Source: Escherichia coli (GTDB taxonomy: Bacteria > Pseudomonadota > Gammaproteobacteria > Enterobacterales > Enterobacteriaceae). Taken from it: DNA of 64,000 nucleotides. The stretch lies in assembly GCF_003790525.1 (NCBI RefSeq), contig NZ_CP033635.1. One strand, given 5' to 3'. Positions 1-64,000 of this stretch are shown one piece after another. Numbering within the stretch: position 1 is the first letter of the stretch; the number at the start of each line of letters is the position of its first letter. The position numbers were made by a program, and so were the translations under genes. Under the pieces are notes generated by a model. That model did not search any database, was not told the origin of the DNA, and saw only the letters and a list, made by a program, of their open reading frames with translations.

Positions 1-558
1 CTACCAGGCAAGGACGGCATGACCATTTGTCGTGATTTACGCGCAAAGTGGTCCGGACCGATTGTTCTTCTAACCTCTCTCGATAGCGATATGAACCACA
101 TCCTGGCACTGGAAATGGGCGCCTGCGACTATATTCTCAAAACGACGCCCCCTGCTGTTTTGCTAGCGCGTTTACGTTTGCATTTGCGTCAGAATGAGCA
201 AGCCACAGTGACCAAAGGTATTCAGGAAACGTCTCTGACTCCCTACAAAGCCCTGCATTTCGGCACGTTGACCATCGATCCCATCAACCGCGTAGTCACC
301 CTGGCTAACACTGAAATCTCGCTCTCGACAGCTGATTTCGAATTATTGTGGGAATTAGCTACCCATGCCGGGCAAATCATGGACCGCGATGCATTGCTGA
401 AAAATTTACGCGGCGTCAGTTATGACGGTCTGGATCGTAGCGTGGACGTGGCTATTTCGCGGTTAAGAAAAAAACTGCTCGATAACGCCGCAGAACCTTA
501 TCGTATTAAAACCGTGCGTAACAAAGGCTATCTTTTTGCGCCTCATGCGTGGGAATAA
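1..558 (+). CDS. rstA: Response regulator RstA, C-terminal part (5' end lies upstream of the window)
   Basis: Frame-1 ORF open from base 1; translation matches the OmpR-family winged-helix output domain; immediately followed by rstB, as in the rstAB operon. Confidence 0.9.
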   Translation, partial: LPGKDGMTICRDLRAKWSGPIVLLTSLDSDMNHILALEMGACDYILKTTPPAVLLARLRLHLRQNEQATVTKGIQETSLTPYKALHFGTLTIDPINRVVTLANTEISLSTADFELLWELATHAGQIMDRDALLKNLRGVSYDGLDRSVDVAISRLRKKLLDNAAEPYRIKTVRNKGYLFAPHAWE

Positions 559-561
559 GCG

Positions 562-1863
562 ATGAAAAAACTGTTTATCCAGTTTTACCTGTTATTGTTT
601 GTCTGCTTCCTTGTGATGTCTCTGCTGGTCGGGCTGGTGTACAAATTTACCGCCGAACGCGCAGGCAAACAGTCGCTGGATGATTTGATGAACAGTTCGC
701 TGTATCTGATGCGCAGCGAATTGCGTGAGATCCCCCCACACGACTGGGGTAAGACGCTGAAAGAGATGGATTTAAATCTCTCTTTCGATCTGCGTGTCGA
801 GCCGCTGAGTAAATACCATCTTGATGATATTTCCATGCACCGGCTGCGTGGCGGCGAAATTGTCGCTCTGGACGATCAGTACACCTTTTTGCAACGTATC
901 CCGCGCAGCCACTACGTGCTGGCAGTTGGTCCTGTTCCTTATCTTTATTACCTCCATCAGATGCGATTACTGGATATCGCCCTGATCGCTTTTATTGCTA
1001 TTTCCCTCGCCTTTCCGGTGTTTATCTGGATGCGTCCGCACTGGCAGGATATGTTAAAACTGGAAGCAGCGGCGCAACGATTTGGCGATGGGCATCTCAA
1101 TGAACGTATCCACTTTGATGAGGGTTCGAGCTTTGAACGACTTGGTGTTGCATTTAACCAGATGGCGGACAATATCAACGCCTTGATTGCCAGCAAAAAA
1201 CAGCTTATTGACGGTATCGCTCACGAACTGCGAACACCGTTAGTGCGCCTGCGTTATCGACTGGAGATGAGCGATAACCTGAGCGCCGCCGAATCCCAGG
1301 CGTTGAACCGCGATATCAGTCAACTTGAAGCTTTAATTGAAGAGCTTCTGACTTATGCCCGACTCGATCGCCCACAAAATGAGCTTCATCTTAGCGAACC
1401 AGACCTGCCGTTGTGGCTGTCAACGCATCTGGCAGATATTCAGGCAGTAACGCCCGATAAAACGGTACGGATAAAAACGCTCATGCAAGGCCATTATGCG
1501 GCGTTGGATATGCGCTTAATGGAGCGCGTGCTGGATAATTTGCTCAATAACGCCCTGCGCTACTGTCATTCAACGGTTGAAACCAGCCTGCTACTGTCGG
1601 GGAATAGAGCGACATTAATTGTTGAGGATGATGGCCCAGGGATTGCCCCAGAAAACCGCGAACATATCTTTGAACCTTTTGTTCGCCTCGATCCCAGCCG
1701 GGATCGCTCAACCGGCGGCTGCGGGCTGGGGCTGGCAATTGTCCACTCTATAGCACTGGCAATGGGCGGTACGGTTAATTGTGACACCAGCGAACTGGGT
1801 GGTGCCCGCTTCTCGTTTAGCTGGCCGTTATGGCATAACATCCCGCAATTTACCTCTGCCTGA
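562..1863 (+). CDS. rstB: Sensor histidine kinase RstB
   Basis: 433 aa; N-terminal transmembrane segments, HAMP region, H-box (IAHELRTPL) and HATPase motifs; starts 4 nt after the rstA stop. Confidence 0.9.
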   Translation: MKKLFIQFYLLLFVCFLVMSLLVGLVYKFTAERAGKQSLDDLMNSSLYLMRSELREIPPHDWGKTLKEMDLNLSFDLRVEPLSKYHLDDISMHRLRGGEIVALDDQYTFLQRIPRSHYVLAVGPVPYLYYLHQMRLLDIALIAFIAISLAFPVFIWMRPHWQDMLKLEAAAQRFGDGHLNERIHFDEGSSFERLGVAFNQMADNINALIASKKQLIDGIAHELRTPLVRLRYRLEMSDNLSAAESQALNRDISQLEALIEELLTYARLDRPQNELHLSEPDLPLWLSTHLADIQAVTPDKTVRIKTLMQGHYAALDMRLMERVLDNLLNNALRYCHSTVETSLLLSGNRATLIVEDDGPGIAPENREHIFEPFVRLDPSRDRSTGGCGLGLAIVHSIALAMGGTVNCDTSELGGARFSFSWPLWHNIPQFTSA

Positions 1864-1905
1864 CACTATGCGCACGGTGGTCAAGTCACCACCATTGTGC
1901 TATAA

Positions 1906-4268
<2,363 letters not shown>

Positions 4269-4380
4269 GGCCTGCTCCTCACCTGATTAATTTTTTCTTT
4301 CTGTTTTGCTTTCGTTAAGCAACTTTTAGCTCACTCATTATTTACTATTTGATAACAAATGTTTGGTCTTTCGTGCCATG

Positions 4381-4406
4381 TAAAAAAACCGCCCCGAAGG
4401 GCGGCT
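4381..4406 (-). terminator. Rho-independent terminator downstream of fumA
   Basis: GC-rich hairpin (GCCGCCC-TTCG-GGGCGGC on the minus strand) followed by a run of seven U; lies 5 nt past the fumA stop. Confidence 0.7.
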
Positions 4407-4410
4407 CTGT

Positions 4411-6057
4411 TTATTTCACACAGCGGGTGCACTGTGTGAGTTGTATCTGCTGGAAGAAGTCATTTCCTTTATCATCCACAAGGATAAATGCCGGGAAATC
4501 TTCCACTTCAATTTTCCAGATGGCTTCCATTCCCAGTTCCGGATATTCAACACATTCCAGGCTCTTAATACTACCCTGCGCCAATACAGCGGCCGGACCA
4601 CCGATACTGCCAAGGTAGAAACCGCCGTGTTTTTTACAGGCATCCGTCACCTGCTGGCTGCGGTTGCCTTTCGCCAGCATGATCATACTTCCTCCCTGCG
4701 CTTGCAGTTGATCGACATAAGAATCCATCCGTCCGGCGGTCGTTGGGCCAAGAGAACCGGAGGCATAACCTTCCGGCGTTTTGGCCGGACCCGCATAGTA
4801 AATCGGATGATCTTTGATGTACTGCGGCAGCCCTTCACCGTTATCCATCCGCTCTTTCAGTTTGGCGTGAGCAATATCACGACCGACGATAATCGTGCCA
4901 TTCAGCGATAAGCGTGTAGAAACGGGATACTGCGACAACTGTGCGAGGATCTCTTTCATCGGACGGTTAAGGTCAACGCGCACCGCTTCGCCTTCTCCCG
5001 CTTTGCGCAGCTCTTCCGGGATATATTTTCCTGGATTATGTTCCAGTTTTTCGATCCAGATCCCCTGACGGTTGATCTTCGCTTTGATATTACGGTCAGC
5101 AGAACAGGAGACGCCCATACCGACCGGGCAGGATGCGCCGTGACGTGGCAGGCGAATCACGCGGATGTCGTGAGCGAAGTATTTACCACCAAACTGCGCA
5201 CCCAGACCAAGATTTTGCGCTTCGATCAGCAATTCTTTTTCCAGTTCCACATCGCGGAACGCCTGTCCGTGCTCATTCCCTTCCGTTGGCAGTTCATCAT
5301 AGTATTTAGCGGAAGCCAGTTTCACCGTTTTAAGGTTCGTTTCTGCAGAAGTTCCACCAATAACGAACGCAATATGATACGGAGGACAGGCCGCCGTACC
5401 CAGCGTGCGCATCTTCTCAACCAGGTAATTTTTCAGTTTCCCCGGCGTTAGTAACGCTTTGGTTTCCTGATACAGATACGTCTTGTTTGCCGAACCGCCA
5501 CCTTTGGCGATACAGAGGAATTTGTACTCGTCGCCATCAACGGCATAAAGATCGATCTGCGCTGGTAGATTGGTGCCGGTATTCACCTCTTTATACATAT
5601 CCAGCGGCGCGTTTTGCGAGTAGCGCAGATTATCTTCGATATAAGTGTTATAGACACCGCGTGCCAGCGCCGCTTCATCACCGCCACCGGTCCATACACG
5701 CTGCCCTTTTTTACCAACAATAATCGCGGTGCCGGTATCCTGACAGGTCGGCAGAATGCCTTTCGCCGCGATGTCGGAGTTACGCAGGAATTGCAGCGCC
5801 ACATATTTATCATTTTCGCTGGCTTCCGGGTCACGCAGAATGTCGGCCACCTGTTGTTGGTGAGCCGGACGCAGCATAAATGACGCATCATGAAACGCTT
5901 GACGCGCCAACAGAGTTAACGCTTCGGGTGCGACTTTCAAAATCTCCTGCCCTTCAAATTCAGATACGCTAACGTGTTCGCTGGTTAGCAGGTAATACTC
6001 AGTATCATCTTTTTTGAGTGGAAAAGGAGCCTGATAATGAAAGGGTTTGTTTGACAT
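4411..6057 (-). CDS. fumA: Fumarate hydratase class I, aerobic (Fe-S fumarase A)
   Basis: 548 aa; class I Fe-S hydrolyase family; upstream of fumC in the same orientation. Confidence 0.95.
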
Positions 6058-6255
6058 TGTTCTCTCACTTACTGCCTGGTTTGGTTATGCTCTGGGCGGG
6101 TGTTCCGTTGCCCTGTTAAAAGCGAGTAACAATATCCTACACACTTTTTTAACAAAAACTGAGACTAGTACGACTTTTTGCGGCTCCAGGTTACTTCCCG
6201 TAGGATTCTTGCTTTAATAGCGGGATTAATTTCCACATTAAAACAGGGATTGATC

Positions 6256-7431
6256 ATGCAAAAACTCATTAACTCAGTGCAAAACTATGCCTGGGGCAGC
6301 AAAACGGCGTTGACTGAACTTTATGGTATGGAAAATCCGTCCAGCCAGCCGATGGCCGAGCTGTGGATGGGCGCACATCCGAAAAGCAGTTCACGAGTGC
6401 AGAATGCCGCCGGAGATATCGTTTCACTGCGTGATGTGATTGAGAGTGATAAAGCGACTCTTTTGGGAGATGCCGTTGCCAAACGCTTTGGCGAACTGCC
6501 TTTCCTGTTCAAAGTATTATGCGCAGCACAGCCGCTCTCCATTCAGGTTCATCCAAACAAACGCAATTCTGAAATCGGTTTTGCCAAAGAAAATGCCGCA
6601 GGTATTCCGATGGATGCCGCCGAGCGTAACTATAAAGATCCTAACCACAAGCCGGAGCTGGTTTTTGCGCTGACGCCTTTCCTTGCGATGAACGCGTTTC
6701 GTGAGTTTTCCGAGATTGTCTCCCTGCTCCAGCCGGTCGCAGGTGCACATCCGGCGATTGCTCACTTTTTACAACAGCCTGATGCCGAACGTTTAAGCGA
6801 ACTGTTCGCCAGCCTGTTGAATATGCAGGGTGAAGAAAAATCCCGCGCGCTGGCGATTTTAAAATCGGCCCTCGACAGCCAGCAGGGTGAACCGTGGCAA
6901 ACGATTCGTTTAATTTCTGAATTTTACCCGGATGACAGCGGTCTGTTCTCCCCGCTGTTGCTGAATGTGGTGAAATTGAATCCTGGCGAAGCGATGTTCC
7001 TGTTCGCTGAAACGCCGCACGCTTACCTGCAAGGCGTGGCGCTGGAAGTGATGGCGAACTCCGATAACGTGCTGCGTGCGGGTCTGACGCCTAAATATAT
7101 TGATATTCCGGAACTGGTTGCCAATGTGAAGTTCGAAGCCAAACCGGCTAACCAGTTGTTGACCCAGCCGGTGAAACAAGGTGCAGAACTGGACTTCCCG
7201 ATTCCTGTGGATGATTTTGCCTTCTCGCTGCATGACCTTAGTGATAAAGAAACCACCATTAGCCAGCAGAGTGCCGCCATTTTGTTCTGCGTCGAAGGCG
7301 ATGCAACGCTGTGTAAAGGTTCTCAGCAGTTACAGCTTAAACCGGGTGAATCAGCGTTTATTGCCGCCAACGAATCACCGGTGACTGTCAAAGGCCACGG
7401 TCGTTTAGCGCGTGTTTACAACAAGCTGTAA
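6256..7431 (+). CDS. manA: Mannose-6-phosphate isomerase
   Basis: 391 aa from MQKLINSVQNYAWGS; the tracked ORF starts at an upstream TTG, but the ATG at 6256 has an AGGGA Shine-Dalgarno sequence. Confidence 0.9.
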   Translation: MQKLINSVQNYAWGSKTALTELYGMENPSSQPMAELWMGAHPKSSSRVQNAAGDIVSLRDVIESDKATLLGDAVAKRFGELPFLFKVLCAAQPLSIQVHPNKRNSEIGFAKENAAGIPMDAAERNYKDPNHKPELVFALTPFLAMNAFREFSEIVSLLQPVAGAHPAIAHFLQQPDAERLSELFASLLNMQGEEKSRALAILKSALDSQQGEPWQTIRLISEFYPDDSGLFSPLLLNVVKLNPGEAMFLFAETPHAYLQGVALEVMANSDNVLRAGLTPKYIDIPELVANVKFEAKPANQLLTQPVKQGAELDFPIPVDDFAFSLHDLSDKETTISQQSAAILFCVEGDATLCKGSQQLQLKPGESAFIAANESPVTVKGHGRLARVYNKL

Positions 7432-7531
7432 GAGCTTACTGAAAAAATTAACATCTCTTGCTAAGCTTATTAAAGGCTTATAACACCTTCAGGCGGCCAG
7501 TCCGCCTGATTTCATTTTATGGATAATCATT

Positions 7532-9040
7532 ATGAATAAATCGCTGGTAGCGGTAGGCGTCATTGTTGCGCTAGGCGTAGTCTGGACAGGCGGCGCATGG
7601 TATACAGGCAAGAAGATTGAAACCCATCTCGAAGACATGGTCGCGCAGGCGAACGCGCAACTCAAACTGACCGCTCCTGAATCCAACCTGGAAGTGAGTT
7701 ATCAAAACTATCATCGCGGCGTATTCAGCAGTCAGCTGCAACTGTTGGTGAAACCCATTGCCGGGAAAGAAAATCCGTGGATTAAAAGCGGTCAGAGCGT
7801 CATCTTCAACGAATCGGTTGATCATGGTCCCTTCCCCCTTGCCCAGCTAAAAAAACTGAACCTGCTCCCGTCGATGGCATCAATTCAAACCACGCTGGTT
7901 AATAACGAAGTTAGCAAGCCACTGTTTGATATGGCAAAAGGTGAAACGCCTTTTGAGATTAACTCCCGCATTGGTTACAGCGGAGATTCCAGTTCCGATA
8001 TTTCGCTCAAGCCGCTGAATTACGAGCAAAAGGATGAAAAAGTCGCCTTTAGCGGCGGCGAGTTCCAGTTAAATGCGGACAGAGACGGCAAAGCTATCTC
8101 CCTTTCCGGAGAGGCGCAAAGTGGTCGGATAGACGCAGTTAACGAATACAACCAGAAAGTGCAGTTGACCTTTAATAATCTGAAAACCGACGGTTCCAGC
8201 ACGCTGGCAAGTTTTGGTGAGCGCGTAGGAAACCAAAAACTGTCACTGGAAAAAATGACCATTTCAGTGGAAGGCAAAGAACTGGCACTGCTGGAAGGCA
8301 TGGAGATCAGCGGTAAATCGGATCTGGTCAATGACGGTAAAACGATCAATAGCCAACTGGATTACTCGCTAAACAGCCTGAAGGTACAGAATCAGGATCT
8401 GGGCAGTGGCAAGCTGACTTTAAAAGTCGGCCAGATTGATGGTGAAGCCTGGCATCAGTTTAGCCAGCAATATAACGCGCAAACTCAGGCGCTGCTGGCA
8501 CAGCCAGAAATTGCCAACAATCCCGAACTTTATCAGGAGAAAGTGACGGAAGCCTTCTTTAGCGCCCTGCCGCTGATGTTGAAAGGCGATCCGGTGATTA
8601 CTATCGCGCCGCTAAGCTGGAAAAACAGTCAGGGTGAAAGTGCGCTGAATCTGTCGCTGTTCCTGAAAGATCCGGCAACGACTAAAGAAGCGCCGCAAAC
8701 GCTGACGCAGGAAGTAGATCGTTCGGTTAAATCTCTGGATGCGAAACTGACCATTCCGGTGGATATGGCAACTGAGTTGATGACTCAGGTAGCGAAGCTG
8801 GAAGGTTATCAGGAAGATCAAGCGAAAAAACTGGCGAAACAGCAAGTTGAAGGTGCATCAGCAATGGGGCAGATGTTCCGTCTGACCACCTTGCAGGACA
8901 ATACCATCACCACCAGCCTGCAATATGCTAACGGTCAGATAACGTTAAACGGGCAGAAAATGCCACTGGAAGATTTCGTGGGTATGTTTGCGATGCCGAC
9001 ATTAAACGTTCCGGCTGTACCCGCTATTCCGCAGCAGTAA
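7532..9040 (+). CDS. ydgA: Uncharacterised protein YdgA (DUF945 family), N-terminal signal/anchor
   Basis: 502 aa; hydrophobic N-terminus (LVAVGVIVALGVVWTGGAWY); otherwise a hydrophilic, probably periplasmic protein. Confidence 0.85.
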   Translation: MNKSLVAVGVIVALGVVWTGGAWYTGKKIETHLEDMVAQANAQLKLTAPESNLEVSYQNYHRGVFSSQLQLLVKPIAGKENPWIKSGQSVIFNESVDHGPFPLAQLKKLNLLPSMASIQTTLVNNEVSKPLFDMAKGETPFEINSRIGYSGDSSSDISLKPLNYEQKDEKVAFSGGEFQLNADRDGKAISLSGEAQSGRIDAVNEYNQKVQLTFNNLKTDGSSTLASFGERVGNQKLSLEKMTISVEGKELALLEGMEISGKSDLVNDGKTINSQLDYSLNSLKVQNQDLGSGKLTLKVGQIDGEAWHQFSQQYNAQTQALLAQPEIANNPELYQEKVTEAFFSALPLMLKGDPVITIAPLSWKNSQGESALNLSLFLKDPATTKEAPQTLTQEVDRSVKSLDAKLTIPVDMATELMTQVAKLEGYQEDQAKKLAKQQVEGASAMGQMFRLTTLQDNTITTSLQYANGQITLNGQKMPLEDFVGMFAMPTLNVPAVPAIPQQ

Positions 9041-9053
9041 TTCACAGCCAAAA

Positions 9054-9084
9054 CGCCGGAGATTTTTCTCTCCGGCGTTTTTTC
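9054..9084. terminator. Bidirectional rho-independent terminator between ydgA and uidC
   Basis: Perfect 9-bp stem CGCCGGAGA/TCTCCGGCG with A-tract before and T-tract after, so it can terminate on either strand. Confidence 0.7.
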
Positions 9085-10350
9085 TTACTTCAGCATAAAG
9101 TCATACTGAATACTCATTTTCACATCCCAGTAATTCAGGCGATCGCCCAGCGTACTGCCATCGCGCTTTTCCCGCCCTTTATCGGCAGCAAGAAAGAAAT
9201 TCATCCCTTGTAACGGCCCTTCGCTGACCCGATAGTTCATACCCCCTAAGATACCCGCGCCTTCAATCCGCACATCTCGTTTACTGGATTCATAGCCGCG
9301 GGTCACAATCGGTGCAAATGTCAGCGTAAATTGCGGAGTTAAACGATAGTTGACGCCCAATTGCCAGGACTGCATTCCTTCACGGTTACGATCAAGACTT
9401 AATGAAAAGGGATAGCCAATGTCGGTGTCCACCACGGCACCATTCATTGCATGGCGCAAATAACCACCACTGCCAAATACGCTTCCCCACGGCGCATTCC
9501 AGGTCAATTGTCCACTAACCAACGCCGTTTCATTGGGCTGGCTGGTATTACGACTTAAACCTTCGAGTTGCGCGTAAAAGCCGAGCAACTCCCCTTTCAA
9601 CGTATAATTCGGGTCGAGCGGTATGCTTTTCTCGAGAATACTTTGTAACTGATTGGAAACATCTTTCTGTACCGATGCCCCCAGAGAATAGCGACTGGTA
9701 TCATCATGCCAACTGGCGGCTAAAAAAGAACGTGCGCGATGTTTATCGTATTTTCCCGTCTGGCTGTTATACACCCCTTCATCACGAATACCGGTTGTTG
9801 AATCGGTCCATAAAAATACTCGTGAACGCCACATTCCCCACAGATCAATATTTGGCGTTAAAGCCCAATAACCTAATGCTCCTTCAGAAACTGTCGGTAA
9901 TGTACGTTGCGAACTGCCAGCCATTAACGGAATACGATAAGGTAAGCTACCATAACTATAATCCGTCCCGAAGCGACCTAATTTAAGCAGACTACTTTCA
10001 CTGGGTTTTATTTTTACTGCCCCCAGGGCAAAGCCAAAACTTTTATCACCATCAAGATACCACCGGGTACTCATATCAGCACGAGCACCTAATTTATAAA
10101 CATAATACGCCCCGCCTTCAACGCCAATAATATTGGAATAGTAACCACTATTGAAATCGAGCAATCCTCCCTGTACCCATGCGTAAATATCTCTTCCCGC
10201 GCCAGCACTGGGCTTATCAGCCCTGCGTAATTCATTTTTCAGTCTGATGCGTAGTCCCGCTTCATCGTCAGCCAGTTGCGCCGCATAAGCAGAGGTAAGG
10301 CCAGAGGCAGCCGTCAGGCAAATAACGGCCATGGCCACTATTTTTCTCAT
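9085..10350 (-). CDS. uidC: Outer-membrane glucuronide porin UidC
   Basis: 421 aa; signal peptide (MRKIVAMAVICLTAASGLTSAYA) and C-terminal aromatic residue typical of beta-barrel proteins. Confidence 0.9.
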   Translation of the reverse strand: MRKIVAMAVICLTAASGLTSAYAAQLADDEAGLRIRLKNELRRADKPSAGAGRDIYAWVQGGLLDFNSGYYSNIIGVEGGAYYVYKLGARADMSTRWYLDGDKSFGFALGAVKIKPSESSLLKLGRFGTDYSYGSLPYRIPLMAGSSQRTLPTVSEGALGYWALTPNIDLWGMWRSRVFLWTDSTTGIRDEGVYNSQTGKYDKHRARSFLAASWHDDTSRYSLGASVQKDVSNQLQSILEKSIPLDPNYTLKGELLGFYAQLEGLSRNTSQPNETALVSGQLTWNAPWGSVFGSGGYLRHAMNGAVVDTDIGYPFSLSLDRNREGMQSWQLGVNYRLTPQFTLTFAPIVTRGYESSKRDVRIEGAGILGGMNYRVSEGPLQGMNFFLAADKGREKRDGSTLGDRLNYWDVKMSIQYDFMLK

Positions 10351-10388
10351 AGTTGCACCTTTGATGTTCTGATTATTTTTATTGAATA

Positions 10389-13628
<3,240 letters not shown>

Positions 13629-13959
13629 ATTCTGTGTTGCACACAGTTATCTGTGAGAAACCCACGGAAGAGAAATGGAAATAAAAAGAACTGACACCGC
13701 GATCAAAAAACCAAAAACTGCAATACCCACAGCGTGATATTGATCGCATTAATCTTTAAAACAGCGTTGACAGAAGCCACAAAATAAGCAATCGAACGTT
13801 CGTTCGAACATATTGGGAACGATAAACCCTCATGATATATTGCTACGATGAATATTTAGGTGGGATTCTCCGATCCCGGGGAGGATGATTTTTGCACAGA
13901 GAAATTACGATATGAAACGCGGGCTCAGTTGTCACCAGCCCGCGGAAAGAGAGAGAGGA

Positions 13960-14547
13960 TCAGGATGCGGTTAATATACCGCCAATCATCGCGCGTAATC
14001 CCTGAGCAAACGACGCTTCACGCGCCAGATCTTCCGCTTCGATATCGGCCAGTACACCGTAGGTCAGATCCAGCAGTAAACGTGAAGTCATTGCCGTGTT
14101 GATATCTGGGCTTATCTCGCCTTTTTGCTGGGCATCACGCATCCGCTGGGCAACAAATTCCGTGATCGTCATATGCTTATTTTTAAGCATGGCGGCGACC
14201 TGTGGGTTACGCATCCCTTCCGCCATAATTTCGACCACCAGCGCCCGTTGCCCAAAGGCTTCATGGGTGAGAGAGACAATAGACTCGACCATATAGTCAA
14301 CGAAATGAATCCCTTCAATCGGTTCCCGGAAACGGGCCAGCGCCCTCTCCTGGTCCTGTAAGATAATCGCCTGAATCAGGGCTTCTTTGGAGATGAAATG
14401 GTGATAGAGCGTCCCGGGACTAATGGCGCAAGATTTACAGATGGCTTTCATCGAGGCACTGTGAAATCCATTTTCTGAAAAAATCTCTCTGGCAGCATTG
14501 AGGATCCGGGTCCGTGTCGGTTGTGCTTCAGTTTGCATGTTATCCAT
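13960..14547 (-). CDS. uidR: TetR-family repressor of the uid operon
   Basis: 195 aa; N-terminal TetR helix-turn-helix; sits upstream of uidABC. Confidence 0.9.
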   Translation of the reverse strand: MDNMQTEAQPTRTRILNAAREIFSENGFHSASMKAICKSCAISPGTLYHHFISKEALIQAIILQDQERALARFREPIEGIHFVDYMVESIVSLTHEAFGQRALVVEIMAEGMRNPQVAAMLKNKHMTITEFVAQRMRDAQQKGEISPDINTAMTSRLLLDLTYGVLADIEAEDLAREASFAQGLRAMIGGILTAS

Positions 14548-14663
14548 CGTTAACCAATATAGTTAGCATGAATAACTAGTTTACCGCGTTGTCCGGTGAG
14601 CGCCTATCATTGCTGTTGAATAGTGCGAAGGCACACTCAATTCGTAAGCTTTTTATCCAGATA

Positions 14664-14675
14664 TTGGTTAACCAA
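14664..14675. promoter_or_regulatory. Candidate operator: perfect 12-bp palindrome TTGGTTAACCAA upstream of uidR
   Basis: Perfect palindrome about 115 bp upstream of the uidR start; the same ATATTGGTTAAC motif recurs directly before the uidR start codon (14549-14560). Confidence 0.45.
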
Positions 14676-14777
14676 TAGCCGTGATTTGGCTGCCAGTTGT
14701 TTAGCAGAGACGTTGATGAGTTGCACACGCTATCCCGGTAAACAACACATACGGCTGTTTACCGGTTCGTTAGTGTA

Positions 14778-15545
14778 TTAATTGAGCTCCTGTACCCCAC
14801 CACCGGAGACGGTGAGAATTTGTCCGCTTACCCAGCTGGCTGCAGGCGAGCAAAGGAACAGCGCCGCGTTAGCTATATCTTGCGGTTGGCCCAGACGTCT
14901 GATTGGTGTGTGTTGCAACATTTTCTGTTCAATTTCTGGTGTAATAACGGATTTCAGGGCATCGGTTAATATTGCCCCCGGCGCAATGCCATTCACCCGA
15001 ATATTTTTTTCACCAAGGTCAAACGCCATATTTCTGACCAGATGACTGGCCGCAGCTTTAGATGATGCATAGGAGGTCATGTTTATATTTTTATTTTCTG
15101 CCGCCATAGAAGTAATGGTCAAAATAACGCCACCGCCATTTTTTTCCATTTCTGGCGCAACAAGTTGTGACAGATGGAAAAAAGAAAATACATTCAGTTC
15201 ATAAGCGCGGCGAAAATCTGCCATTGGCATATCAAACGGTTTAGGACCACCGCCACCGGCGTTGTTAACCAGGATATCAACTTTACCCAACTTACTGACG
15301 GCAAAGTCTGCCAGTGCAGAGAGTTCCTGTTCGGAAGTAATATCGCAGCGGCAGGCAAATGCCTGACCACCCAGTTGTTGAATTTCATTTACAACATGAT
15401 TAGCTGCATCGGCATTAATATCACTGACCACCACAGATGCGCCAGCTGTCGCGAATGTAATGGCAATTTCTTTACCAATACCTGCACCCGCACCTGTGAT
15501 GATGGCGCATTTTCCGTCGAGTCTCAGGTTGTCAGAATTAAACAC
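14778..15545 (-). CDS. hdhA: 7-alpha-hydroxysteroid dehydrogenase
   Basis: 255 aa short-chain dehydrogenase/reductase; NAD-binding TGAGAGIG motif and catalytic YxxxK. Confidence 0.9.
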   Translation of the reverse strand: MFNSDNLRLDGKCAIITGAGAGIGKEIAITFATAGASVVVSDINADAANHVVNEIQQLGGQAFACRCDITSEQELSALADFAVSKLGKVDILVNNAGGGGPKPFDMPMADFRRAYELNVFSFFHLSQLVAPEMEKNGGGVILTITSMAAENKNINMTSYASSKAAASHLVRNMAFDLGEKNIRVNGIAPGAILTDALKSVITPEIEQKMLQHTPIRRLGQPQDIANAALFLCSPAASWVSGQILTVSGGGVQELN

Positions 15546-15656
15546 ATAAACCTCCTGTGAACTTCAGTAAAAATAAAAGGCACCGCCTGTGTGCCACATT
15601 TTTTATCATTAACCTTGAGGAAAGGACTCTACCAGGTATAGCAGATAAAGAGAGGA

Positions 15657-18452
<2,796 letters not shown>

Positions 18453-18461
18453 GGATAAGAT

Positions 18462-19634
18462 ATGTTCGATTTTTCAAAGGTCGTGGATCGTCATGGCACA
18501 TGGTGTACGCAGTGGGATTATGTCGCCGACCGTTTCGGCACTGCTGACCTGTTACCGTTCACGATTTCAGACATGGATTTTGCCACTGCCCCCTGCATTA
18601 TCGAGGCGCTGAATCAGCGTCTGATGCACGGCGTGTTTGGCTACAGCCGCTGGAAAAACGATGAGTTTCTCGCGGCTATTGCCCACTGGTTTTCCACCCA
18701 GCATTACACCGCCATCGATCCCCAGTCGGTGGTGTATGGCCCTTCTGTCATCTATATGGTTTCAGAACTGATTCGTCAGTGGTCTGAAACAGGTGAAGGC
18801 GTGGTGATCCACACACCCGCCTATGACGCATTTTACAAGGCCATTGAAGGTAACCAGCGCACAGTAATACCCGTTGCTTTAGAGAAGCAGGCTGACGGCT
18901 GGTTTTGCGATATGGGCAAGCTGGAAGCCGTGCTGGCGAAACCAGAATGTAAAATTATGCTCCTGTGTAGCCCACAGAATCCTACCGGGAAAGTGTGGAC
19001 GTGCGATGAGCTGGAGATCATGGCTGACCTGTGCGAGCGTCATGGTGTGCGGGTTATTTCCGATGAAATCCATATGGATATGGTTTGGGGCGAGCAGCCG
19101 CATATTCCATGGTGTAATGTGGCGCGCGGAGACTGGGCGTTGCTAACGTCGGGATCAAAAAGTTTCAATATTCCCGCCCTGACCGGTGCTTACGGGATTA
19201 TAGAAAATAGCAGTAGCCGCGATGCCTATTTATCGGCACTGAAAGGACGTGATGGGCTTTCTTCCCCTTCGGTACTGGCGTTAACTGCTCATATCGCCGC
19301 CTATCAGCAAGGCGCGCCGTGGCTGGATGCCTTACGCGTCTATCTGAAAGATAACCTGACGTATATCGCAGATAAAATGAACGCTGCGTTTCCTGAACTC
19401 AACTGGCAGATCCCGCAATCCACTTATCTGGCCTGGCTTGATCTACGTCCATTGAACATTGACGACAACGCGTTGCAAAAAGCGCTTATCGAGCAAGAAA
19501 AGGTCGCGATCATGCCGGGATATACCTACGGTGAAGAAGGTCGTGGTTTTGTCCGACTCAATGCCGGGTGCCCGCGTTCGAAACTGGAAAAAGGTGTTGC
19601 TGGATTAATTAACGCCATCCGCGCTGTTCGTTAA
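18462..19634 (+). CDS. malY: MalY: PLP-dependent cystathionine beta-lyase and maltose-regulon modulator
   Basis: 390 aa aminotransferase class I/II fold; 9 nt after malX. Confidence 0.9.
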   Translation: MFDFSKVVDRHGTWCTQWDYVADRFGTADLLPFTISDMDFATAPCIIEALNQRLMHGVFGYSRWKNDEFLAAIAHWFSTQHYTAIDPQSVVYGPSVIYMVSELIRQWSETGEGVVIHTPAYDAFYKAIEGNQRTVIPVALEKQADGWFCDMGKLEAVLAKPECKIMLLCSPQNPTGKVWTCDELEIMADLCERHGVRVISDEIHMDMVWGEQPHIPWCNVARGDWALLTSGSKSFNIPALTGAYGIIENSSSRDAYLSALKGRDGLSSPSVLALTAHIAAYQQGAPWLDALRVYLKDNLTYIADKMNAAFPELNWQIPQSTYLAWLDLRPLNIDDNALQKALIEQEKVAIMPGYTYGEEGRGFVRLNAGCPRSKLEKGVAGLINAIRAVR

Positions 19635-19638
19635 CCCC

Positions 19639-19680
19639 AATTGCGCAACGTAAAAAATCGTTGCGCAATCGTGGATTTTT
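19639..19680 (+). terminator. Rho-independent terminator after malY
   Basis: 11-bp perfect stem ATTGCGCAACG/CGTTGCGCAAT followed by a TTTTT tract. Confidence 0.6.
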
Positions 19681-19737
19681 ACCCTGCTTTGTTTTTATAA
19701 TGGTGCGCACTTTTATATCCAGAAAAAGAGTGCGACC

Positions 19738-20739
19738 ATGATTGATACCACCCTGCCATTAACTGATATCCATCGCCACCTTGATGGCAACATTCGTCCC
19801 CAGACCATTCTTGAACTTGGCCGCCGGTATAATATCTCGCTTCCTGCACAATCCCTGGAAACACTGATTCCCCACGTTCAGGTCATTGCCAACGAACCCG
19901 ATCTTGTGAGCTTTCTGACCAAACTTGACTGGGGCGTTAAAGTTCTCGCCTCTCTTGATGCCTGTCGCCGCGTGGCATTTGAAAACATTGAAGATGCAGC
20001 CCGTAACGGCCTGCACTATGTCGAGCTGCGTTTTTCACCGGGCTACATGGCAATGGCACATCAGCTGCCTGTAGCGGGTGTTGTCGAAGCGGTGATCGAT
20101 GGCGTACGTGAAGGTTGCCGCACCTTTGGTGTGCAGGCGAAGCTTATCGGCATTATGAGCCGGACCTTCGGTGAAGCCGCCTGTCAGCAAGAGCTGGAGG
20201 CCTTTTTAGCCCACCGTGACCAGATTACCGCACTTGATTTAGCCGGTGATGAACTTGGTTTCCCGGGAAGTCTGTTCCTTTCTCACTTCAACCGCGCGCG
20301 TGATGCGGACTGGCATATTACCGTCCATGCAGGCGAAGCTGCCGGGCCGGAAAGCATCTGGCAGGCGATTCGTGAACTGGGGGCGGAACGTATTGGACAT
20401 GGCGTAAAAGCCATTGAAGATCGGGCGCTGATGGATTTTCTCGCCGAGCAGCAAATTGGTATTGAATCCTGTCTGACCTCCAATATTCAGACCAGCACCG
20501 TGGCAGAGCTGGCGGCACATCCGCTGAAAATGTTCCTTGAGCATGGCATTCGTGCCAGCATTAACACTGACGATCCCGGCGTACAGGGAGTGGATATCAT
20601 TCACGAATATACCGTTGCCGCGCCGGCTGCTGGGTTATCCCGCGAGCAAATCCGCCAGGCGCAGATTAATGGTCTGGAAATGGCTTTCCTCAGCGCAGAG
20701 GAAAAACGCGCACTGCGAGAAAAAGTCGCTGCGAAGTAA
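19738..20739 (+). CDS. add: Adenosine deaminase
   Basis: 333 aa; metal-dependent hydrolase motifs (HRHLDG near the N-terminus, SINTDDP near the C-terminus). Confidence 0.95.
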
Positions 20740-20746
20740 CAAAAAT

Positions 20747-20775
20747 GGATGGTGCTAATTGCACCATCCTCTTTT
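20747..20775 (+). terminator. Rho-independent terminator after add
   Basis: 9-bp stem GGATGGTGC/GCACCATCC, 5-nt loop, then TCTTTT. Confidence 0.55.
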
Positions 20776-21815
20776 CACGCAAGGCACAGCGTCGCGCGAT
20801 GTTTGGCGGATTCGATGCCCTGCTCAATCAACTCCATTACCTGGATTGCCTGACTTGCCGGAACCGGATTTTCACCATCGCCATTTAACGCATCACGAAT
20901 AGCCGCATAGTAAGCCGGATAATTCCCTGGTACTGTCAACAGCGTTTCTTCGACACGTTCCTCACCTTCCACGCGGGTAAGTACGCCATCACGCATATCG
21001 TAGCCCCAGTCTTCCTGCGGCAGACGCTCGCCATTTTTCAGACGTTCTTCCTGTGGATCGAGGCCATATTTCACATAACTGCCTCGGGATCCATGCACGA
21101 TATAACGTGCTGACTCAGCAGCTGCCAGCATGGTACCGTGTAAAATGACTCGCCGCTGCGGATAGGACAAGATGGCGTGGAAATAATCGGTCGACTGCGC
21201 TCCGGGCCGTAACTGTGCCAAATCAACCGTCATGCTGACCGGTAAACCAAATAGCGTAATGGCCTGATCAAGAAGATGCGGTGCTAAATCGTACCAGATA
21301 CCGCTGCCAGGACCGCCCTGTTCACGCCAACGATCGCGCACCTGCGGACGGAAGCGGTCAAAATGAGACTCAAAGTAAGCAACTTCACCCAGTACGCCTT
21401 CCACGAGCAAACCTTTTAGCGTCAGGAAATCGCTATCCCAGCGACGGTTATGGAATACAGACAGCACACGCCCCAGGCTTTTTGCCAGCGCTTCCAGCTC
21501 TCGCGCTTGTGACAGTGTCACGGTAAAGGGTTTATCAACGACCACATGTTTACCCGCCTCAAGCGCCGCTTTGGCTAACGGGAAATGGGTATCGTTGGGT
21601 GTAGGAATGACAATCAGGTCTATGTTGGGATCGTTAAACAGATGCTTCGGCTCAGAGACAACCGCAACCGTTGGCCAGTCGGCTTTTACTTTTGTTTCAT
21701 CGCTGCTGGAGATTACCGCCAGTTCCAGCCCGGGCGTGCCCGCAATCAGGGGCGCATGGAAGGTTTTGCTCGCATAACCATACCCAATCAACCCAACACG
21801 GATGTTGTCGCTCAT
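20775..21815 (-). CDS. ydgJ: Gfo/Idh/MocA-family NAD(P)-dependent oxidoreductase YdgJ
   Basis: 346 aa from MSDNIRVGLIGYGYASKTFH (Rossmann fold); the tracked ORF begins 13 codons upstream at a GTG. Confidence 0.85.
   Translation of the reverse strand: MSDNIRVGLIGYGYASKTFHAPLIAGTPGLELAVISSSDETKVKADWPTVAVVSEPKHLFNDPNIDLIVIPTPNDTHFPLAKAALEAGKHVVVDKPFTVTLSQARELEALAKSLGRVLSVFHNRRWDSDFLTLKGLLVEGVLGEVAYFESHFDRFRPQVRDRWREQGGPGSGIWYDLAPHLLDQAITLFGLPVSMTVDLAQLRPGAQSTDYFHAILSYPQRRVILHGTMLAAAESARYIVHGSRGSYVKYGLDPQEERLKNGERLPQEDWGYDMRDGVLTRVEGEERVEETLLTVPGNYPAYYAAIRDALNGDGENPVPASQAIQVMELIEQGIESAKHRATLCLA
21509..21521. other. matS site (MatP-binding; GTGACAGTGTCAC) within ydgJ
   Basis: Exact match to the 13-bp palindromic matS consensus GTGACRNYGTCAC; the window is in the Ter macrodomain. 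Confidence 0.65.
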
Positions 21816-22057
21816 GTCATTGCCTCTCATTGAAGTATGATGGCTATTTGACACTATCCTTTACCCTCGCTCAACAGTTTAATAACCTGCCAGCAATAAG
21901 GGATGTTGTTTAACTTAAGTCAAAAAAATAGCGAATTTTCCAACGACAAAAGCTAAATATCGCAAAAACCTCAGTAAAAATCTTGCTGGAGCTATTATTG
22001 CTAAGTAACATTTACCCCCTGAAGTTAATGGATCAATCAACAGAGATGTGGGCTGTA

Positions 22058-22183
22058 ATGAATCGTCTTATTGAATTAACAGGTTGGATCGTTCTTGTCG
22101 TTTCAGTCATTCTTCTTGGCGTGGCGAGTCACATTGACAACTATCAGCCACCTGAACAGAGTACTACGGTACAACACAAGTAA
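22058..22183 (+). CDS. blr: Small membrane protein Blr (41 aa)
   Basis: MNRLIELTGWIVLVVSVILLGVASHIDNYQPPEQSTTVQHK; below the 60-aa ORF cutoff (embedded in tracked ORF 21983-22183); single transmembrane helix. Confidence 0.8.
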   Translation: MNRLIELTGWIVLVVSVILLGVASHIDNYQPPEQSTTVQHK

Positions 22184-22455
22184 GCTCTGCGCTTGTAGAG
22201 CGACATGCTGCCCGTCCGGGTGCATGTTTTCACTTGTCGGATATTAAACCAGGAATTTATTATCTTGTTCGATGTTGTTGGTGATTGTCAGGGATAGTAA
22301 AGCGCGTTACTCTTTTCAGAGCAGTTTTTCATCTCTGAATATTTGCCATCAGCGCATTCTTATTATTGTAATAACACACGCGTTCACTTTTGGTGAAATT
22401 TTATCATCACTAATAATACCTACTCCTTTGGTATTAATTATTTTATGGACCTTTT

Positions 22456-22671
22456 ATGACTGTTCAGGACTACTTATTAAAATTTCGCAAAATCAGTTCA
22501 CTCGAAAGTCTGGAAAAACTCTACGACCATCTTAATTACACTCTGACGGATGATCAGGAACTGATCAATATGTATCGTGCTGCCGATCACCGCCGCGCAG
22601 AGCTGGTTTCTGGCGGGCGTTTGTTTGACCTCGGCCAGGTACCGAAGTCCGTCTGGCACTATGTCCAGTAA
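22456..22671 (+). CDS. cnu: Cnu (YdgT), Hha-family nucleoid-associated protein that partners H-NS
   Basis: 71 aa beginning [49 protein letters not shown], Hha/YmoA family. Confidence 0.9.
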
Positions 22672-22756
22672 AGAAAGTAGCGATCGGTTATAAAAGCCTT
22701 ATAATAACGCCCCTAAAATTAGATTTGCCTGTTTGCGTCGCTATTCTGGAGAACCT

Positions 22757-23197
22757 ATGACCACCACAACGCCACAACGTATTGGAGGCTGGTTGCTTGG
22801 CCCATTGGCCTGGCTTTTAGTCGCTCTGTTAAGTACGACGCTGGCGTTGTTGCTGTATACCGCTGCGTTATCTTCTCCGCAAACATTTCAAACGCTCGGC
22901 GGACAAGCACTGACGACACAAATCTTATGGGGCGTTTCTTTTATTACCGCTATCGCCATGTGGTATTACACACTGTGGTTGACCATCGCTTTCTTTAAAC
23001 GTCGGCGTTGTGTTCCTAAACACTATATTATCTGGCTGCTTATTTCCGTATTGCTGGCAGTAAAAGCGTTCGCTTTTTCACCCGTAGAAGATGGCATAGC
23101 CGTTCGCCAGTTGCTGTTTACTTTGTTGGCAACCGCATTGATCGTCCCCTATTTCAAACGCTCGTCGCGGGTGAAAGCGACGTTTGTGAATCCGTAA
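22757..23197 (+). CDS. ydgK: Inner-membrane protein YdgK (DUF2569)
   Basis: 146 aa from the ATG at 22757, preceded by a GGAG Shine-Dalgarno sequence; four predicted transmembrane helices; 76 bp upstream of rsxA. Confidence 0.8.
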   Translation: MTTTTPQRIGGWLLGPLAWLLVALLSTTLALLLYTAALSSPQTFQTLGGQALTTQILWGVSFITAIAMWYYTLWLTIAFFKRRRCVPKHYIIWLLISVLLAVKAFAFSPVEDGIAVRQLLFTLLATALIVPYFKRSSRVKATFVNP

Positions 23198-23273
23198 TAA
23201 CCTTACAGTTAACCTGTTGTCGCCTGCTCTGGATTAACGGATAATAGGCGGCTTTTTTATTTCAGGCCGAAAA

Positions 23274-23854
23274 ATGACTGACTACCTGTTACTGTTTGTC
23301 GGAACTGTACTGGTCAATAACTTTGTACTGGTCAAGTTTCTCGGTCTCTGTCCGTTTATGGGGGTTTCCAAAAAGCTGGAAACCGCGATGGGCATGGGGC
23401 TGGCAACAACGTTTGTAATGACGCTGGCGTCTATTTGCGCCTGGCTTATCGATACGTGGATTTTGATCCCGCTTAATCTGATTTACCTGCGCACCCTGGC
23501 GTTTATTCTGGTGATTGCTGTGGTTGTGCAGTTCACCGAGATGGTGGTGCGCAAAACCAGCCCGGTGCTTTACCGTCTGCTGGGGATTTTTTTGCCGCTT
23601 ATCACCACCAATTGTGCAGTGCTCGGCGTGGCGTTGCTGAATATCAATCTCGGGCACAATTTCTTGCAGTCGGCGCTGTACGGTTTTTCCGCCGCTGTCG
23701 GTTTCTCGCTGGTGATGGTGCTCTTCGCCGCCATCCGCGAACGCCTCGCTGTGGCTGATGTCCCGGCACCTTTTCGCGGTAATGCCATTGCGTTAATTAC
23801 CGCAGGTCTTATGTCTCTGGCCTTTATGGGCTTTAGTGGTTTGGTGAAGTTGTA

Positions 23855-23855
<1 letters not shown>
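23274..23855 (+). CDS. rsxA: Rsx (Rnf-type) ion-translocating oxidoreductase complex subunit A
   Basis: 193 aa polytopic membrane protein of the RnfA family. Confidence 0.95.
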
Positions 23856-26552
<2,697 letters not shown>

Positions 26553-27611
26553 ATGGTATTCAGAATAGCTAGCTCCCCTTATACCCATAACCAGCGCCAG
26601 ACATCGCGCATTATGCTGTTGGTGTTGCTCGCAGCCGTGCCAGGAATCGCAGCGCAACTGTGGTTTTTTGGTTGGGGTACTCTCGTTCAGATCCTGTTGG
26701 CGTCGGTCAGTGCTCTGTTAGCCGAAGCTCTCGTACTCAAACTACGCAAGCAGTCGGTAGCCGCAACGTTGAAAGATAACTCAGCATTGCTGACAGGCTT
26801 ATTGCTGGCGGTAAGTATTCCCCCCCTCGCGCCATGGTGGATGGTCGTGCTGGGTACGGTGTTTGCGGTGATCATCGCTAAACAATTGTATGGCGGTCTG
26901 GGGCAAAACCCGTTTAATCCGGCAATGATTGGTTATGTGGTCTTACTGATCTCCTTCCCGGTGCAGATGACCAGCTGGTTACCGCCACATGAAATTGCGG
27001 TCAACATCCCTGGTTTTATCGACGCCATACAGGTTATTTTCAGCGGACATATCACCAGTGGTGGTGATATGAACACGCTACGCTTAGGTATTGATGGCAT
27101 TAGTCAGGCGACACCGCTGGATACATTTAAAACCTCTGTCCGTGCCGGTCATTCGGTTGAACAGATTATGCAATATCCGATCTACAGCGGTATGCTGGCG
27201 GGCGTTGGTTGGCAATGGGTAAATCTCGCCTGGCTGGCTGGCGGCGTATGGTTGCTGTGGCAGAAAGCGATTCGCTGGCATATTCCCCTCAGCTTCTTAG
27301 TAACGCTGGCGTTATGCGCAACGTTGGGCTGGTTGTTCTCACCAGAAACACTGGCAGCACCGCAAATTCATCTGCTGTCTGGAGCGACCATGCTCGGCGC
27401 ATTCTTTATTTTGACTGACCCGGTTACCGCTTCTACGACCAATCGTGGTCGTCTTATTTTCGGCGCGCTGGCGGGCTTATTAGTCTGGTTGATCCGCAGT
27501 TTCGGCGGCTATCCTGACGGCGTGGCTTTTGCCGTCCTGCTGGCGAACATCACGGTTCCTCTGATCGATTACTACACGCGTCCGCGCGTCTACGGCCATC
27601 GCAAAGGGTAA
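26553..27611 (+). CDS. rsxD: Rsx complex subunit D
   Basis: 352 aa polytopic RnfD/NqrB family protein. Confidence 0.95.
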
Positions 27612-27614
27612 ACC

Positions 27615-28235
27615 ATGCTGAAAACTATCCGAAAACACGGCATTACACTGGCACTATTTGCAGCGGGTTCAACAGGGTTAACTGCGGCCATCAACCAGAT
27701 GACCAAAACGACGATTGCTGAACAGGCCAGTCTGCAACAAAAGGCGTTATTTGATCAGGTGCTGCCAGCCGAACGCTATAACAATGCGCTGGCACAGAGT
27801 TGCTATCTGGTCACTGCGCCAGAGTTAGGTAAAGGTGAGCATCGGGTTTACATCGCCAAACAGGATGACAAACCGGTAGCCGCCGTTCTGGAAACAACCG
27901 CGCCAGATGGCTATTCCGGTGCGATTCAGCTGCTGGTGGGAGCCGATTTTAACGGCACGGTACTTGGCACGCGCGTGACAGAGCACCACGAAACGCCAGG
28001 GCTTGGCGATAAAATCGAACTGCGCCTTTCTGACTGGATCACCCATTTTGCGGGTAAAAAAATCAGTGGTGCGGATGATGCGCACTGGGCGGTGAAGAAA
28101 GATGGTGGTGATTTCGACCAGTTCACCGGCGCGACGATTACTCCCCGCGCGGTGGTTAATGCGGTAAAACGCGCCGGATTGTACGCTCAGACGTTACCGT
28201 CACAACTTTCTCAACTTCCTGCCTGTGGAGAATAA
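27615..28235 (+). CDS. rsxG: Rsx complex subunit G (FMN-binding)
   Basis: 206 aa; RnfG/NqrC family with N-terminal anchor. Confidence 0.95.
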
Positions 28236-28238
28236 AGC

Positions 28239-28934
28239 GTGAGCGAAATTAAAGACGTTATTGTTCAGGGGTTGTGGAAAAACAACTCTGCGCTGGTCCA
28301 GCTGCTCGGCCTCTGTCCGCTATTGGCGGTCACGTCCACTGCCACTAACGCTCTGGGTTTAGGACTTGCGACTACGCTGGTACTGACGCTGACCAACTTG
28401 ACCATTTCGACGCTGCGTCACTGGACGCCAGCCGAGATCCGCATTCCCATTTACGTGATGATCATCGCCTCGGTGGTCAGCGCTGTACAGATGCTGATCA
28501 ACGCCTACGCCTTTGGCCTGTATCAATCATTAGGGATTTTTATTCCGCTGATTGTCACTAACTGTATCGTTGTGGGCCGCGCTGAAGCCTTCGCCGCCAA
28601 AAAAGGTCCGGCGCTTTCGGCACTGGACGGCTTTTCAATTGGTATGGGCGCAACCTGCGCCATGTGCGTGCTGGGTTCACTACGCGAAATTATCGGCAAT
28701 GGCACGTTGTTTGACGGTGCAGATGCGCTGTTAGGTAGCTGGGCAAAAGTATTACGCGTGGAAATTTTCCACACCGACTCCCCTTTCCTGCTGGCGATGC
28801 TGCCACCAGGTGCATTTATTGGCCTGGGACTGATGCTGGCAGGGAAATACCTGATTGATGAAAGAATGAAAAAGCGCCGTACTGAAGCAGCTGCCGAACG
28901 TGCATTGCCAAACGGTGAAACAGGGAATGTCTGA
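28239..28934 (+). CDS. rsxE: Rsx complex subunit E
   Basis: 231 aa; RnfE/NqrD family membrane protein. Confidence 0.95.
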
Positions 28935-29569
28935 TGAACAAAGCAAAACGCCTGGAGATCCTCACTCGCCTGCGTGAGAACAATCCTCATCCCACCACCG
29001 AGCTTAATTTCAGTTCGCCTTTTGAATTGCTGATTGCCGTACTGCTTTCCGCTCAGGCGACCGATGTCAGTGTTAATAAGGCGACGGCGAAACTCTACCC
29101 GGTGGCTAATACACCTGCAGCGATGCTTGAACTGGGCGTCGAAGGGGTGAAAACCTATATCAAAACCATTGGGCTTTATAACAGCAAAGCAGAAAATATC
29201 ATCAAAACCTGCCGTATCTTACTGGAACAGCATAATGGCGAGGTTCCGGAAGATCGTGCTGCGCTTGAAGCCCTGCCTGGTGTAGGTCGTAAAACAGCCA
29301 ACGTCGTATTAAACACTGCATTCGGCTGGCCGACTATTGCTGTCGACACGCACATTTTCCGCGTTTGTAATCGTACTCAATTTGCGCCGGGGAAAAACGT
29401 CGAACAGGTAGAAGAAAAGCTACTGAAAGTGGTTCCGGCAGAGTTTAAAGTCGACTGCCACCATTGGTTGATCCTCCACGGGCGATATACCTGCATTGCC
29501 CGCAAGCCCCGCTGTGGCTCTTGTATTATTGAAGATCTTTGTGAATACAAAGAGAAAGTTGACATCTGA
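28934..29569 (+). CDS. nth: Endonuclease III (DNA glycosylase/AP lyase)
   Basis: 211 aa; helix-hairpin-helix motif and C-terminal Cx6Cx2Cx5C [4Fe-4S] cluster; start overlaps the rsxE stop. Confidence 0.95.
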   Translation: MNKAKRLEILTRLRENNPHPTTELNFSSPFELLIAVLLSAQATDVSVNKATAKLYPVANTPAAMLELGVEGVKTYIKTIGLYNSKAENIIKTCRILLEQHNGEVPEDRAALEALPGVGRKTANVVLNTAFGWPTIAVDTHIFRVCNRTQFAPGKNVEQVEEKLLKVVPAEFKVDCHHWLILHGRYTCIARKPRCGSCIIEDLCEYKEKVDI

Positions 29570-30178
29570 AGAAAAGGGGTAACACCGATTACCCCATTCA
29601 TAACCTTTCTTTATCCTCTTTTAAAACATCTTTTTAACGTCAATGATGCCATTGCTTAGCGTTATCATCAGGTAATCCGTTTGTGGATAACCAAAAATGC
29701 AGGTTAATTGTTTTTTTAATAGCGAAATTTTCTATTCATTCGTGATCAAGATCACGATGCTGTGGCAATGTAAAAACATTGCAAGAACTAGGTTAAAATC
29801 ATTTAAATTTACACACGCAACAAATATTGACCTACAAAACATTACACTGGCTATTTTTCAGAAACTGGACTATCTCACTAGGAAAAACGCTAAATAGCAG
29901 AACATATCGCCGTTAAGCCATCATCCCCCTCTCAGGGTAGTGAAAAAATCTGCCGTTACGTTTTTTGAAAAATTTAACGCTGGATAACATTTCCCGGAAT
30001 GGTTGAATTCCCCGCCTCAGTTATATGTAACAGATTATTACAAAGGACTTGTCTGAAAGTGCAAGATAGTGAACATTACCTGCCGTTTCCCCTCCCACTA
30101 TAACAATTGCGCGTATGTTTTTAGGCATAACGCGAGAAAGCACCCCCGTTAATATGGGATGTAAAAAAAGAGGTAAAA

Positions 30179-31681
30179 GTGTCCACTGCAAACCAAAAAC
30201 CAACTGAAAGCGTCAGTTTGAACGCTTTCAAACAACCGAAGGCGTTCTATCTCATCTTCTCGATTGAGTTATGGGAACGTTTTGGTTATTACGGCCTACA
30301 AGGAATTATGGCTGTTTACCTGGTTAAACAACTGGGTATGTCTGAAGCGGATTCAATCACCCTTTTCTCTTCCTTTAGTGCCCTGGTTTATGGTCTGGTC
30401 GCTATCGGCGGCTGGTTAGGTGACAAGGTACTGGGTACTAAACGCGTAATTATGCTTGGCGCTATTGTGCTGGCGATTGGTTATGCTCTGGTTGCCTGGT
30501 CTGGTCACGACGCCGGTATCGTTTATATGGGTATGGCGGCTATTGCGGTCGGTAACGGCCTGTTTAAAGCTAACCCGTCTTCTCTGCTTTCTACATGCTA
30601 TGAGAAAAACGACCCGCGTCTGGACGGTGCATTCACCATGTACTACATGTCCGTCAACATCGGCTCTTTCTTCTCTATGATCGCCACCCCGTGGCTGGCC
30701 GCGAAATACGGCTGGAGTGTTGCGTTTGCGTTGAGCGTTGTAGGCCTGCTGATCACTATCGTTAACTTCGCCTTCTGCCAACGCTGGGTTAAACAGTACG
30801 GTTCAAAACCAGACTTCGAGCCTATCAACTACCGTAACCTGCTGCTGACCATTATTGGTGTTGTGGCACTGATCGCTATCGCCACCTGGCTGCTGCACAA
30901 TCAGGAAGTTGCGCGTATGGCGCTGGGCGTTGTTGCCTTCGGTATTGTGGTTATCTTCGGTAAAGAAGCCTTCGCGATGAAAGGTGCTGCGCGTCGTAAA
31001 ATGATCGTTGCCTTCATCCTGATGCTCGAAGCCATTATCTTCTTCGTGCTGTACAGCCAGATGCCAACGTCACTGAACTTCTTTGCGATTCGTAACGTTG
31101 AGCACTCCATTCTGGGTCTGGCCGTAGAACCTGAGCAGTATCAGGCACTGAACCCGTTCTGGATCATCATCGGTAGTCCGATTCTGGCCGCTATCTATAA
31201 CAAGATGGGCGATACCCTGCCGATGCCAACCAAGTTTGCAATCGGCATGGTGATGTGTTCTGGTGCGTTCCTGATTCTGCCGCTGGGTGCGAAATTCGCG
31301 TCTGACGCTGGTATCGTGTCTGTAAGCTGGCTGGTCGCGAGCTATGGCCTGCAGAGTATCGGGGAACTGATGATCTCTGGTCTGGGTCTGGCAATGGTCG
31401 CACAACTCGTTCCGCAGCGTCTGATGGGCTTCATTATGGGTAGCTGGTTCCTGACCACTGCCGGTGCAAACCTGATTGGTGGTTATGTTGCGGGTATGAT
31501 GGCTGTGCCGGATAACGTTACCGATCCGCTGATGTCACTGGAAGTCTATGGTCGCGTATTCTTGCAGATTGGTGTCGCTACTGCCGTTATTGCAGTACTG
31601 ATGCTGCTGACCGCGCCGAAACTGCACCGCATGACGCAGGATGACGCTGCAGACAAAGCGGCGAAAGCTGCTGTAGCGTAA
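30179..31681 (+). CDS. dtpA: Proton-dependent di/tripeptide permease DtpA (TppB)
   Basis: 500 aa POT-family transporter, GTG start ([10 protein letters not shown]); about 600 bp AT-rich upstream region. Confidence 0.9.
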
Positions 31682-31703
31682 AATTCAGGGAAACTCTTTT
31701 ACA

Positions 31704-31735
31704 AGCCGCTAACTTTTCGTTAGCGGCTTTTTTTT
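31704..31735 (+). terminator. Rho-independent terminator after dtpA
   Basis: 10-bp stem AGCCGCTAAC/GTTAGCGGCT followed by a T8 tract. Confidence 0.8.
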
Positions 31736-31785
31736 GTTCAGCAACGCACTACCATACTTTAAACCACAGACAAAAGGAGTTACCG

Positions 31786-32391
31786 ATGAAATTGTTCTAC
31801 AAACCGGGTGCCTGCTCTCTCGCTTCCCATATCACCCTGCGTGAGAGCGGAAAGGATTTTACGCTCGTCAGTGTGGATTTAATGAAAAAACGTCTCGAAA
31901 ACGGTGACGATTACTTTGCCGTTAACCCTAAGGGACAGGTGCCTGCATTGCAGCTGGACAATGGTACTTTGCTGACGGAAGGCGTAGCAATTATGCAGTA
32001 TCTTGCCGACAGCGTCCCCGACCGCCAGTTGCTGGCACCGGTAAACAGTATTTCCCGCTATAAAACCATCGAATGGCTGAATTACATCGCCACCGAGCTG
32101 CATAAAGGCTTCACACCTCTGTTTCGCCCTGATACACCGGAAGAGTACAAACCAACAGTTCGCGCGCAGCTGGAGAAGAAGCTGCAATATGTGAACGATG
32201 CTCTGAAGGATGAGCACTGGATCTGCGGGCAACGATTTACAATTGCTGATGCCTATCTGTTTACGGTTCTGCGCTGGGCATACGCGGTGAAACTGAATCT
32301 GGAAGGGTTAGAGCACATTGCGGCATTTATGCAACGTATGGCTGAACGTCCGGAAGTACAAGACGCGCTGTCAGCGGAAGGCTTAAAGTAA
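31786..32391 (+). CDS. gstA: Glutathione S-transferase GstA
   Basis: 201 aa; GST N- and C-terminal domains. Confidence 0.9.
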
Positions 32392-32434
32392 TAGCCATCG
32401 GCCCACAGGTCGTTGTGGGCCGAAATGAGATATT

Positions 32435-33298
32435 TCAGAGCTTTGTTGCGCTGAAATAATGTTCTGGTTTGGCAATACGATCCTGAGCAGCAACCACTTG
32501 CAACTCATATTCCTGCATTGCTTTGGTGGTCACCATGATTTCGTATACTGCAGCGGTCACATGTTCCAGGGCCTCCTGCAGCGTTGCCCCCTGAAGCAGT
32601 TTCACCAGCAGTAAACCGCTCGTCACATCACCAACACCTACCGGCTGGCGCATACCAAAATCCACCAGCGGACGGCTGATATGCCAGGCTTCATCGGCGG
32701 TAACCAGCAGCATTTCAAAACGGTCACGGCTGTAGCCAGCCCGCGCCAGGTGTTTAACCAACACAATTTGTGGCCCTTGCGCAATGAGTTCACGCGCTGC
32801 CAGAACCGCTTCTTCGACGTTATTTACCGGATGCTCACAGAGTATCTCCAGCTCAACCAGATTCGGCGCAATGATATCGCTGGCAGGCAAACCGTGACGC
32901 ACATGAAACTCTGCGACACCCGGTGCAACGATACAGCCTTTTTCCGGATGACCCATTACCGGATCGCAAAAATATTTCGCCTGCGGATTCGCGGCTTTCA
33001 CCTGACGGACGATACCGAGGATATGTTCACCCTGCTCCGCCGATCCCAGATAGCCACTTAATACGGCATCACAGGTGTGTAATTTATCAATGGCGGCAAT
33101 GCCTTGCACTATTTCGGTTAAATGGCTGGGCGGCATCACGCAGCCGGTCCATTTGCCGTATTGGGTGTGATTAGAAAATTGAACGGTGTTCAGCGGCCAG
33201 ACGTTCGCGCCCAGGCGGCGCATCGGAAACTCTGCCGCACTGTTACCCGCATGACCATAAACAACGTGAGACTGGATAGCGAGAATATTTTTCATCAT
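32435..33298 (-). CDS. pdxY: Pyridoxal kinase PdxY
   Basis: 287 aa ribokinase-superfamily pyridoxal kinase; 58 bp downstream of tyrS, same strand. Confidence 0.9.
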
Positions 33299-33356
33299 GT
33301 TCCCTGTATAAAAACCAGGGGGAGTGATTTCTCACTCCCCCTTTCCACTTAATGCA

Positions 33357-34631
33357 TTATTTCCAGCAAATCAGACAGTAATTCTTTTTGCCGCGACGCA
33401 GTAAGGTAAAACGACCAAACAGACGATCTTCTTCTTTAAAGAAGTATTCAGGATCGGATTGTTTTTCACCGTTAATGGTGATGGCATTGGAGGCGATAGT
33501 TTTACGCGCCTGACCACGAGATGGTTGCAGTTCAGAATCGACCAGCGCCTGCATCAGGTCTGCGCCTTTTTCCATCTCAACCATCGGTACGCCGTCCTGC
33601 GCCAGCTGTTCGAAGTCCGCTTCACTCAGCGCACTCAAGGAACCGCTGAACAGGCATTCGGTAATACGTTTTGCCGCCTGTAAACCTTCTTCACCGTGAA
33701 CCAGACGAGTCACCTGCTCCGCCAGTACATACTGGGCGCGCGGTGCTTTACCGCTGTTTTTATCTTCTTCTTCCAGGGCGTTGATCTCTTCAATGCTCAT
33801 AAAGGTGAAGAACTTCAGGAAGCGGTAAACGTCGGCATCCGCAGTGTTAATCCAGAACTGGTAGAATTTGTACGGGCTGGTTTTCTTCGGATCCAACCAG
33901 ACTGCGCCGCCTTCAGTTTTACCAAATTTGGTGCCGTCTGCTTTGGTGATCAGCGGAACGGTCAAGCCAAACACCTGATTCTGATGCAGACGACGGGTCA
34001 GGTCGATACCAGAAGTGATGTTACCCCACTGGTCAGAACCACCAATTTGCAGCACCACACCGTACTGTTTGTTCAGACAGGCGAAGTCATAACCCTGCAA
34101 CAGGTTGTAGGAAAACTCAGTGAACGAAATCCCCTGATCTTCACGGTTGAGACGCTGCTTAACCGCTTCTTTGTTGATCATCTGGTTAACGGAGAAGTGT
34201 TTGCCAATATCGCGCAGGAAGGTCAGCACATTCATATTGCCGAACCAGTCATAGTTGTTCGCCGCGATAGCAGAGTTTTCTCCACAGTCGAAATCGAGGA
34301 ACGGGGCAACCTGCTTGCGGATTTTGTCCACCCATTCCTGAACAGTTTCTTCGGTGTTCAGCTTACGCTCAGCAGCTTTGAAGCTCGGGTCGCCAATCAG
34401 ACCCGTCGCGCCGCCTACCAGCGCAACCGGCTTGTGGCCCGCCTGCTGGAAGCGTTTCAGGCATAACAATGGAACAAGATGCCCCAAATGCAAGCTGTCA
34501 GCGGTAGGATCGAAGCCGCAATAGAGCGCGATCGGGCCTTGCGCCAGTCGCTCTGCTAACGCTTCCTCGTCCGTCACCTGGGCTACCAGCCCCCGCTCTT
34601 GCAATTGTTTAATCAAGTTACTGCTTGCCAT
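33357..34631 (-). CDS. tyrS: Tyrosine--tRNA ligase
   Basis: 424 aa from [15 protein letters not shown]; class I HIGH motif (HLGH) and KMSKS-type motif (KFGKT); the tracked ORF starts 4 codons upstream. Confidence 0.95.
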
Positions 34632-34759
34632 CAAAATCTCCATGTATATAACGACTGCACCTTTGCCGGTACACGACTTTTCGCCAGATGCGAAAGAGAC
34701 ATAGAATAAAGTGCCAGAATCAGGAGTACCAGCGATTAAAGCAAGATTTTTGCATCTTT

Positions 34760-35416
34760 TCAGGGGGCAAGACGATCAATCTTCCACGCATCATTTTCAC
34801 GCTGGTACAAAAAGCGGTCATGCAGGCGATGCTCACCGCCCTGCCAGAACTCAATCTGTTCAAGGCTGACGCGAAAACCGCCCCAAAAACTCGGCAATGG
34901 CACTTCGCCCTGTTGAAACTTCTGCTTCAGCTCCAGGAATTTACTTTCAAGGATACCGCGGGCAGAAATGCGACTGGACTGCTTCGAAACCCATGCACCA
35001 ATCTGGCTATCACGTGGGCGACTATGAAAATATTTCATCACTTCGAGAGTCGAAAGTCGTTCCGCTTTACCGATCACCATCACCTGGCGCTCAAGGGTAT
35101 GCCACGGGAACAGCAGGCTAACGCGCGGATTATTTTCGATTTGATGTGCTTTACGGCTGCCGAGGTTGGTGTAAAACACCATGCCTTTTTCGTCGTAATG
35201 TTTGAGTAAAACGATGCGCTGATAAGGCTGACCATGTTCATCCACGGTAGCGACCACCATCGCGGTAGGGTCCGCCAGTTTGGCGTCACAAGCCTGAGAG
35301 AGCCAGCGTTCAAAAAGGGTTAATGGATCGGCGGGAAGATCGCGGCGGCGTAACCCGCCTTTGGTGTATTCACGGCGCAGATGCGCGATTTGCTGCAATT
35401 CGTCGTTATCAGACAT
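34760..35416 (-). CDS. pdxH: Pyridoxine/pyridoxamine 5'-phosphate oxidase
   Basis: 218 aa FMN-binding split-barrel oxidase. Confidence 0.95.
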
Positions 35417-35474
35417 GGTTTTCTTTACGGATTGTCAGTGGGTGACGCTATTGTGCGCCGCCCCTGGAAAAATC

Positions 35475-35804
35475 TCAACGCTGTGGATTTTGTAACTGAC
35501 AGTTATTCAAGACGATGCGGTCGCGTTTATAGACAGTCGCTTCCTCGCCTTTCGACCAGAAAACATAGATCCCGTCGGTGTAACGTGCACCAGACGCAGA
35601 AATGCCCTGTTTGAGATGCAATAGTTGATTATCATAAACAAAACTGACTTCCTGGCGCGGATTATTCAGTTTGACCGTCAACGGTTTTTCATCACACTGG
35701 TATTCCAGCGTATCGGTTTGCATGCGCTCAACCAGTTGATTGAACACGCTACAGCCGGTGAGAAGGACCGGCAAACAGATCAGTAACAGTTTTTTCATAG
35801 ACAT
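35475..35804 (-). CDS. mliC: Membrane-bound lysozyme inhibitor of C-type lysozyme (lipoprotein)
   Basis: 109 aa; lipoprotein signal with lipobox LTGC ([18 protein letters not shown]). Confidence 0.9.
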
Positions 35805-35901
35805 ATCCCGAAGACTTTCCTGGTCTGGAGGGCAATACGCCCTCCCTAACGTTCCAAGTGTAACGGCAGACGCGGTAAGAAAAATTCAGTTAACTCTGAT
35901 A

Positions 35902-37011
35902 TCACAGGTTAGCGGGGAAAATAGCCCCCAGTACCGTCTCCTGGCTTGCGCCAGTGACGGAAGGCAGATTTCCTGGTAATCCCGCCAGCGTTCGCCAGGC
36001 AAGCCAGGCGAAAGCCAATGCTTCCATGTCATCGCCACTAATGCCAACGGCATCGGTGGTGGTGACTTCTGTGCCTGGCAGTAATGCCGCCAGACGCGCC
36101 ATGAGTAGCGGATTACGACTTCCTCCACCACATACCATCAATCGTTCGCAGCCACCGCTCAACAAAACTTGTTCAGAAATGGTCACGGCGGTGAGTTCTG
36201 CCAGTGTCGCCTGTACATCTCGGGGATCAACACCCGGAAAATGGCGCAAATGGCGCTCCAGCCAGCCGTAGTTAAAGTATTCGCGTCCGGTACTTTTCGG
36301 TGCAGGTTGCGAGAAATATGGGTCGCTGAGCATATTTTGCAGCAGTGGGAGAATGACTTTACCCGCCCGTGCCCACTCGGCATCTTTATCGTAAGGTTTA
36401 CCTGCCTGACGCCAGATCCAGGCATCCATCAGCATGTTACCAGGGCCGGTATCGTAGCCCCCTACCGGCTGCCCAGGAATGAGCAGTGACAGATTGGCAA
36501 TGCCACCAATATTGAGCACCATTCGTCGCTCGGTTGGGTGAGCCAGCAGCGCATGATGGAACGCAGGTACCAGCGGTGCGCCTTGTCCTCCCAAGGCAAT
36601 ATCGCGACGGCGAAAATCACCGACAACCGTAATTCCGGTGCGTGCCACAATTTGATTGTTATCGCCAATCTGTAAAGTGTGTGGTGCCACGCCCGTCGGT
36701 TCATGCCAGACGGTTTGACCGTGACAGCCGATCGCAACGATATCTCTCGCCTGCAGGTTTTGTTCCTTAAGCAAGGCATTGACCGCATCAGCAAAAAGTC
36801 GCCCGAGTTGAGTATCAAGCTGTCCAAACTGCGAAAGTGTAAGCTGCTGGCCCTGGCAAATATCCAGTACAGCCTGTTTCAGAGACACCGGGATCGGCCA
36901 GCTCAAACTTGCCAGCTGTGCGACCCGGTGTTCATCAATTGTCGCCAACACAACATCAACACCATCAAGGCTGGTGCCTGACATAACGCCAATAAAGCGA
37001 CCCGATTTCAT
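35902..37011 (-). CDS. anmK: Anhydro-N-acetylmuramic acid kinase
   Basis: 369 aa; ASKHA-fold kinase ([23 protein letters not shown]). Confidence 0.95.
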
Positions 37012-37144
37012 AGTTCATCCTTTTTCAATCTGACGTTTGCGCACCACTCAAACATAAACTTTTCGTGAATACCATGCGGAATGACCGATTTTTATCGTTG
37101 GTAGTAAAACATTATCTTCAAATCAATAATCATCATGAATGTTT

Positions 37145-37161
37145 TGTTTATAATTGGTTGA
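37145..37161 (+). promoter_or_regulatory. Candidate PhoP box (TGTTTA-N5-GGTTGA) in the slyB promoter
   Basis: Direct repeat resembling the PhoP box (T/G)GTTTA-N5-(T/G)GTTTA about 125 bp upstream of slyB, a known PhoP-activated gene; second half-site deviates. Confidence 0.4.
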
Positions 37162-37284
37162 TCCTACTTTCATTATGATTTGCTCATATTTGGTAGAACA
37201 TGTAACCATGGATTCACATATGCCATATACTTTGACCATGAGGGATGCTTGCGTGGCGTTTCATGGTGAACAGGAGATTTTTCA

Positions 37285-37752
37285 ATGATTAAACGCGTAT
37301 TGGTTGTTTCAATGGTAGGTCTGTCTCTTGTCGGTTGTGTTAATAACGACACCCTGTCAGGGGATGTTTATACCGCTTCTGAAGCGAAACAAGTACAGAA
37401 TGTCAGCTATGGCACCATCGTTAACGTACGTCCGGTACAGATTCAGGGCGGTGATGATTCCAACGTTATCGGCGCAATTGGCGGTGCTGTTCTTGGTGGT
37501 TTCCTGGGAAATACTGTTGGCGGCGGAACCGGGCGTTCTCTGGCTACTGCAGCAGGCGCTGTTGCAGGTGGCGTAGCCGGTCAGGGCGTACAGAGTGCAA
37601 TGAACAAAACGCAGGGTGTCGAGCTGGAAATTCGTAAAGACGATGGTAATACCATCATGGTGGTACAGAAACAAGGCAACACTCGTTTCTCTCCGGGCCA
37701 ACGTGTCGTACTGGCCAGCAATGGCAGTCAGGTGACCGTTTCCCCGCGCTAA
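37285..37752 (+). CDS. slyB: Outer-membrane lipoprotein SlyB (glycine-zipper)
   Basis: 155 aa; lipobox LVGC and Gly-rich glycine-zipper segment. Confidence 0.95.
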   Translation: MIKRVLVVSMVGLSLVGCVNNDTLSGDVYTASEAKQVQNVSYGTIVNVRPVQIQGGDDSNVIGAIGGAVLGGFLGNTVGGGTGRSLATAAGAVAGGVAGQGVQSAMNKTQGVELEIRKDDGNTIMVVQKQGNTRFSPGQRVVLASNGSQVTVSPR

Positions 37753-37798
37753 ATAAGTTTGCGTGTGGTCAGGTTACTGACCACACGCCCCCTTCATT

Positions 37799-38233
37799 TC
37801 ACCCTTTGGCCTGTAACTCAATGATATTATGCTCAAGTTTTGCGATGAGCTTAATCAGTTGTTCCAGTTCCTCTGCGGAGATGCCATGTAAAATTTCCGC
37901 GCGGGTTTTGTTAATAACAGCTTCCATTTCGCTGATCAGTGGCTCTGCCTTTTCCGTCAGTTTAATACGTTTAGCCCGACGATCGCTGGCACAAGTTTGA
38001 CGCGAAATTAACCCTTTTTCTTCCAGTTGGTCCAGAGTACGGACCAGTGATGGCTGCTCGATGCCAATCGCTTTTGCCAGTTGAATTTGCGACTGGTCTG
38101 GAGGTAACTGATGGATATTGTGTAACGTAACCCAATGGGTTTGTGTTAACTCCAGCGGTTTCAGGCGATGGTCTATCAGAGCACGCCATATGCGCACCAA
38201 CCGTGCCAGATCAGAACCTAGTGGCGATTCCAA
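37799..38233 (-). CDS. slyA: MarR-family transcriptional regulator SlyA
   Basis: 144 aa if initiated at the TTG ([13 protein letters not shown]...), which is my recollection of the E. coli start; the tracked ORF extends 2 codons further, to 38239. Confidence 0.85.
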
Positions 38234-38249
38234 TTTCATCTCCTTATAA

Positions 38250-38261
38250 TTAGCTTGCTAA
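38250..38261. promoter_or_regulatory. SlyA-box palindrome TTAGCTTGCTAA
   Basis: Exact reverse complement of the SlyA consensus TTAGCAAGCTAA; 11-17 bp upstream of the slyA start, in the slyA-ydhI divergent region. Confidence 0.7.
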
Positions 38262-38433
38262 GATATTATGCGGCTTTTAGAATAGTGTGCAGCAATTGTA
38301 TTGCTAAAACAAATGTATTGCTGCATTTGGTTACCGTCAGACATATTTTTCAGAAATTGCGCGTAAATTTTTCGCACTTAAAGAATATTTATTAATCTAA
38401 CGCAATATATTCGGTCGTAAAGGAATCTACTTT

Positions 38434-38670
38434 GTGAAGTTTATGCTCAATGCAACAGGATTGCCCTTACAAGATCTGGTGTTCGGTGCGTCCGTCTACT
38501 TTCCTCCGTTTTTCAAAGCCTTCGCGTTTGGATTCGTCATCTGGCTTGTCGTACACCGCCTGCTTCGTGGCTGGATCTACGCTGGTGACATCTGGCATCC
38601 CTTGTTAATGGATTTATCGCTGTTTGCGATTTGCGTTTGCCTTGCCCTGGCAATACTGATTGCGTGGTAA
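38434..38670 (+). CDS. ydhI: Small inner-membrane protein YdhI (DUF1656; AaeX paralogue)
   Basis: 78 aa; GTG start with an AAGGA Shine-Dalgarno sequence; two predicted transmembrane helices. Confidence 0.8.
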
Positions 38671-38672
38671 CT

Positions 38673-39530
38673 ATGTCAATTAAAACAATTAAGTATTTCT
38701 CAACAATCATTGTAGCGGTAGTTGCGGTTCTTGCCGGATGGTGGCTGTGGAATTATTACATGCAATCTCCGTGGACACGCGACGGGAAAATACGCGCAGA
38801 ACAGGTTTCTATCACCCCTCAGGTGTCGGGACGTATTGTTGAGCTGAATATAAAAGACAACCAGCTGGTTAACGCGGGGGATCTTCTGCTCACGATCGAT
38901 AAAACGCCCTTTAAGATCGCCGAGCTGAACGCACAGGCTCAGCTGGCGAAAGCGCAATCTGACCTCGCAAAAGCCAATAACGAAGCGAATCGTCGTCGTC
39001 ATCTCTCACAAAATTTTATTTCTGCCGAAGAACTCGATACCGCTAACCTCAATGTTAAAGCGATGCAGGCCAGTGTTGATGCCGCACAGGCGACGCTGAA
39101 ACAGGCACAATGGCAACTGGCGCAAACGGAAATTCGCGCCCCGGTGAGTGGATGGGTGACTAACCTCACTACCCGCATCGGCGATTACGCTGACACAGGG
39201 AAACCGCTGTTTGCCCTTGTCGACAGCCACTCGTTTTACGTCATTGGTTATTTTGAAGAAACCAAGTTGCGCCATATCCGCGAAGGTGCACCAGCACAAA
39301 TTACCCTCTATAGTGATAACAAAACGTTACAGGGTCACGTTTCCAGTATCGGTCGGGCGATTTATGATCAGAGCGTTGAAAGTGACTCAAGCCTTATTCC
39401 GGATGTGAAACCTAACGTCCCCTGGGTTCGACTCGCCCAACGCGTTCCCGTCCGCTTTGCGCTGGATAAAGTCCCAGGCGATGTCACGCTGGTGTCGGGC
39501 ACCACCTGTAGCATTGCCGTAGGTCAATAA
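38673..39530 (+). CDS. ydhJ: HlyD-family membrane-fusion (periplasmic adaptor) protein YdhJ
   Basis: 285 aa from [10 protein letters not shown]-terminal anchor, coiled-coil, lipoyl/beta-barrel-like regions; AaeA paralogue. Confidence 0.85.
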
Positions 39531-41542
39531 TGAACGCATCGTCATGGTCCTTGCGCAATTTGCCCTGGTTCAGGGCCACGCTGGCGCAATGGCGTTATGC
39601 GTTACGCAATACCATTGCCATGTGTCTGGCGCTGACGGTTGCCTATTATTTAAATCTGGATGAACCCTATTGGGCGATGACCTCGGCTGCCGTGGTTAGC
39701 TTTCCCACCGTGGGCGGTGTCATCAGCAAAAGCCTCGGACGCATCGCTGGCAGTTTGCTCGGAGCCATTGCGGCACTGCTTCTTGCCGGACATACACTTA
39801 ATGAGCCGTGGTTTTTTCTTTTGAGCATGGCGGCGTGGCTTGGCTTTTGTACCTGGGCCTGTGCGCACTTCACGAATAATGTCGCGTATGCATTTCAACT
39901 GGCGGGCTACACGGCTGCCATCATCGCCTTTCCGATGGTTAATATTACTGAGGCCAGCCAGCTGTGGGATATCGCTCAGGCGCGCGTTTGCGAGGTGATT
40001 GTCGGTATTTTGTGCGGCGGCATGATGATGATGATCCTGCCGAGCAATTCCGATGCTACAGCCCTTTTAACCGCATTGAAAAACATGCACGCCCGATTGC
40101 TGGAACATGCCAGTTTACTCTGGCAGCCTGAAACAACCGATGCCATTCGTGCAGCACATGAAGGGGTGATTGGGCAGATACTGACCATGAATTTGCTCCG
40201 TATCCAGGCTTTCTGGAGCCACTATCGTTTTCGCCAGCAAAACGCACGCCTTAATGCGCTGCTCCACCAGCAATTACGTATGACCAGTGTCATCTCCAGC
40301 CTGCGACGTATGTTGCTCAACTGGCCCTCACCGCCAGGTGCCACACGAGAAATTCTCGAACAGCTGCTGACGGCGCTCGCCAGTTCGCAAACAGATGTTT
40401 ACACCGTCGCACGTATTATCGCCCCGCTACGCCCGACCAACGTCGCCGACTATCGGCACGTCGCCTTCTGGCAGCGACTACGTTATTTTTGCCGACTTTA
40501 TCTGCAAAGTAGTCAGGAATTACATCGTCTGCAAAGCGGTGTAGATGATCATACCAGACTCCCACGGACATCCGGCCTGGCTCGTCATACCGATAACGCC
40601 GAAGCTATGTGGAGCGGGCTGCGTACATTTTGTACGTTGATGATGATTGGCACATGGAGTATTGCTTCGCAATGGGATGCCGGTGCCAATGCATTAACGC
40701 TGGCAGCGATTAGCTGCGTACTCTACTCCGCCGTCGCAGCTCCGTTTAAGTCGTTGTCACTGCTGATGCGTACGCTGGTGTTACTTTCGCTATTCAGCTT
40801 TGTGGTCAAATTTGGCCTGATGGTCCAGATTAGCGATCTGTGGCAATTTTTACTGTTTCTCTTTCCACTGCTGGCGACGATGCAGCTTCTTAAATTGCAG
40901 ATGCCCAAATTTGCCGCACTGTGGGGGCAACTGATTGTTTTTATGGGTTCGTTTATCGCTGTCACTAATCCCCCGGTGTATGATTTTGCTGATTTTCTTA
41001 ACGATAATCTGGCAAAAATCGTTGGCGTTGCGCTGGCGTGGTTAGCGTTCGCCATTCTGCGTCCAGGATCGGATGCTCGTAAAAGTCGCCGTCATATTCG
41101 CGCGCTGCGCCGGGATTTTGTCGATCAACTAAGCCGCCATCCATCACTGAGTGAAAGCGAATTTGAATCGCTCACTTATCATCACGTCAGTCAGTTGAGT
41201 AACAGCCAGGATGCGATGGCTCGCCGTTGGTTATTACGCTGGGGTGTAGTGCTGCTGAACTGTTCTCATGTTGTCTGGCAATTGCGCGACTGGGAATCGC
41301 GTTCCGATCCGTTATCGCGAGTACGGGATAACTGTATTTCACTGTTGCGCGGAGTGATGAGTGAGCGTGGCGTTCAGCAAAAATCACTGGCGGCCACACT
41401 TGAAGAATTACAGCGAATTTGCGACAGCCTTGCCCGTCATCATCAACCTGCCGCCCGTGAGCTGGCGGCAATTGTCTGGCGGCTGTACTGCTCGCTTTCG
41501 CAACTTGAGCAAGCACCGCCGCAAGGTACGCTGGCCTCTTAA
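39530..41542 (+). CDS. ydhK: FUSC/AaeB-family putative efflux transporter YdhK
   Basis: 670 aa with two hydrophobic domains separated by a cytoplasmic region; start overlaps the ydhJ stop. Confidence 0.85.
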
Positions 41543-42064
41543 TTACTTAATTACACCACAGGCATAGCGTTCACCGCCACCGCCCAGCGGTTTAGGTTGA
41601 TCGGACATATTATCGCCGCCAACGTGGACCATCAGTGCTTTGTCTTTGACTTCATCCAGTGATTTCAGACGAGGCGCGATGACGGCATCGGTAGCTTTGC
41701 CGTCATTATTGACGACCAGTGCAGGCAGATCGCCTAAATGCCCGGCACCTTCTGGCCCTTCATGTTTACCGGTATTTTGTGGATCAAGATGCCCGCCTGC
41801 GGATTCCGCGGCGCTGGCTTTGCCATCTTTGGTGGCTGGCTGGCAGCTTCCTTTGGCATGAATATGGAAGCCATGTTCACCGGGGGGTAATGCTTTCAGG
41901 TCGGGCGAAAACTCCAGACCTTTATCGGTTTCAGTAATGGTGACGCTACCAATTGACTGCCCAACCCCTTGCGACGTGACGAGGTTCATCTCGACTTTTT
42001 CACTGGCAGCTTGTGCGCCGGTCGCAACAACCAGCGCCAGAATGGCCAGACTAAAACGTTTCAT
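41543..42064 (-). CDS. sodC: Periplasmic Cu,Zn superoxide dismutase
   Basis: 173 aa from MKRFSLAILALVVATGAQA (signal peptide) with a GGAGG Shine-Dalgarno sequence; Cu/Zn-binding His motifs. Confidence 0.95.
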   Translation of the reverse strand: MKRFSLAILALVVATGAQAASEKVEMNLVTSQGVGQSIGSVTITETDKGLEFSPDLKALPPGEHGFHIHAKGSCQPATKDGKASAAESAGGHLDPQNTGKHEGPEGAGHLGDLPALVVNNDGKATDAVIAPRLKSLDEVKDKALMVHVGGDNMSDQPKPLGGGGERYACGVIK

Positions 42065-42144
42065 AGGACCTCCGTTCATTGTGCATTCCTGAATAAGTGT
42101 AAACCAGTGACACATTTTTGAACGGCGGCTATTCCTAAAAGTGC

Positions 42145-43041
42145 TTACGGTACGTCGTAACCCAATGCCGCTTTACGGATACGGAACCATTGTTGACGGG
42201 TCATTTTCAGTGTTTCAGCTTCGACAGCTGCCCGTACGCGCTCAATTTTACCTGAGCCGATAATTGGCAGCGGCTGCGACGGTAAACGTAATACCCAGGC
42301 GTAAACCACCTGTTCAATCGAGCCCGCGTTTAACTCCTCCGCCACCACAGCCAGTTCATCACGCAGCGGCTGGAAATAATCATCATTAAACAGACGACCA
42401 CCACCAAGGCAGGACCACGCCATCGGACGAACACGCAGTTGTTGCAGTTGGTCGAGCGTGCCATCCAGCAGTAACGGCTGATGCACCGGGGATATTTCCA
42501 CCTGATTAGTGGCAAGGGTAAACGGCAGGCGTGATTGCAACAGGGCAAATTGCGCGGGCGTGAAGTTGGATACGCCAAAATGGCGCACTTTGCCGCTCTG
42601 ATGCAGATGTTTAAACGCGTCCGCCACTTCATCGGCATCCATTAACGGGTCTGGTCGGTGGATTAACAGCAGATCCAGATGATCGGTCGCGAGATTAATT
42701 AGCGACTGTTCGGCGCTCTTAATGATGTGATCGCGGTCAGTGATGTAATGACCAATGACGTTTTCTTCACGCGCGGTCGTCGCGATACCGCATTTACTGA
42801 CGATTTCCATCCGTTCACGCAGGTGAGGTGCCAGTTTCAGCGCCTCGCCAAACGCCGCTTCGCACTGATAGCCACCATAAATATCAGCATGGTCCACGGT
42901 GGTCACGCCGAGATCCAGATGCTCTTCAATAAAACTGACCAGCTGGCGGGCGGACATATTCCAGTCCATCAATCGCCAGTAGCCCATCACAAAACGGGAA
43001 AACTCCGGGCCTTGCGGCGCAATAGTAATACGCTGAACCAT
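42145..43041 (-). CDS. ydhF: Aldo-keto reductase family oxidoreductase YdhF
   Basis: 298 aa; AKR fold. Confidence 0.85.
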   Translation of the reverse strand: MVQRITIAPQGPEFSRFVMGYWRLMDWNMSARQLVSFIEEHLDLGVTTVDHADIYGGYQCEAAFGEALKLAPHLRERMEIVSKCGIATTAREENVIGHYITDRDHIIKSAEQSLINLATDHLDLLLIHRPDPLMDADEVADAFKHLHQSGKVRHFGVSNFTPAQFALLQSRLPFTLATNQVEISPVHQPLLLDGTLDQLQQLRVRPMAWSCLGGGRLFNDDYFQPLRDELAVVAEELNAGSIEQVVYAWVLRLPSQPLPIIGSGKIERVRAAVEAETLKMTRQQWFRIRKAALGYDVP

Positions 43042-43089
43042 AATCGCTTCCTCTTATCAGATATGAGAGGAGTATACGCAAGATTAGGC

Positions 43090-43329
43090 TCAAAAGAGTG
43101 ATGGTTGCTCCGGTTCATCTGATGACGCCGGCTTATTTGCACGTAATTTGCGCATTAATCGCTGCCGACAAAGGCGCAGTACCTCTTGTTTTTCGCCATC
43201 GCTCATTTTATTCCAGTTAAAACGCTCATCCCGACTGCGAAAGCAGCCGCGACAAAATCCGCGTTCGTCAGACTGGCAAATTCCCCGGCACGGGCTCTGG
43301 ACGGGAAAGAACTCTAATTGCTCCGCCAC
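43090..43329 (-). CDS. ydhL: Cys-rich DUF1289 protein YdhL
   Basis: 79 aa from a GTG at 43329 preceded by a strong GAGGAGG Shine-Dalgarno sequence; CRGIC...CRGC motif; the tracked 136-aa ORF is an upstream extension. Confidence 0.75.
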   Translation of the reverse strand: MAEQLEFFPVQSPCRGICQSDERGFCRGCFRSRDERFNWNKMSDGEKQEVLRLCRQRLMRKLRANKPASSDEPEQPSLF

Positions 43330-43401
43330 TTCGCCCTCCTCAGATAAGATTATTACCACTATTGAAGCTGTTAATGCCCAAAGTAGCAACTTTGCTTGCA
43401 C

Positions 43402-43417
43402 TAGACCGACTGGTCTA
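43402..43417. promoter_or_regulatory. NemR box: perfect 16-bp palindrome TAGACCGACTGGTCTA
   Basis: Perfect palindrome 15 bp upstream of the nemR start codon, in the ydhL-nemR divergent region. Confidence 0.8.
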
Positions 43418-43431
43418 CTACACTCCAACGC

Positions 43432-44031
43432 ATGAACAAACACACCGAACATGATACTCGCGAACATCTCCTGGCGACGGGCGAGCAACTTTGCCTGCAA
43501 CGTGGATTCACCGGGATGGGGCTAAGCGAACTCCTAAAAACTGCTGAAGTGCCGAAAGGGTCCTTCTATCACTACTTTCGCTCTAAAGAAGCGTTTGGCG
43601 TTGCCATGCTTGAGCGCCATTACGCCGCATATCACCAGCGACTGACTGAGTTGCTGCAATCCGGCGAAGGTAACTACCGCGACCGCATACTGGCTTATTA
43701 CCAGCAAACACTGAACCAGTTTTGCCAACATGGAACCATCAGTGGTTGCCTGACAGTAAAACTCTCTGCCGAAGTGTGCGATCTGTCAGAAGATATGCGT
43801 AGCGCGATGGATAAAGGCGCTCGCGGCGTGATCGCCCTGCTCTCGCAGGCGCTGGAAAATGGCCGTGATAGCCATTGTTTAACCTTTTGTGGCGAACCGC
43901 TGCAACAGGCACAAGTGCTTTACGCACTGTGGCTGGGTGCGAATCTGCAGGCCAAAATTTCGCGCAATTACGAGCCACTGGAAAACGCGCTGGCACATGT
44001 AAAAACCATTATTGCGACGCCTGCCGTTTAG
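43432..44031 (+). CDS. nemR: TetR-family electrophile-sensing repressor NemR
   Basis: 199 aa TetR family; first gene of nemR-nemA-gloA. Confidence 0.95.
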   Translation: MNKHTEHDTREHLLATGEQLCLQRGFTGMGLSELLKTAEVPKGSFYHYFRSKEAFGVAMLERHYAAYHQRLTELLQSGEGNYRDRILAYYQQTLNQFCQHGTISGCLTVKLSAEVCDLSEDMRSAMDKGARGVIALLSQALENGRDSHCLTFCGEPLQQAQVLYALWLGANLQAKISRNYEPLENALAHVKTIIATPAV

Positions 44032-44067
44032 CAGGCATTTTTTATCACCAGACGACCGGGAGCCTTT

Positions 44068-54951: not shown

Positions 54952-55189
54952 CAAGTTTTCTCCTTTTTTATTACCACACAAAAAGTGATATTACGCATTT
55001 TTACACACTGTGATGAAAAAATCTCCCGTCATTTATAATGATAAGTGTTTTTACCACTTCCCCTTTTCGTCAAGATCGGCCAAAATTCCACGCTTACACT
55101 ATTTGCGTACTGGCCATTGACCCCTTCCTGACGCTCCGTGTCGTTTTTCCGGCGTACCGCAACACTTTTGTTGTGCGTAAGGTGTGTAA

Positions 55190-55205
55190 AGGCAAACGTT
55201 TACCT
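55190..55205. promoter_or_regulatory. PUR box (purR autoregulatory operator O1): AGGCAAACGTTTACCT
   Basis: Matches the PurR operator consensus (core GCAAACGTTT); 45 bp upstream of the purR ATG. Confidence 0.7.
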
Positions 55206-55249
55206 TGCGATTTTGCAGGAGCTGAAGTTAGGGTCTGGAGTGAAATGGA

Positions 55250-56275
55250 ATGGCAACAATAAAAGATGTAGCGAAACGAGCAAACGTTTCCACTACAACT
55301 GTGTCACACGTGATCAACAAAACACGTTTCGTCGCTGAAGAAACGCGCAACGCCGTGTGGGCAGCGATTAAAGAATTACACTACTCCCCTAGCGCGGTGG
55401 CGCGTAGCCTGAAGGTTAACCACACCAAGTCTATCGGTTTGCTGGCGACCAGCAGCGAAGCGGCCTATTTTGCCGAGATCATTGAAGCGGTTGAAAAAAA
55501 TTGCTTCCAGAAAGGTTACACCCTGATTCTGGGCAATGCGTGGAACAATCTTGAGAAACAGCGGGCTTATCTGTCGATGATGGCGCAAAAACGCGTCGAT
55601 GGTCTGCTGGTGATGTGTTCTGAGTACCCAGAGCCGTTGCTGGCGATGCTGGAAGAGTATCGCCATATCCCAATGGTGGTGATGGACTGGGGTGAAGCAA
55701 AAGCTGACTTCACCGATGCGGTCATTGATAACGCGTTCGAAGGCGGCTACATGGCCGGGCGTTATCTGATAGAACGCGGTCACCGCGAAATCGGCGTTAT
55801 CCCTGGCCCGCTGGAACGTAACACCGGCGCAGGCCGCCTTGCCGGTTTTATGAAGGCGATGGAAGAAGCGATGATCAAAGTGCCGGAAAGCTGGATTGTA
55901 CAGGGTGACTTTGAACCTGAATCCGGTTATCGCGCCATGCAGCAAATACTGTCGCAACCGCATCGCCCTACTGCCGTCTTCTGTGGTGGCGATATCATGG
56001 CAATGGGCGCACTTTGTGCTGCTGATGAAATGGGTCTGCGCGTGCCGCAGGATGTTTCGCTGATCGGTTATGATAACGTGCGCAACGCCCGCTATTTTAC
56101 GCCAGCGCTGACCACGATCCATCAGCCAAAAGATTCGCTGGGCGAAACGGCGTTCAACATGCTGTTGGATCGTATCGTCAATAAACGCGAAGAACCGCAA
56201 TCCATTGAAGTGCATCCGCGGTTGATTGAACGCCGCTCCGTGGCTGACGGCCCGTTCCGCGACTATCGTCGTTAA
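55250..56275 (+). CDS. purR: Purine repressor PurR (LacI family)
   Basis: 341 aa beginning [36 protein letters not shown]. Confidence 0.97.
55279..55294. promoter_or_regulatory. PUR box (purR operator O2) inside the purR coding region: AGCAAACGTTTCCACT
   Basis: Second PurR-consensus match, within codons 10-15 of purR, consistent with a known intragenic operator. Confidence 0.65.
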
Positions 56276-57204
56276 TCACCCGTTGCGGGAGTCTCTTCCG
56301 GCTCCCGCAGCCACTCCTTATTCAGCGTCTCACTATCGCCGAGATACTCAAGCAACCAGGTTAACGCAGGCGACATATCATTTTGCTGCCATGTCAGACA
56401 ACATGCCGAATCCGGGAAGGGGTTTTCCAGTTCTAGTGCTACCCACTTCCCCTCATTAAGCCACGGTTTGGCGAAATGTGTTGGCACCATCCCTATGCAT
56501 AATCCTGCCGAGATACAGGTTGCCGATGATTCCCAGTCAGGCACGACAACTCTTTTTTGGTTATCCAGCAACCAGGTAATACGTTTAGGTAGCGTTCGCG
56601 AGGTGTCTTCGCGCACCAATGACGGCCAGTTGCGCAACGTATCATCGCTGAACGGGCCATCCATCAACGCCAGCGGGTGGTGACTGGCAACAACGCAACT
56701 CCAGCTTAGCATCCCCATATCCCGGAAGGCATAACGACCACCTACCGGAATCGCGCGTGTTGCGCCAATCGCCAGTTCCACGCGCCCGTCGGAAAGCGCA
56801 TCCCAGACACCGTTGAACACTTCCTGAAAGACAAGAAGTTCGACATCATCAAAATGGCGATAAAAATCAACGATCATCTGCCGTGTACGTTCTGGCCTGA
56901 CAATATTATCCACTGCGATAGCTAACTGACCGCGCCAGCCGTTCGCTATCTGCTGACATTGCTGCCGGGTGATCTGCATTTTTTTGACAACAGAGCGCCC
57001 TTCTTTGAGAAACCACGCCCCGGCAGCGGTCAGTTCCACATCACGGTGACGTCGTTCAAACAGCGGCACCGCCAGCCACTCTTCCAGCTGACGCACGGTA
57101 TAGCTGACCGCAGAAGGAACGCGATGCAACTCCTGTGCCGCAGCGCTAAAACTACCATTACGCGCTACCGCATCAACAACTTCGAGTGAATATTCTGACC
57201 ACAT
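56272..57204 (-). CDS. punR: LysR-family regulator PunR (YdhB)
   Basis: 310 aa LysR-type regulator; divergent from punC; 3' end overlaps the purR stop. Confidence 0.85.
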
Positions 57205-57316
57205 AGTCTGCCTGCAAAATTTTTGAAACCAGTCATCAAATATTACCGTTTCACAACACTAATTTCACTCCCTACACTTTGCGGCGGTGTTTAATTGAGA
57301 GATTTAGAGAATATAC

Positions 57317-58528
57317 ATGCAACCTGGGAAAAGATTTTTAGTCTGGCTGGCAGGTTTGAGCGTACTCGGTTTTCTGGCAACCGATATGTATCTGCCTGCT
57401 TTCGCCGCCATACAGGCCGACCTGCAAACGCCTGCGTCTGCTGTCAGTGCCAGCCTTAGTCTGTTCCTTGCCGGATTTGCCGCAGCCCAGCTTCTGTGGG
57501 GGCCGCTCTCCGACCGTTATGGTCGTAAACCGGTATTATTCATCGGCCTGACAATTTTTGCGTTAGGTAGTCTGGGGATGCTGTGGGTAGAAAACGCCGC
57601 TACGCTGCTGGTATTGCGTTTTGTACAGGCTGTGGGTGTCTGCGCCGCGGCGGTTATCTGGCAAGCGTTAGTGACGGATTATTATCCTTCACAGAAAGTT
57701 AACCGTATTTTTGCGACCATCATGCCGCTGGTGGGTCTATCTCCGGCACTGGCTCCTCTGTTAGGAAGCTGGCTGCTGGTCCATTTTTCCTGGCAGGCGA
57801 TTTTCGCCACCCTGTTTGCCATTACCGTGGTGCTGATTCTGCCTATTTTCTGGCTCAAACCCACGACGAAGGCCCGTAACAATAGTCAGGATGGTCTGAC
57901 CTTTACCGACCTGCTACGTTCTAAAACCTATCGCGGCAACGTGCTGATATATGCGGCCTGTTCAGCCAGTTTTTTTGCATGGCTGACCGGCTCACCGTTC
58001 ATCCTTAGTGAAATGGGTTACAGCCCGGCAGTTATTGGTTTAAGTTATGTCCCGCAAACTATCGCGTTTCTGATTGGTGGTTATGGCTGTCGCGCCGCAC
58101 TGCAGAAATGGCAAGGCAAGCAGTTATTACCGTGGTTGCTGGTACTGTTTGCTGTCAGCGTCATTGCGACCTGGGCTGCGGGCTTCATTAGCCATGTGTC
58201 GCTAGTCGAAATCCTGATCCCATTCTGTGTGATGGCGATTGCCAACGGTGCGATCTACCCGATTGTTGTCGCTCAGGCGCTGCGTCCCTTCCCACATGCA
58301 ACTGGTCGCGCCGCAGCGTTGCAGAACACTCTGCAACTGGGTCTGTGCTTCCTCGCAAGTCTGGTAGTTTCCTGGCTTATCAGTATCAGCACGCCATTGC
58401 TCACCACCACCAGCGTGATGTTATCAACAGTAGTGCTGGTCGCTCTGGGTTACATGATGCAACGTTGTGAAGAAGTTGGCTGCCAGAATCATGGCAATGC
58501 CGAAGTCGCTCATAGCGAATCACACTGA
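57317..58528 (+). CDS. punC: MFS purine nucleoside transporter PunC (YdhC)
   Basis: 403 aa; 12-TM Bcr/CflA-type major-facilitator transporter. Confidence 0.85.
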
Positions 58529-58818
58529 TCTATATCGATATACTTATACTTAGGCTGCTAACAAAATTTTGTTGTATGATTGAAATTAGCGGCCTATACT
58601 AATTTCGAGTTGTTAAAGCTACGATAAATATTATGTTTTTACGGGGACAGGATCGTTCCCGACTCACTATGGATGGTCATTTCGGCAAGGGTTCCTCCTT
58701 TCCCTCTGTTCTACGTCGGATTATAGACTCGCGGTTTTTTCTGCGAGATTTCTCACAAAGCCCAAAAAGCGTCTACGCTGTTTTAAGGTTCTGATCACCG
58801 ACCAGTGATGGAGAAACT

Positions 58819-59967
58819 ATGAGTTCATCGTGTATAGAAGAAGTCAGTGTACCGGATGACAACTGGTACCGTATCGCCAACGAATTACTTAGCCGTGCCG
58901 GTATAGCCATTAACGGTTCTGCCCCGGCGGATATTCGTGTCAAAAACCCCGATTTTTTTAAACGCGTTCTGCAGGAAGGATCGTTGGGGTTAGGCGAAAG
59001 TTATATGGATGGCTGGTGGGAATGTGACCGACTGGATATGTTTTTTAGCAAAGTCTTACGCGCAGGTCTCGAGAACCAACTCCCCCATCATTTCAAAGAC
59101 ACGCTGCGTATTGCCGGCGCTCGTCTCTTCAATCTGCAGAGTAAAAAACGTGCCTGGATAGTCGGCAAAGAGCATTACGATTTGGGTAATGACTTGTTCA
59201 GCCGCATGCTTGATCCCTTCATGCAATATTCCTGTGCTTACTGGAAAGATGCCGATAATCTGGAATCTGCCCAGCAGGCGAAGCTCAAAATGATTTGTGA
59301 AAAATTGCAGTTAAAACCAGGGATGCGCGTACTGGATATTGGCTGTGGCTGGGGCGGACTGGCGCACTACATGGCGTCTAATTATGACGTAAGCGTGGTC
59401 GGCGTAACCATTTCTGCCGAACAGCAAAAAATGGCTCAGGAACGCTGTGAAGGCCTGGATGTCACCATTTTGCTGCAAGATTATCGTGACCTGAACGACC
59501 AGTTTGACCGTATTGTTTCTGTGGGGATGTTCGAACACGTCGGACCGAAAAATTACGATACCTATTTTGCGGTGGTGGATCGTAATTTGAAACCGGAAGG
59601 TATATTCCTGCTCCATACCATCGGTTCGAAAAAAACCGATCTGAATGTTGATCCCTGGATTAATAAATATATTTTTCCGAACGGTTGCCTGCCCTCTGTA
59701 CGCCAGATTGCTCAGTCCAGCGAACCCCACTTTGTGATGGAAGACTGGCATAACTTCGGTGCTGATTACGATACTACGTTGATGGCGTGGTATGAACGTT
59801 TCCTCGCCGCATGGCCAGAAATTGCGGATAACTACAGTGAACGCTTTAAACGGATGTTTACCTATTATCTGAATGCCTGTGCAGGTGCTTTCCGCGCACG
59901 TGATATTCAGCTCTGGCAGGTGGTGTTCTCTCGCGGAGTCGAAAACGGCCTTCGAGTCGCTCGCTAG
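58819..59967 (+). CDS. cfa: Cyclopropane-fatty-acyl-phospholipid synthase
   Basis: 382 aa; SAM-dependent methyltransferase motif (VLDIGCGWGG); about 290-bp upstream untranslated/promoter region. Confidence 0.95.
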   Translation: MSSSCIEEVSVPDDNWYRIANELLSRAGIAINGSAPADIRVKNPDFFKRVLQEGSLGLGESYMDGWWECDRLDMFFSKVLRAGLENQLPHHFKDTLRIAGARLFNLQSKKRAWIVGKEHYDLGNDLFSRMLDPFMQYSCAYWKDADNLESAQQAKLKMICEKLQLKPGMRVLDIGCGWGGLAHYMASNYDVSVVGVTISAEQQKMAQERCEGLDVTILLQDYRDLNDQFDRIVSVGMFEHVGPKNYDTYFAVVDRNLKPEGIFLLHTIGSKKTDLNVDPWINKYIFPNGCLPSVRQIAQSSEPHFVMEDWHNFGADYDTTLMAWYERFLAAWPEIADNYSERFKRMFTYYLNACAGAFRARDIQLWQVVFSRGVENGLRVAR

Positions 59968-59977
59968 AGGCTATTCT

Positions 59978-60000
59978 ATCGCCCCCGCTCCGGGGGCGAT
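59978..60000 (+). terminator. Terminator-like hairpin after cfa
   Basis: 10-bp stem ATCGCCCCCG/CGGGGGCGAT with 3-nt loop; weak downstream T-tract. Confidence 0.5.
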
Positions 60001-60006
60001 TTCAGT

Positions 60007-60648
60007 TCAGGCTTCTGTACCTGGTTGATTCATGGCATTTTCTCGTGCCGCCAGCACACGTTCTACCGTATCAACCACTGCCTGAGTTTGTGGATCGATT
60101 TCAATGTTGACGCGTGCGCCAAGTTTTTTCTTCCCAAGAGTCGTGCGTTCCAGTGTTTCCGGAATTAAATGGACGCAAAAACGCGTTGGCGTGACTTCGC
60201 CGACGGTCAGGCTAATACCGTCGATGCCAATAAATCCTTTGTACAGGATATATTTCATCAACTGACTATCCTGGACTTTAAACCAGATCTGACGATTATT
60301 TTCCGAGGTTAATATTTTCGCTACTTCAGCGGTGGTCATAATATGACCTGACATTAAGTGTCCGCCAATTTCATCGCTGAATTTCGCCGCACGCTCAACG
60401 TTTACCCAATCCCCCACTTTTAAATCGCCAAGATTAGTAATGCGTAACGTTTCTTTCATCAGGTCAAAACTGACATGGTTGCCGTTAATTTCCGTCACGG
60501 TCAGGCAGCAACCGTTATGCGCCACGGAAGCACCGGTTTCCAGACCGTCCAGCATGTGGTCGGGTAACTCCACCACATGCGTGCGAAAATTTGGTTTCTC
60601 GTCAATCGACACCAGTTTTGCGGTGCCCTGTACAATCCCCGTAAACAT
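60007..60648 (-). CDS. ribC: Riboflavin synthase alpha chain
   Basis: 213 aa beginning [15 protein letters not shown]; two lumazine-binding repeats. Confidence 0.95.
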
Positions 60649-60841
60649 ACTTACAACTCCTGAAATCAGTTAAGACATTCTGTTCAGCACAATAGCAGGT
60701 GGAAAACGCCCTTACCAGTGAAGGGGTAAGAATGGCTATTTTTTCTCTGGAGAATTAATAAATCCTCGCTACAATAGACTGAATTTCCCCTGCTTCTTCT
60801 TTTTGCTGCCCATTCAGGCGGCTTTTTAGTCTCTCATATAA

Positions 60842-62236
<1,395 letters not shown>

Positions 62237-62244
62237 TAAAGACA

Positions 62245-62277
62245 AGGCGCAACCTTCACGGGTTGCGCCTGTGTTTT
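62245..62277 (+). terminator. Rho-independent terminator after mdtK
   Basis: 10-bp stem AGGCGCAACC/GGTTGCGCCT followed by GTGTTTTT. Confidence 0.65.
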
Positions 62278-63533
62278 TACGCAGGCTGGAGCGTTGCGCC
62301 AATCCCGTCTTCGTCTGGCTGTAGTTTCAGTGCGTTACACAGAGTTTGCCGACTGGCATCTGTTATCTCAACGTGTATATCACCAGTAACTTCCCCTTTC
62401 ACATTGATGAAGTCAGGTGAAATTTCTTTCGCACTGGTTTGCAGGCAAATCGCTCCCTCTCCGCGCAGGCGTTTCACTTTAAGTTGCACATGCGTTGCCG
62501 CACCAGTGATTAGCCACAGTTTTCCGCCATTGAGATTGATGTTACCAACACTGAAAGTGACACTGTCACCTTTTATCGTACTGCCGTCGAGAATCAATAC
62601 ACCGCCCTGCTGTACAGTAATCGTTGATTGTTGCAGATCTGCGCCATAGCCAATAATCATTGAAGCGCCGTCCAGTAATGCAACACTACCGGTCAGTTCA
62701 ACCGGTGCGCGATCTTCCTCTACGACAAAATTTTCGTCCGCGCTGGTGGGTGACAACAGGATCACTGTCCCACCTTGTATTACCGCATTTTCCAGCGTAC
62801 CGGCATGCACTTCAGCCCGACCACCCACATTAACGGACAGGTTTTGCGTCTTACCGGAACTGTAGAGCTGAAGACCATCCGTCCCCAGACGATAGATGGC
62901 TCCATTCTCAACAATAGTGTCAGAGTCTTCACCACCGAGATTATTCATGGTGCCACCAGCAAGCAACGTATCATTGGCTTTCCCCGCCAGCATAAAAACG
63001 CCGCCCTGATTAATCTCACAATTGCTGGCTTCCCCACCTGGATACACCAACAATTCACCACCTTCATCTACCACGACCGCTGAGGTTGTCCCATTGACCA
63101 ACAGGCCACCCTCTTGATCGAGAATAATTTTTTCCGCGCGATGGCCTTCCAGTACACGCAGGTTACCGCCATTTTCCAGCAACAAACCGCAGGCATAACC
63201 TTTATCAACGCTGAATTCACCTTCGGGATGGCGGCCATTAACCGTAGCGAGCGTAGAGAGACTAATTGCGCCTCCCTCGGACTGAACAATATCTGTGGCA
63301 ATGGCACCGTCGCTGACCGATAGCGTGCCATTGTTGCCGTACTGTGTGCATTTGGCGATCCCACCGGTTGCCACTTTCAACCAGCCAGCCCCCGTGACCA
63401 CGGTATTTTCGGCTCTTCCGCCAGCCTCAACAATTAACTCGCCTTCAGTAAGTTGCGTCGCGCCAATGACCTCGCCGGTCTTAACAATTTGCACGTTCCC
63501 GTCGCTCATCAAGTTTTTCGCATCAGATCCCAT
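62277..63533 (-). CDS. ydhQ: YdhQ: AIDA-like beta-helical repeat protein (autotransporter-passenger-related), uncharacterised
   Basis: 418 aa; repeated Gly-rich motifs about 19 aa long (e.g. GGxLxV/GGxAxN); no obvious N-terminal signal peptide and no C-terminal beta-barrel domain. Confidence 0.8.
   Translation of the reverse strand: MGSDAKNLMSDGNVQIVKTGEVIGATQLTEGELIVEAGGRAENTVVTGAGWLKVATGGIAKCTQYGNNGTLSVSDGAIATDIVQSEGGAISLSTLATVNGRHPEGEFSVDKGYACGLLLENGGNLRVLEGHRAEKIILDQEGGLLVNGTTSAVVVDEGGELLVYPGGEASNCEINQGGVFMLAGKANDTLLAGGTMNNLGGEDSDTIVENGAIYRLGTDGLQLYSSGKTQNLSVNVGGRAEVHAGTLENAVIQGGTVILLSPTSADENFVVEEDRAPVELTGSVALLDGASMIIGYGADLQQSTITVQQGGVLILDGSTIKGDSVTFSVGNINLNGGKLWLITGAATHVQLKVKRLRGEGAICLQTSAKEISPDFINVKGEVTGDIHVEITDASRQTLCNALKLQPDEDGIGATLQPA
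62567..62579. other. matS site (MatP-binding; GTGACACTGTCAC) within ydhQ
   Basis: Exact match to the matS consensus GTGACRNYGTCAC. Confidence 0.65.
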
Positions 63534-63840
63534 GATTTATTCCTTTGCTGCATCTGTGTGCCTTTATTGCTACCTAAGTGTAAAGGCTACGAAGGATTTA
63601 TCCACGACAGATTTGAGATGGTGGCAAACAACTCTGTTTAAACTCTGATACACGGATTATTGGGTTGTATCAGATGTAAATGCGATCCTGAATAAAAATC
63701 GCCCTTGCAAATCAACAAAATATAGCCAATTTGCTTAAAAGCTCTGCAAACGGTCGAAATAACGCAGAAAATTACGTTTTGCCTCTTGCCACCTTCCCAC
63801 TCTGCCGCTAATATTCGTCCCCGTTGTCACCTACAACGTT

Positions 63841-63917
63841 GCGTTCATAGCTCAGTTGGTTAGAGCACCACCTTGACATGGTGGGGGTCGTTGGTTCGAG
63901 TCCAATTGAACGCACCA
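63841..63917 (+). tRNA. valV: tRNA-Val (anticodon GAC)
   Basis: 77 nt: GCGTTCATAGCTCAGTTGGTTAGAGC...anticodon loop CTTGACAT...TTCGAGTCC...CGCACCA; cloverleaf with encoded CCA. Confidence 0.9.
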
Positions 63918-63921
63918 TCCT

Positions 63922-63998
63922 GCGTCCGTAGCTCAGTTGGTTAGAGCACCACCTTGACATGGTGGGGGTCGGTGGTTCGAGTCCACTCGGACGCACCA
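63922..63998 (+). tRNA. valW: tRNA-Val (anticodon GAC), second tandem copy
   Basis: 77 nt: GCGTCCGTAGCTCAGTTGGTTAGAGC...TTGACAT...CGCACCA; differs from the first copy in the acceptor and T stems; 4-nt spacer. Confidence 0.9.
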
Positions 63999-64000
63999 GA

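Follow-up and report, generated by a model that had tools for sequence, protein, structure and literature searches.

A matS site inside ydgJ of Escherichia coli and the conservation of its synonymous codon positions in enterobacteria

A matS site in the coding sequence of ydgJ

The window analyzed here is a 64-kb stretch of E. coli DNA, which contains the tus gene with a terminator of the TerB type, the ydgJ gene with add on one side and blr/ydgT on the other, and three matS-type sites (Table 1). In reverse complement, the window is 100% identical to the chromosome of E. coli SMS-3-5 (NC_010498.1).

Table 1. Coordinates of the features discussed in this study (positions in the window)
Feature	Position	Strand	Basis and remarks
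TerB-type Tus-binding terminator AATAAGGATGTTGTAACTAAAGT	1906-1928	+	11 bp upstream of tus start; context, not part of matS
tus	1939-2868		annotation
ydgJ, Gfo/Idh/MocA-family oxidoreductase gene, matS host	20775-21815	-	annotation, translation; Pfam PF01408 and PF02894
matS site GTGACAGTGTCAC, matS19 of the 28-site numbering	21509-21521	.	inside ydgJ
GTTACAGGGTCAC in ydhJ, degenerate matS20	39326-39338	.	2 mismatches to 2008 consensus
GTGACACTGTCAC in ydhQ, matS21 of the 28-site catalogue	62557-62569	.	perfect consensus; catalogue 1745151 bp

The original prediction had described the 13-mer GTGACAGTGTCAC as an exact match to the matS consensus that is embedded in ydgJ, and had put the number of chance matches in 64 kb at approximately 0.02. 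Our analysis agrees on all of these points. The sequence at 21509-21521 shows 0 mismatches to the consensus GTGACRNYGTCAC and is contained in the annotated ydgJ CDS (20775-21815, minus strand). When the whole window was subjected to 100 dinucleotide-preserving shuffles, matches to GTGACRNYGTCAC occurred with a mean of 0.02, and two or more matches were found in 0 of the 100 shuffles, compared with two matches observed in the window itself. Read in the direction of ydgJ, the site is GTG ACA CTG TCA C and corresponds to codons 99-103 (V-T-L-S-Q), which come directly after the DKPF motif, where the NAD-binding domain ends. No extra sites were detected across the window when one mismatch to GTGACRNYGTCAC was allowed, and a search with two mismatches yielded 8 hits versus 7.1 expected, such relaxed hits being uninformative on their own. 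Only one of these two-mismatch hits, at 39326, was validated, namely by a catalogue coordinate (see below).

Identity with a catalogued MatP-binding site

The same 13-mer is present in the genome of K-12 MG1655 at 1,704,002-1,704,014. Seba et al. (2024, eLife) defined 28 matS sites from three MatP ChIP-seq experiments (PMC10945525), and Supplementary file 1 of that study lists matS19 at 1704014 bp (PMC10945525). Because the end of the MG1655 13-mer (1,704,014) coincides with this listed position, the ydgJ site can be identified as catalogued matS19. This identification is based on exact coordinate matches to the positions tabulated in that supplementary file (PMC10945525), and all three catalogue positions that fall inside the window coincide exactly with matS-type 13-mers. 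The site had previously been judged most likely a genuine MatP site, though not novel biology, and comparison with the published lists bears out both parts of this judgment: an identical K-12 site is present at 1704014 bp in a catalogue derived from MatP ChIP-seq (PMC10945525), and the ydgJ matS is therefore already known, as matS19. MatP occupancy of the ydgJ site in SMS-3-5 is presumably the same as in K-12.

Binding to the same core has also been measured in vitro. Monterroso et al. (2019) used a 19-bp oligonucleotide named "matS19", AAAGTGACACTGTCACCTT, which bound two MatP monomers per DNA with a Kd of 15 +/- 2 nM (PMC6538776). The 13-bp core of this oligonucleotide, GTGACACTGTCAC, and the ydgJ site are reverse complements of each other and thus represent the same core on opposite strands, whereas the flanking bases differ. 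The oligonucleotide is instead identical over its full 19 bp to the ydhQ site with its flanks (62554-62572), and the ydgJ and ydhQ sites differ from each other in flanking bases and in host gene. The original list of Mercier et al. 2008 reportedly comprised 23 matS sites; if the oligonucleotide name "matS19" was taken from the 2008 numbering, the ydgJ site, as the consensus site preceding the one in ydhQ, would correspond approximately to matS18 of that list.

Other matS sites in the window

The second perfect match to the consensus, located in ydhQ, was missing from the original prediction. The position listed for matS21 (1745151 bp) is the exact start of this site in MG1655. For the third site, matS20, the coordinate listed is 2769807, which refers to a rearranged strain (PMC10945525, Supplementary file 1). 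Subtracting the transposed segment of 1,047,890 bp from this value gives 1,721,917, exactly where GTTACAGGGTCAC begins in MG1655, and the offset of 1,047,890 is confirmed by the values in the same table for matS28 (3022276 versus 1974386). A consensus search by itself would overlook this site, which was defined by ChIP-seq. The matS sites in the window are spaced by 17.8 and 23.2 kb, and 3 of the approximately 28 MatP docking sites are found within these 64 kb, each inside a gene.

Terminus context and presence of MatP

The window had also been placed beside tus/TerB, and both tus and a TerB-type site were indeed found in it, 19.6 kb from the ydgJ matS. The sequence at 1906-1928 differs by one mismatch from what we take to be the TerB sequence. 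In SMS-3-5 the ydgJ site lies at 1,558,648-1,558,660 and dif at 1,656,736, that is, 98 kb apart. A matP gene (WP_000877166.1) is annotated in the same genome (NC_010498.1, 2,168,657-2,169,109), and matP was detected in 5425 of 5426 complete E. coli genomes. The ydgJ site is thus a consensus sequence in a dif-centered terminus position, in a genome with matP, and with a degree of conservation beyond what coding needs (see below). Compared with matS19 of K-12 (PMC10945525), it has the identical 13-mer, host gene, codons and neighbors (add, blr, and cnu/ydgT) and differs only in strain, the SMS-3-5 terminus (dif, tus, the site, and matP) being inverted relative to the K-12 order.

This inversion is large and covers the whole SMS-3-5 terminus region relative to K-12. 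A segment of at least 1.2 Mb (NC_010498.1, approximately 1.04-2.26 Mb), which reaches from wca/his, via ydgJ, tus, dif, and matP, as far as infA and a tRNA-Ser gene that is presumably serW, shows order and orientation opposite to those in MG1655; the SMS-3-5 record begins at thrL, as does that of MG1655.

Conservation of the site and selection on synonymous positions

Within E. coli, the 13-mer is retained in at least 5386 of 5426 complete genomes (99.3%). For this count we used a 30-base query centered on the site, with which any megablast seed must include the whole 13-mer. The query matched 4636 of the 5426 genomes, and a version with a substitution that is common in the flank (C to T at position 21504 of the window, 5 bp outside the site) matched 750 further genomes, disjoint from the former. 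Among the divergent alleles that were sampled, the site was intact in six of six. In one of these six, that of E. coli EPSSH018 (NZ_CP125889.1, 502377-502642), ydgJ is disrupted by ISApl1 at 9 bp from the matS, and the 13-mer is intact.

Beyond E. coli, 80 orthologues of ydgJ with 83-98% protein identity were obtained from one scan of representative genomes, giving 81 sequences together with the window. They come from more than 20 enterobacterial genera, including Escherichia, Citrobacter, Salmonella, Enterobacter, Kosakonia, Trabulsiella, Franconibacter, and Buttiauxella. A perfect matS consensus is found at the same codons in 71 of the 81 sequences, and variation among these retained sites (GTGACACTGTCAC in 44, GTGACGTTGTCAC in 26, and GTGACATTGTCAC in one) is confined to the degenerate R and N positions of the consensus. 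The peptide KPFTVTLSQARE shows no change in 80 of the 81 orthologues, and the synonymous positions are therefore the informative ones. Among 152 fourfold-degenerate ydgJ codons with a conserved amino acid (median major-base frequency 0.54), the third bases of codons 99, 101, and 102 rank 2, 1, and 7 in conservation, respectively. Codon 100, which contains the R position, is ACA or ACG in all 81 sequences, whereas ACC and ACT together account for 45% of the Thr codons in the remainder of ydgJ. Codon 102 is TCA in 72 of 81, although TCA is the rarest Ser codon in the rest of the gene (5.5%). Retention of the matS mask at the site amounts to 88%, which ranks first among the 1025 13-mer windows of ydgJ (median 5%, 99th percentile 48%), and the flanking synonymous sites (AAR, CCN, TTY, ACN, CAR, GCN, CGN, and GAR) are freely variable. 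There is accordingly purifying selection on the DNA sequence itself, in the shape of the matS consensus.

Two other observations were made in the course of this survey. An assembly labeled Chryseobacterium sp. 18061 (CACSKA010000003.1) contains an enterobacterial ydgJ with 87% protein identity and a perfect matS, and is probably mislabeled or contaminated. Yokenella regensburgei is the only species whose orthologous locus has a second perfect matS (positions 1795 and 2590), the extra site being located downstream of ydgJ, at a distance of approximately 50 bp from its stop codon.

Selection on the DNA sequence could in principle act on something other than MatP binding. The palindrome might serve a hairpin in the ydgJ mRNA or another DNA-binding protein, MatP binding being incidental. 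The RNA can indeed fold into a 5-bp stem with a 3-nt loop, and TGTGA resembles, by eye, a half-site for CRP. However, with -3.5 kcal/mol the hairpin is weak; it needs no purine at loop position 6, yet A or G is found there in 81 of 81 orthologues; and compensatory stem changes are absent among the 81 orthologues, the lineages that lost the site having broken the stem on one side only. On these three grounds the mRNA hairpin was rejected, and a CRP site was rejected since the second half-site is absent. Considering in addition that MatP occupancy is documented at the identical K-12 site, we regard this type of explanation as very improbable. Still harder to maintain, to the point of being almost inconceivable, is that the palindrome arose by chance from the codons of a conserved V-T-L-S-Q peptide and has no role for MatP: although, given the invariance of KPFTVTLSQARE, the protein sequence already determines 9 of the 13 bases completely or almost completely, pure coding coincidence is ruled out by the entry of the identical K-12 site in the MatP ChIP-seq catalogue and by the synonymous-site pattern, in which four positions are constrained exactly as in the matS consensus (including the rare TCA and the purine-only wobble of codon 100) whereas adjacent ones vary freely.

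Loss of the site in some lineages

The ydgJ matS is lost in 10 of the 81 orthologues, mostly from Enterobacter and Lelliottia species whose congeners retain the site, suggesting repeated independent loss. The losses are due to synonymous changes, and one of the ten lineages has also changed Leu to Pro. In lineages without the site, no replacement matS was detected within +/-1.5 kb. Given these losses and the lack of a nearby replacement, a single matS is individually dispensable, which fits the published redundancy of the system, in which nine matS sites suffice for the exclusion of MukBEF (PMC10945525). Taken together, it is quite likely that selection on synonymous sites has kept the ydgJ matS at the same four codons across more than 20 genera, and that the site was nevertheless repeatedly lost in Enterobacter and Lelliottia.

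Discussion

We have very little doubt that the palindrome at 21509-21521 is a functional matS which is bound by MatP and forms one unit of the Ter macrodomain array. This reading is based on its sequence, its position in Ter, the presence of matP in the genome, ChIP-seq occupancy in K-12, in vitro binding of the core, and selection on its synonymous sites. In this reading, a MatP dimer binds the 13-bp palindrome with one monomer per GTGAC half-site, and the ydgJ site is one of about 23-28 matS sites spread through the Ter macrodomain around dif. MatP-bound sites jointly unload the condensin MukBEF and so keep it out of Ter; they also delay the segregation of the two sister termini and, via ZapB, connect Ter with the division ring. 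Several elements of this scheme have been reported previously. MatP has been described to bind matS in Ter, to interact with ZapB, and to delay the segregation of Ter (PMC7394560); displacement or unloading of MukBEF from Ter by MatP has been described in several studies (PMC4738335, PMC8669397, PMC10945525), and MukBEF exclusion is graded by matS number and density (PMC10945525). The ydgJ site alone would presumably make some contribution to this collective function, and any effect of it on ydgJ transcription is likewise a matter of supposition.

Like matS, the Tus/Ter system, SlmA-binding sites, FtsK KOPS, ParB/parS, and the XDS of B. subtilis all involve short motifs whose skewed chromosomal distribution provides regional identity, but they differ from matS in their sequences and binding proteins. 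A Ter site of the Tus/Ter system shares the window with the ydgJ matS. Ter is avoided by SlmA sites but is the only region in which matS sites occur. The XDS of B. subtilis, an SMC-unloading site, has already been compared with matS (PMC10945525).

The ydgJ matS assigns the window to the Ter macrodomain and leaves the current picture of MatP and matS unchanged. What our analysis adds is modest, namely a quantification of synonymous-site selection at this site. It provides a quantified example of how a chromosome-organization signal constrains synonymous codon choice over long evolutionary distances, and the ydgJ matS could be used as a positive control in scans for DNA signals within coding sequences. 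If the site has indeed been held at the same codons across these genera, selection would target particular matS positions besides the overall density of matS in Ter, and chromosome architecture would partly dictate the codon choice of a gene.

Follow-up and report, generated by a model that had tools for sequence, protein, structure and literature searches.

The region at positions 37799-41542 of the 64,000-nt window (the whole stretch of DNA that was analysed) corresponds to slyA-ydhIJK, an ordinary and already studied locus of the E. coli core genome, and it is very probably best explained as a SlyA-regulated, AaeXAB-paralogous aromatic-acid exporter locus that in Escherichia receives an additional sigma-E input. 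The regulator gene slyA lies on the minus strand and is divergent from ydhI-ydhJ-ydhK. The features of the locus are as follows.

37761-37788, called on the slyA strand: hairpin with a 12-bp stem, likely terminator, between the convergent slyB and slyA genes (terminator-like scan)
37799-38233, minus strand: slyA, MarR-family regulator, RefSeq TTG start, 144 aa (ORF list)
38234-38320: intergenic half next to slyA, with almost no variation across genera (18-genus alignment)
38240-38245, minus strand: slyA Shine-Dalgarno sequence, AAGGAG (read from the sequence)
38250-38261, minus strand: high-affinity SlyA box, 12/12 match to the consensus TTAGCAAGCTAA
38255-38283, plus strand: sigma-70-like TTGCTA-17-TAGAAT, an inferred promoter (promoter scan)
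38265-38270, slyA strand: candidate slyA -10
38296-38307, minus strand: candidate degenerate SlyA-like site TTGTATTGCTAA, 9/12, inside an inverted repeat
38376-38400, plus strand: element resembling a sigma-E-type promoter (ACTT-N16-TCTAA), with 33 nt between its end and the ydhI start codon
38389-38400, plus strand: second SlyA-like site TTATTAATCTAA, of the form TTAN6TAA, 9/12, overlapping the sigma-E-type -10 element
38434-38670, plus strand: ydhI, DUF1656 membrane protein, AaeX paralogue, GTG start, 78 aa
38673-39530, plus strand: ydhJ, membrane-anchored periplasmic adaptor of the HlyD/EmrA type, AaeA paralogue (Pfam, TIGR01730)
39530-41542, plus strand: ydhK, FUSC/ArAE inner-membrane transporter, 670 aa, two homologous halves, ALMT-like fold

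The locus is 100% identical to that of E. coli SMS-3-5, and slyA-ydhIJK was found in 5425 of the 5426 complete E. coli genomes; the 200-bp slyA-ydhI intergenic region is 100% identical in K-12 and at least 99% identical in 5405 genomes. The divergent order of slyA and ydhIJK is kept in 77 of 80 Enterobacteriaceae species, and three species (L039, L045 and L081) have lost ydhIJK, having neither ydhJ nor a full-length ydhK. Shortened YdhK matches in a further three loci (L020, L053 and L066) may represent pseudogenes or split alignments. In the RefSeq annotation, the operon is flanked by slyA upstream and by the convergent sodC downstream, and an Rfam scan of the locus returned no RNA elements. 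The ydhI stop and the ydhJ start are separated by 2 nt, and ydhJ and ydhK overlap by 1 nt (TAATG); the three genes are probably translationally coupled. The gene identities, divergent order and spacing given by an earlier sequence-only reading of this DNA thus agree with the ORF list, the RefSeq annotation and the family profiles.

SlyA belongs to the NCBIfam equivalog NF002926 (277.6 bits against a cutoff of 120, residues 3-145) and matches the solved SlyA structure PDB 3q5f (E 3e-80); at 38239, two codons before the TTG, there is an in-frame ATG. YdhI is a member of Pfam DUF1656 (E 1.8e-14) with two hydrophobic stretches in its hydropathy profile, at approximately residues 21-44 and 53-78. 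YdhJ is an adaptor by its matches to HlyD_D23 (8e-17), Biotin_lipoyl_2 (5.5e-12), HlyD_3 (3.5e-10) and TIGR01730 (134.3, cutoff 94.9), and its hydropathy indicates an N-terminal hydrophobic anchor at residues 1-30. YdhK covers model positions 1-658 of 660 of the FUSC family PF04632 (E 4.3e-140). The module had been called an AaeXAB-like tripartite efflux system; the AaeXAB-like architecture stands, but because no outer-membrane factor gene, which along with TolC dependence would mark an envelope-spanning tripartite pump, was found in or adjoining the operon, "tripartite" here describes three genes only.

As the mark of a SlyA operator we took TTAGCAAGCTAA, or the relaxed form TTAN6TAA, in the upstream region of the regulator gene itself, and such a site was found there. 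The box at 38250-38261, which Table 3 of PMC5797941 gives as the PslyA site, reads TTAGCTTGCTAA on the plus strand and on the slyA strand equals the published consensus exactly. It is the single exact copy in the window, where 0.01 was expected by chance, and a match occurred in one of 100 shuffled controls. A perfect SlyA palindrome at the slyA start had been proposed from the sequence; the exact consensus and its uniqueness in the window hold, but the palindrome is imperfect, with 5-bp arms (TTAGC/GCTAA) around a non-symmetric central dinucleotide, and it is located 16 nt upstream of the slyA TTG, directly upstream of the Shine-Dalgarno sequence; the ydhI start codon is 172 nt away. CTCCTT, the complement of the slyA Shine-Dalgarno sequence, occurs at the same offset in 79 of 80 species, and 55 of 80 have TATAAT (slyA strand) as the candidate slyA -10.

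We lean slightly toward the reading that this box is essentially the autoregulatory operator of slyA, with ydhIJK governed by sigma-E and by weaker sites of its own. At a constant distance from the slyA start, 78 of the 80 Enterobacteriaceae species carry the exact box (the other two have one mismatch), and the box overlaps the predicted slyA -10/+1 region; since it is also exact in the three species that have lost ydhIJK, we read it as first of all a slyA operator. In Salmonella, the footprint places the salicylate-sensitive SlyA site at ydhI on a 75% match (9/12) near the -35 of the ydhI start, and SlyA stayed bound "upstream of the ydhI promoter" when salicylate was present (PMC6401476); the exact box was accordingly rejected as the Salmonella ydhI operator; a role for the box as the ydhI control element, as suggested earlier, is therefore doubtful. 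On the other side, MarR-type regulators commonly control both divergent promoters through a single operator cluster, and the sigma-70-like site, whose -35 (TTGCTA) lies inside the box and whose -10 (TAGAAT) is almost invariant in the 80 loci, might give rise to a ydhI transcript with a long leader, which would be under direct repression from the box. This sigma-70-like site is not above chance, with one found against 1.8 expected in the window.

The intergenic region has a GC content of 31.5%, compared with 51% for the window, and in the 18-genus alignment its ydhI-proximal part of approximately 100 bp has diverged between genera. The degenerate site TTGTATTGCTAA is enclosed by a 9-nt inverted repeat (38288-38296 and 38317-38325). 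The second SlyA-like site, TTATTAATCTAA, which has been given as TTAGATTAATAA at 161 bp upstream of slyA (PMC5797941), is confined to Escherichia loci. Both sites are absent from Salmonella, whose loci contain a single 9-of-12 SlyA-like site, TTTGCTTACCAA, midway along the intergenic region; by our reading of the alignment, the E. coli counterpart of the salicylate-sensitive Salmonella site matches at only 6/12.

The second site overlaps the -10 of a putative sigma-E promoter. As the mark of the sigma-E regulon we took an upstream promoter of the class GGAACTT-N16-TCNAA together with induction by sigma-E; the sigma-E-like motif ACTT-N16-TCTAA has one match in the window against 0.82 expected, which is not above chance. 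Among the 81 sequences scanned, the exact ACTT-N16-TCTAA occurs in the window alone, and the TCTAA -10 is the only part of the element common to the other four Escherichia loci. A sigma-E promoter PydhIJK with an assigned start site has been reported (PMC7075262, PMC2685091), and ydhIJK RNA rose 20-fold above baseline after sigma-E induction (PMC7075262). The main text of Rhodius 2006 does not name these genes. Both the sigma-70-like and the sigma-E-like motifs stand only on position, conservation and the literature.

YdhK is listed as TC 2.A.85.1.6, "uncharacterized", within the ArAE family, TCDB 2.A.85 (PMC10971958). In the FUSC family, a bundle of transmembrane helices and, after it, a helical domain in the cytoplasm form a repeat that occurs twice, and this pattern of hydropathy and helices recurs in both halves of YdhK. 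The two halves match each other by hhalign (probability 95.7%, E 1e-8, 244 columns), and the repeat is seen at the profile level only, BLASTP of half against half giving nothing (E 0.18). Likewise, a single-sequence search of the PDB gave only a borderline match to ALMT12 (E 0.28), so that profiles and a structure model were needed; the AF2 model (pLDDT 94, pTM 0.91) predicts an ALMT-like fold. Three basic residues, R152 (85 of 85 sequences), R71 (84 of 85) and K67 (83 of 85), are conserved, and K67/R71 and R152 align to motifs of ALMT9, the basic residues of ALMT TM3 and TM6. In the C-terminal half, the position that aligns to the N-repeat basic residue is occupied by N491, and 76 of 85 sequences have asparagine there. 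We know of no FUSC/ArAE transporter whose structure has been solved; the ALMT-like fold hints that this group of transporters uses a channel-type mechanism.

The substrate of YdhIJK had been described as not established. A 2025 paper agrees as far as physiological function is concerned, which "remains to be determined" (PMC12506092), whereas fusaric acid goes part of the way toward a published substrate: Salmonella ydhIJK mutants show delayed growth in fusaric acid and are more sensitive to it, and slyA mutants grow better (PMC6401476). This resistance is a growth phenotype known in Salmonella only, and the authors doubt that fusaric acid is the natural substrate (PMC12506092). YdhIJK may instead be linked to envelope stress and serve primarily to export, or to form a channel for, an anionic metabolite of the cell itself, fusaric-acid protection being a side activity, an alternative that we take seriously but find less probable than the export of aromatic acids. 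The membership of the sigma-E regulon with the response to sigma-E induction noted above, the loss of viability on ydhK overexpression (PMC2685091) and the ALMT-channel fold, together with the single-repeat FUSC homologue Rv2571c, a proposed alpha-ketoglutarate exporter, speak for such a metabolite; no endogenous substrate is known, however, the known SlyA ligands are aromatic carboxylates, and AaeAB, the closest characterised paralogue, exports aromatic acids.

The divergent arrangement of the MarR-type regulator gene and the efflux operon is confirmed, and the reported data on repression and its relief come from Salmonella and Klebsiella, whereas the E. coli data indicate mild activation. 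In Salmonella, where mutants of ydhIJK, of slyA and of both have been grown with fusaric acid alongside footprinting and in vitro transcription, SlyA repressed ydhI approximately 19-fold in vitro and salicylate relieved this effect (PMC6401476). RNA-seq of a slyA mutant placed ydhIJK among the SlyA-repressed genes (PMC12506092), and in proteomics of Klebsiella mutants of kvrA, the slyA orthologue, YdhJ was up 45- to over 100-fold. A 3.5-fold rise of YdhJ protein under vanillin has been reported. In E. coli K-12, SlyA bound exactly this 200-bp slyA-ydhI fragment in EMSA, and its overproduction raised ydhIJK transcripts 2.2-fold, which the authors read as activation (PMC5797941). It is possible, but in our view unlikely, that in E. 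coli the net effect of SlyA on ydhIJK is activation, through antagonism of H-NS on the AT-rich region, the ydhI-proximal half having been rewired relative to Salmonella and Klebsiella. The K-12 binding and transcript data, the low intergenic GC content, the genus-specific ydhI-proximal sequence and the weak sites not shared between Salmonella and E. coli are all consistent with this, but the effect is small and was seen with multicopy slyA only, repression is strong in the close relatives, and the overlap of the 38389-38400 site with the sigma-E-type -10 predicts repression. Improbable, finally, is a joint reading in which the SlyA site on the sigma-E -10 has rewired Escherichia expression, so that the exporter may be produced only under envelope stress combined with an aromatic-acid signal, and in which YdhK is a fused, asymmetric ALMT-type anion channel, not a proton-coupled pump, with a single basic-lined pore from the N-terminal repeat (K67, R71 and R152) through which aromatic carboxylate anions would exit down the membrane potential, guided across the periplasm by YdhJ and YdhI.

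We return to the SlyA-regulated aromatic-acid exporter with a sigma-E input as the preferred explanation. SlyA, a MarR-family dimer, binds this AT-rich intergenic region in E. coli, most likely at the exact operator just upstream of the slyA ribosome-binding site and also at weaker sites deeper in the region. If, as we infer, what was found in Salmonella and Klebsiella also holds for E. coli, such binding would control both the slyA promoter and the divergent ydhIJK promoter or promoters, the assignment of each site to a promoter being likewise our proposal. Aromatic carboxylates such as salicylate and benzoate bind SlyA and lower its affinity for DNA, which would de-repress the pump, and in Escherichia the sigma-E-type promoter beside ydhI would add an envelope-stress input. 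In the inner membrane, YdhK would act as a fused pair of ALMT-like halves, with YdhJ as the adaptor and YdhI as the small DUF1656 partner, and together they would expel aromatic carboxylic acids, fusaric acid being the one compound with a phenotype; the transport mechanism, too, belongs to this model.

The slyA-ydhIJK locus, the box, SlyA binding, the regulation and the resistance phenotype are already known. The locus had been put forward as an under-described system, a view that does not survive, because SlyA binding, regulation and the fusaric-acid phenotype have been published, as have most of the checks proposed for it, through EMSA, transcript profiling, footprinting, growth assays, RNA-seq and proteomics. 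The present analysis adds the conservation of the box in 78 of 80 species, the divergence of the ydhI-proximal region between genera and the AaeXAB paralogy. Its discovery value is little, and the points that matter are modest and real: the natural substrate of a core-genome E. coli pump, the apparent SlyA activation in E. coli against repression in Salmonella and Klebsiella, and the working mechanism of the FUSC/ArAE transporters.

Among known systems, AaeXAB (YhcRQP) of E. coli has the same order of a small DUF1656 protein, an HlyD-type adaptor and a FUSC/ArAE transporter, and its genes, like ydhIJK, lie close together and are transcribed away from a regulator gene. The proteins share identities of 33% over 51 aa for YdhI/AaeX, 40% over 282 aa for YdhJ/AaeA and 24% over 521 aa for YdhK/AaeB. 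Orthology was considered and rejected, the scores falling far below the NCBIfam equivalog cutoffs (bits/cutoff: YdhI 21.4/82, YdhJ 242.5/400, YdhK 120.2/870); judged by these comparisons, YdhIJK are paralogues of AaeXAB. The regulators also differ, since aaeXAB has AaeR, annotated as a DNA-binding transcriptional activator and presumably LysR-type, whereas ydhIJK has the MarR-type SlyA. AaeAB has defined substrates (4-hydroxybenzoate and others; cited in PMC12506092), compared with the fusaric-acid growth phenotype of YdhIJK.

Burkholderia Bucl8/FusCDE and Stenotrophomonas FuaABC combine a FUSC protein of the inner membrane with a membrane-fusion protein and a small DUF protein, as ydhIJK does. 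These FusC-type pumps give fusaric-acid resistance and respond to 4-hydroxybenzoate (PMC7682875), but their operons encode their own outer-membrane factor ("tetrapartite"), whereas ydhIJK encodes none, and they are under a different type of regulator than SlyA. The plant ALMT/QUAC channels show profile-level homology to YdhK (E about 1e-6), and earlier work has described an ALMT-like fold for Rv2571c, a mycobacterial FUSC protein. The ALMTs and Rv2571c are single-repeat homodimers, whereas YdhK has two diverged repeats in one chain, carries the basic residues in the N-terminal repeat only, and has two partners, the periplasmic adaptor and a small protein.

The orthologous loci of Klebsiella pneumoniae (kvrA-ydhIJK) and Salmonella Typhimurium (Will et al. 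2019, 2025) share the gene order. The exact SlyA box, its offset and the slyA-proximal approximately 95 bp are shared between E. coli and the Salmonella subspecies, Klebsiella, Enterobacter, Citrobacter and others, whereas the ydhI-proximal approximately 100 bp of Salmonella and Klebsiella differ from those of E. coli, which has not kept the Salmonella 9-of-12 site. The reported direction of SlyA control differs as well, with repression in Salmonella and Klebsiella and mild activation in E. coli K-12.

The slyA-ydhIJK locus is real and was correctly identified, and it is already known. The window derives from the E. coli SMS-3-5 chromosome, to which a 5.2-kb query around the locus is 100% identical; of 5426 complete E. 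coli genomes, 5425 contain the locus stretch. In the RefSeq annotation, the region comprises the following genes:

37285-37752, + strand, slyB
37799-38233, - strand, slyA (TTG start, 144 aa)
38434-38670, + strand, ydhI
38673-39530, + strand, ydhJ
39530-41542, + strand, ydhK
41543-42064, - strand, sodC

Gene order, spacing and divergence from slyA are as the sequence-only reading described them: two nucleotides separate the ydhI stop from the ydhJ ATG, and ydhJ shares 1 nt with ydhK within TAATG. The three genes probably constitute an efflux module, but the term "tripartite" does not hold as regards an outer-membrane component, none being encoded in the locus. The ydhK stop TAA (41540-41542) directly abuts the convergent sodC stop (41543-41545, - strand), and because zero bases lie between the two stops, the transcripts must overlap; this pair is an excludon candidate in PMC12288877.

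SlyA scores 277.6 bits, passing the NCBIfam SlyA equivalog cutoff of 120, and matches solved SlyA structures (E 3e-80). On the slyA strand, 38250-38261 reads TTAGCAAGCTAA, the published SlyA consensus and the sole exact copy within the 64-kb window (0.01 expected from shuffles). The claimed consensus box is thus present, but its palindrome is imperfect and, rather than lying right at the slyA start, it precedes the annotated TTG by 16 nt and lies immediately before the Shine-Dalgarno sequence, at a distance of 172 nt from the ydhI start codon. The 200-bp intergenic region is 100% identical to that of K-12 MG1655, and identity reaches at least 99% in 5405 E. coli genomes; therefore, results obtained in K-12 apply directly.

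Such results are numerous. Having amplified precisely this slyA-ydhI fragment, Curran et al. (2017; PMC5797941) detected SlyA binding by EMSA (apparent Kd of ~50-100 nM at the promoters tested). Their candidate sites are TTAGCAAGCTAA and TTAGATTAATAA, and ydhIJK rose 2.2-fold upon SlyA overproduction. In Salmonella, SlyA represses ydhI ~19-fold and slyA ~5-fold in vitro, salicylate relieves this repression, the salicylate-sensitive SlyA site of ydhI, near its -35, matches at 75%, and under fusaric acid ydhIJK mutants grow slower and slyA mutants better (Will et al., 2019; PMC6401476). In Klebsiella, YdhJ rises 45- to over 100-fold when KvrA, the orthologue of SlyA, is lost, and vanillin-treated E. 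coli shows a 3.5-fold increase in YdhJ. A sigma-E promoter has been assigned to ydhIJK, with strong induction by sigma-E (PMC7075262, PMC2685091), and overexpressed ydhK lowers viability (PMC2685091). The module can therefore hardly be called under-described, since the published EMSA, in vitro repression and growth data already cover most of the checks that had been proposed. The statement that no substrate is established survives in part: the fusaric-acid phenotype speaks against it, but Will et al. (2025; PMC12506092), who list ydhIJK among SlyA-repressed genes and remark on AaeAB homology, consider its physiological role undetermined, with export of some endogenous compound as the probable one, and YdhK (TC 2.A.85.1.6) is labelled "uncharacterized" in PMC10971958.

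A SlyA scan of one genome per species yielded 80 Enterobacteriaceae loci, in 77 of which ydhIJK is divergent from slyA; in Intestinirhabdus alba (L039), Kosakonia oryziphila (L045) and one MAG (L081), it is lacking or survives only as remnants. At a constant distance from the slyA start, 78 of the 80 loci, these three among them, carry the exact box, and the other two have it with a single mismatch. Its persistence in pump-less loci argues that the perfect box is probably, above all, an operator for slyA autoregulation. Across 18 genera, the slyA-proximal ~95 bp (38234 to ~38320) is nearly invariant and the ydhI-proximal ~100 bp has diverged, in agreement with Fig. 6C of Will et al. On the ydhI side, a second TTAN6TAA site (38389-38400) overlaps a TCTAA -10 element, each of the two being restricted to Escherichia loci in the 80-locus scan and genus alignment; the full sigma-E-type motif ACTT-N16-TCTAA (38376-38400) is matched in the window alone among 81 sequences scanned. 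The sole 9/12 site of the Salmonella loci, TTTGCTTACCAA, is not conserved in E. coli. The pump-side control region thus appears to have been rewired between genera, which could account for the apparent mild SlyA activation in E. coli versus strong repression in Salmonella and Klebsiella.

On the + strand, a sigma-70-like candidate promoter, TTGCTA-17-TAGAAT (38255-38283), has its -35 inside the box; it is nearly invariant across species, with a scan count at chance level, and could give rise to a box-controlled, long-leader ydhI transcript. TTTTAGAATAGTGTGCAG (38274-38292) hardly varies among 18 genera, less than the candidate slyA -10 does; it may serve as the -10 of a promoter directed at ydhI, belong to the slyA promoter or bind some other factor. 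Within the largely conserved part lies a perfect 9-nt inverted repeat, TGCAGCAAT / ATTGCTGCA (38288-38325; arms 20 nt apart), between whose arms stand TGTATTGCT, as two direct copies, and a degenerate SlyA-box copy, AATTGTATTGCTAA (38294-38307; the 9/12 match that E. coli has here is 38296-38307).

In one genome each of Citrobacter amalonaticus, Trabulsiella and Lelliottia (L020, L053, L066; ydhK region ~1690-3710), no more than 473-562 of the 670 residues are covered by the best match to YdhK, which may reflect a frameshifted gene or pseudogene, or else an alignment that was split. slyB lies at ~7000-7550 instead of ~5500-5950 in L031, L033-L035, L038 and ~35 other loci; in Enterobacter, Klebsiella, Lelliottia, Kluyvera and relatives, the slyA-slyB distance exceeds that of Escherichia, Citrobacter and Salmonella by ~1.5 kb, which implies that an additional gene has been inserted there. 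Elsewhere in the window, a match to the Rfam sRNA family STnc550 (54859-55249, - strand; 396 bits) covers the 29-aa ORF cydH (54862-54951), annotated as a cytochrome bd-I accessory subunit, and the "sRNA" of this family thus corresponds to the mRNA of a small protein. At the end of the window are two tRNA-Val(GAC) genes in tandem (63841-63998, + strand).

YdhI belongs to the DUF1656 proteins and shows two hydrophobic segments. YdhJ carries an N-terminal anchor and, as is typical of adaptors of the HlyD/EmrA type, barrel-sandwich and lipoyl-like domains; YdhK matches FUSC over its full length (Pfam E 4e-140). Among 1.84 billion representative proteins searched, 3128 matched YdhK at E up to 0.001, and an 85-sequence alignment built from this search was the basis of a confident AlphaFold2 model (pLDDT 94, pTM 0.91); comparison of YdhK with the PDB found no solved FUSC-family structure. 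The family profile matches the plant anion channels ALMT9, ALMT12 and ALMT1 by sequence (E ~1e-6), and the K67/R71 and R152 motifs align with the corresponding ALMT motifs, R152 being invariant (85/85) and R71 and K67 nearly so. The N and C halves are homologous (hhalign 95.7%, E 1e-8), but the C-half position aligned to R152 is an asparagine, N491, in 76 of the 85 sequences. Together, these features make YdhK look like an ALMT homodimer fused into one asymmetric chain, which may conduct anions in the manner of a channel or couple to protons.

The ALMT likeness was recently reported for the mycobacterial FUSC protein Rv2571c, and the FUSC-ALMT link is therefore not new at the family level; the likeness is common to both proteins, but Rv2571c has a single repeat, whereas YdhK carries two homologous halves in one chain. 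Identity to the K-12 aromatic carboxylic acid efflux system is 33% for YdhI/AaeX (51 aa), 40% for YdhJ/AaeA (282 aa) and 24% for YdhK/AaeB (521 aa). That YdhIJK is AaeXAB itself is ruled out, all three scores falling far under the AaeX, AaeA and AaeB equivalog cutoffs. Judged by these comparisons, YdhIJK is a paralogue of AaeXAB that would work in a like manner, not the same system.

Follow-up and report, generated by a model that had tools for sequence, protein, structure and literature searches.

Between ydhL and the divergently transcribed nemR of Escherichia coli lies the operator of the repressor NemR, which raises the question of whether NemR also controls ydhL and, beyond that, what the small protein YdhL does. 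The locus was analyzed computationally in a 64,000-nucleotide stretch of DNA (contig NZ_CP033635.1), referred to here as the window, and compared with 80 Enterobacterales loci and with more distant homologues. The window comes from the E. coli chromosome, and the gene is ydhL (b1648), previously known and annotated. Gene and operator were therefore already known; what is new is the comparison of promoters and a lead from short motifs at both ends of the protein, which resemble motifs that bind the beta sliding clamp. The gene is part of the E. coli 'y-ome', and these termini offer a testable lead to function. The features of the locus are collected in Table 1.

Table 1. Positions of the features of the ydhL locus, numbered from the first nucleotide of the window.
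Feature	Position	Strand	Details
ydhF (aldo/keto reductase)	42145..43041	-	Pfam Aldo_ket_red, E=5.5e-47
Conserved GCGTATACTC in the ydhL-ydhF spacer	43070..43079	-	Probable -10 (TATACT), internal ydhF promoter
ydhL CDS (79 aa + stop)	43090..43329	-	GTG start 43329-43327; ORF translation, RefSeq, Pfam
C-terminal motif QPSLF (residues 75-79), resembling clamp-binding motifs	43093..43107	-	Translation
Cys4 core codons CRGICQSDERGFCRGC	43243..43290	-	C14-x3-C18-x7-C26-x2-C29
N-terminal motif QLEFF (residues 4-8), resembling clamp-binding motifs	43306..43320	-	Translation
Shine-Dalgarno GAGGAGG	43341-43335	-	5-nt spacer GCGAA to GTG; direct reading
Predicted ydhL sigma70 promoter	43361..43389	-	-35 TTGCTA (43389-43384), 17-nt spacer, -10 TTCAAT (43366-43361)
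Predicted nemR promoter around the operator	43396..43424	+	-35 TTGCAC (43396-43401), -10 TACACT (43419-43424)
NemR operator palindrome TAGACCGACTGGTCTA	43402..43417	.	Between ydhL and divergent nemR
nemR (TetR-family repressor)	43432..44031	+	ATG 43432; ORF, Pfam TetR_N + TetR_C_13, RefSeq
YdhL peptides for the clamp reading			ASSDEPEQPSLF and MAEQLEFFPVQ

The ydhL gene and its start codon

The gene and its GTG start codon, as called, are virtually certain. The sequence-only reading had proposed that only the C-terminal 79 aa of a 136-aa open reading frame, starting at a GTG, make up the real gene and that this GTG follows GAGGAGG at good spacing. The spacer is seen directly in the window, the RefSeq coordinates of ydhL are exactly those of the 79-aa ORF, and the comparison across 80 loci agrees. 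The homologous start codon is GTG in 69 of these loci, ATG in 9 and TTG in 2, and nearly all carry GGAG, GGAGG or AGGAG at the equivalent site, with a Shine-Dalgarno-to-start spacing of 5-9 nt. Every one of the 78 distinct Enterobacterales orthologues is exactly 79 aa long. Translation begins at GTG 43329 behind the strong Shine-Dalgarno sequence and yields the 79-aa YdhL, which is identical to the b1648 product of K-12 MG1655, all 8 coding differences being synonymous. The segment is 100% identical in several complete E. coli genomes, and most of it is present in 5,424 of 5,426.

The 136-aa frame (43090-43500, minus strand, TTG start) does exist in the window and is open in this strain, and longer ydhL forms of 87-125 aa are annotated in some public records, but as the true product this frame, or any other upstream start, is effectively refuted: the extension is antisense to the 5' end and the promoter of nemR, most genera interrupt it with in-frame stops 0-10 codons 5' of the ydhL start, even another E. 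coli keeps it open for no more than 16 codons upstream, the Pfam domain and all conservation start past the GTG, and the predicted ydhL transcription start lies downstream of every alternative start.

The NemR operator and the predicted nemR promoter

The palindrome that had been read as the NemR box is real, lies between the two divergent genes and is unique in the window. It is the previously described NemR operator and stands far above chance: TAGACCN4GGTCTA has one exact match in the window, whereas none of 100 shuffles contained any. In 63 of 66 loci the box lies 13-15 nt 5' of the nemR start codon; the extremes are 11 and 19 nt. Across the 66 loci, the 6 nt preceding it read TTGCAT, TTGCAA, TTGCGC or TTGCAC, and nucleotides 2-7 past it read TAnnnT; the spacer between the predicted nemR -35 and -10 elements is the box plus 1 nt. 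The nemR ATG lies 7 nt past the -10 and has no Shine-Dalgarno sequence, so the nemR mRNA is probably leaderless, with a predicted transcription start at 43431/43432 (K-12 1,726,022/3). A parallel G-to-A mutation at 43413, within the operator, is recorded in honey-evolved E. coli (PMC8127710, supplement), and its selection for methylglyoxal/honey resistance is consistent with control of nemRA-gloA.

The arrangement recalls tetR/tetA and acrR/acrAB, loci in which both promoters answer to a single operator region and where a TetR-family autorepressor gene likewise diverges from its neighbour across an intergenic region of about 100 bp that contains a palindrome. Unlike in those systems, nemA and gloA sit downstream of nemR within one operon, and the sole operator lies inside the core promoter of nemR only, with the ydhL promoter independent of where nemR is located.

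The predicted ydhL promoter and the case for NemR control

A predicted sigma70-type promoter precedes ydhL, with a predicted transcription start at about 43354 (K-12 1,725,945, minus strand). The pattern TTGnnn-17 nt-TTCA[AC]T is found upstream of ydhL in 65 of the 80 loci, and four more carry a TTGA[AC]T variant. The element ends 29-32 nt 5' of the start codon in 60 of the 65 carrying loci and is kept whichever gene adjoins upstream. Its score of 8/12 falls below the 9/12 threshold of a generic promoter scan, so that it is visible through conservation only; the generic promoter and terminator scan at that threshold gave no match, and an Rfam search of 42900-43600 matched no RNA family. A sigma54 ChIP site inside nemR, facing ydhL (PMC4591121), was considered as a conserved ydhL promoter and rejected, the -12 GC being CC in most other genera. 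From the comparison, it is likely that ydhL has a conserved promoter of its own and is free of conserved NemR control. Transcription would proceed from this promoter, probably reading through into ydhF.

The earlier suggestion that ydhL may be co-regulated through the shared NemR box finds no support in this comparison, as the box fits the nemR promoter and lies upstream of the ydhL -35. In E. coli it occupies positions -63 to -48 of the predicted ydhL promoter, with no overlap with the core promoter (-35 to +1). Box and ydhL are anywhere between 69 nt and 3.5 kb apart, and operator-gene linkage is not conserved for ydhL. Some genera have an extra gene between the box and ydhL, Photorhabdus carries ydhL without nemR, and among the 80 Enterobacterales loci those with separated genes or without nemR show no NemR box close to ydhL. 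With the box tied to the nemR start, a separate ydhL promoter and a varying distance from box to ydhL, conserved NemR co-regulation is not supported. The operator would not be a control element of ydhL; it would fill the spacer in nemR's own promoter, which stands back to back with that of ydhL and is probably leaderless. Genomic SELEX identified nemR as the single NemR target (PMC5934670), regulon tables for NemR list nemRA-gloA only, and among the papers covered by a literature search none describes ydhL as NemR-regulated.

An arrangement in which nemR and ydhL share the operator, with NemR repressing ydhL and electrophiles or HOCl inducing it together with nemRA-gloA, is considered unlikely. 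Proximity speaks for it: in Escherichia, Citrobacter and Salmonella only 12 nt separate the end of the box from the downstream ydhL -35, a gap of 6 bp lies between the two -35 hexamers, and a TetR-type footprint extending beyond the 16-bp palindrome could leave as little as about 6 bp to the ydhL -35. With its centre at about -55 of the predicted ydhL promoter, the operator nevertheless falls outside the core promoter, and it fits the nemR spacer exactly; where an EptA-like or LysR gene intervenes, no box is found near ydhL. A methylglyoxal-induced RNA polymerase ChIP-chip segment of low resolution takes in 60% of ydhL, a signal that the nemR promoter, 100 bp off, would equally give through spill-over. 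The stress genes sodC, ydhF, nemA and gloA flank the locus, and overexpression of ydhL gives resistance to H2O2 and HOCl, both of which are in keeping with shared control. A weak local effect of NemR on ydhL in Escherichia, Citrobacter or Salmonella is possible. The comparison thereby removes the tempting inference, probably a wrong one, that co-regulation must follow when a divergent gene stands beside an operator, and provides testable promoter maps for ydhL and for the probably leaderless nemR.

ydhF as the conserved neighbour

The genomic comparison points to ydhF, not nemR, as the conserved partner of ydhL. In most of the 80 loci, including those of Yersinia, Erwinia and Pantoea, ydhF lies 47-59 nt past ydhL on the same strand, and a terminator scan of the E. 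coli spacer found no terminator-like site. Both genes fall into one genomic-context module in Hu et al. 2009, which gives no physical partner for YdhL. Within the spacer, GCGTATACTC is kept across genera while its flanks vary; the conserved TATACT suggests a separate ydhF promoter, of which it is the probable -10.

The DUF1289 domain and the cysteine core

Residues 12-57 of YdhL match Pfam DUF1289 (PF06945) with 69.3 bits (E=2.4e-19), above the Pfam gathering cut-off of 27, and cover profile positions 1-46 of 47. YdhL is the name-giving E. coli member of the family (COG3313, 'predicted Fe-S protein YdhL'; DUF1289), with which it has in common its small size, four invariant N-terminal cysteines and a full-length domain match. 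Translation and Pfam match bear out the description of YdhL as a cysteine-rich DUF1289 protein with a CxxxC...CxxC motif, and the remark that its function is unknown agrees with a family to which none is assigned. Public data hold about 1,300 representative DUF1289 clusters. A structure search found no solved relative for the family, a literature search found no biochemical report on YdhL, and the NCBIfam and PADLOC libraries gave no match for it. Copies in phages, namely PaBG and huge uncultured ones, align with the core domain only and are uninformative.

In a diverse alignment of 76 sequences, P13, C14, C18, C26, C29, R31, E35 and W39 are invariant. The AlphaFold2 (AF2) model of YdhL has a mean pLDDT of 82, with about 90 in the core and about 63 in the termini, which lack secondary structure. 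The confidently predicted core spans residues 11-65: two helices, of which the second is strongly basic, follow a knuckle formed by the four cysteines. Given the four invariant cysteines, metal or Fe-S binding, as proposed from the sequence, is a reasonable idea; the Cys4 site probably binds metal, and the four residues fit either Zn or Fe-S. The core would hold its metal as a structural Zn or as a redox-labile Fe-S or Zn site.

Short conserved motifs at both termini

Both ends of YdhL carry a Q-x-x-L-F-like pentapeptide. EQLEFF is invariant among Enterobacterales orthologues, and 117 of 138 distant representatives have Q-x-[ED]-[LFIM]-F at a distance of 6-7 aa ahead of the first cysteine. At the extreme C-terminus, QP[ST]LF is invariant in 78 orthologues, while linker residues 66-71 are conserved just 20-40%. 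Of 124 distant-homologue tails, 55 contain strict Q..[LM]F, in 93 copies, against 2.2 expected and a maximum of 9 in 1000 composition-preserving shuffles. The two free positions, which the search pattern did not impose, are occupied by L (22), F (18), A (11) or I (7) and then by D (51) or S (19), with D or S at the third motif position in 75% of copies, and a tail consensus of QL[SD]LF emerges. The tail ends 0-1 residue past the motif in 38 of the 55, and long disordered tails hold 2-4 copies, including QADMF, QLGLF, QLDLF and QLSLF. In YdhL the motifs lie in exposed, unstructured segments (pLDDT about 63) and are conserved amid variable flanks. The termini are probably functional short linear motifs.

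Comparison with clamp-binding motifs

The consensus of the YdhL family, Q[LFAI][DS]LF, corresponds to the clamp-binding form QL[SD]LF, and some homologues read literally QADMF, QLGLF, QLSLF or QLDLF. The clamp-binding motif is given as QL[S/D]LF or Q-phi-x-[L/M]-[F/L], with QADMF as the motif of Pol III alpha (bioRxiv 10.1101/2025.08.20.671105). The E. coli copies each miss this revised consensus once, QPSLF with Pro at the aliphatic position and QLEFF with Phe where L or M is expected. As in YdhL, the clamp clients Hda, Pol II and Pol IV as well as Pol III alpha (QADMF, QVELEF) carry a Q...LF or Q...MF pentapeptide in an unstructured terminal segment, kept amid variable flanks. The motifs of Dalrymple et al. 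2001 reportedly include an N-terminal QLSLPL in Hda and C-terminal QLGLF and QLVLGL in Pol II and Pol IV, respectively. Unlike these clients, YdhL has no known DNA-metabolism domain and carries the motif at both ends, with extra copies in some tails, which is unusual.

The beta clamp is put forward as the partner of the terminal motifs at somewhat less than an even chance. QLEFF and QPSLF would dock into DnaN, the beta sliding clamp, at its hydrophobic cleft, and YdhL would be a small clamp-associated factor that acts in replicating or repairing DNA during oxidative or electrophile stress. It would combine a Cys4 metal/redox module and a basic helix with flanking clamp motifs, of which long-tailed forms have up to four copies, and could occupy or bridge both clamp clefts, modulating replication and repair traffic under such stress. 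The step from YdhL to an unrecognised class of small clamp-binding proteins, comprising YdhL and its gammaproteobacterial relatives, is a tentative one. The best explanation as a whole, which joins the gene, its own promoter, a Cys4 metal core and clamp-docking termini, is rated evenly balanced between right and wrong.

A search for interaction data found no report of YdhL-DnaN binding. An AF2 model of a DnaN-(GGGGS)6-YdhL fusion reached a pTM of 0.39, with pLDDT values of 40-80 for the clamp and at most 50 for the YdhL termini, so that the clamp itself was poorly modelled and the result speaks neither for nor against docking; the linker-anchored input alignment contained merely 13 DnaN rows of 88-93% identity, to which the poor model is attributed.

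Phenotypic data come from published screens. Overexpression of ydhL raised the H2O2 MIC (3x), and the gene also scored in an HOCl screen; the 3x-MIC H2O2 gene set, to which ydhL belongs, gave consistent results as a set when retested in MG1655. Deletion of ydhL lowered ciprofloxacin tolerance, and TraDIS showed a low transposon insertion frequency in the gene. These observations are compatible with a stress or replication role for YdhL; the oxidant phenotypes could also stem from a cysteine-rich thiol sink or from slower growth. If the clamp-binding class is real, it would account for oxidant resistance on overexpression, lower ciprofloxacin tolerance on deletion and the shortage of transposon insertions. 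A small metal-dependent factor would then join the short list of bacterial clamp partners, as one tied to oxidant and quinolone tolerance.

The adjacency with ydhF suggests a different role, in which YdhL is a metal/redox accessory of YdhF (an electron carrier, maturation factor or regulator) and its terminal motifs contact either YdhF or the protein's own core instead of the clamp. The conserved same-strand spacing of 47-59 nt without a terminator and the common context module (Hu et al. 2009) agree with such a role. In some databases homologues also go by the name 'oxidoreductase' or 'Fe-S oxidoreductase'. Both motifs, however, persist in the Vibrio, Thalassolituus and marine Pseudomonas homologues, which have no adjoining aldo/keto reductase gene, the conserved TATACT in the spacer suggests that ydhF has its own promoter, and a motif consensus equal to that for clamp binding is left unexplained. 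To our knowledge, aldo/keto reductases have no need for a metal partner, and an accessory role is improbable.

Still less probable is that the Q-x-x-L-F peptides are real motifs for another hub, either as a protease or adaptor degron or as an acidic tail resembling the SSB tip with OB-fold partners, or that the N-terminal copy is part of the fold. Tails that are acidic or proline-rich ahead of the motif, many of them ending exactly at Phe, do recall C-terminal recognition tags, QPSLF and QLEFF are imperfect clamp motifs, and the fusion model, poor as it is with a pTM of 0.39, contains no docking signal. Against this, 12 of 55 tails continue one residue past Phe (DMFS, DLFG) and copies often lie internally, so a free Phe carboxylate is not required. 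The preference for D or S at position 3 (75%) and for L, F, A or I at position 2 is, moreover, that of the clamp consensus, and we know of no other bacterial hub with the consensus Q[LFAI][DS]LF.

Relatives that fall into the proposed clamp-binding class occur in Enterobacterales, Vibrio, Oceanospirillales and Pseudomonas-like taxa. No replication or repair gene recurs as a neighbour in the homologue contexts of Vibrio, Thalassolituus, marine Pseudomonas and Thorsellia. Only two contexts recur: Thorsellia and Photorhabdus share gloA-rnt synteny, and the long-tailed forms have a cold-shock-domain gene upstream.

Gene annotation and translation start

ydhL is a known, annotated gene and the NemR operator beside it is also known; the sequence-only reading re-described both accurately. 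Its 79-aa form is exactly the RefSeq annotation, its Cys-rich DUF1289 product is borne out by the translation (C14-x3-C18-x7-C26-x2-C29; Pfam DUF1289 match of 69.3 bits, cut-off 27), the palindrome TAGACCGACTGGTCTA is present, and its statement that the function is unknown is correct. The protein is identical to that of K-12 MG1655 b1648 (1,725,681-1,725,920), with all 8 coding nucleotide differences synonymous. An 801-nt query around the gene is 100% identical to several complete E. coli genomes, and most of it was found in 5,424 of 5,426. One strand carries, in order, ydhK, sodC, ydhF and ydhL; nemR, nemA, gloA, rnt and lhr are transcribed divergently from these. Beyond annotation, the analysis adds a predicted, conserved independent ydhL promoter, the geometry of the nemR promoter and the pairing of ydhL with ydhF.

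Positions of ydhL and of the control elements around it
Feature	Position	Strand	Basis or remark
ydhL	43090-43329	minus	RefSeq annotation; 240 nt, 79 aa
ydhL GTG start	43329-43327	minus	direct reading of sequence
ydhL Shine-Dalgarno GAGGAGG	43341-43335	minus	direct reading; 5-nt spacer to GTG
ydhL promoter, predicted	-35 TTGCTA 43389-43384; 17 nt; -10 TTCAAT 43366-43361	minus	conservation; predicted TSS ~43354
NemR box	43402-43417		single copy in window; found in 0/100 shuffles
nemR promoter, predicted	43396-43434	plus	-35 TTGCAC; 17-nt spacer = box + 1 nt; -10 TACACT; ATG 7 nt later
Sigma54 ChIP site IA14	43703-43719	minus	inside nemR, pointing at ydhL 363 nt away
GCGTATACTC, TATACT-containing element	43070-43079	minus	in 48-nt ydhL-ydhF spacer; ends 29 nt before ydhF ATG

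The proposed GTG start with its Shine-Dalgarno sequence agrees with RefSeq and with a comparison of ydhL orthologues at 80 loci in Enterobacterales, which include Escherichia, Yersinia, Erwinia and Photorhabdus. The homologous start codon is GTG in 69, ATG in 9 and TTG in 2, with GGAG, GGAGG or AGGAG lying 5-9 nt 5' of it in nearly all loci. In most genera the upstream frame runs into a stop after 0-10 codons, and another E. coli locus is closed within 16. Each of the 78 distinct orthologues has precisely 79 aa; over-long forms of 87-125 aa occur in some public records. The 136-aa ORF, which reaches upstream to a TTG at 43500 within nemR, is rejected as the product and regarded as an accident of this lineage, given the upstream stops in other genera and the uniform orthologue length.

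Protein family and terminal motifs

Searching 1.84 billion representative proteins yielded 1,316 relatives at E <= 1e-3; in a diverse 76-sequence alignment the invariant residues are P13, C14, C18, C26, C29, R31, E35 and W39. The AlphaFold2 model built on that alignment (mean pLDDT 82) has a confident core at residues 11-65, comprising the Cys knuckle, a helix at 33-41 and a basic helix at 44-65, with both termini unstructured (pLDDT ~63).

The termini carry recurrent short motifs. In 117 of 138 representatives, Q-x-[ED]-[LFIM]-F precedes the first Cys by 6-7 residues; it appears as EQLEFF in E. coli and as DQGELF in Oceanospirillales- and Pseudomonas-like forms. The C-terminal tails are of low complexity and range from ~15 to >200 residues; Q..[LM]F occurs in 55 of 124, totalling 93 copies where 1000 composition-preserving shuffles give an expected 2.2 (maximum 9), and in 38 of these 55 tails it lies within one residue of the end. 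Its two unconstrained positions are L/F/A/I, then D/S, and at the sequence level the consensus matches the canonical clamp-binding motif QL[S/D]LF (bioRxiv 10.1101/2025.08.20.671105). Individual copies include QLGLF, QLDLF, QLSLF and QADMF, the last being the Pol III alpha motif (bioRxiv 10.1101/2025.08.20.671105). All 78 enterobacterial orthologues end in an invariant QP[ST]LF beside a linker (residues 66-71) just 20-40% conserved, the pattern typical of a short linear motif. Terminal Q-x-x-L-F motifs were not found in the more distant DUF1289 proteins compared, and therefore mark a gammaproteobacterial subfamily, here comprising Enterobacterales, Vibrio cholerae, Thalassolituus, a marine Pseudomonas MAG and Thorsellia.

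Given these conserved clamp-like motifs, we propose that the flexible termini of YdhL may bind the beta sliding clamp. Clamp binding by YdhL-type DUF1289 proteins in general is a tentative reading, held at somewhat under even chances and offered as a testable lead added to a known gene. E. coli QPSLF and QLEFF each depart from the revised consensus at one position, no recurrent replication gene appeared in the homologue neighbourhoods examined, and no physical partner of YdhL is on record (Hu et al. 2009). An AlphaFold2 model of a clamp-linker-YdhL fusion (block alignment), with a DnaN sequence agreeing with PDB 1MMI at 366/366 residues, reached a pTM of 0.39, the clamp itself being modelled too poorly for the result to count for or against docking.

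Other architectures occur among distant homologues (P0144, P0220, P0199, P0235, P0255): one has DUF1289 at the N-terminus, then a hydrophobic stretch, and a bacterial SH3_3 domain at the C-terminus; another has two DUF1289 domains in tandem and lacks Q-x-x-L-F motifs. Long-tailed homologues of 228-243 aa with 2-4 QxDLF copies occur at three loci (L082, L088, L089; Thalassolituus and marine Pseudomonas-like), each with a 70-aa cold-shock-domain gene in the same orientation ~100 nt upstream.

Published phenotypes

The ASKA clone overexpressing ydhL is one of 20 that grew at 3x H2O2 MIC, and the gene is among 27 that scored with H2O2 as well as HOCl (PMC8228696); for the H2O2 gene set as a whole, retesting in MG1655 gave consistent results. 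The Keio delta-ydhL strain has lower ciprofloxacin tolerance (PMC13131330), and ydhL is among the genes with unexpectedly few TraDIS insertions (PMC5821084). A role in stress or replication would fit these phenotypes, but simpler explanations, among them a thiol sink, slow growth and small-gene statistics, would fit them equally well. The gene is "essential only by TraDIS" (low insertion frequency), yet its Keio deletion is viable and phenotyped.

Predicted promoters of ydhL and nemR

TTGnnn, exactly 17 nt and TTCA[AC]T lie upstream of ydhL in 65 of the 80 loci; in 60 of these the element ends 29-32 nt 5' of the start codon, and 4 further loci have a TTGA[AC]T variant. The motif is retained alike with nemR, a LysR gene or the gene of a 545-aa EptA-like membrane protein (Lelliottia, Buttiauxella, Yersinia) as the upstream neighbour. 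This conservation identifies a predicted promoter belonging to ydhL itself and independent of nemR.

NemR is an electrophile- and HOCl-sensing TetR repressor of nemRA-gloA (PMC3739934, PMC5297802). Its box lies 13-15 nt 5' of the nemR start codon in 63 of 66 loci (extremes 11-19), with TTGCA(T/A/C) immediately 5' and a TAnnnT hexamer beginning 1 nt 3'. Because of this conserved geometry, the operator would form the 17-nt spacer of the nemR promoter. The -10 ends 6-8 nt before an ATG without a Shine-Dalgarno sequence across loci, so the nemR mRNA, from its predicted TSS, appears leaderless. One base of the right half-site GGTCTA, at 43413, underwent a parallel G->A change in honey-evolved E. 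coli (-84/-19; PMC8127710); the change resembles an operator-constitutive mutation and fits selection for gloA derepression.

The suggestion that ydhL and nemR are co-regulated through this box is not supported, and this regulatory interpretation is probably wrong. The box is tied to the nemR start and falls at -63 to -48 relative to the predicted ydhL TSS, outside the core promoter, its distance to ydhL ranging from 69 nt to 3.5 kb; genomic SELEX recovered nemR as the single NemR target (PMC5934670). Where nemR and ydhL are separated in the compared Enterobacterales loci, no NemR box occurs near ydhL, and in Photorhabdus ydhL is divergent from gloA, without nemR or nemA. A literature search found no report of ydhL as a NemR target. 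Conserved NemR control is thus not supported by the comparison. That NemR has some modest effect on ydhL locally, in Escherichia, Citrobacter or Salmonella, is unlikely. Co-induction could be suggested by one datum alone, an RNAP ChIP-chip segment that is induced by methylglyoxal and takes in 60% of ydhL, a signal equally expected from, and at that resolution indistinguishable from, spill-over of the nemR promoter 100 bp away.

The published sigma54 site IA14 (CTGGTTCAGTGTTTGCT; PMC4591121), antisense within nemR, was rejected as a conserved ydhL promoter: its -12 GC is replaced by CC in most other genera, so its conservation does not extend beyond Escherichia.

In E. albertii and E. whittamii (L003, L005), a ~120 bp repeat is inserted in the 5'UTR of ydhL, separating the Shine-Dalgarno sequence from the conserved -10, ~30-150 nt upstream of ydhL; it extends the nemR-ydhL intergenic region to 222-226 bp, leaving the ydhL promoter adjoining the NemR box. 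We take the repeat to be ERIC/IRU-like, judging by eye against the ERIC consensus. In Lelliottia, Enterobacter, Buttiauxella, Yersinia and Erwinia (including L013, L026, L060 and L072), the gene of a ~545-aa membrane protein, oriented as nemR, separates nemR from ydhL; its product is presumably EptA-like, judged by eye (N-terminus KLQCND..F.L). A LysR-type gene also intervenes in some loci (L059, L063).

Pairing with ydhF

By gene order, the aldo/keto reductase gene ydhF is the conserved partner of ydhL, on the same strand 47-59 nt downstream in most of the 80 loci, and an independent study put both in one genomic-context module (Hu et al. 2009). The window scan found no terminator-like site between them. 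Within the spacer, GCGTATACTC is kept across genera amid variable flanks and is therefore probably the -10 of an additional, internal ydhF promoter.

Follow-up and report, generated by a model that had tools for sequence, protein, structure and literature searches.

A conserved GC-rich hairpin at the overlapping 3' ends of purR and punR in Escherichia coli and related Enterobacterales

Genes, operators, and the stop-codon overlap at the purR-punR locus

The DNA analyzed in this study, referred to as the window, is a stretch of 64,000 nucleotides from the genome of Escherichia coli. Three genes of purine metabolism and transport are located in its last part. The purR gene (55250-56275, plus strand; b1658 in K-12) encodes the purine repressor of the LacI family, a protein of 341 amino acids. 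The punR gene (ydhB; 56272-57204, minus strand; b1659 in K-12) encodes a LysR-type activator of punC of 310 amino acids, and punC (ydhC; 57317-58528, plus strand), which is divergent from punR, encodes a purine nucleoside transporter of the MFS type. All three proteins were matched by NCBIfam equivalog profiles at scores above the respective cutoffs: PurR by NF007979 (711 bits, cutoff 501), PunR by NF008294 (528 bits, cutoff 345), and PunC by NF008270 (600 bits, cutoff 430). Additionally, the domains PF00126 and PF03466, the LysR helix-turn-helix and substrate domains, were found on the PunR cluster. The NF008294 profile has 300 positions and matched residues 1-300 of PunR only, so that the last 10 amino acids of the protein fall outside the family model. 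The segment 55000-58600 was 100% identical to strain SMS-3-5 and was found in 5,424 of 5,426 complete E. coli genomes, while an 81-nt segment spanning the junction was at least 99% identical in 4,943 of 5,423 complete genomes.

The purR and punR genes are convergent and meet at their stop codons. The purR stop codon TAA occupies 56273-56275, and the punR stop codon TAA, as identified from the sequence and the ORF listing, is the reverse complement of 56272-56274, such that the tetramer TTAA at 56272-56275 contains both and no intergenic DNA separates the genes. The first-pass annotation had placed the end of purR at 56275 on the plus strand and the end of punR at 56272 on the minus strand with this TTAA in common, and this was borne out by the sequence, the ORFs, and the annotation of K-12 MG1655, where purR (1737844-1738869) and punR (1738866-1739798) overlap by the same four bases; about 5,400 RefSeq genomes carry this annotation as well. 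Both are genuine genes, with orthologues in 85 taxa.

Convergent overlaps of the types TTAA, CTAA, TTAG, and CTAG are a described discrete class, and their accepted origin is mutation of the stop codon (PMC2174442). The number of convergent overlaps reported for E. coli ranges from 58 (PMC2174442) to 75 (PMC4161906), and in 19 of the 58 the terminator of one gene is located inside the coding sequence of its partner (PMC2174442). The purR-punR junction has the defining features of the 4-nt class, namely two genuine genes whose stop codons lie on opposite strands within a TTAA. A punR reading frame that reaches the purR stop in one of the three frames necessarily ends on this tetramer. The overlap is real but ordinary, it is already annotated, and it is not beyond chance expectation.

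Sites for both regulators were found around the two genes. The PUR-box core GCAAACGTTT occurred in two copies, at 55192-55201 and 55280-55289, against 0.28 expected. Each belongs to a 16-bp palindrome close to ACGNAAACGTTTGCNT: the box O1, AGGCAAACGTTTACCT, at 55190-55205 in the 5' leader of purR, and the box O2, GAGCAAACGTTTCCAC, at 55278-55293 within purR codons 10-15. Two boxes had been proposed in the first-pass annotation, where the position of the first was correct, while that of the second (55279-55294) was off by one relative to the register of the first. Autoregulation of purR through two sites downstream of its promoter, including binding at O2, was reportedly described by Rolfes and Zalkin in 1990. 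In vivo binding of PurR is documented for O1 by ChIP-chip, as the motif AGGTAAACGTTTGCCT assigned to purR in Table 1 of PMC3159470 is O1. In the same study, PurR occupied its own gene only when adenine was present, and adenine induced ydhC/punC 194-fold (PMC3159470).

The intergenic region between punR and punC is 112 bp long. The 23-bp PunR operator consensus published in PMC8376909 had a single match in the window, TGCCTGCAAAATTTTTGAAACCA at 57209-57231, with 0 expected by chance, and the operator is backed by ChIP-exo and EMSA in that study. Hence, punR shows the arrangement of a LysR-type divergent regulator, with the two LysR domains, a divergent target, and an operator in the common intergenic region. 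The earlier description of punR as a LysR regulator divergent from the MFS transporter gene punC is supported by the family profile matches and by this operator-containing region. The purine-related cluster of purR, punR, and punC that was proposed with it is likewise real, and its gene context is already described in PMC8376909. The PUR boxes, the PunR operator, and the divergence of punR and punC are published biology restated.

A conserved hairpin inside punR and the mapped end of the purR transcript

A GC-rich stem-loop is located at 56282-56311, inside the last codons of punR, and begins 7 nt past the purR stop. Its stem of 12 bp, G-U pairs included, is formed by 56282-56293 and 56300-56311 around a 6-nt loop (56294-56299), and the core of the stem is a perfect 8-nt inverted repeat (56284-56291 and 56302-56309). 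When folded in a context of 106 nt, the region had an MFE of -40.5 kcal/mol (z = -3.8), and 0 of 200 shuffled sequences folded as well. The hairpin encodes approximately residues 298-307 of PunR. On the plus strand, the 3' arm is the complement of the codons for the conserved Leu-Arg-Glu-Pro of PunR, and the 5' arm encodes, in E. coli, the Thr-Pro-Ala of the PunR tail EETPATGD.

No Rfam family was found for the hairpin, the sole Rfam match in 54700-58900 being STnc550. Scans for promoters and terminators were at chance level in the region (4 versus 3.7 expected and 5 versus 4.7 expected). A larger enclosing helix, GUGGCUG/CAGCCAC, was present in the E. coli fold and was rejected: its two sides both belong to conserved coding sequence, and the observed variants, GTGGCGG with CAACCAC, are not compensatory. 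As a separate observation, the 7-residue tail of E. coli PunR appeared junk-like, with an x-Pro-Ala motif that is the complement of the stem.

The conservation of the hairpin was analyzed in a scan of one genome per species that covered 80 Enterobacteriaceae loci, 79 of which, including that of K-12, carry both genes. A hairpin of -15.7 to -26.8 kcal/mol was found at the same place in 78 of the 79 species, and the single exception has a different, inserted hairpin. A covariance model was seeded on 21 ungapped sequences, and 76 matches were aligned to it. In this alignment, 93% of the cells were paired, compared with 35-51% when the partners were slid, and eight of the 10 pairs had changes on both sides (51 cells), with 0 of 500 shuffles reaching any of the observed measures; as the alignment was fitted to the structure and built from related sequences, its cells are not independent events. 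A sequence-only alignment by MAFFT with RNAalifold did not recover the helix, giving only two pairs with the 5' arm mis-registered, because the loop and spacer lengths vary among species.

An independent check in fixed coding-frame coordinates identified 16 haplotypes of the right arm, for which the partner arm was altered to match (for example, GGCTCCCGC with GCGGGAGCC, GGTGTCCGC with GCGGACACC, and GGCACCCGC with CCGGGTGCC). Arms that were swapped between species or shuffled paired far worse than the true partners. In the species whose PunR has only 303 amino acids, the 5' arm is non-coding and nevertheless tracks every change in the coding arm, and the complementarity therefore cannot be a by-product of coding. 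Within the inner eight pairs, G-U pairs in the purR sense outnumbered A-C, the wobble of the opposite sense, by 38 to 1, a count of non-independent cells in the structure-fitted alignment. The mean MFE over the 79 species was -20.7 kcal/mol in the purR sense and -20.1 kcal/mol in the punR sense (Wilcoxon p = 0.18). Since the two did not differ, the stem can form in both transcripts, and a single functional strand is not claimed.

The 3' end of the purR mRNA falls at the foot of this stem. In the Term-seq data of Adams et al. (2021; PMC7815308, supplementary file 1), the steady-state 3' end maps to K-12 positions 1738907/1738908, which were converted to 56313/56314 on the plus strand of the window by means of the printed sequence from -50 to +10 around the end. 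It lies inside punR, past the stem by 2-3 nt and past the purR stop by 38-39 nt. The end is classed as primary and as antisense to ydhB, and it appears twice in the table of three growth conditions (PMC7815308). With the end 38 nt past the stop, the final 42 nt of punR (56272-56313) are covered in antisense by the purR mRNA. Such a configuration is common, as the same study assigned both classes, primary and antisense, to 99 3' ends of E. coli (PMC7815308).

These data bear on two statements of the first-pass annotation. Its proposal of a coupled junction had been made to depend on whether 3' ends map upstream of the overlap; the Term-seq end of purR lies downstream, and the RNA overlap is real on the purR side. 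The annotation had also stated that the convergent genes leave no room for a conventional terminator. This is accurate with respect to intergenic DNA, of which there is none, but not as an absence of any 3'-end signal, given the conserved hairpin 7 nt past the purR stop and the mapped end behind it. For punR, the Term-seq tables of PMC7815308 contain no 3' end, and the use of the hairpin by the punR mRNA can thus only be inferred. None of the junction genes is mentioned in the SMRT-Cappable-seq supplements.

The formation of the purR 3' end may be pictured as follows. Polymerases transcribing purR would run beyond its stop codon onto the antisense strand of punR, the RNA would fold into the hairpin, and the stable mRNA would end 2-3 nt after it. 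By one route, Rho would terminate transcription farther downstream, on the untranslated and C-rich RNA antisense to punR, and 3'-5' exonucleases would then trim the transcript back to the hairpin. By another route, the end would arise through hairpin-induced pausing or through the collision of RNA polymerases at a boundary element that acts in both directions. Over the 80 nt that follow, the C/G ratio was 1.6 (94th percentile of the window background), which is suggestive only. The bicyclomycin dataset (PMC7815308, supplementary file 2) contains no Rho-termination region near K-12 1738800-1739399, which may reflect low expression; unless it does, the route through Rho and trimming is weakened, and room is left for a hairpin-type bidirectional terminator. 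The same palindrome can fold in the punR mRNA and probably serves the punR 3' end as well.

Lability of the junction and a proposed drift of the punR stop codon

While the hairpin remained in place, the junction around it varied widely. The two genes were convergent, with a PurR of 341 amino acids, in all 79 Enterobacteriaceae species. Based on ORFs walked from their starts, the 4-nt overlap with a PunR of 310 amino acids occurred in 27 of these species, and a spacer of 14-22 bp with a PunR of 303 amino acids was found in 46. Spacers of 1-5 bp occurred in five of the 79, and one had a spacer of 45 bp with the 303-residue PunR. The 303-residue proteins of the 46 species end in ...EWLREPE or a close variant, and their stop codon is located in the hairpin loop or just 5' of it.

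Individual taxa extended this range further. For example, the 4-nt overlap was also present in Serratia plymuthica, Erwinia sp. 9145, and Cedecea neteri, while a Pantoea sp. had a spacer of 72 bp that contains two separate hairpins. The Klebsiella pneumoniae-type junction had a PunR of 334 amino acids and an overlap of 74 nt. In Yersinia pseudotuberculosis, PunR is annotated with 376 amino acids and extends by an overlap of 138 nt into the purR antisense; purR ends in TGA in this species, and hence no complementary stop is available as a backstop. Across Enterobacterales, the extremes of the junction were thus a spacer of 72 bp and an overlap of 138 bp.

For taxa beyond the Enterobacteriaceae sample, the PunR homologues were traced to their contigs, and the neighborhood was found to be syntenic over at least seven genes (cfa, punC, punR, purR, ynhF, an NlpC/P60 gene, and grxD). 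Since the entire neighborhood is syntenic, the adjacency of purR and punR is by itself no sign of selection for coupling. A neighbor-joining tree was constructed from purR and punR of 85 taxa across Enterobacterales, aligned by MAFFT at the fast setting, and at least 10 changes between the overlap and spacer states were observed on it. Parsimony with few outgroups tentatively favored the overlap at the root.

These distributions are consistent with a stop codon that drifts along a fixed hairpin. A stop at codon 304, in the loop or just 5' of it on the purR strand, would give the 303-residue PunR and the spacer of 14-22 bp. After a loss of this stop, translation would go on along the 5' arm. 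One of the three frames would bring it to an end at a TTA or CTA complementary to the purR stop TAA or TAG, giving the PunR of 310 residues and the 4-nt overlap, while in the other frames it would proceed for tens of codons into the purR antisense, the situation found in the Yersinia and Klebsiella forms. Such drift is the best reading of the overlap, with the TTA or CTA opposite the purR stop serving as a backstop; being the place where a drifting stop meets that backstop, it would be a by-product and not a device. Its neutrality is an assumption of this reading.

Interpretation of the junction and comparison with known systems

The most probable account of the junction, held with good though not full confidence, is that TTAA is an ordinary tail-to-tail overlap of two stop codons and that the element under selection is the GC-rich hairpin common to both transcripts. 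Two alternatives place the selected function in convergent transcription. According to one, transcription of purR into punR, or the antisense overlap of 42 nt between the mRNAs, lowers punR expression, and autorepression by PurR under purine excess relieves punR and favors the induction of punC. This is unlikely, even though the purR 3' end does lie inside punR, so that complementarity of the mRNAs spans 56272-56313 or more, the two genes stay tail to tail across Enterobacterales, with Serratia, Yersinia, Erwinia, and Pantoea among them, and the responses of punC and of PurR occupancy to adenine would give the scheme a coherent logic. The defined purR 3' end at the conserved hairpin sets a limit on read-through into punR, the junction geometry is not conserved (+72 to -138, with the two separate hairpins in the Pantoea spacer), and the synteny from cfa to grxD means that the adjacency requires no special selection. 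Moreover, autoregulation of purR amounts to only about 2-3-fold. The punR-punC pair also occurs in Pseudomonas (PMC8376909). From the sequences compared, convergent interference appears to gain little from the comparative data. A stronger version, in which the junction is a selected link, has read-through from purR and at least 42 nt of antisense RNA set PunR inversely to the activity of the purR promoter, with the hairpin adjusting the amount of polymerase or antisense RNA that passes the boundary. This version is quite improbable; if it were true, autorepression by PurR under purine excess would feed forward into punC induction.

Two further alternatives concern the hairpin itself. It is highly improbable that it acts as a canonical bidirectional intrinsic (Rho-independent) terminator that alone stops both polymerases. 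The GC-rich 12-bp stem with its 6-nt loop, the equal stability on both strands, and the purR 3' end directly after the stem would all fit such a terminator, but the U tract that should directly follow the stem is missing. No U-rich tract of 7-8 nt was found after the stem on either strand (AGCCACUCCUUAUUC and AGCCACUC in the purR sense, AACGGGUGAUUAACG and AACGGGUG in the punR sense), and a terminator scan that requires at least five T in 8 nt did not report the hairpin. A partly T-rich stretch farther downstream, which encodes Asn-Lys/Arg-Glu, lacks conservation, and many species have CCCGGTTC in its place. Given the missing U tract, the hairpin falls outside the class of canonical intrinsic terminators. 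It is scarcely credible, finally, that the palindrome is a side effect of coding, a product of chance, or a protein-binding site at the DNA level with no role in RNA. Half of it is indeed constrained by protein sequence, as the 3' arm encodes the conserved Trp-Leu-Arg-Glu-Pro of PunR, but the non-coding 5' arm of the 303-residue species follows all changes of the coding arm across the 16 haplotypes, and the swap, shuffle, and slid-partner controls paired far less well. Preserved complementarity in a varying sequence speaks against a site that a protein recognizes by its sequence, and both the 38-to-1 excess of purR-sense G-U, counted as above in related, structure-aligned cells, and the purR RNA end at the foot of the stem speak for a role in RNA.

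Little new biology follows from the junction as such. The overlap, the gene cluster, and the PUR boxes were annotated or published before, and the purR 3' end was already in a public Term-seq table. What is incremental here is a hairpin supported by covariation that straddles the end of punR, with the stop in or beside its loop, together with the recurrent shift of the stop to the TTAA backstop. The locus thereby offers a clean example of stop-codon drift, where a conserved RNA hairpin spans the final codons of a gene and the stop alternates between the loop region and the stop of the neighboring gene. It also carries a caveat for genetics, as edits at the 3' end of punR also alter the purR stop or the purR 3' hairpin, and phenotypes ascribed to punR could therefore include changed levels of PurR. 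For example, a C-terminal tag inserted immediately ahead of the punR stop would split the purR stop codon, and deletions that retain only the last punR codons carry the same caveat. A Myc-tagged strain was used in PMC8376909.

Among known systems, the regulatory features of the locus correspond to published PurR autoregulation through two operators and to the divergent LysR module of PunR and punC, where the boxes, the operator, and the gene order in the window match without a difference. Hairpin-type bidirectional terminators between convergent genes, involving RNA polymerase collision, were reportedly described by Ju et al. in 2019. Such terminators resemble neither intrinsic nor Rho-dependent terminators, and termination by collision is reported to work best for highly expressed convergent pairs (bioRxiv 10.1101/2022.10.23.513370). 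The purR-punR element is similar to them in being a single palindrome at a convergent boundary that is unlike an intrinsic terminator and can fold in both transcripts. It differs in lying inside punR codons with no intergenic space and in that only the purR 3' end is mapped; in addition, purR and punR are probably weakly expressed, unlike the pairs that are best terminated by collision.

A second likeness is to the protective 3' stem-loops of Rho-dependent transcripts (Dar and Sorek, 2018; PMC6061677), which, as in purR, are stable and GC-rich and are located just upstream of a precise 3' end. The purR mRNA shows a defining feature of this class, a precise steady-state 3' end right after a stable stem-loop without a U tract (PMC6061677). 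The U-less stem and the position of the end at its foot, within the coding sequence of punR, match protective stem-loops, and the C/G ratio of 1.6 is a suggestive addition. A difference is that Rho dependence and exonuclease trimming are putative for purR, near which the bicyclomycin dataset of PMC7815308 contains no Rho-termination region.

With the 4-nt convergent overlaps of prokaryotes, the junction shares the two stops on opposite strands within one tetramer and an origin in stop-codon movement, and it is one annotated instance of that class with no essential difference. What is documented here for this instance is the repeated gain and loss of the overlap (at least 10 changes among the 85 taxa) and a fixed alternative stop in or just 5' of the hairpin loop.

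Consequences of the overlap for punR genetics

The 3' end of punR (56272-57204, -) cannot be edited without touching sequence shared with purR (55250-56275, +). A C-terminal tag placed directly 5' of the punR stop codon would split the purR stop codon. A deletion sparing just the last few punR codons would eliminate one arm, the 3' one, of the hairpin (56282-56311) that follows purR. Since edits to the punR end within 56272-56311 hit either the purR stop codon or the hairpin, punR phenotypes may include purR effects. The chromosomal Myc-tagged punR of the PunR/punC paper (PMC8376909) is one such edited strain, in which any effect on purR would depend on where the tag sits.

Variant junctions in other species

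A 45-bp spacer between purR and punR was found only in Enterobacter sp. kpr-6 (locus L037) among the species compared. There, a different strong hairpin (GGGCCTGCGG...CTGCAGGCC) was inserted 3' of the purR stop codon; the coding 3' arm of the usual hairpin was kept and the usual 5' arm was lost. Additionally, the annotated PunR of Yersinia pseudotuberculosis (376 aa; L084, 3001-4131) and that of the Klebsiella pneumoniae type (334 aa; L086, 2501-3505) carry C-terminal extensions that reach 138 nt and 74 nt, respectively, into the purR antisense strand. The purR stop codon of Yersinia is TGA, and hence the backstop, a TTA or CTA complementary to the purR stop, is absent. The two long forms could be genuine extended overlaps, or they could be stop-loss variants.

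Transcripts around the purR leader

A full-length match to the Rfam family STnc550 (396 bits) was identified on the minus strand at 54859-55249, with the small gene cydH/ynhF (54862-54951) inside it. Its 5' end at 55249 directly adjoins the start codon of purR, so that STnc550 runs head-to-head with purR, across both the leader of that gene and PUR box O1 (55190-55205). The same 5' end is 29-44 nt downstream of PUR box O2 (55278-55293), such that O2 occupies the place expected for a promoter; the STnc550 transcript might also be under PurR control.

PUR box O2 is also flanked by two additional 3' ends on the purR strand (+) in the Term-seq tables of Adams et al. 2021 (PMC7815308), one at K-12 1737833 (window ~55239), 11 nt 5' of the purR start codon, and the other at K-12 1737952 (window ~55358), 108 nt inside the purR ORF. 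Both are marked "No" in the apparent Rho column of supplementary file 3. Attenuation, pausing, or processing within the autoregulated purR leader could account for them.

Neighboring 3' ends at punC, cfa, and ribC

The same Term-seq data include a strong 3' end of the "orphan" class at K-12 1741259 (window ~58640-58666, +), preceded by the hairpin CGGGGACAGGATCGTTCCCG and located between punC and cfa, ~137 nt past the punC stop codon. This end may represent the punC terminator or an end inside the long cfa leader. To the right of window ~59967, cfa and ribC form an adjacent convergent pair with a 39-bp spacer, where a very strong 3' end at K-12 1742568 (-) is classified as the primary ribC end, in antisense orientation to cfa. 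The cfa/ribC pair is a conventional shared-terminator junction, adjoining the overlapping one of purR and punR.

Follow-up and report, generated by a model that had tools for sequence, protein, structure and literature searches.

In the usual view, an autotransporter passenger folds only once it has been exported. Ag43 (Flu/Cah), a self-associating autotransporter (SAAT) of type Va, is displayed on the cell surface and combines a leader with a complete autochaperone domain, a linker and a 12-stranded barrel. Among full-length relatives of YdhQ, the architecture is ESPR-AIDA-Pertactin/AC_1-Autotransporter. A further AIDA-type protein of E. coli K-12, YcgV, has a poorly predicted leader and has been called a 'leaderless autotransporter' together with YdhQ, as part of the same display toolkit (PMC13101318).

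Here we analysed ydhQ of E. coli SMS-3-5 in a stretch of 64,000 nucleotides (the window). The K-12 counterpart is b1664, labelled 'putative adhesin-related protein YdhQ', and published work already covers both the gene and its lack of a leader. The product is a passenger-type beta-helix that lacks a leader and a barrel, is restricted to Escherichia and is maintained by purifying selection.

Gene limits, fold and missing export elements

The 418-codon ORF starts with ATG (Table 1). An in-frame TAA at 63537-63539, two codons upstream of this start, is conserved and rules out an N-terminal extension. At the other end, only 40 nt separate the ydhQ stop codon from that of the convergent gene mdtK, and a terminator hairpin lies within this space. 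The neighbours are mdtK, ribC and tRNA-Val, with no adjacent secretion genes and no heptosyltransferase gene beside ydhQ, and an Rfam scan found no RNA families in or beside it except the tRNAs. The GC content of ydhQ is 51.3% versus 51.0% for the window, a comparison that reveals no compositional trace of recent transfer.

Table 1. Positions of features at the ydhQ locus, numbered from the first letter of the window
Feature	Position	Strand	Basis or remark
Bidirectional terminator hairpin, GC-rich, common to convergent ydhQ and mdtK	62245..62270	.	sequence
ydhQ coding sequence, 418 aa plus stop	62277..63533	-	annotated 'AIDA repeat-containing protein'
YdhQ aa 329-403, Pertactin/autochaperone junction domain, first 78 of 121 positions	62325..62549	-	
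YdhQ aa 1-328, AIDA-type beta-helix rungs of 18-19 residues	62550..63533	-	Pfam, AF2, Foldseek, phmmer
Perfect matS GTGACACTGTCAC, codons 322-326 of ydhQ	62557..62569	.	exact match to GTGACRNYGTCAC
Acidic loop, aa 261-277, SPTSADENFVVEEDRAP	62703..62753	-	dN/dS 0.049
Most constrained block, aa 94-148, STLATVNGRHPEGEFSV...LLENGGNLRVLEGHRAEK..., beta-hairpin and two rungs	63090..63254	-	dN/dS 0.035
Shine-Dalgarno AAGGA, 8 nt 5' of the ydhQ ATG	63541..63545	-	
Candidate sigma-32 promoter GTTTAAA-N13-CACCATCT	63616..63643	-	inferred from motif
valV-valW tRNA-Val(GAC) pair, divergent from ydhQ	63841..63998	+	

An earlier reading, made from the sequence only, described degenerate, glycine-rich repeats of about 19 residues and a beta-helical fold. 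The repeat description was right, with 18-19 residues as the more exact length. Glycine makes up 15.3% of the residues, the Pfam AIDA model (PF16168) matches in three stretches (E=5.8e-28), and the strand-loop-strand repeat TIGR04415 also matches. BLOSUM autocorrelation of the protein peaks at lags of 17-19, 27, 36 and 54 (z 2.4-3.8 versus shuffles), and the predicted strand pattern has its best autocorrelation at 18-19 residues. Structure prediction agrees with the proposed fold, since the AlphaFold2 model is an all-beta solenoid (pLDDT 90.2, pTM 0.87) whose top Foldseek matches in the PDB are Ag43 (7ko9, 7koh, 4kh3) and TibA (4q1q), with E values of 1e-8 to 1e-11. A phmmer comparison with Ag43 gives an E value of 1e-25.

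YdhQ aligns with internal rungs of full-length autotransporters from residue 1-2 to about residue 415, and over its first 328 residues the homology is to rungs within the Ag43, AIDA-I and TibA passengers. The ORF stops just short of the FxLxxxVxAGAYxYxL segment, linker and beta-barrel that are present in the full-length relatives. The protein has a pI of 4.4 and a net charge of about -26. Its acidic loop is predicted to be disordered (pLDDT <50 at residues 265-274), is about nine residues longer than in aligned full-length autotransporters, and is a candidate interaction site. YdhQ also matches the NCBIfam equivalog NF007409 / PRK09945 with 942.1 bits versus a cut-off of 830, its residues 1-418 falling on positions 1-418. 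A conserved family of this length, which the sequence-only reading would have counted against its own view if joined to a known cytoplasmic function, does exist, and it is not known to have such a function.

[quoted passage not shown] Residues 1-50 contain no hydrophobic core (highest 12-residue Kyte-Doolittle mean 1.08), and a motif scan of the N-terminus found no basic n-region, Tat RR motif or lipobox. SignalP 6.0 is negative too (PMC13101318). The ESPR profile, which is represented in relatives P0026, P0075 and P0152, has no match in YdhQ. The PF03797 barrel, present in relatives P0098, P0121, P0164, P0165, P0171, P0075 and P0152, is not matched even at E<=1, and the protein ends at position 78 of 121 in the Pertactin domain. 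With regard to type I secretion (RTX), the GG.G.D motif is absent and no ABC/MFP export genes adjoin ydhQ. Of the features that define a type Va autotransporter, YdhQ has the beta-helical passenger and lacks the signal peptide, the complete autochaperone and the barrel. Lacking both a Sec leader and a beta-barrel, YdhQ has no access to the type V pathway.

Conservation, distribution and the matS site

Of 5426 complete E. coli genomes, 5425 carry ydhQ, and the gene has exactly 418 codons in E. albertii, E. marmotae, E. ruysiae and E. whittamii. Orthologues are 418-419 aa long with 72-97% identity, and the most divergent (L006; 72%, 419 aa) keeps the full ORF and has lost the matS site. In comparisons among Escherichia species that span dS 0.2-1.07, dN/dS is 0.108 overall (bootstrap 0.088-0.133; pairwise 0.07-0.13) and below 0.21 in every region. 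In a neutral simulation, the probability of the frame staying open was P<=0.0024 even at a divergence of 0.2. Given the fixed length over this range of dS, a dN/dS of about 0.11 and the outcome of the simulation, ydhQ is not decaying now; purifying selection maintains it across the whole fold. The earlier suggestion of a decayed adhesin therefore survives as history, in that the protein derives from the interior of an AIDA/Ag43-type passenger, but not as a description of present decay. The dN/dS of ydhQ is 5-10 times that of its neighbours mdtK and ribC, and a published scan for positive selection across 92 E. coli genomes called sites in the gene. Together these observations form a pattern seen more typically in surface or conflict proteins. 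PADLOC anti-phage models gave 0 matches to YdhQ, and PHROG models gave only repeat-level matches, to families of unknown function.

A scan of a genome collection located ydhQ at five loci only, all from Escherichia and none from E. fergusonii, and a word-indexed search turned up orthologues and fragments from Escherichia and Shigella alone. The gene always lies between mdtK and valVW in the four non-coli species named above, and the order in E. marmotae and E. ruysiae is ydhR-valVW-ydhQ-mdtK-ribC. In Salmonella and Pseudenterobacter, mdtK is directly beside valVW and ydhQ is absent, so the gene was probably inserted in the Escherichia lineage; a tblastn search of these mdtK-valV loci with YdhQ found no remnant. 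Judged by gene order, valVW and mdtK are probably the borders of the insertion. A comparison intended to reveal longer orthologues carrying a signal peptide and barrel uncovered none: among 1.84 billion representatives searched exhaustively with HMMER, no relative above ~40% identity bears a leader or barrel. The nearest non-orthologues are full-length autotransporters with 28-38% identity.

The perfect matS sequence that had been noticed within the gene is indeed exact, and it lies at K-12 position 1,745,151. There are two exact GTGACRNYGTCAC matches in the window versus 0.02 expected by chance. In eight distinct Escherichia orthologues the 5-nt arms are invariant and the three degenerate centre positions alone vary, a degree of conservation reached by only 0.6% of the 13-nt windows of ydhQ. 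The site has the hallmarks of a Ter-macrodomain (MatP) site.

Promoter and published observations

A candidate sigma-32 (RpoH) promoter is located at -110..-83 from the ydhQ ATG. The criterion was the consensus CTTGAAA-N13-15-CCCCATNT, and the candidate matches CTTGAAA-N13-CCCCATNT at 11 of 14 positions; among 2000 shuffles, 31 (1.6%) scored as well. Its -35 part is poorly conserved outside E. coli. A scan for sigma-70 promoters upstream of ydhQ on the minus strand found no site. In a table of sigma-32 sites obtained by ChIP-chip and other methods, ydhQ is listed as re-detected with a ChIP signal of 1.4 (PMC2996942), and this signal falls about at the candidate promoter once K-12 coordinates are converted between genome versions, as was done here. 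The gene also appears in an RpoH regulon list, and it has been grouped with yciS, ycjF, ycjX and yhdN in one set of differentially expressed genes.

A YdhQ fusion without a leader is cytosolic and folded, as judged by its fluorescence, and yields no external agarase activity; addition of an exogenous leader raised reporter activity and gave apparent surface display (PMC13101318). The protein has been detected in cell proteomes and quantified by proteomics.

Interpretation and comparison with known autotransporters

With moderate confidence, we favour the view that YdhQ is an exapted, heat-shock-controlled cytoplasmic beta-helix that derives from an autotransporter passenger and has taken on a new job. 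A cytoplasmic beta-helix with another role was among the possibilities raised by the sequence-only reading, and it fits best with the missing leader and barrel, the cytosolic fusion, the sigma-32 list and the cell proteomes, although we can only infer the role itself. The source would be an internal fragment of a self-associating passenger of the Ag43/AIDA-I/TibA type. This fragment, comprising about 17 rungs and two-thirds of the autochaperone junction, would have entered the Escherichia lineage by insertion between mdtK and the valVW promoter, where it presumably acquired a ribosome-binding site and start codon of its own as well as a sigma-32-type promoter. The product would then fold in the cytoplasm and stay there as a soluble, very acidic, right-handed beta-solenoid. 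Selection is strongest on the aa 94-148 block and on the YdhQ-specific disordered acidic loop, and the solenoid might be a rigid scaffold that shows both elements to a cytoplasmic partner under heat or proteotoxic stress. Binding is the most likely mode of action. If this view is correct, YdhQ, a passenger fragment core to a whole genus, would clearly exemplify the re-use of part of a secreted adhesin inside the cell.

It is unlikely that YdhQ is a surface or extracellular adhesin that acts in adhesion or biofilm formation like its Ag43-type relatives. Such a protein would have to exit by leaderless secretion, in vesicles, by lysis, by flagellar type III export or with a barrel supplied in trans. 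The homology and fold of YdhQ do match self-associating adhesins, its N-terminal 12 residues are almost invariant among orthologues, and an FlhDC binding site has been reported in vitro in the ydhQ-valV spacer. In addition, one paper, the one that called the positively selected sites, says at second hand that early adhesion requires ydhQ. Extracellular-vesicle proteomes list COG3468 members, YDHQ among them, but they contain many cytoplasmic proteins. The gain in reporter activity with an exogenous leader also speaks for an adhesin, but the display assay leaves unexplained how a barrel-less YdhQ crosses or anchors in the outer membrane. Sec, Tat and lipoprotein signals, RTX nonapeptides, a barrel and adjacent secretion genes are all absent, the leaderless fusion remained in the cytosol without external activity, and the proposed sigma-32 control points to the cytoplasm. 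Export by an unrecognised route, as previously proposed, found no positive support in this analysis. Also quite improbable is a functionless relic whose DNA is kept for matS, for the spacing between the valVW upstream activating region and mdtK, and for the shared terminator, with the apparent purifying selection acting against toxic misfolding of an expressed beta-helix. The invariant matS arms agree with a relic, as do the dN/dS relaxed relative to neighbours and the Keio ydhQ deletion, for which no defect has been reported and which serves as a neutral control or a landing site. However, a 13-bp site cannot account for the low dN/dS over 418 codons or for the exact length kept at dS ~1, and the most divergent orthologue has a full ORF without matS. 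The disordered loop, which folding constraints would leave unprotected, ranks with the most conserved parts (omega 0.049), and gene deletion or promoter silencing would be an easier escape from toxicity.

The least probable of the explanations is that YdhQ is an RNA- or ribosome-associated factor in translation or RNA metabolism. An E. coli RNA-interactome study lists it as one of 17 uncharacterised candidate RNA-binding proteins, it copurified with EF-Tu, and its mRNA is a predicted CsrA target. Both interactome capture and EF-Tu copurification are weak, contaminant-prone evidence; EF-Tu is a frequent contaminant, and the text of the interactome study contains no individual validation of YdhQ. 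Its strongly negative charge and low pI argue against direct RNA binding, and Pfam and NCBIfam profile searches found no known RNA-binding fold or motif. We regard as doubtful, though not quite to the same degree, a sigma-32-induced cytoplasmic solenoid that templates, caps or holds beta-rich, aggregation-prone polypeptides. The open helix end or the truncated autochaperone might be the active part, and the clients could be pre-secretory autotransporter passengers. If true, this would carry the 'autochaperone' principle over from type V secretion to proteostasis in the cytoplasm.

Two current uses of ydhQ involve assumptions that find no support in its sequence. The gene is widely treated as a neutral landing or control locus, which takes it to be functionless, and it has recently been promoted as a 'leaderless autotransporter' display anchor, which takes it to have a translocator. 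Deletion or replacement of the gene would also take out a conserved matS-like sequence.

Seen as a cytoplasmic beta-helix, YdhQ can be set against its known relatives. Ag43 is the best match in both sequence and fold (NCBIfam auto_Ag43 1.5e-25, model positions 249-443). The two proteins have in common the three-sided rungs of 18-19 residues, the beta-hairpin motif ATVxGxxxxGxFxV and a Pertactin-type junction after the repeats, whereas YdhQ has none of the export and display features of Ag43, falls far under the cut-off of its family (89.6 versus 1200 bits), and is encoded by a core gene, unlike flu, which is accessory in E. coli. AIDA-I and TibA share with YdhQ the AIDA Pfam repeats and the TIGR04415 'O-heptosylation target' repeat, and the structure of TibA residues 55-350 (4q1q) is one of its top fold matches. 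In contrast to both, YdhQ has no export apparatus and no adjacent heptosyltransferase gene, and it scores 53.5 bits against the AIDA-I family cut-off of 1200. Relative to a complete Pertactin-type AC domain (PF03212 / PF18883), residues 329-403 correspond to PF03212 positions 1-78, and the last third, including the AGAYxYxL segment, is missing. YcgV is 955 aa long and its C-terminal 334 aa were kept as the anchor in one construct (PMC13101318), whereas the 418 aa of YdhQ include no barrel. Moreover, YcgV behaves as a classical autotransporter that is not functional in the cytoplasm (PMC13101318), whereas YdhQ folds in the cytosol.

Sequence features and predicted fold of YdhQ

The ydhQ segment is 100% identical to positions 1516732-1517988 of E. 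coli SMS-3-5 (NC_010498.1, reverse orientation), which are annotated as 'ydhQ, AIDA repeat-containing protein'. The K-12 counterpart is b1664 (1,744,871-1,746,127), a 'putative adhesin-related protein YdhQ'. A Shine-Dalgarno sequence (AAGGA) lies 8 nt upstream of the ATG, and a TAA two codons ahead of this start codon closes the upstream reading frame. The base composition of the gene is now the same as that of its surroundings. Elsewhere in the window, the purR-ydhP intergenic region, which contains the 29-codon cydH (ynhF), matches Rfam STnc550 (396 bits).

Coordinates of ydhQ and other features located in the window
Feature	Position	Strand	Remarks
ydhQ ORF	62277-63533	-	418 aa
Perfect matS within ydhQ	62557-62569		exact match
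Second perfect matS	21509-21521		GTGACAGTGTCAC; inside oxidoreductase gene ydgJ
Conserved 5' codons of ydhQ	63492-63533		codons 1-14
Candidate sigma-32 promoter	63643-63616		GTTTAAA-N13-CACCATCT; -110 to -83; 11/14 consensus positions
FlhDC genomic-SELEX site	63741-63790		published; ydhQ-valV spacer
STnc550	54859-55249	-	purR-ydhP intergenic region

The sequence-only reading had described a passenger-like protein of degenerate, glycine-rich AIDA-type repeats of about 19 residues, lacking both a signal peptide and a C-terminal barrel and encoded by a gene that carries a perfect matS site. Because the checks of the ORF, repeats, signal, barrel and matS all agree, this observation is confirmed in every element. 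Glycine accounts for 15.3% of residues, Pfam AIDA matches in three stretches (E=5.8e-28), and the repeat period is 18-19 residues by autocorrelation of the sequence as well as by predicted strand pattern. The TIGR04415 strand-loop-strand repeat also matches and, after the AIDA stretches, residues 329-403 correspond to positions 1-78 of the 121 in the Pfam Pertactin junction domain. Residues 1-50 lack a hydrophobic core and a basic n-region as well as any Tat motif or lipobox, and SignalP 6.0 finds no signal peptide (PMC13101318, 2026). A beta-barrel is not detectable at a threshold relaxed to E<=1, and the stop codon lies only 40 nt from that of mdtK, a gap filled by a bidirectional terminator hairpin.

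An AlphaFold2 model, computed from orthologues and collinear segments of distant relatives, consists almost entirely of short beta-strands (mean pLDDT 90.2, pTM 0.87), with low confidence only at residues 1-3 and 265-274, and bears out the beta-helix that had been proposed. Its best Foldseek matches in the PDB are Ag43 passengers (7ko9, 7koh, 4kh3, 7kob) and TibA 55-350 (4q1q), with E-values of 1e-8 to 1e-11. Other autotransporter passengers, along with tailspikes, score much lower, and a PDB sequence search is concordant (Ag43 at 1e-25). With a pI of 4.4 and a charge of about -26, YdhQ is established as a folded acidic beta-solenoid without the means of type V export.

Conservation, selection and origin

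The gene is found in 5425 of 5426 complete E. coli genomes, with at least 80% of its length covered in 5424. In E. albertii, E. marmotae, E. ruysiae, E. whittamii and further Escherichia lineages the orthologue is exactly 418 aa long, and the order ydhR-valVW-ydhQ-mdtK-ribC is unchanged in orthologous loci with flanks available. The most divergent orthologue (L006:1-1636, a locus from Logan SRR31578456) encodes 419 aa with 72% amino acid identity and saturated dS. This locus retains the conserved valV-proximal upstream sequence, lacks matS and differs downstream.

Nei-Gojobori dN/dS, with the window copy as reference, is 0.07-0.13 at dS 0.22-1.07 (the 72% form being saturated), compared with 0.01-0.04 for mdtK and ribC. 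Pooled omega (dN/dS) for seven sequences is 0.108 (bootstrap 0.088-0.133), and every 40-codon window is at or below 0.21. In neutral simulations, the frame was still open in 0.24% of trials at divergence 0.2 and in 0 of 5000 at divergence of at least 0.4. The gene is not decaying, and purifying selection across the entire protein is established. The earlier suggestion of a 'decayed adhesin' therefore holds for the ancestry, an internal fragment of an autotransporter passenger, but not for the decay, given the low omega, the constant length of 418 aa and the near-universal presence in E. coli. Single-strain decay does affect the neighbours while ydhQ stays intact: ydhS, just past the window end, carries an annotated frameshift in SMS-3-5 (L013:3399-4996), and mdtK is broken into ORFs of 138 and 327 aa in GCA_000208585 (locus L010).

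The two most constrained parts are the hairpin and two rungs formed by residues 94-148 (omega 0.035) and the loop 261-277, SPTSADENFVVEEDRAP (omega 0.049). The loop, a predicted disordered segment, exceeds its counterpart in aligned full-length autotransporters by about nine residues. Folding constraints by themselves would hardly account for the conservation of a disordered insertion, and this loop is the foremost candidate for an interaction site.

In a scan of one genome per species, which did not cover E. fergusonii, YdhQ was seen in Escherichia alone. No YdhQ-like remnant was found at the mdtK-valVW locus of Salmonella, where mdtK is followed by about 150 nt, valVW and type III secretion genes (Bac_export, FliP, SepQ and FHIPEP families), or of Pseudenterobacter, where the mdtK-valVW gap is about 410 nt. 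The simplest reading is that ydhQ was gained in the Escherichia lineage, probably by insertion. In Salmonella enterica (L011:8371-15371), the secretion genes, which we take to be SPI-2, begin right past the valVW pair, and opposite sides of one tRNA-Val pair hold different lineage-specific DNA in the two genera.

Embedded matS site and expression signals

PMC3330122 describes matS as the 13-bp MatP target, with 23 copies in the 800-kb Ter macrodomain. Within ydhQ, every nucleotide of the codons GGT GAC ... GTC ACT is identical in eight distinct Escherichia orthologues. The centre codon is AGT, AAT, AAC or GAT, changing the amino acid among S, N and D, and the variable positions are precisely the three degenerate positions of GTGACRNYGTCAC. 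Among ydhQ codons for an invariant degenerate amino acid, only 31% are free of nucleotide changes, and both 5-nt arms are invariant in 7 of 1241 13-nt windows. This pattern indicates DNA-level selection on the site itself, beyond that on the protein. The second perfect matS is 41 kb off, and two exact matches in 64 kb, versus 0.02 expected, fit a Ter-macrodomain location.

Published lists place ydhQ under heat-shock control: it stands in a table of sites of the heat-shock factor sigma-32 compiled from ChIP-chip and other methods and was re-detected there (ChIP signal 1.4, old K-12 coordinate 1,744,259; PMC2996942), and the RpoH list used in PMC2710865 includes it. It also shares a list of differentially expressed genes with yciS, ycjF, ycjX and yhdN (PMC2868799), of which yciS, ycjX and yhdN occur in the sigma-32 target table of PMC2996942. 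We infer a candidate sigma-32 promoter whose match to the consensus is equalled by only 1.6% of shuffles and which, by our own conversion of K-12 coordinates across genome versions, approximately coincides with the ChIP signal. Across species, its -10 element is partly conserved and its -35 element is not. In a label-free proteome, YdhQ drops 5.5-fold with vanillin.

Synonymous positions are also unusually conserved at the start of the gene. In codons 1-14, nine codons have an amino acid that is both invariant and degenerate, and seven of these nine show the same nucleotides in eight species, more than the gene-wide proportion (our binomial P ~0.005). Conservation also covers the final 75 nt of the 5' leader, which suggests possible RNA-level control of initiation. 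The gene is a predicted CsrA target in published work. The FlhDC site falls inside about 145 nt beside valV that are nearly invariant across Escherichia species, presumably the upstream activating region of the tRNA promoter.

Proposed role and relation to autotransporters

The gene, its annotation, the missing leader and sigma-32 control are already in print. New here are the explicit absence of a translocator, the finding that ydhQ is confined to the Escherichia lineage, where it was probably inserted, the quantified purifying selection, the two hyper-conserved elements and the conserved embedded matS. A beta-solenoid without type V export, selection on the whole protein, and published heat-shock control and cytosolic behaviour together lead us to favour, with some reserve, an exapted cytoplasmic binding scaffold. 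The passenger fragment, put to new use in the cytoplasm, would bind a partner during proteotoxic stress. The published evidence for cytosolic behaviour is a leaderless pFAST-YdhQ fusion that is cytosolic and fluorescent, and a leaderless agarase fusion has no external activity (PMC13101318). The same study terms YdhQ a 'leaderless autotransporter' and reports display of cargo when an exogenous leader is supplied. The lack of a barrel, shown here, is not discussed there; without this translocator, the claimed display has no mechanism and may stem from periplasmic leakage.

That unexplained display result, homology to autotransporter passengers, a second-hand statement on adhesion, a published positive-selection call and listings in vesicle proteomes would suit an adhesin leaving the cell by an unrecognised route, which we consider unlikely. 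It is improbable that ydhQ is a relic at the protein level, kept for DNA reasons, because constraint spans the whole gene and the 72% orthologue keeps the ORF despite having no matS. YdhQ is among 17 uncharacterised candidate RNA-binding proteins in a published list, and its copurification with EF-Tu has been published; an RNA- or ribosome-associated factor seems a very long shot. What most weakens every functional reading, including the cytoplasmic scaffold, is that the Keio ydhQ deletion serves as a neutral control in the literature, with no phenotype reported.

An exhaustive HMMER search yielded full-length relatives with 28-38% identity, which carry a canonical ESPR/leader, AIDA repeats, a Pertactin/AC_1 domain and an Autotransporter barrel. 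The closest (P0026; 1534 aa, 38% identity; L017:1-11847, Logan SRR33454298) adjoins a second AIDA-type autotransporter and NEL/LRR E3-ligase-type effector genes, surroundings that point to an enterobacterial host with type III secretion. YdhQ aligns from residue 2 to about 415 with an internal portion of these relatives and ends immediately short of FxLxxxVxAGAYxYxL, the conserved end of their autochaperone domain, which makes it an inner piece of a passenger, truncated at both ends. Of four type Va features tested by sequence, it has only the passenger fold, lacking the leader, a complete autochaperone domain and the barrel, and so should not be filed as an autotransporter. YdhQ, a full member of its own NCBIfam equivalog family, is clearly derived from an autotransporter, but its mode of working is unlike that of any relative.

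Follow-up and report, generated by a model that had tools for sequence, protein, structure and literature searches.

The ydhQ palindrome of Escherichia coli SMS-3-5 is almost certainly matS19, a known MatP-binding site of the Ter macrodomain

The 13-bp palindrome inside the ydhQ gene of the analyzed DNA is almost certainly matS19, one of the 23–28 chromosomal matS sites of E. coli, at which the protein MatP docks and which organize the terminus region of the chromosome. The analyzed DNA, a stretch of 64 kb referred to here as the window, matches E. coli SMS-3-5 (NC_010498.1) with 100% identity. A motif search of the window detected GTGACACTGTCAC at positions 62557–62569 as an exact match to the matS consensus GTGACRNYGTCAC, and the same 13-mer is present in the ydhQ gene of MG1655. 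The site is palindromic and is given without a strand. An earlier sequence-only reading had described an exact matS site in ydhQ at 62567–62579. The motif is indeed present, exact and located in ydhQ, but its true place is 10 bases upstream, so that the interval given before takes in no more than the motif's final three bases.

The host gene ydhQ occupies 62277–63533 on the minus strand and encodes an AIDA-repeat protein of 418 amino acids, as judged from the open reading frame, the RefSeq annotation, the translation and the codon alignment. It is flanked by mdtK on one side and by the valV/valW tRNA genes on the other. On the coding strand of ydhQ, the motif reads GTGACAGTGTCAC and corresponds to nucleotides 965–977 of the coding sequence. 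It spans codons 322–326 (GGT GAC AGT GTC ACT, in which the first G and the last T lie outside the motif), and these codons specify the peptide G-D-S-V-T. We know of no role of matS19 in the expression of ydhQ, and the gene is simply the place where the site sits.

Exact matches to the consensus are rare. The window contains only two of them, the ydhQ site and a neighboring matS, GTGACAGTGTCAC, in ydgJ at 21509–21521 (likewise without strand assignment). The distance between the two is 41,048 bp, in agreement with the spacing of about 41 kb proposed from the sequence. When the window was shuffled 100 times with preservation of the dinucleotide composition, the mean number of matches to GTGACRNYGTCAC was 0.02, and none of the shuffled sequences contained two or more. 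The expectation from the base composition was similarly low (λ = 0.016 exact matches per window; P(≥2) = 1.2e-4). These results bear out the earlier judgment that two chance matches in one window are very unlikely. Near-matches were also counted. There was no site with one mismatch (0.39 expected), while six sites had two mismatches and 74 had three. Because the one-mismatch class is empty and exact matches are rare by chance, the two exact sites stand apart from the tail of the background.

Mercier et al. (Cell 135:475, 2008) reportedly catalogued 23 matS sites, with matS19 among them. The site of the window can be assigned to this member by its flanks. Positions 62554–62572 (plus strand) are identical, by exact string match, to the published matS19 oligonucleotide AAAGTGACACTGTCACCTT, which includes three flanking bases on each side, and the same 19-mer is found at the ydhQ site of MG1655. 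Monterroso et al. [quoted passage not shown] 2008 (PMC6538776), and the same oligonucleotide was also used in another study (PMC12756933). Purified MatP bound the matS19 oligonucleotide as a dimer, with two MatP monomers per matS and a Kd of 15 ± 2 nM (PMC6538776). The in vitro binding experiment that had been called for on the basis of the sequence is therefore already published for the exact 19-mer.

Information on binding in cells comes from MatP ChIP-seq experiments. In K-12, matS sites accounted for 21 of the 26 strongest peaks, and the sole non-enriched site named in the text of that report is matS5 (Nolivos et al. 2016; PMC4738335). According to the text of Seba et al. (2024; PMC10945525), 28 matS sites were obtained by ChIP-seq. 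The name matS19 was not found among the enriched sites in the texts of these two papers, in which the per-site lists are presented as figures. Our literature search found no paper naming ydhQ together with matS and MatP. The DNA of matP was detected in 5,425 of the 5,426 complete E. coli genomes, a count made at the level of the species rather than on the SMS-3-5 record itself. We infer that MatP occupies matS19 in strain SMS-3-5.

The location of the site also agrees with this identification. On the SMS-3-5 record, matS19 lies at 1,517,696–1,517,708 and dif at 1,656,736, about 139 kb apart. In MG1655, the identical 13-mer in ydhQ is at 1,745,151–1,745,163 and dif at 1,590,750–1,590,777, about 154 kb apart. 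In both strains, matS19 lies within the 0.8–1 Mb around dif that is covered by Ter. Two more exact matS sites, both outside the window, flank dif in SMS-3-5, at record positions 1,649,138 and 1,688,855 (4138–4150 and 43855–43867, respectively, of the sampled segment L025). One of the two is in lsrR and the other is in the dosP-ddpX spacer. The 13-mer core of the spacer site equals that of matS19, whereas its flanks differ, and it is therefore the flanks that tell the two sites apart. In total, the 114 kb of DNA sampled at up to about 170 kb from dif (the window together with L025) contained four exact matS sites, versus none in the 137 kb sampled at 566–732 kb from dif. The proposal of a Ter macrodomain matS inside ydhQ is thus supported by the exact consensus, by the identity to the matS19 19-mer and by the distance of about 139 kb from dif. 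The spacing of 41 kb between matS19 and the ydgJ site is typical for the average of about three matS per 100 kb given in the text of Seba et al. (PMC10945525), and it fits the sparse distribution in Ter, as the sequence-only reading had supposed.

The gene order across the terminus of SMS-3-5 is reversed as compared with that of MG1655. The reversal was seen across about 0.925–1.695 Mb of the SMS-3-5 record, and thus over at least 0.77 Mb, a span that includes the window. The yeh, metG, thiMD, gat, mdtABCD, wca and his genes are at 0.93–1.09 Mb of this record, and dif is on the strand opposite to that in MG1655. These features point to either a large inversion spanning dif or a different layout of the record. 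The reversed orientation is immaterial for matS19, because the site is palindromic.

When the site was compared with the known systems, it agreed with matS19 of K-12 in the 19-mer including the flanks, the host gene ydhQ and the neighbors mdtK and valV/valW. It lies on the same side of dif in the two strains and at a similar distance (139 kb in SMS-3-5 and 154 kb in MG1655). The differences are the strain itself, the ydhQ sequence, which is 97.5% identical between SMS-3-5 and K-12, and the opposite orientation of the Ter region. With the other matS sites of Ter, it shares the 13-bp consensus and the location around dif, while the central triplet differs as the consensus allows. Therefore, matS19 is a known and catalogued site and not a new one. 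It carries little weight as a discovery, since it has been catalogued since 2008 and its oligonucleotide is a standard one for the biochemistry of MatP. The analysis does show, however, that the sequence-only reading had picked out a genuine signal of chromosome organization.

From what is known of MatP, the site in SMS-3-5 would be expected to function as follows. A MatP dimer would bind the 13-bp palindrome in a sequence-specific manner, and matS19 would act together with the other matS sites distributed over the 0.8–1 Mb around dif. In the MatP system as it is known, the complexes of MatP with matS remove the condensin MukBEF from Ter by displacement or unloading, tie Ter to the divisome via ZapB/ZapA, and delay the segregation of the sister Ter regions. 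According to the text of Seba et al., the effect is a graded one that depends on how many matS sites there are and how densely they lie, with saturation at about nine (PMC10945525).

To see how the site is distributed within the species, we classified the 5,426 complete E. coli genomes by exact 32-mer searches. The gene is fairly variable, and in the majority of 5,424 E. coli genomes the 201 bp around the site shared 90–99% identity with those of the window strain. The consensus was kept in at least 5,117 of the 5,426 genomes (94%), which fall into four types. The K-12-type flanks with the central triplet AGT were found in 3,802 genomes, and the central triplet GGT, a Ser-to-Gly change at the R position, in 1,113. 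A flank variant, ACG to ATG, was found in 178, and the flank variant of SMS-3-5 itself, GTA to ATA, in 24. The Ser-to-Gly polymorphism (AGT to GGT; window 62562–62564) hits the degenerate R of the matS consensus, which is therefore retained. In 125 genomes, the consensus is broken by a synonymous change, GAC to GAT, which gives GTGATAGTGTCAC with one mismatch; NU14, MS7163, ATCC 11775 and FDAARGOS_1304 are among the carriers. About 180 genomes were left unclassified by the 32-mers. In E. coli 2020CK-00188, ydhQ is annotated as frameshifted, yet a consensus matS, GTGACAACGTCAC, is intact.

The comparison was extended to the other members of the genus. A homologous-protein search did not find YdhQ orthologues outside Escherichia at E ≤ 1e-30. 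A scan of genome contigs with peptide patterns for YdhQ relatives gave a single locus, the patterns being of a kind that reaches close relatives only. Because orthologues were found in Escherichia only, the comparison with Salmonella ydhQ proposed earlier is impossible. Within the genus, the consensus was present at the same ydhQ codons in five divergent lineages, down to 81% nucleotide identity of ydhQ. The central triplet was AAT in Escherichia sp. MOD1-EC7003, AAC in E. ruysiae, GAT in Escherichia sp. E4742, AGT in E. marmotae, and AAT in an 83%-identical lineage labelled as E. coli by its source. The site of E. albertii, ATGACAACGTCAC, has one mismatch to the consensus. An orthologue with 72% identity in ydhQ has five mismatches and is without the site.

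In an alignment of seven Escherichia lineages, none of the ten fixed bases of the site varied, and three of these bases are synonymous third positions. The central codon is AGT, GGT, AAT, AAC or GAT across Escherichia, so that the amino acid varies while the triplet is always RNY. Across ydhQ as a whole, 40% of the synonymous third positions were invariant in the seven lineages, versus 3 of 3 in the matS arms. Among the 13-nt windows of ydhQ, 21 of 1,245 (1.7%) were invariant at the same ten positions, and 11 of 415 (2.7%) when only the same codon phase was counted. The alignment thus gives moderate support, at about p 0.02–0.03, for a constraint on matS19 beyond the coding requirement; this agrees with the DNA site being under selection and is not decisive by itself. 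Most of the fixed bases are protected by the protein as well, because the G-D-x-V-T peptide is itself conserved. The expectation that the motif would be retained in orthologues beyond the coding need thus received moderate support within Escherichia from the invariant arms of the seven lineages.

Two other explanations of the palindrome were considered. It may be a chance by-product of an AIDA-type β-helix repeat, in which the codons chosen for G-D-S-V-T happen to form the motif without any function at the DNA level. The composition of ydhQ gives some ground for this idea, since near-matches to matS with up to three mismatches occur at 4.8 per kb in ydhQ versus 1.3 per kb in the whole window, and a conserved G-D-x-V-T peptide holds seven of the ten fixed bases anyway. 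Furthermore, the consensus has been lost in some lineages without a visible consequence. However, an exact match is expected only 0.016 times per 64 kb, or roughly once per genome by scaling, and the exact 19-mer found here is the published high-affinity substrate of MatP (PMC6538776). All three free synonymous positions of the arms are also frozen in the seven lineages, versus 40% of such positions in the gene. The survival of the site in the frameshifted ydhQ, where it outlasts the reading frame, and a central codon that alters the amino acid and never departs from RNY are likewise against it. We consider a by-product of the coding sequence very improbable.

It is even less probable that the inverted repeat works through a nucleic-acid structure or through a protein other than MatP, such as by forming a hairpin in RNA or DNA that affects the transcription or the mRNA of ydhQ. 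The repeat is indeed perfect, with 5 + 5 bases and a 3-nt spacer, and lies inside a transcribed gene. A stem of 5 bp with a loop of 3 nt is marginal, however, and is not followed by a run of T. Moreover, the variation between species tracks the MatP consensus, with fixed arms and an RNY center, and shows no compensatory changes in the stem. Both the chance and the hairpin explanations were rejected. The identification as matS19 bound by a MatP dimer is preferred.

The present comparison adds a population picture to this known site. At least 94% of the complete E. coli genomes retain it, as do the sister lineages of Escherichia sampled here with the exception of E. albertii, despite the variable gene in which it is located. 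At the same time, matS19 is individually dispensable in nature, as an exact consensus is lacking in 125 E. coli genomes, in E. albertii and in the 72%-identical orthologue. Its loss through a silent mutation in one clade agrees with the picture in the literature, in which matS sites work as a group and any single one is redundant. The natural loss of matS19 in some lineages also fits the graded effect of matS sites and its saturation at about nine of them.

A more extended scenario can be put forward only tentatively, and we regard it as rather doubtful in its entirety. In this scenario, the fast-evolving ydhQ would be under dual selection at the site, where the amino acid of the central codon (Ser, Gly, Asn or Asp) has changed no fewer than four times with RNY kept, while the synonymous positions of the arms stayed frozen. 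The GAT lineage would represent a natural knock-down of matS19, and the site would have originated inside Escherichia once the lineage of the 72%-identical orthologue had branched off. If this is true, the lineage of 125 genomes with GAT would offer a natural test of how much the loss of a single site matters.

Several minor observations were made on ydhQ and its surroundings. The richness of ydhQ in near-matS sequences, about 4-fold over the window, probably reflects its β-helix repeats, which are rich in Gly, Val, Thr and Asp, and such repeats could be the raw material from which a matS site arises. One or two matches to the ydhQ region were found on records typed as plasmids, and for the exact 32-mer containing matS19 there was one match of this kind; this could be a mis-typed chromosomal fragment. 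The annotation of SMS-3-5 lists ydhS, just beyond the right end of the window (6539–8136 of segment L001), as a pseudogene with a frameshift.

Follow-up and report, generated by a model that had tools for sequence, protein, structure and literature searches.

The valV-valW operon of Escherichia coli: two tandem tRNA-Val(GAC) genes, very probably with no mobile element at their 3' end

The window, which is the whole stretch of 64,000 nucleotides of Escherichia coli DNA analysed here, contains two tRNA genes according to ARAGORN, and both encode tRNA-Val with the anticodon GAC. They lie in tandem at the 3' edge of the window, where the presence of such a pair is far above chance expectation. The features of the locus are as follows.

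62277-63533, minus strand: ydhQ, an AIDA-repeat autotransporter-like gene, the divergent upstream neighbour, outside the operon (RefSeq annotation of the identical SMS-3-5 stretch)
63786-63814, plus strand: sigma-70 promoter of valV-valW, with -35 TTGCCA at 63786-63791, a 17-nt spacer and -10 TAATAT at 63809-63814 (consensus scan, 9/12, and identity with K-12)
63819-63840, plus strand: 5' leader of the primary transcript (identity with K-12; start sites from PMC2190699)
63841-63917, plus strand: valV, tRNA-Val(GAC), 77 nt (ARAGORN; Rfam RF00005, 70.1 bits; 100% identical to K-12 valV)
63918-63921, plus strand: 4-nt spacer between valV and valW, TCCT (UCCU in the RNA; direct reading of the sequence)
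63922-63998, plus strand: valW, tRNA-Val(GAC), 77 nt (ARAGORN; Rfam RF00005, 69.6 bits; 100% identical to K-12 valW)
63999-64000, plus strand: opening 2 nt of the 3' trailer, GA, which match the normal K-12 trailer

The identity and structure of the two genes can be read directly from the window. Their scores against Rfam RF00005 compare with a gathering score of 29 (E about 2e-14). Both genes are full length and end in ...GCACCA with the CCA encoded, and both carry the anticodon GAC at positions 34-36 and the A73 discriminator. A35, C36 and A73 are identity elements for ValRS, and both tRNAs are charged by ValRS and read the codons GUC and GUU. Their classical names are presumably tRNA-Val2B and tRNA-Val2A. 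Six of the 77 positions are not the same in the two genes (gene indices 5, 7, 51, 65, 67 and 69), and in standard tRNA numbering they resolve into the three compensated pairs 5:68, 7:66 and 50:64. These are U5-A68, A7-U66 and U50-A64 in valV, and C5-G68, G7-C66 and G50-C64 in valW. An earlier, sequence-only reading of this DNA had described two 77-nt tRNA-Val(GAC) genes 4 nt apart that differ in their stems, a description borne out by ARAGORN and Rfam and by the three compensated pairs, and the sequence strings that it quoted agree with the window. Its naming of the second copy as valW holds base for base against K-12, and the window does end 2 nt past that gene, with GA after the second CCA.

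When the window is aligned with K-12, identity is 100%, starting at position -55, over promoter, leader, valV, TCCT, valW and the first two bases of the trailer, and the two genes are recognized as valV and valW because of this complete identity. The flanking genes ydhQ and ydhR are also the same as in K-12, but the background of the window is an SMS-3-5-like lineage in which the flanks are about 98.7% identical to those of K-12. Upstream of valV lie cfa, ribE, mdtK and ydhQ, the last two of which form, within the window, the upstream side of the synteny around valV-valW that continues downstream into ydhR and ydhS in 24 of the 24 nearest relatives.

The last 2 kb of the window are 100% identical in 24 RefSeq complete genomes, SMS-3-5 among them. 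Relative to SMS-3-5 there is one SNP in the last 22 kb, and about 30 SNPs plus one rsxC repeat unit in the first 42 kb. The best RefSeq complete genomes (SMS-3-5 and about 23 others) have 1 mismatch over the last 25 kb and none is identical, and for this reason the downstream junction of the window is deduced from relatives. Two differences in the body of the window may be recorded here. At 52067, inside mepH, the window has G where SMS-3-5, and apparently every best-matching RefSeq genome, has A; this is the one SNP of the last 22 kb, and it leaves no RefSeq complete genome identical to the window. At 26082-26503, inside rsxC, lies a 96-bp tandem repeat of 4.4 copies (91% matches) that is one unit longer than in SMS-3-5. 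This is the sole length difference over the 64 kb, and it suggests that the number of repeats in the RsxC linker is polymorphic, with the reading frame kept.

The valV-valW operon is already known and experimentally well characterized, and its recovery here is an ordinary finding. A consensus scan upstream of valV returned one sigma-70-type promoter, about 50 nt 5' of the gene, whose -10 hexamer is followed by the GC-rich discriminator TCGTCCCC. In K-12 the promoter was scored as matching 5/6 positions at -35 and 4/6 at -10, and primer extension placed the starts at two C residues 18-19 nt 5' of mature valV (Mohanty and Kushner 2007, PMC2190699). Counting back from 63841, we infer that these residues correspond to bases within the C run at 63819-63822. 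The UCCU spacer of K-12 has no RNase E site, and the dicistronic precursor is split by RNase P at both mature 5' ends independently of RNase E (PMC2190699). The trailer is unstructured and is taken off by PNPase and RNase II, while termination appears to be Rho-dependent and ydhR is not co-transcribed (PMC2190699). Growth arrest of RNase P mutants has been linked to lost processing of valV-valW (PMC7049720), and both tRNAs have been detected, and found to be processed, in K-12 (PMC2190699, PMC7049720). Later work from the same group widens the account to all seven valine tRNAs (PMC4176162).

Since the start sites, RNase P processing and Rho dependence are taken from literature on the identical K-12 sequence, the course of expression in this genome is given as a prediction. 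Transcription from the sigma-70 promoter would yield one dicistronic precursor with a leader of about 19 nt, and RNase P would cut each tRNA at its mature 5' end. With nothing but UCCU between the genes, these same cuts would also part valV from valW without RNase E. Transcription would then end by Rho-dependent termination in the unstructured trailer ahead of ydhR, after which PNPase and RNase II would remove the trailer and exonucleases would trim the 3' ends to the encoded CCA.

A terminator scan could suggest that some intrinsic termination occurs at the end of valW, where a weak hairpin with a T-rich match (ACCAGAT...ATCTGGT, 3 G-C pairs) straddles the CCA. Two such hairpin matches were found against a mean of 1.3 in shuffled sequence, and the hairpin was not taken as a terminator because it is equally frequent in the shuffles; published termination, moreover, is Rho-dependent, and the candidate was rejected.

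Among characterized operons, leuQ-leuP-leuV resembles valV-valW in that its tRNAs are separated by RNase P, its short spacers are not A/U-rich and impose no dependence on RNase E, its termination is Rho-dependent and PNPase and RNase II clear away its trailer (PMC2190699). It differs from valV-valW in the amino acid, in having three genes and in its location.

The sequence-only reading had raised the possibility of an island downstream of valW and proposed a search for an integrase gene or a direct repeat of the tRNA 3' end. In SMS-3-5, valW is followed by 108 nt and then by ydhR, ydhS (frameshifted), ydhT, phsC, ydhX, ydhW, ydhV, ydhY, fumD and ynhH, beyond which lie pykF, lpp, ldtE and the suf operon. 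In all close relatives the trailer continues as GATTTTCTTAATCTGG..., 108 nt to the ydhR start codon. The proposed search, run on SMS-3-5, revealed no integrase or phage gene within the 20 kb after valW. The 3' end of valW (...TCCACTCGGACGCACCA), sought as a 25-mer with up to 3 mismatches and as a 17-mer with up to 2 in those 20 kb and in the 64-kb window, recurred only in the tRNA genes themselves. Likewise, no integrase stands beside valW in the K-12, O157:H7 and WCHEC050613 loci.

The conservation of this junction, and the absence of an island from it, were observed directly in the relatives. The segment ydhQ-valV-valW-ydhR-ydhS is in one piece in 24 of the 24 nearest relatives, at 99.9-100% identity. 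Of 5425 complete E. coli genomes, 5395 match in one piece a 2-kb probe that extends 1 kb to either side of the valW 3' end, and 5423 do so with a tighter, 319-nt probe made up of both tRNAs and the next 160 nt. No presence/absence polymorphism of the DNA flanking valW was found among these 5425 genomes, and within E. coli the block between the tRNA-Val genes and pykF is fixed core DNA without integration machinery. For the genome of the window we infer from the relatives that no mobile element lies at the 3' end of valW and that the core block ydhR-ydhS-ydhT-phsC-ydhXWVY-fumD, followed by pykF, probably comes next. The island that had been envisaged thus finds no counterpart in the relatives, which run directly into core genes without an integrase or an att repeat.

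The two broken junctions that were inspected, out of the 30 interrupted within 1 kb of the valW 3' end and including one of the two interrupted in the tight probe, are both IS3-family insertions, after which ydhR and ydhS follow directly; one lies 115 nt downstream of valW in O157:H7 strain F3113 and the other 40 nt downstream of valW in strain WCHEC050613. The elements are two independent IS1203/IS629-like insertions (L003, 13157-14370, and L004, 12240-13453, in our set of loci), in an O157:H7 strain and a sewage isolate. They sit in the 108-nt spacer between valW and ydhR or at the start of ydhR, and nothing larger was found there. The short trailer of valW is a recurrent IS target. Separately, one of 5426 complete E. 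coli genomes had no match to ydhQ-valVW-ydhR at all, and two of the matches are on plasmid records. Within the downstream block, ydhS is annotated as frameshifted in SMS-3-5 (L001, 22539-24136), and E. albertii (L007) has no ydhS match, its ydhT starting about 480 nt after the ydhR of the array region. Since ydhS is frameshifted in the one and missing from the other, it seems to be dispensable in the block.

The surroundings of the tRNA genes vary more widely between genera. When one genome from each species was scanned by pattern, at least 120 loci with tRNA-Val(GAC) arrays were returned, and nearly all of the 120 species loci listed keep the order cfa-ribE-mdtK-array. Most other genera in these loci lack ydhQ and have the end of mdtK about 155 nt ahead of the array. 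In at least 37 of the loci the distance from the last tRNA-Val gene to the start of pykF is under 1 kb. The genera with pykF at this short distance include Serratia, Pantoea, Erwinia, Rahnella, Proteus, Xenorhabdus, Photorhabdus, Morganella, Cedecea and Mangrovibacter. In Escherichia, by comparison, 9.1 kb (ydhR to fumD/ynhH) separate valW from pykF, and ydhQ lies between mdtK and valV. In Citrobacter and Enterobacter the array is followed by ydh genes in differing subsets or by other cargo. Across Escherichia, Citrobacter, Enterobacter and Salmonella the interval carries, for example, ydh subsets, the SPI-2 type III secretion system (T3SS), T6SS (type VI secretion) genes for IcmF/TssG, transporters and regulators. 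No tyrosine recombinase was found by Pfam among the 30 clusters of first-neighbour ORFs from other species.

The best known occupant of this interval is SPI-2, which lies alongside tRNA-valV in S. enterica (PMC3158058) and has been defined as the region between ydhE (mdtK) and pykF (PMC5799925). In S. enterica subsp. arizonae and diarizonae, an SsaU-like Bac_export_2 ORF (E=1.7e-102) and a FliP homologue directly follow the array, which identifies the cargo as SPI-2. The site is orthologous to that of E. coli, with two tRNA-Val(GAC) genes, the first identical to E. coli valV, that start 155 nt past the end of mdtK. E. coli differs in having no T3SS island there, only the ydhR-fumD block. In S. 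bongori the same tRNA-valV site is occupied by the T6SS island SPI-22 (PMC3158058), so that, on the evidence of that report, a different cargo occupies the same tRNA-Val/pykF interval; SPI-22 is absent from E. coli. An IcmF/TssM gene directly after the array in Silvania confinis (L087, 102-1385), and TssG in one other locus, echo SPI-22. The general premise of the sequence-only reading, that tRNA 3' ends are integration sites for islands, is sound for this orthologous site in Salmonella, but no integrase-borne element accompanies it in E. coli.

The tRNA-Val/pykF interval varies between genera, and the ydhR-fumD block of E. coli may itself be an old acquisition. On this reading, which complements the best explanation of the locus and which we hold to have somewhat better than an even chance, the 9.1-kb valW-pykF block of Escherichia would be DNA inserted long ago at a family-wide hotspot and since fixed, with its integration machinery lost. 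The reading draws on the short array-pykF distance in at least 37 loci with a conserved cfa-ribE-mdtK upstream, on the different cargo in Escherichia, Citrobacter, Enterobacter and Salmonella, and on GC content, which dips to 0.43 at ydhR and 0.37 in the gap between fumD and pykF. GC content is, however, ordinary for E. coli over most of the block (0.47-0.52), the 30 first-neighbour ORF clusters include no integrase, and there is no att repeat in E. coli. The block is also present in essentially all E. coli, and loss in other lineages could have produced the same contrast.

A broader proposal, which we advance tentatively and regard as falling somewhat short of even odds, is that the array-pykF interval may act across the Enterobacteriaceae as a hotspot for insertion without an integrase. 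The ydhR-fumD block would then be one ancient cargo, parallel to SPI-2, SPI-22 and the T6SS and transporter cassettes. The proposal is based on synteny in the 120 species loci listed, and such a hotspot has already been partly described for Salmonella.

The prospect that, in this particular genome, valW is followed just past the edge of the window by a genomic island or prophage integrated at its 3' end is a much poorer one. Transfer RNA 3' ends are frequent integration sites, the genome of the window is not exactly any RefSeq record, and the DNA beyond 64000 lies out of view. The presence of SPI-2 and SPI-22 at the orthologous site in S. enterica and S. bongori (PMC3158058) also lends the idea some appeal. 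Against it stand the tight probe and the ydhR-ydhS junction of the nearest relatives, the fact that the two exceptions inspected are IS elements, and the last 2 nt of the window (GA), which are already those of the normal trailer. With 5423 of 5425 genomes and 24 of 24 nearest relatives showing an unbroken junction, the probability of an island can be put at a very small figure at most.

A search for an attP site, in which the 3' half of valW was compared with a phage collection of 50,697 records, likewise argues against an island, as it returned no attP-like match. The only full-length match was to CP025887.1, "Escherichia phage 503046", which was rejected as a phage at valW since it is chromosomal DNA. 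The record contains ydhQ-valV-valW-ydhR through ydhV, the IS21 genes istA/istB, and P2-like baseplate J, tail-fibre and tail-fibre assembly genes, and after this P2-like tail remnant come tynA, feaB, feaR and ydbH. Either mislabelled or chimeric, the contig brings host tRNAs into searches of phage databases. The other phage hits were phage-encoded tRNAs or generic similarity to the T-arm. With selC, leuX, pheV, thrW and argW, which we take to be tRNA sites of integrase-borne islands and prophages, valW shares only an encoded-CCA tRNA beside a variable region; it differs from them in having no integrase, no att direct repeat and, over the 5425 genomes, no presence/absence polymorphism. We regard it as nearly certain that the locus is the chromosomal E. 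coli valV-valW operon, consisting of two working tandem tRNA-Val(GAC) genes with no mobile element at the 3' end.

The arrays of other species also bear on whether both genes are functional. The valV-type gene followed by the valW-type gene, both identical to those of E. coli, occurs in at least 40 species of several genera among the 120 loci listed. In the same loci the valW type is the commonest tRNA-Val(GAC) sequence, with 110 copies, and it is the sole type in many genomes of Serratia, Rahnella, Xenorhabdus and Cedecea; the valV type accounts for 55 copies. The 29 distinct array members of these loci vary nearly exclusively in their stems, and the variation is compensated, with 608 of 609 stem cells pairing. 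Compensation of this kind across species indicates that both paralogues are under selection as tRNAs, and the three compensated stem differences between valV and valW are old, fixed differences between two functional paralogues. In S. enterica subsp. arizonae and diarizonae (L102, L111) and in Enterobacter asburiae (L039), the first tRNA is E. coli valV and the second is 4 positions off valW, a third, compensated stem variant. Since it is the second tRNA that differs, the valW slot would appear to be less fixed than the valV slot in these lineages.

That one of the tandem copies is a duplicate in decay, or a partial duplication of the att type that an integration event left behind, is effectively refuted: integrative elements do create duplicated tRNA segments and the copies differ at six positions, but every one of these differences is compensatory, both genes are full length with an encoded CCA and score about 70 bits against RF00005, both persist unchanged and in the same order in those 40 or more species, and in K-12 both tRNAs have been detected and their processing observed (PMC2190699, PMC7049720).

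Beyond the correct annotation of valV-valW, the finding has little significance of its own, and its useful outcome is a negative one, namely that a tRNA at a window edge, which had been flagged as the possible mark of an island, very probably marks none. The operon itself matters as the source of the cell's only valine tRNAs with a GAC anticodon and as a model substrate in work on how RNase P processes polycistronic tRNA transcripts. For the family, an integrase-free hotspot, if real, would point to a tRNA-adjacent mechanism of acquisition, or to a total loss of the integration machinery, that leaves no att scar. The locus also illustrates that an interval adjacent to a tRNA can vary between genera and yet be completely fixed within one species.
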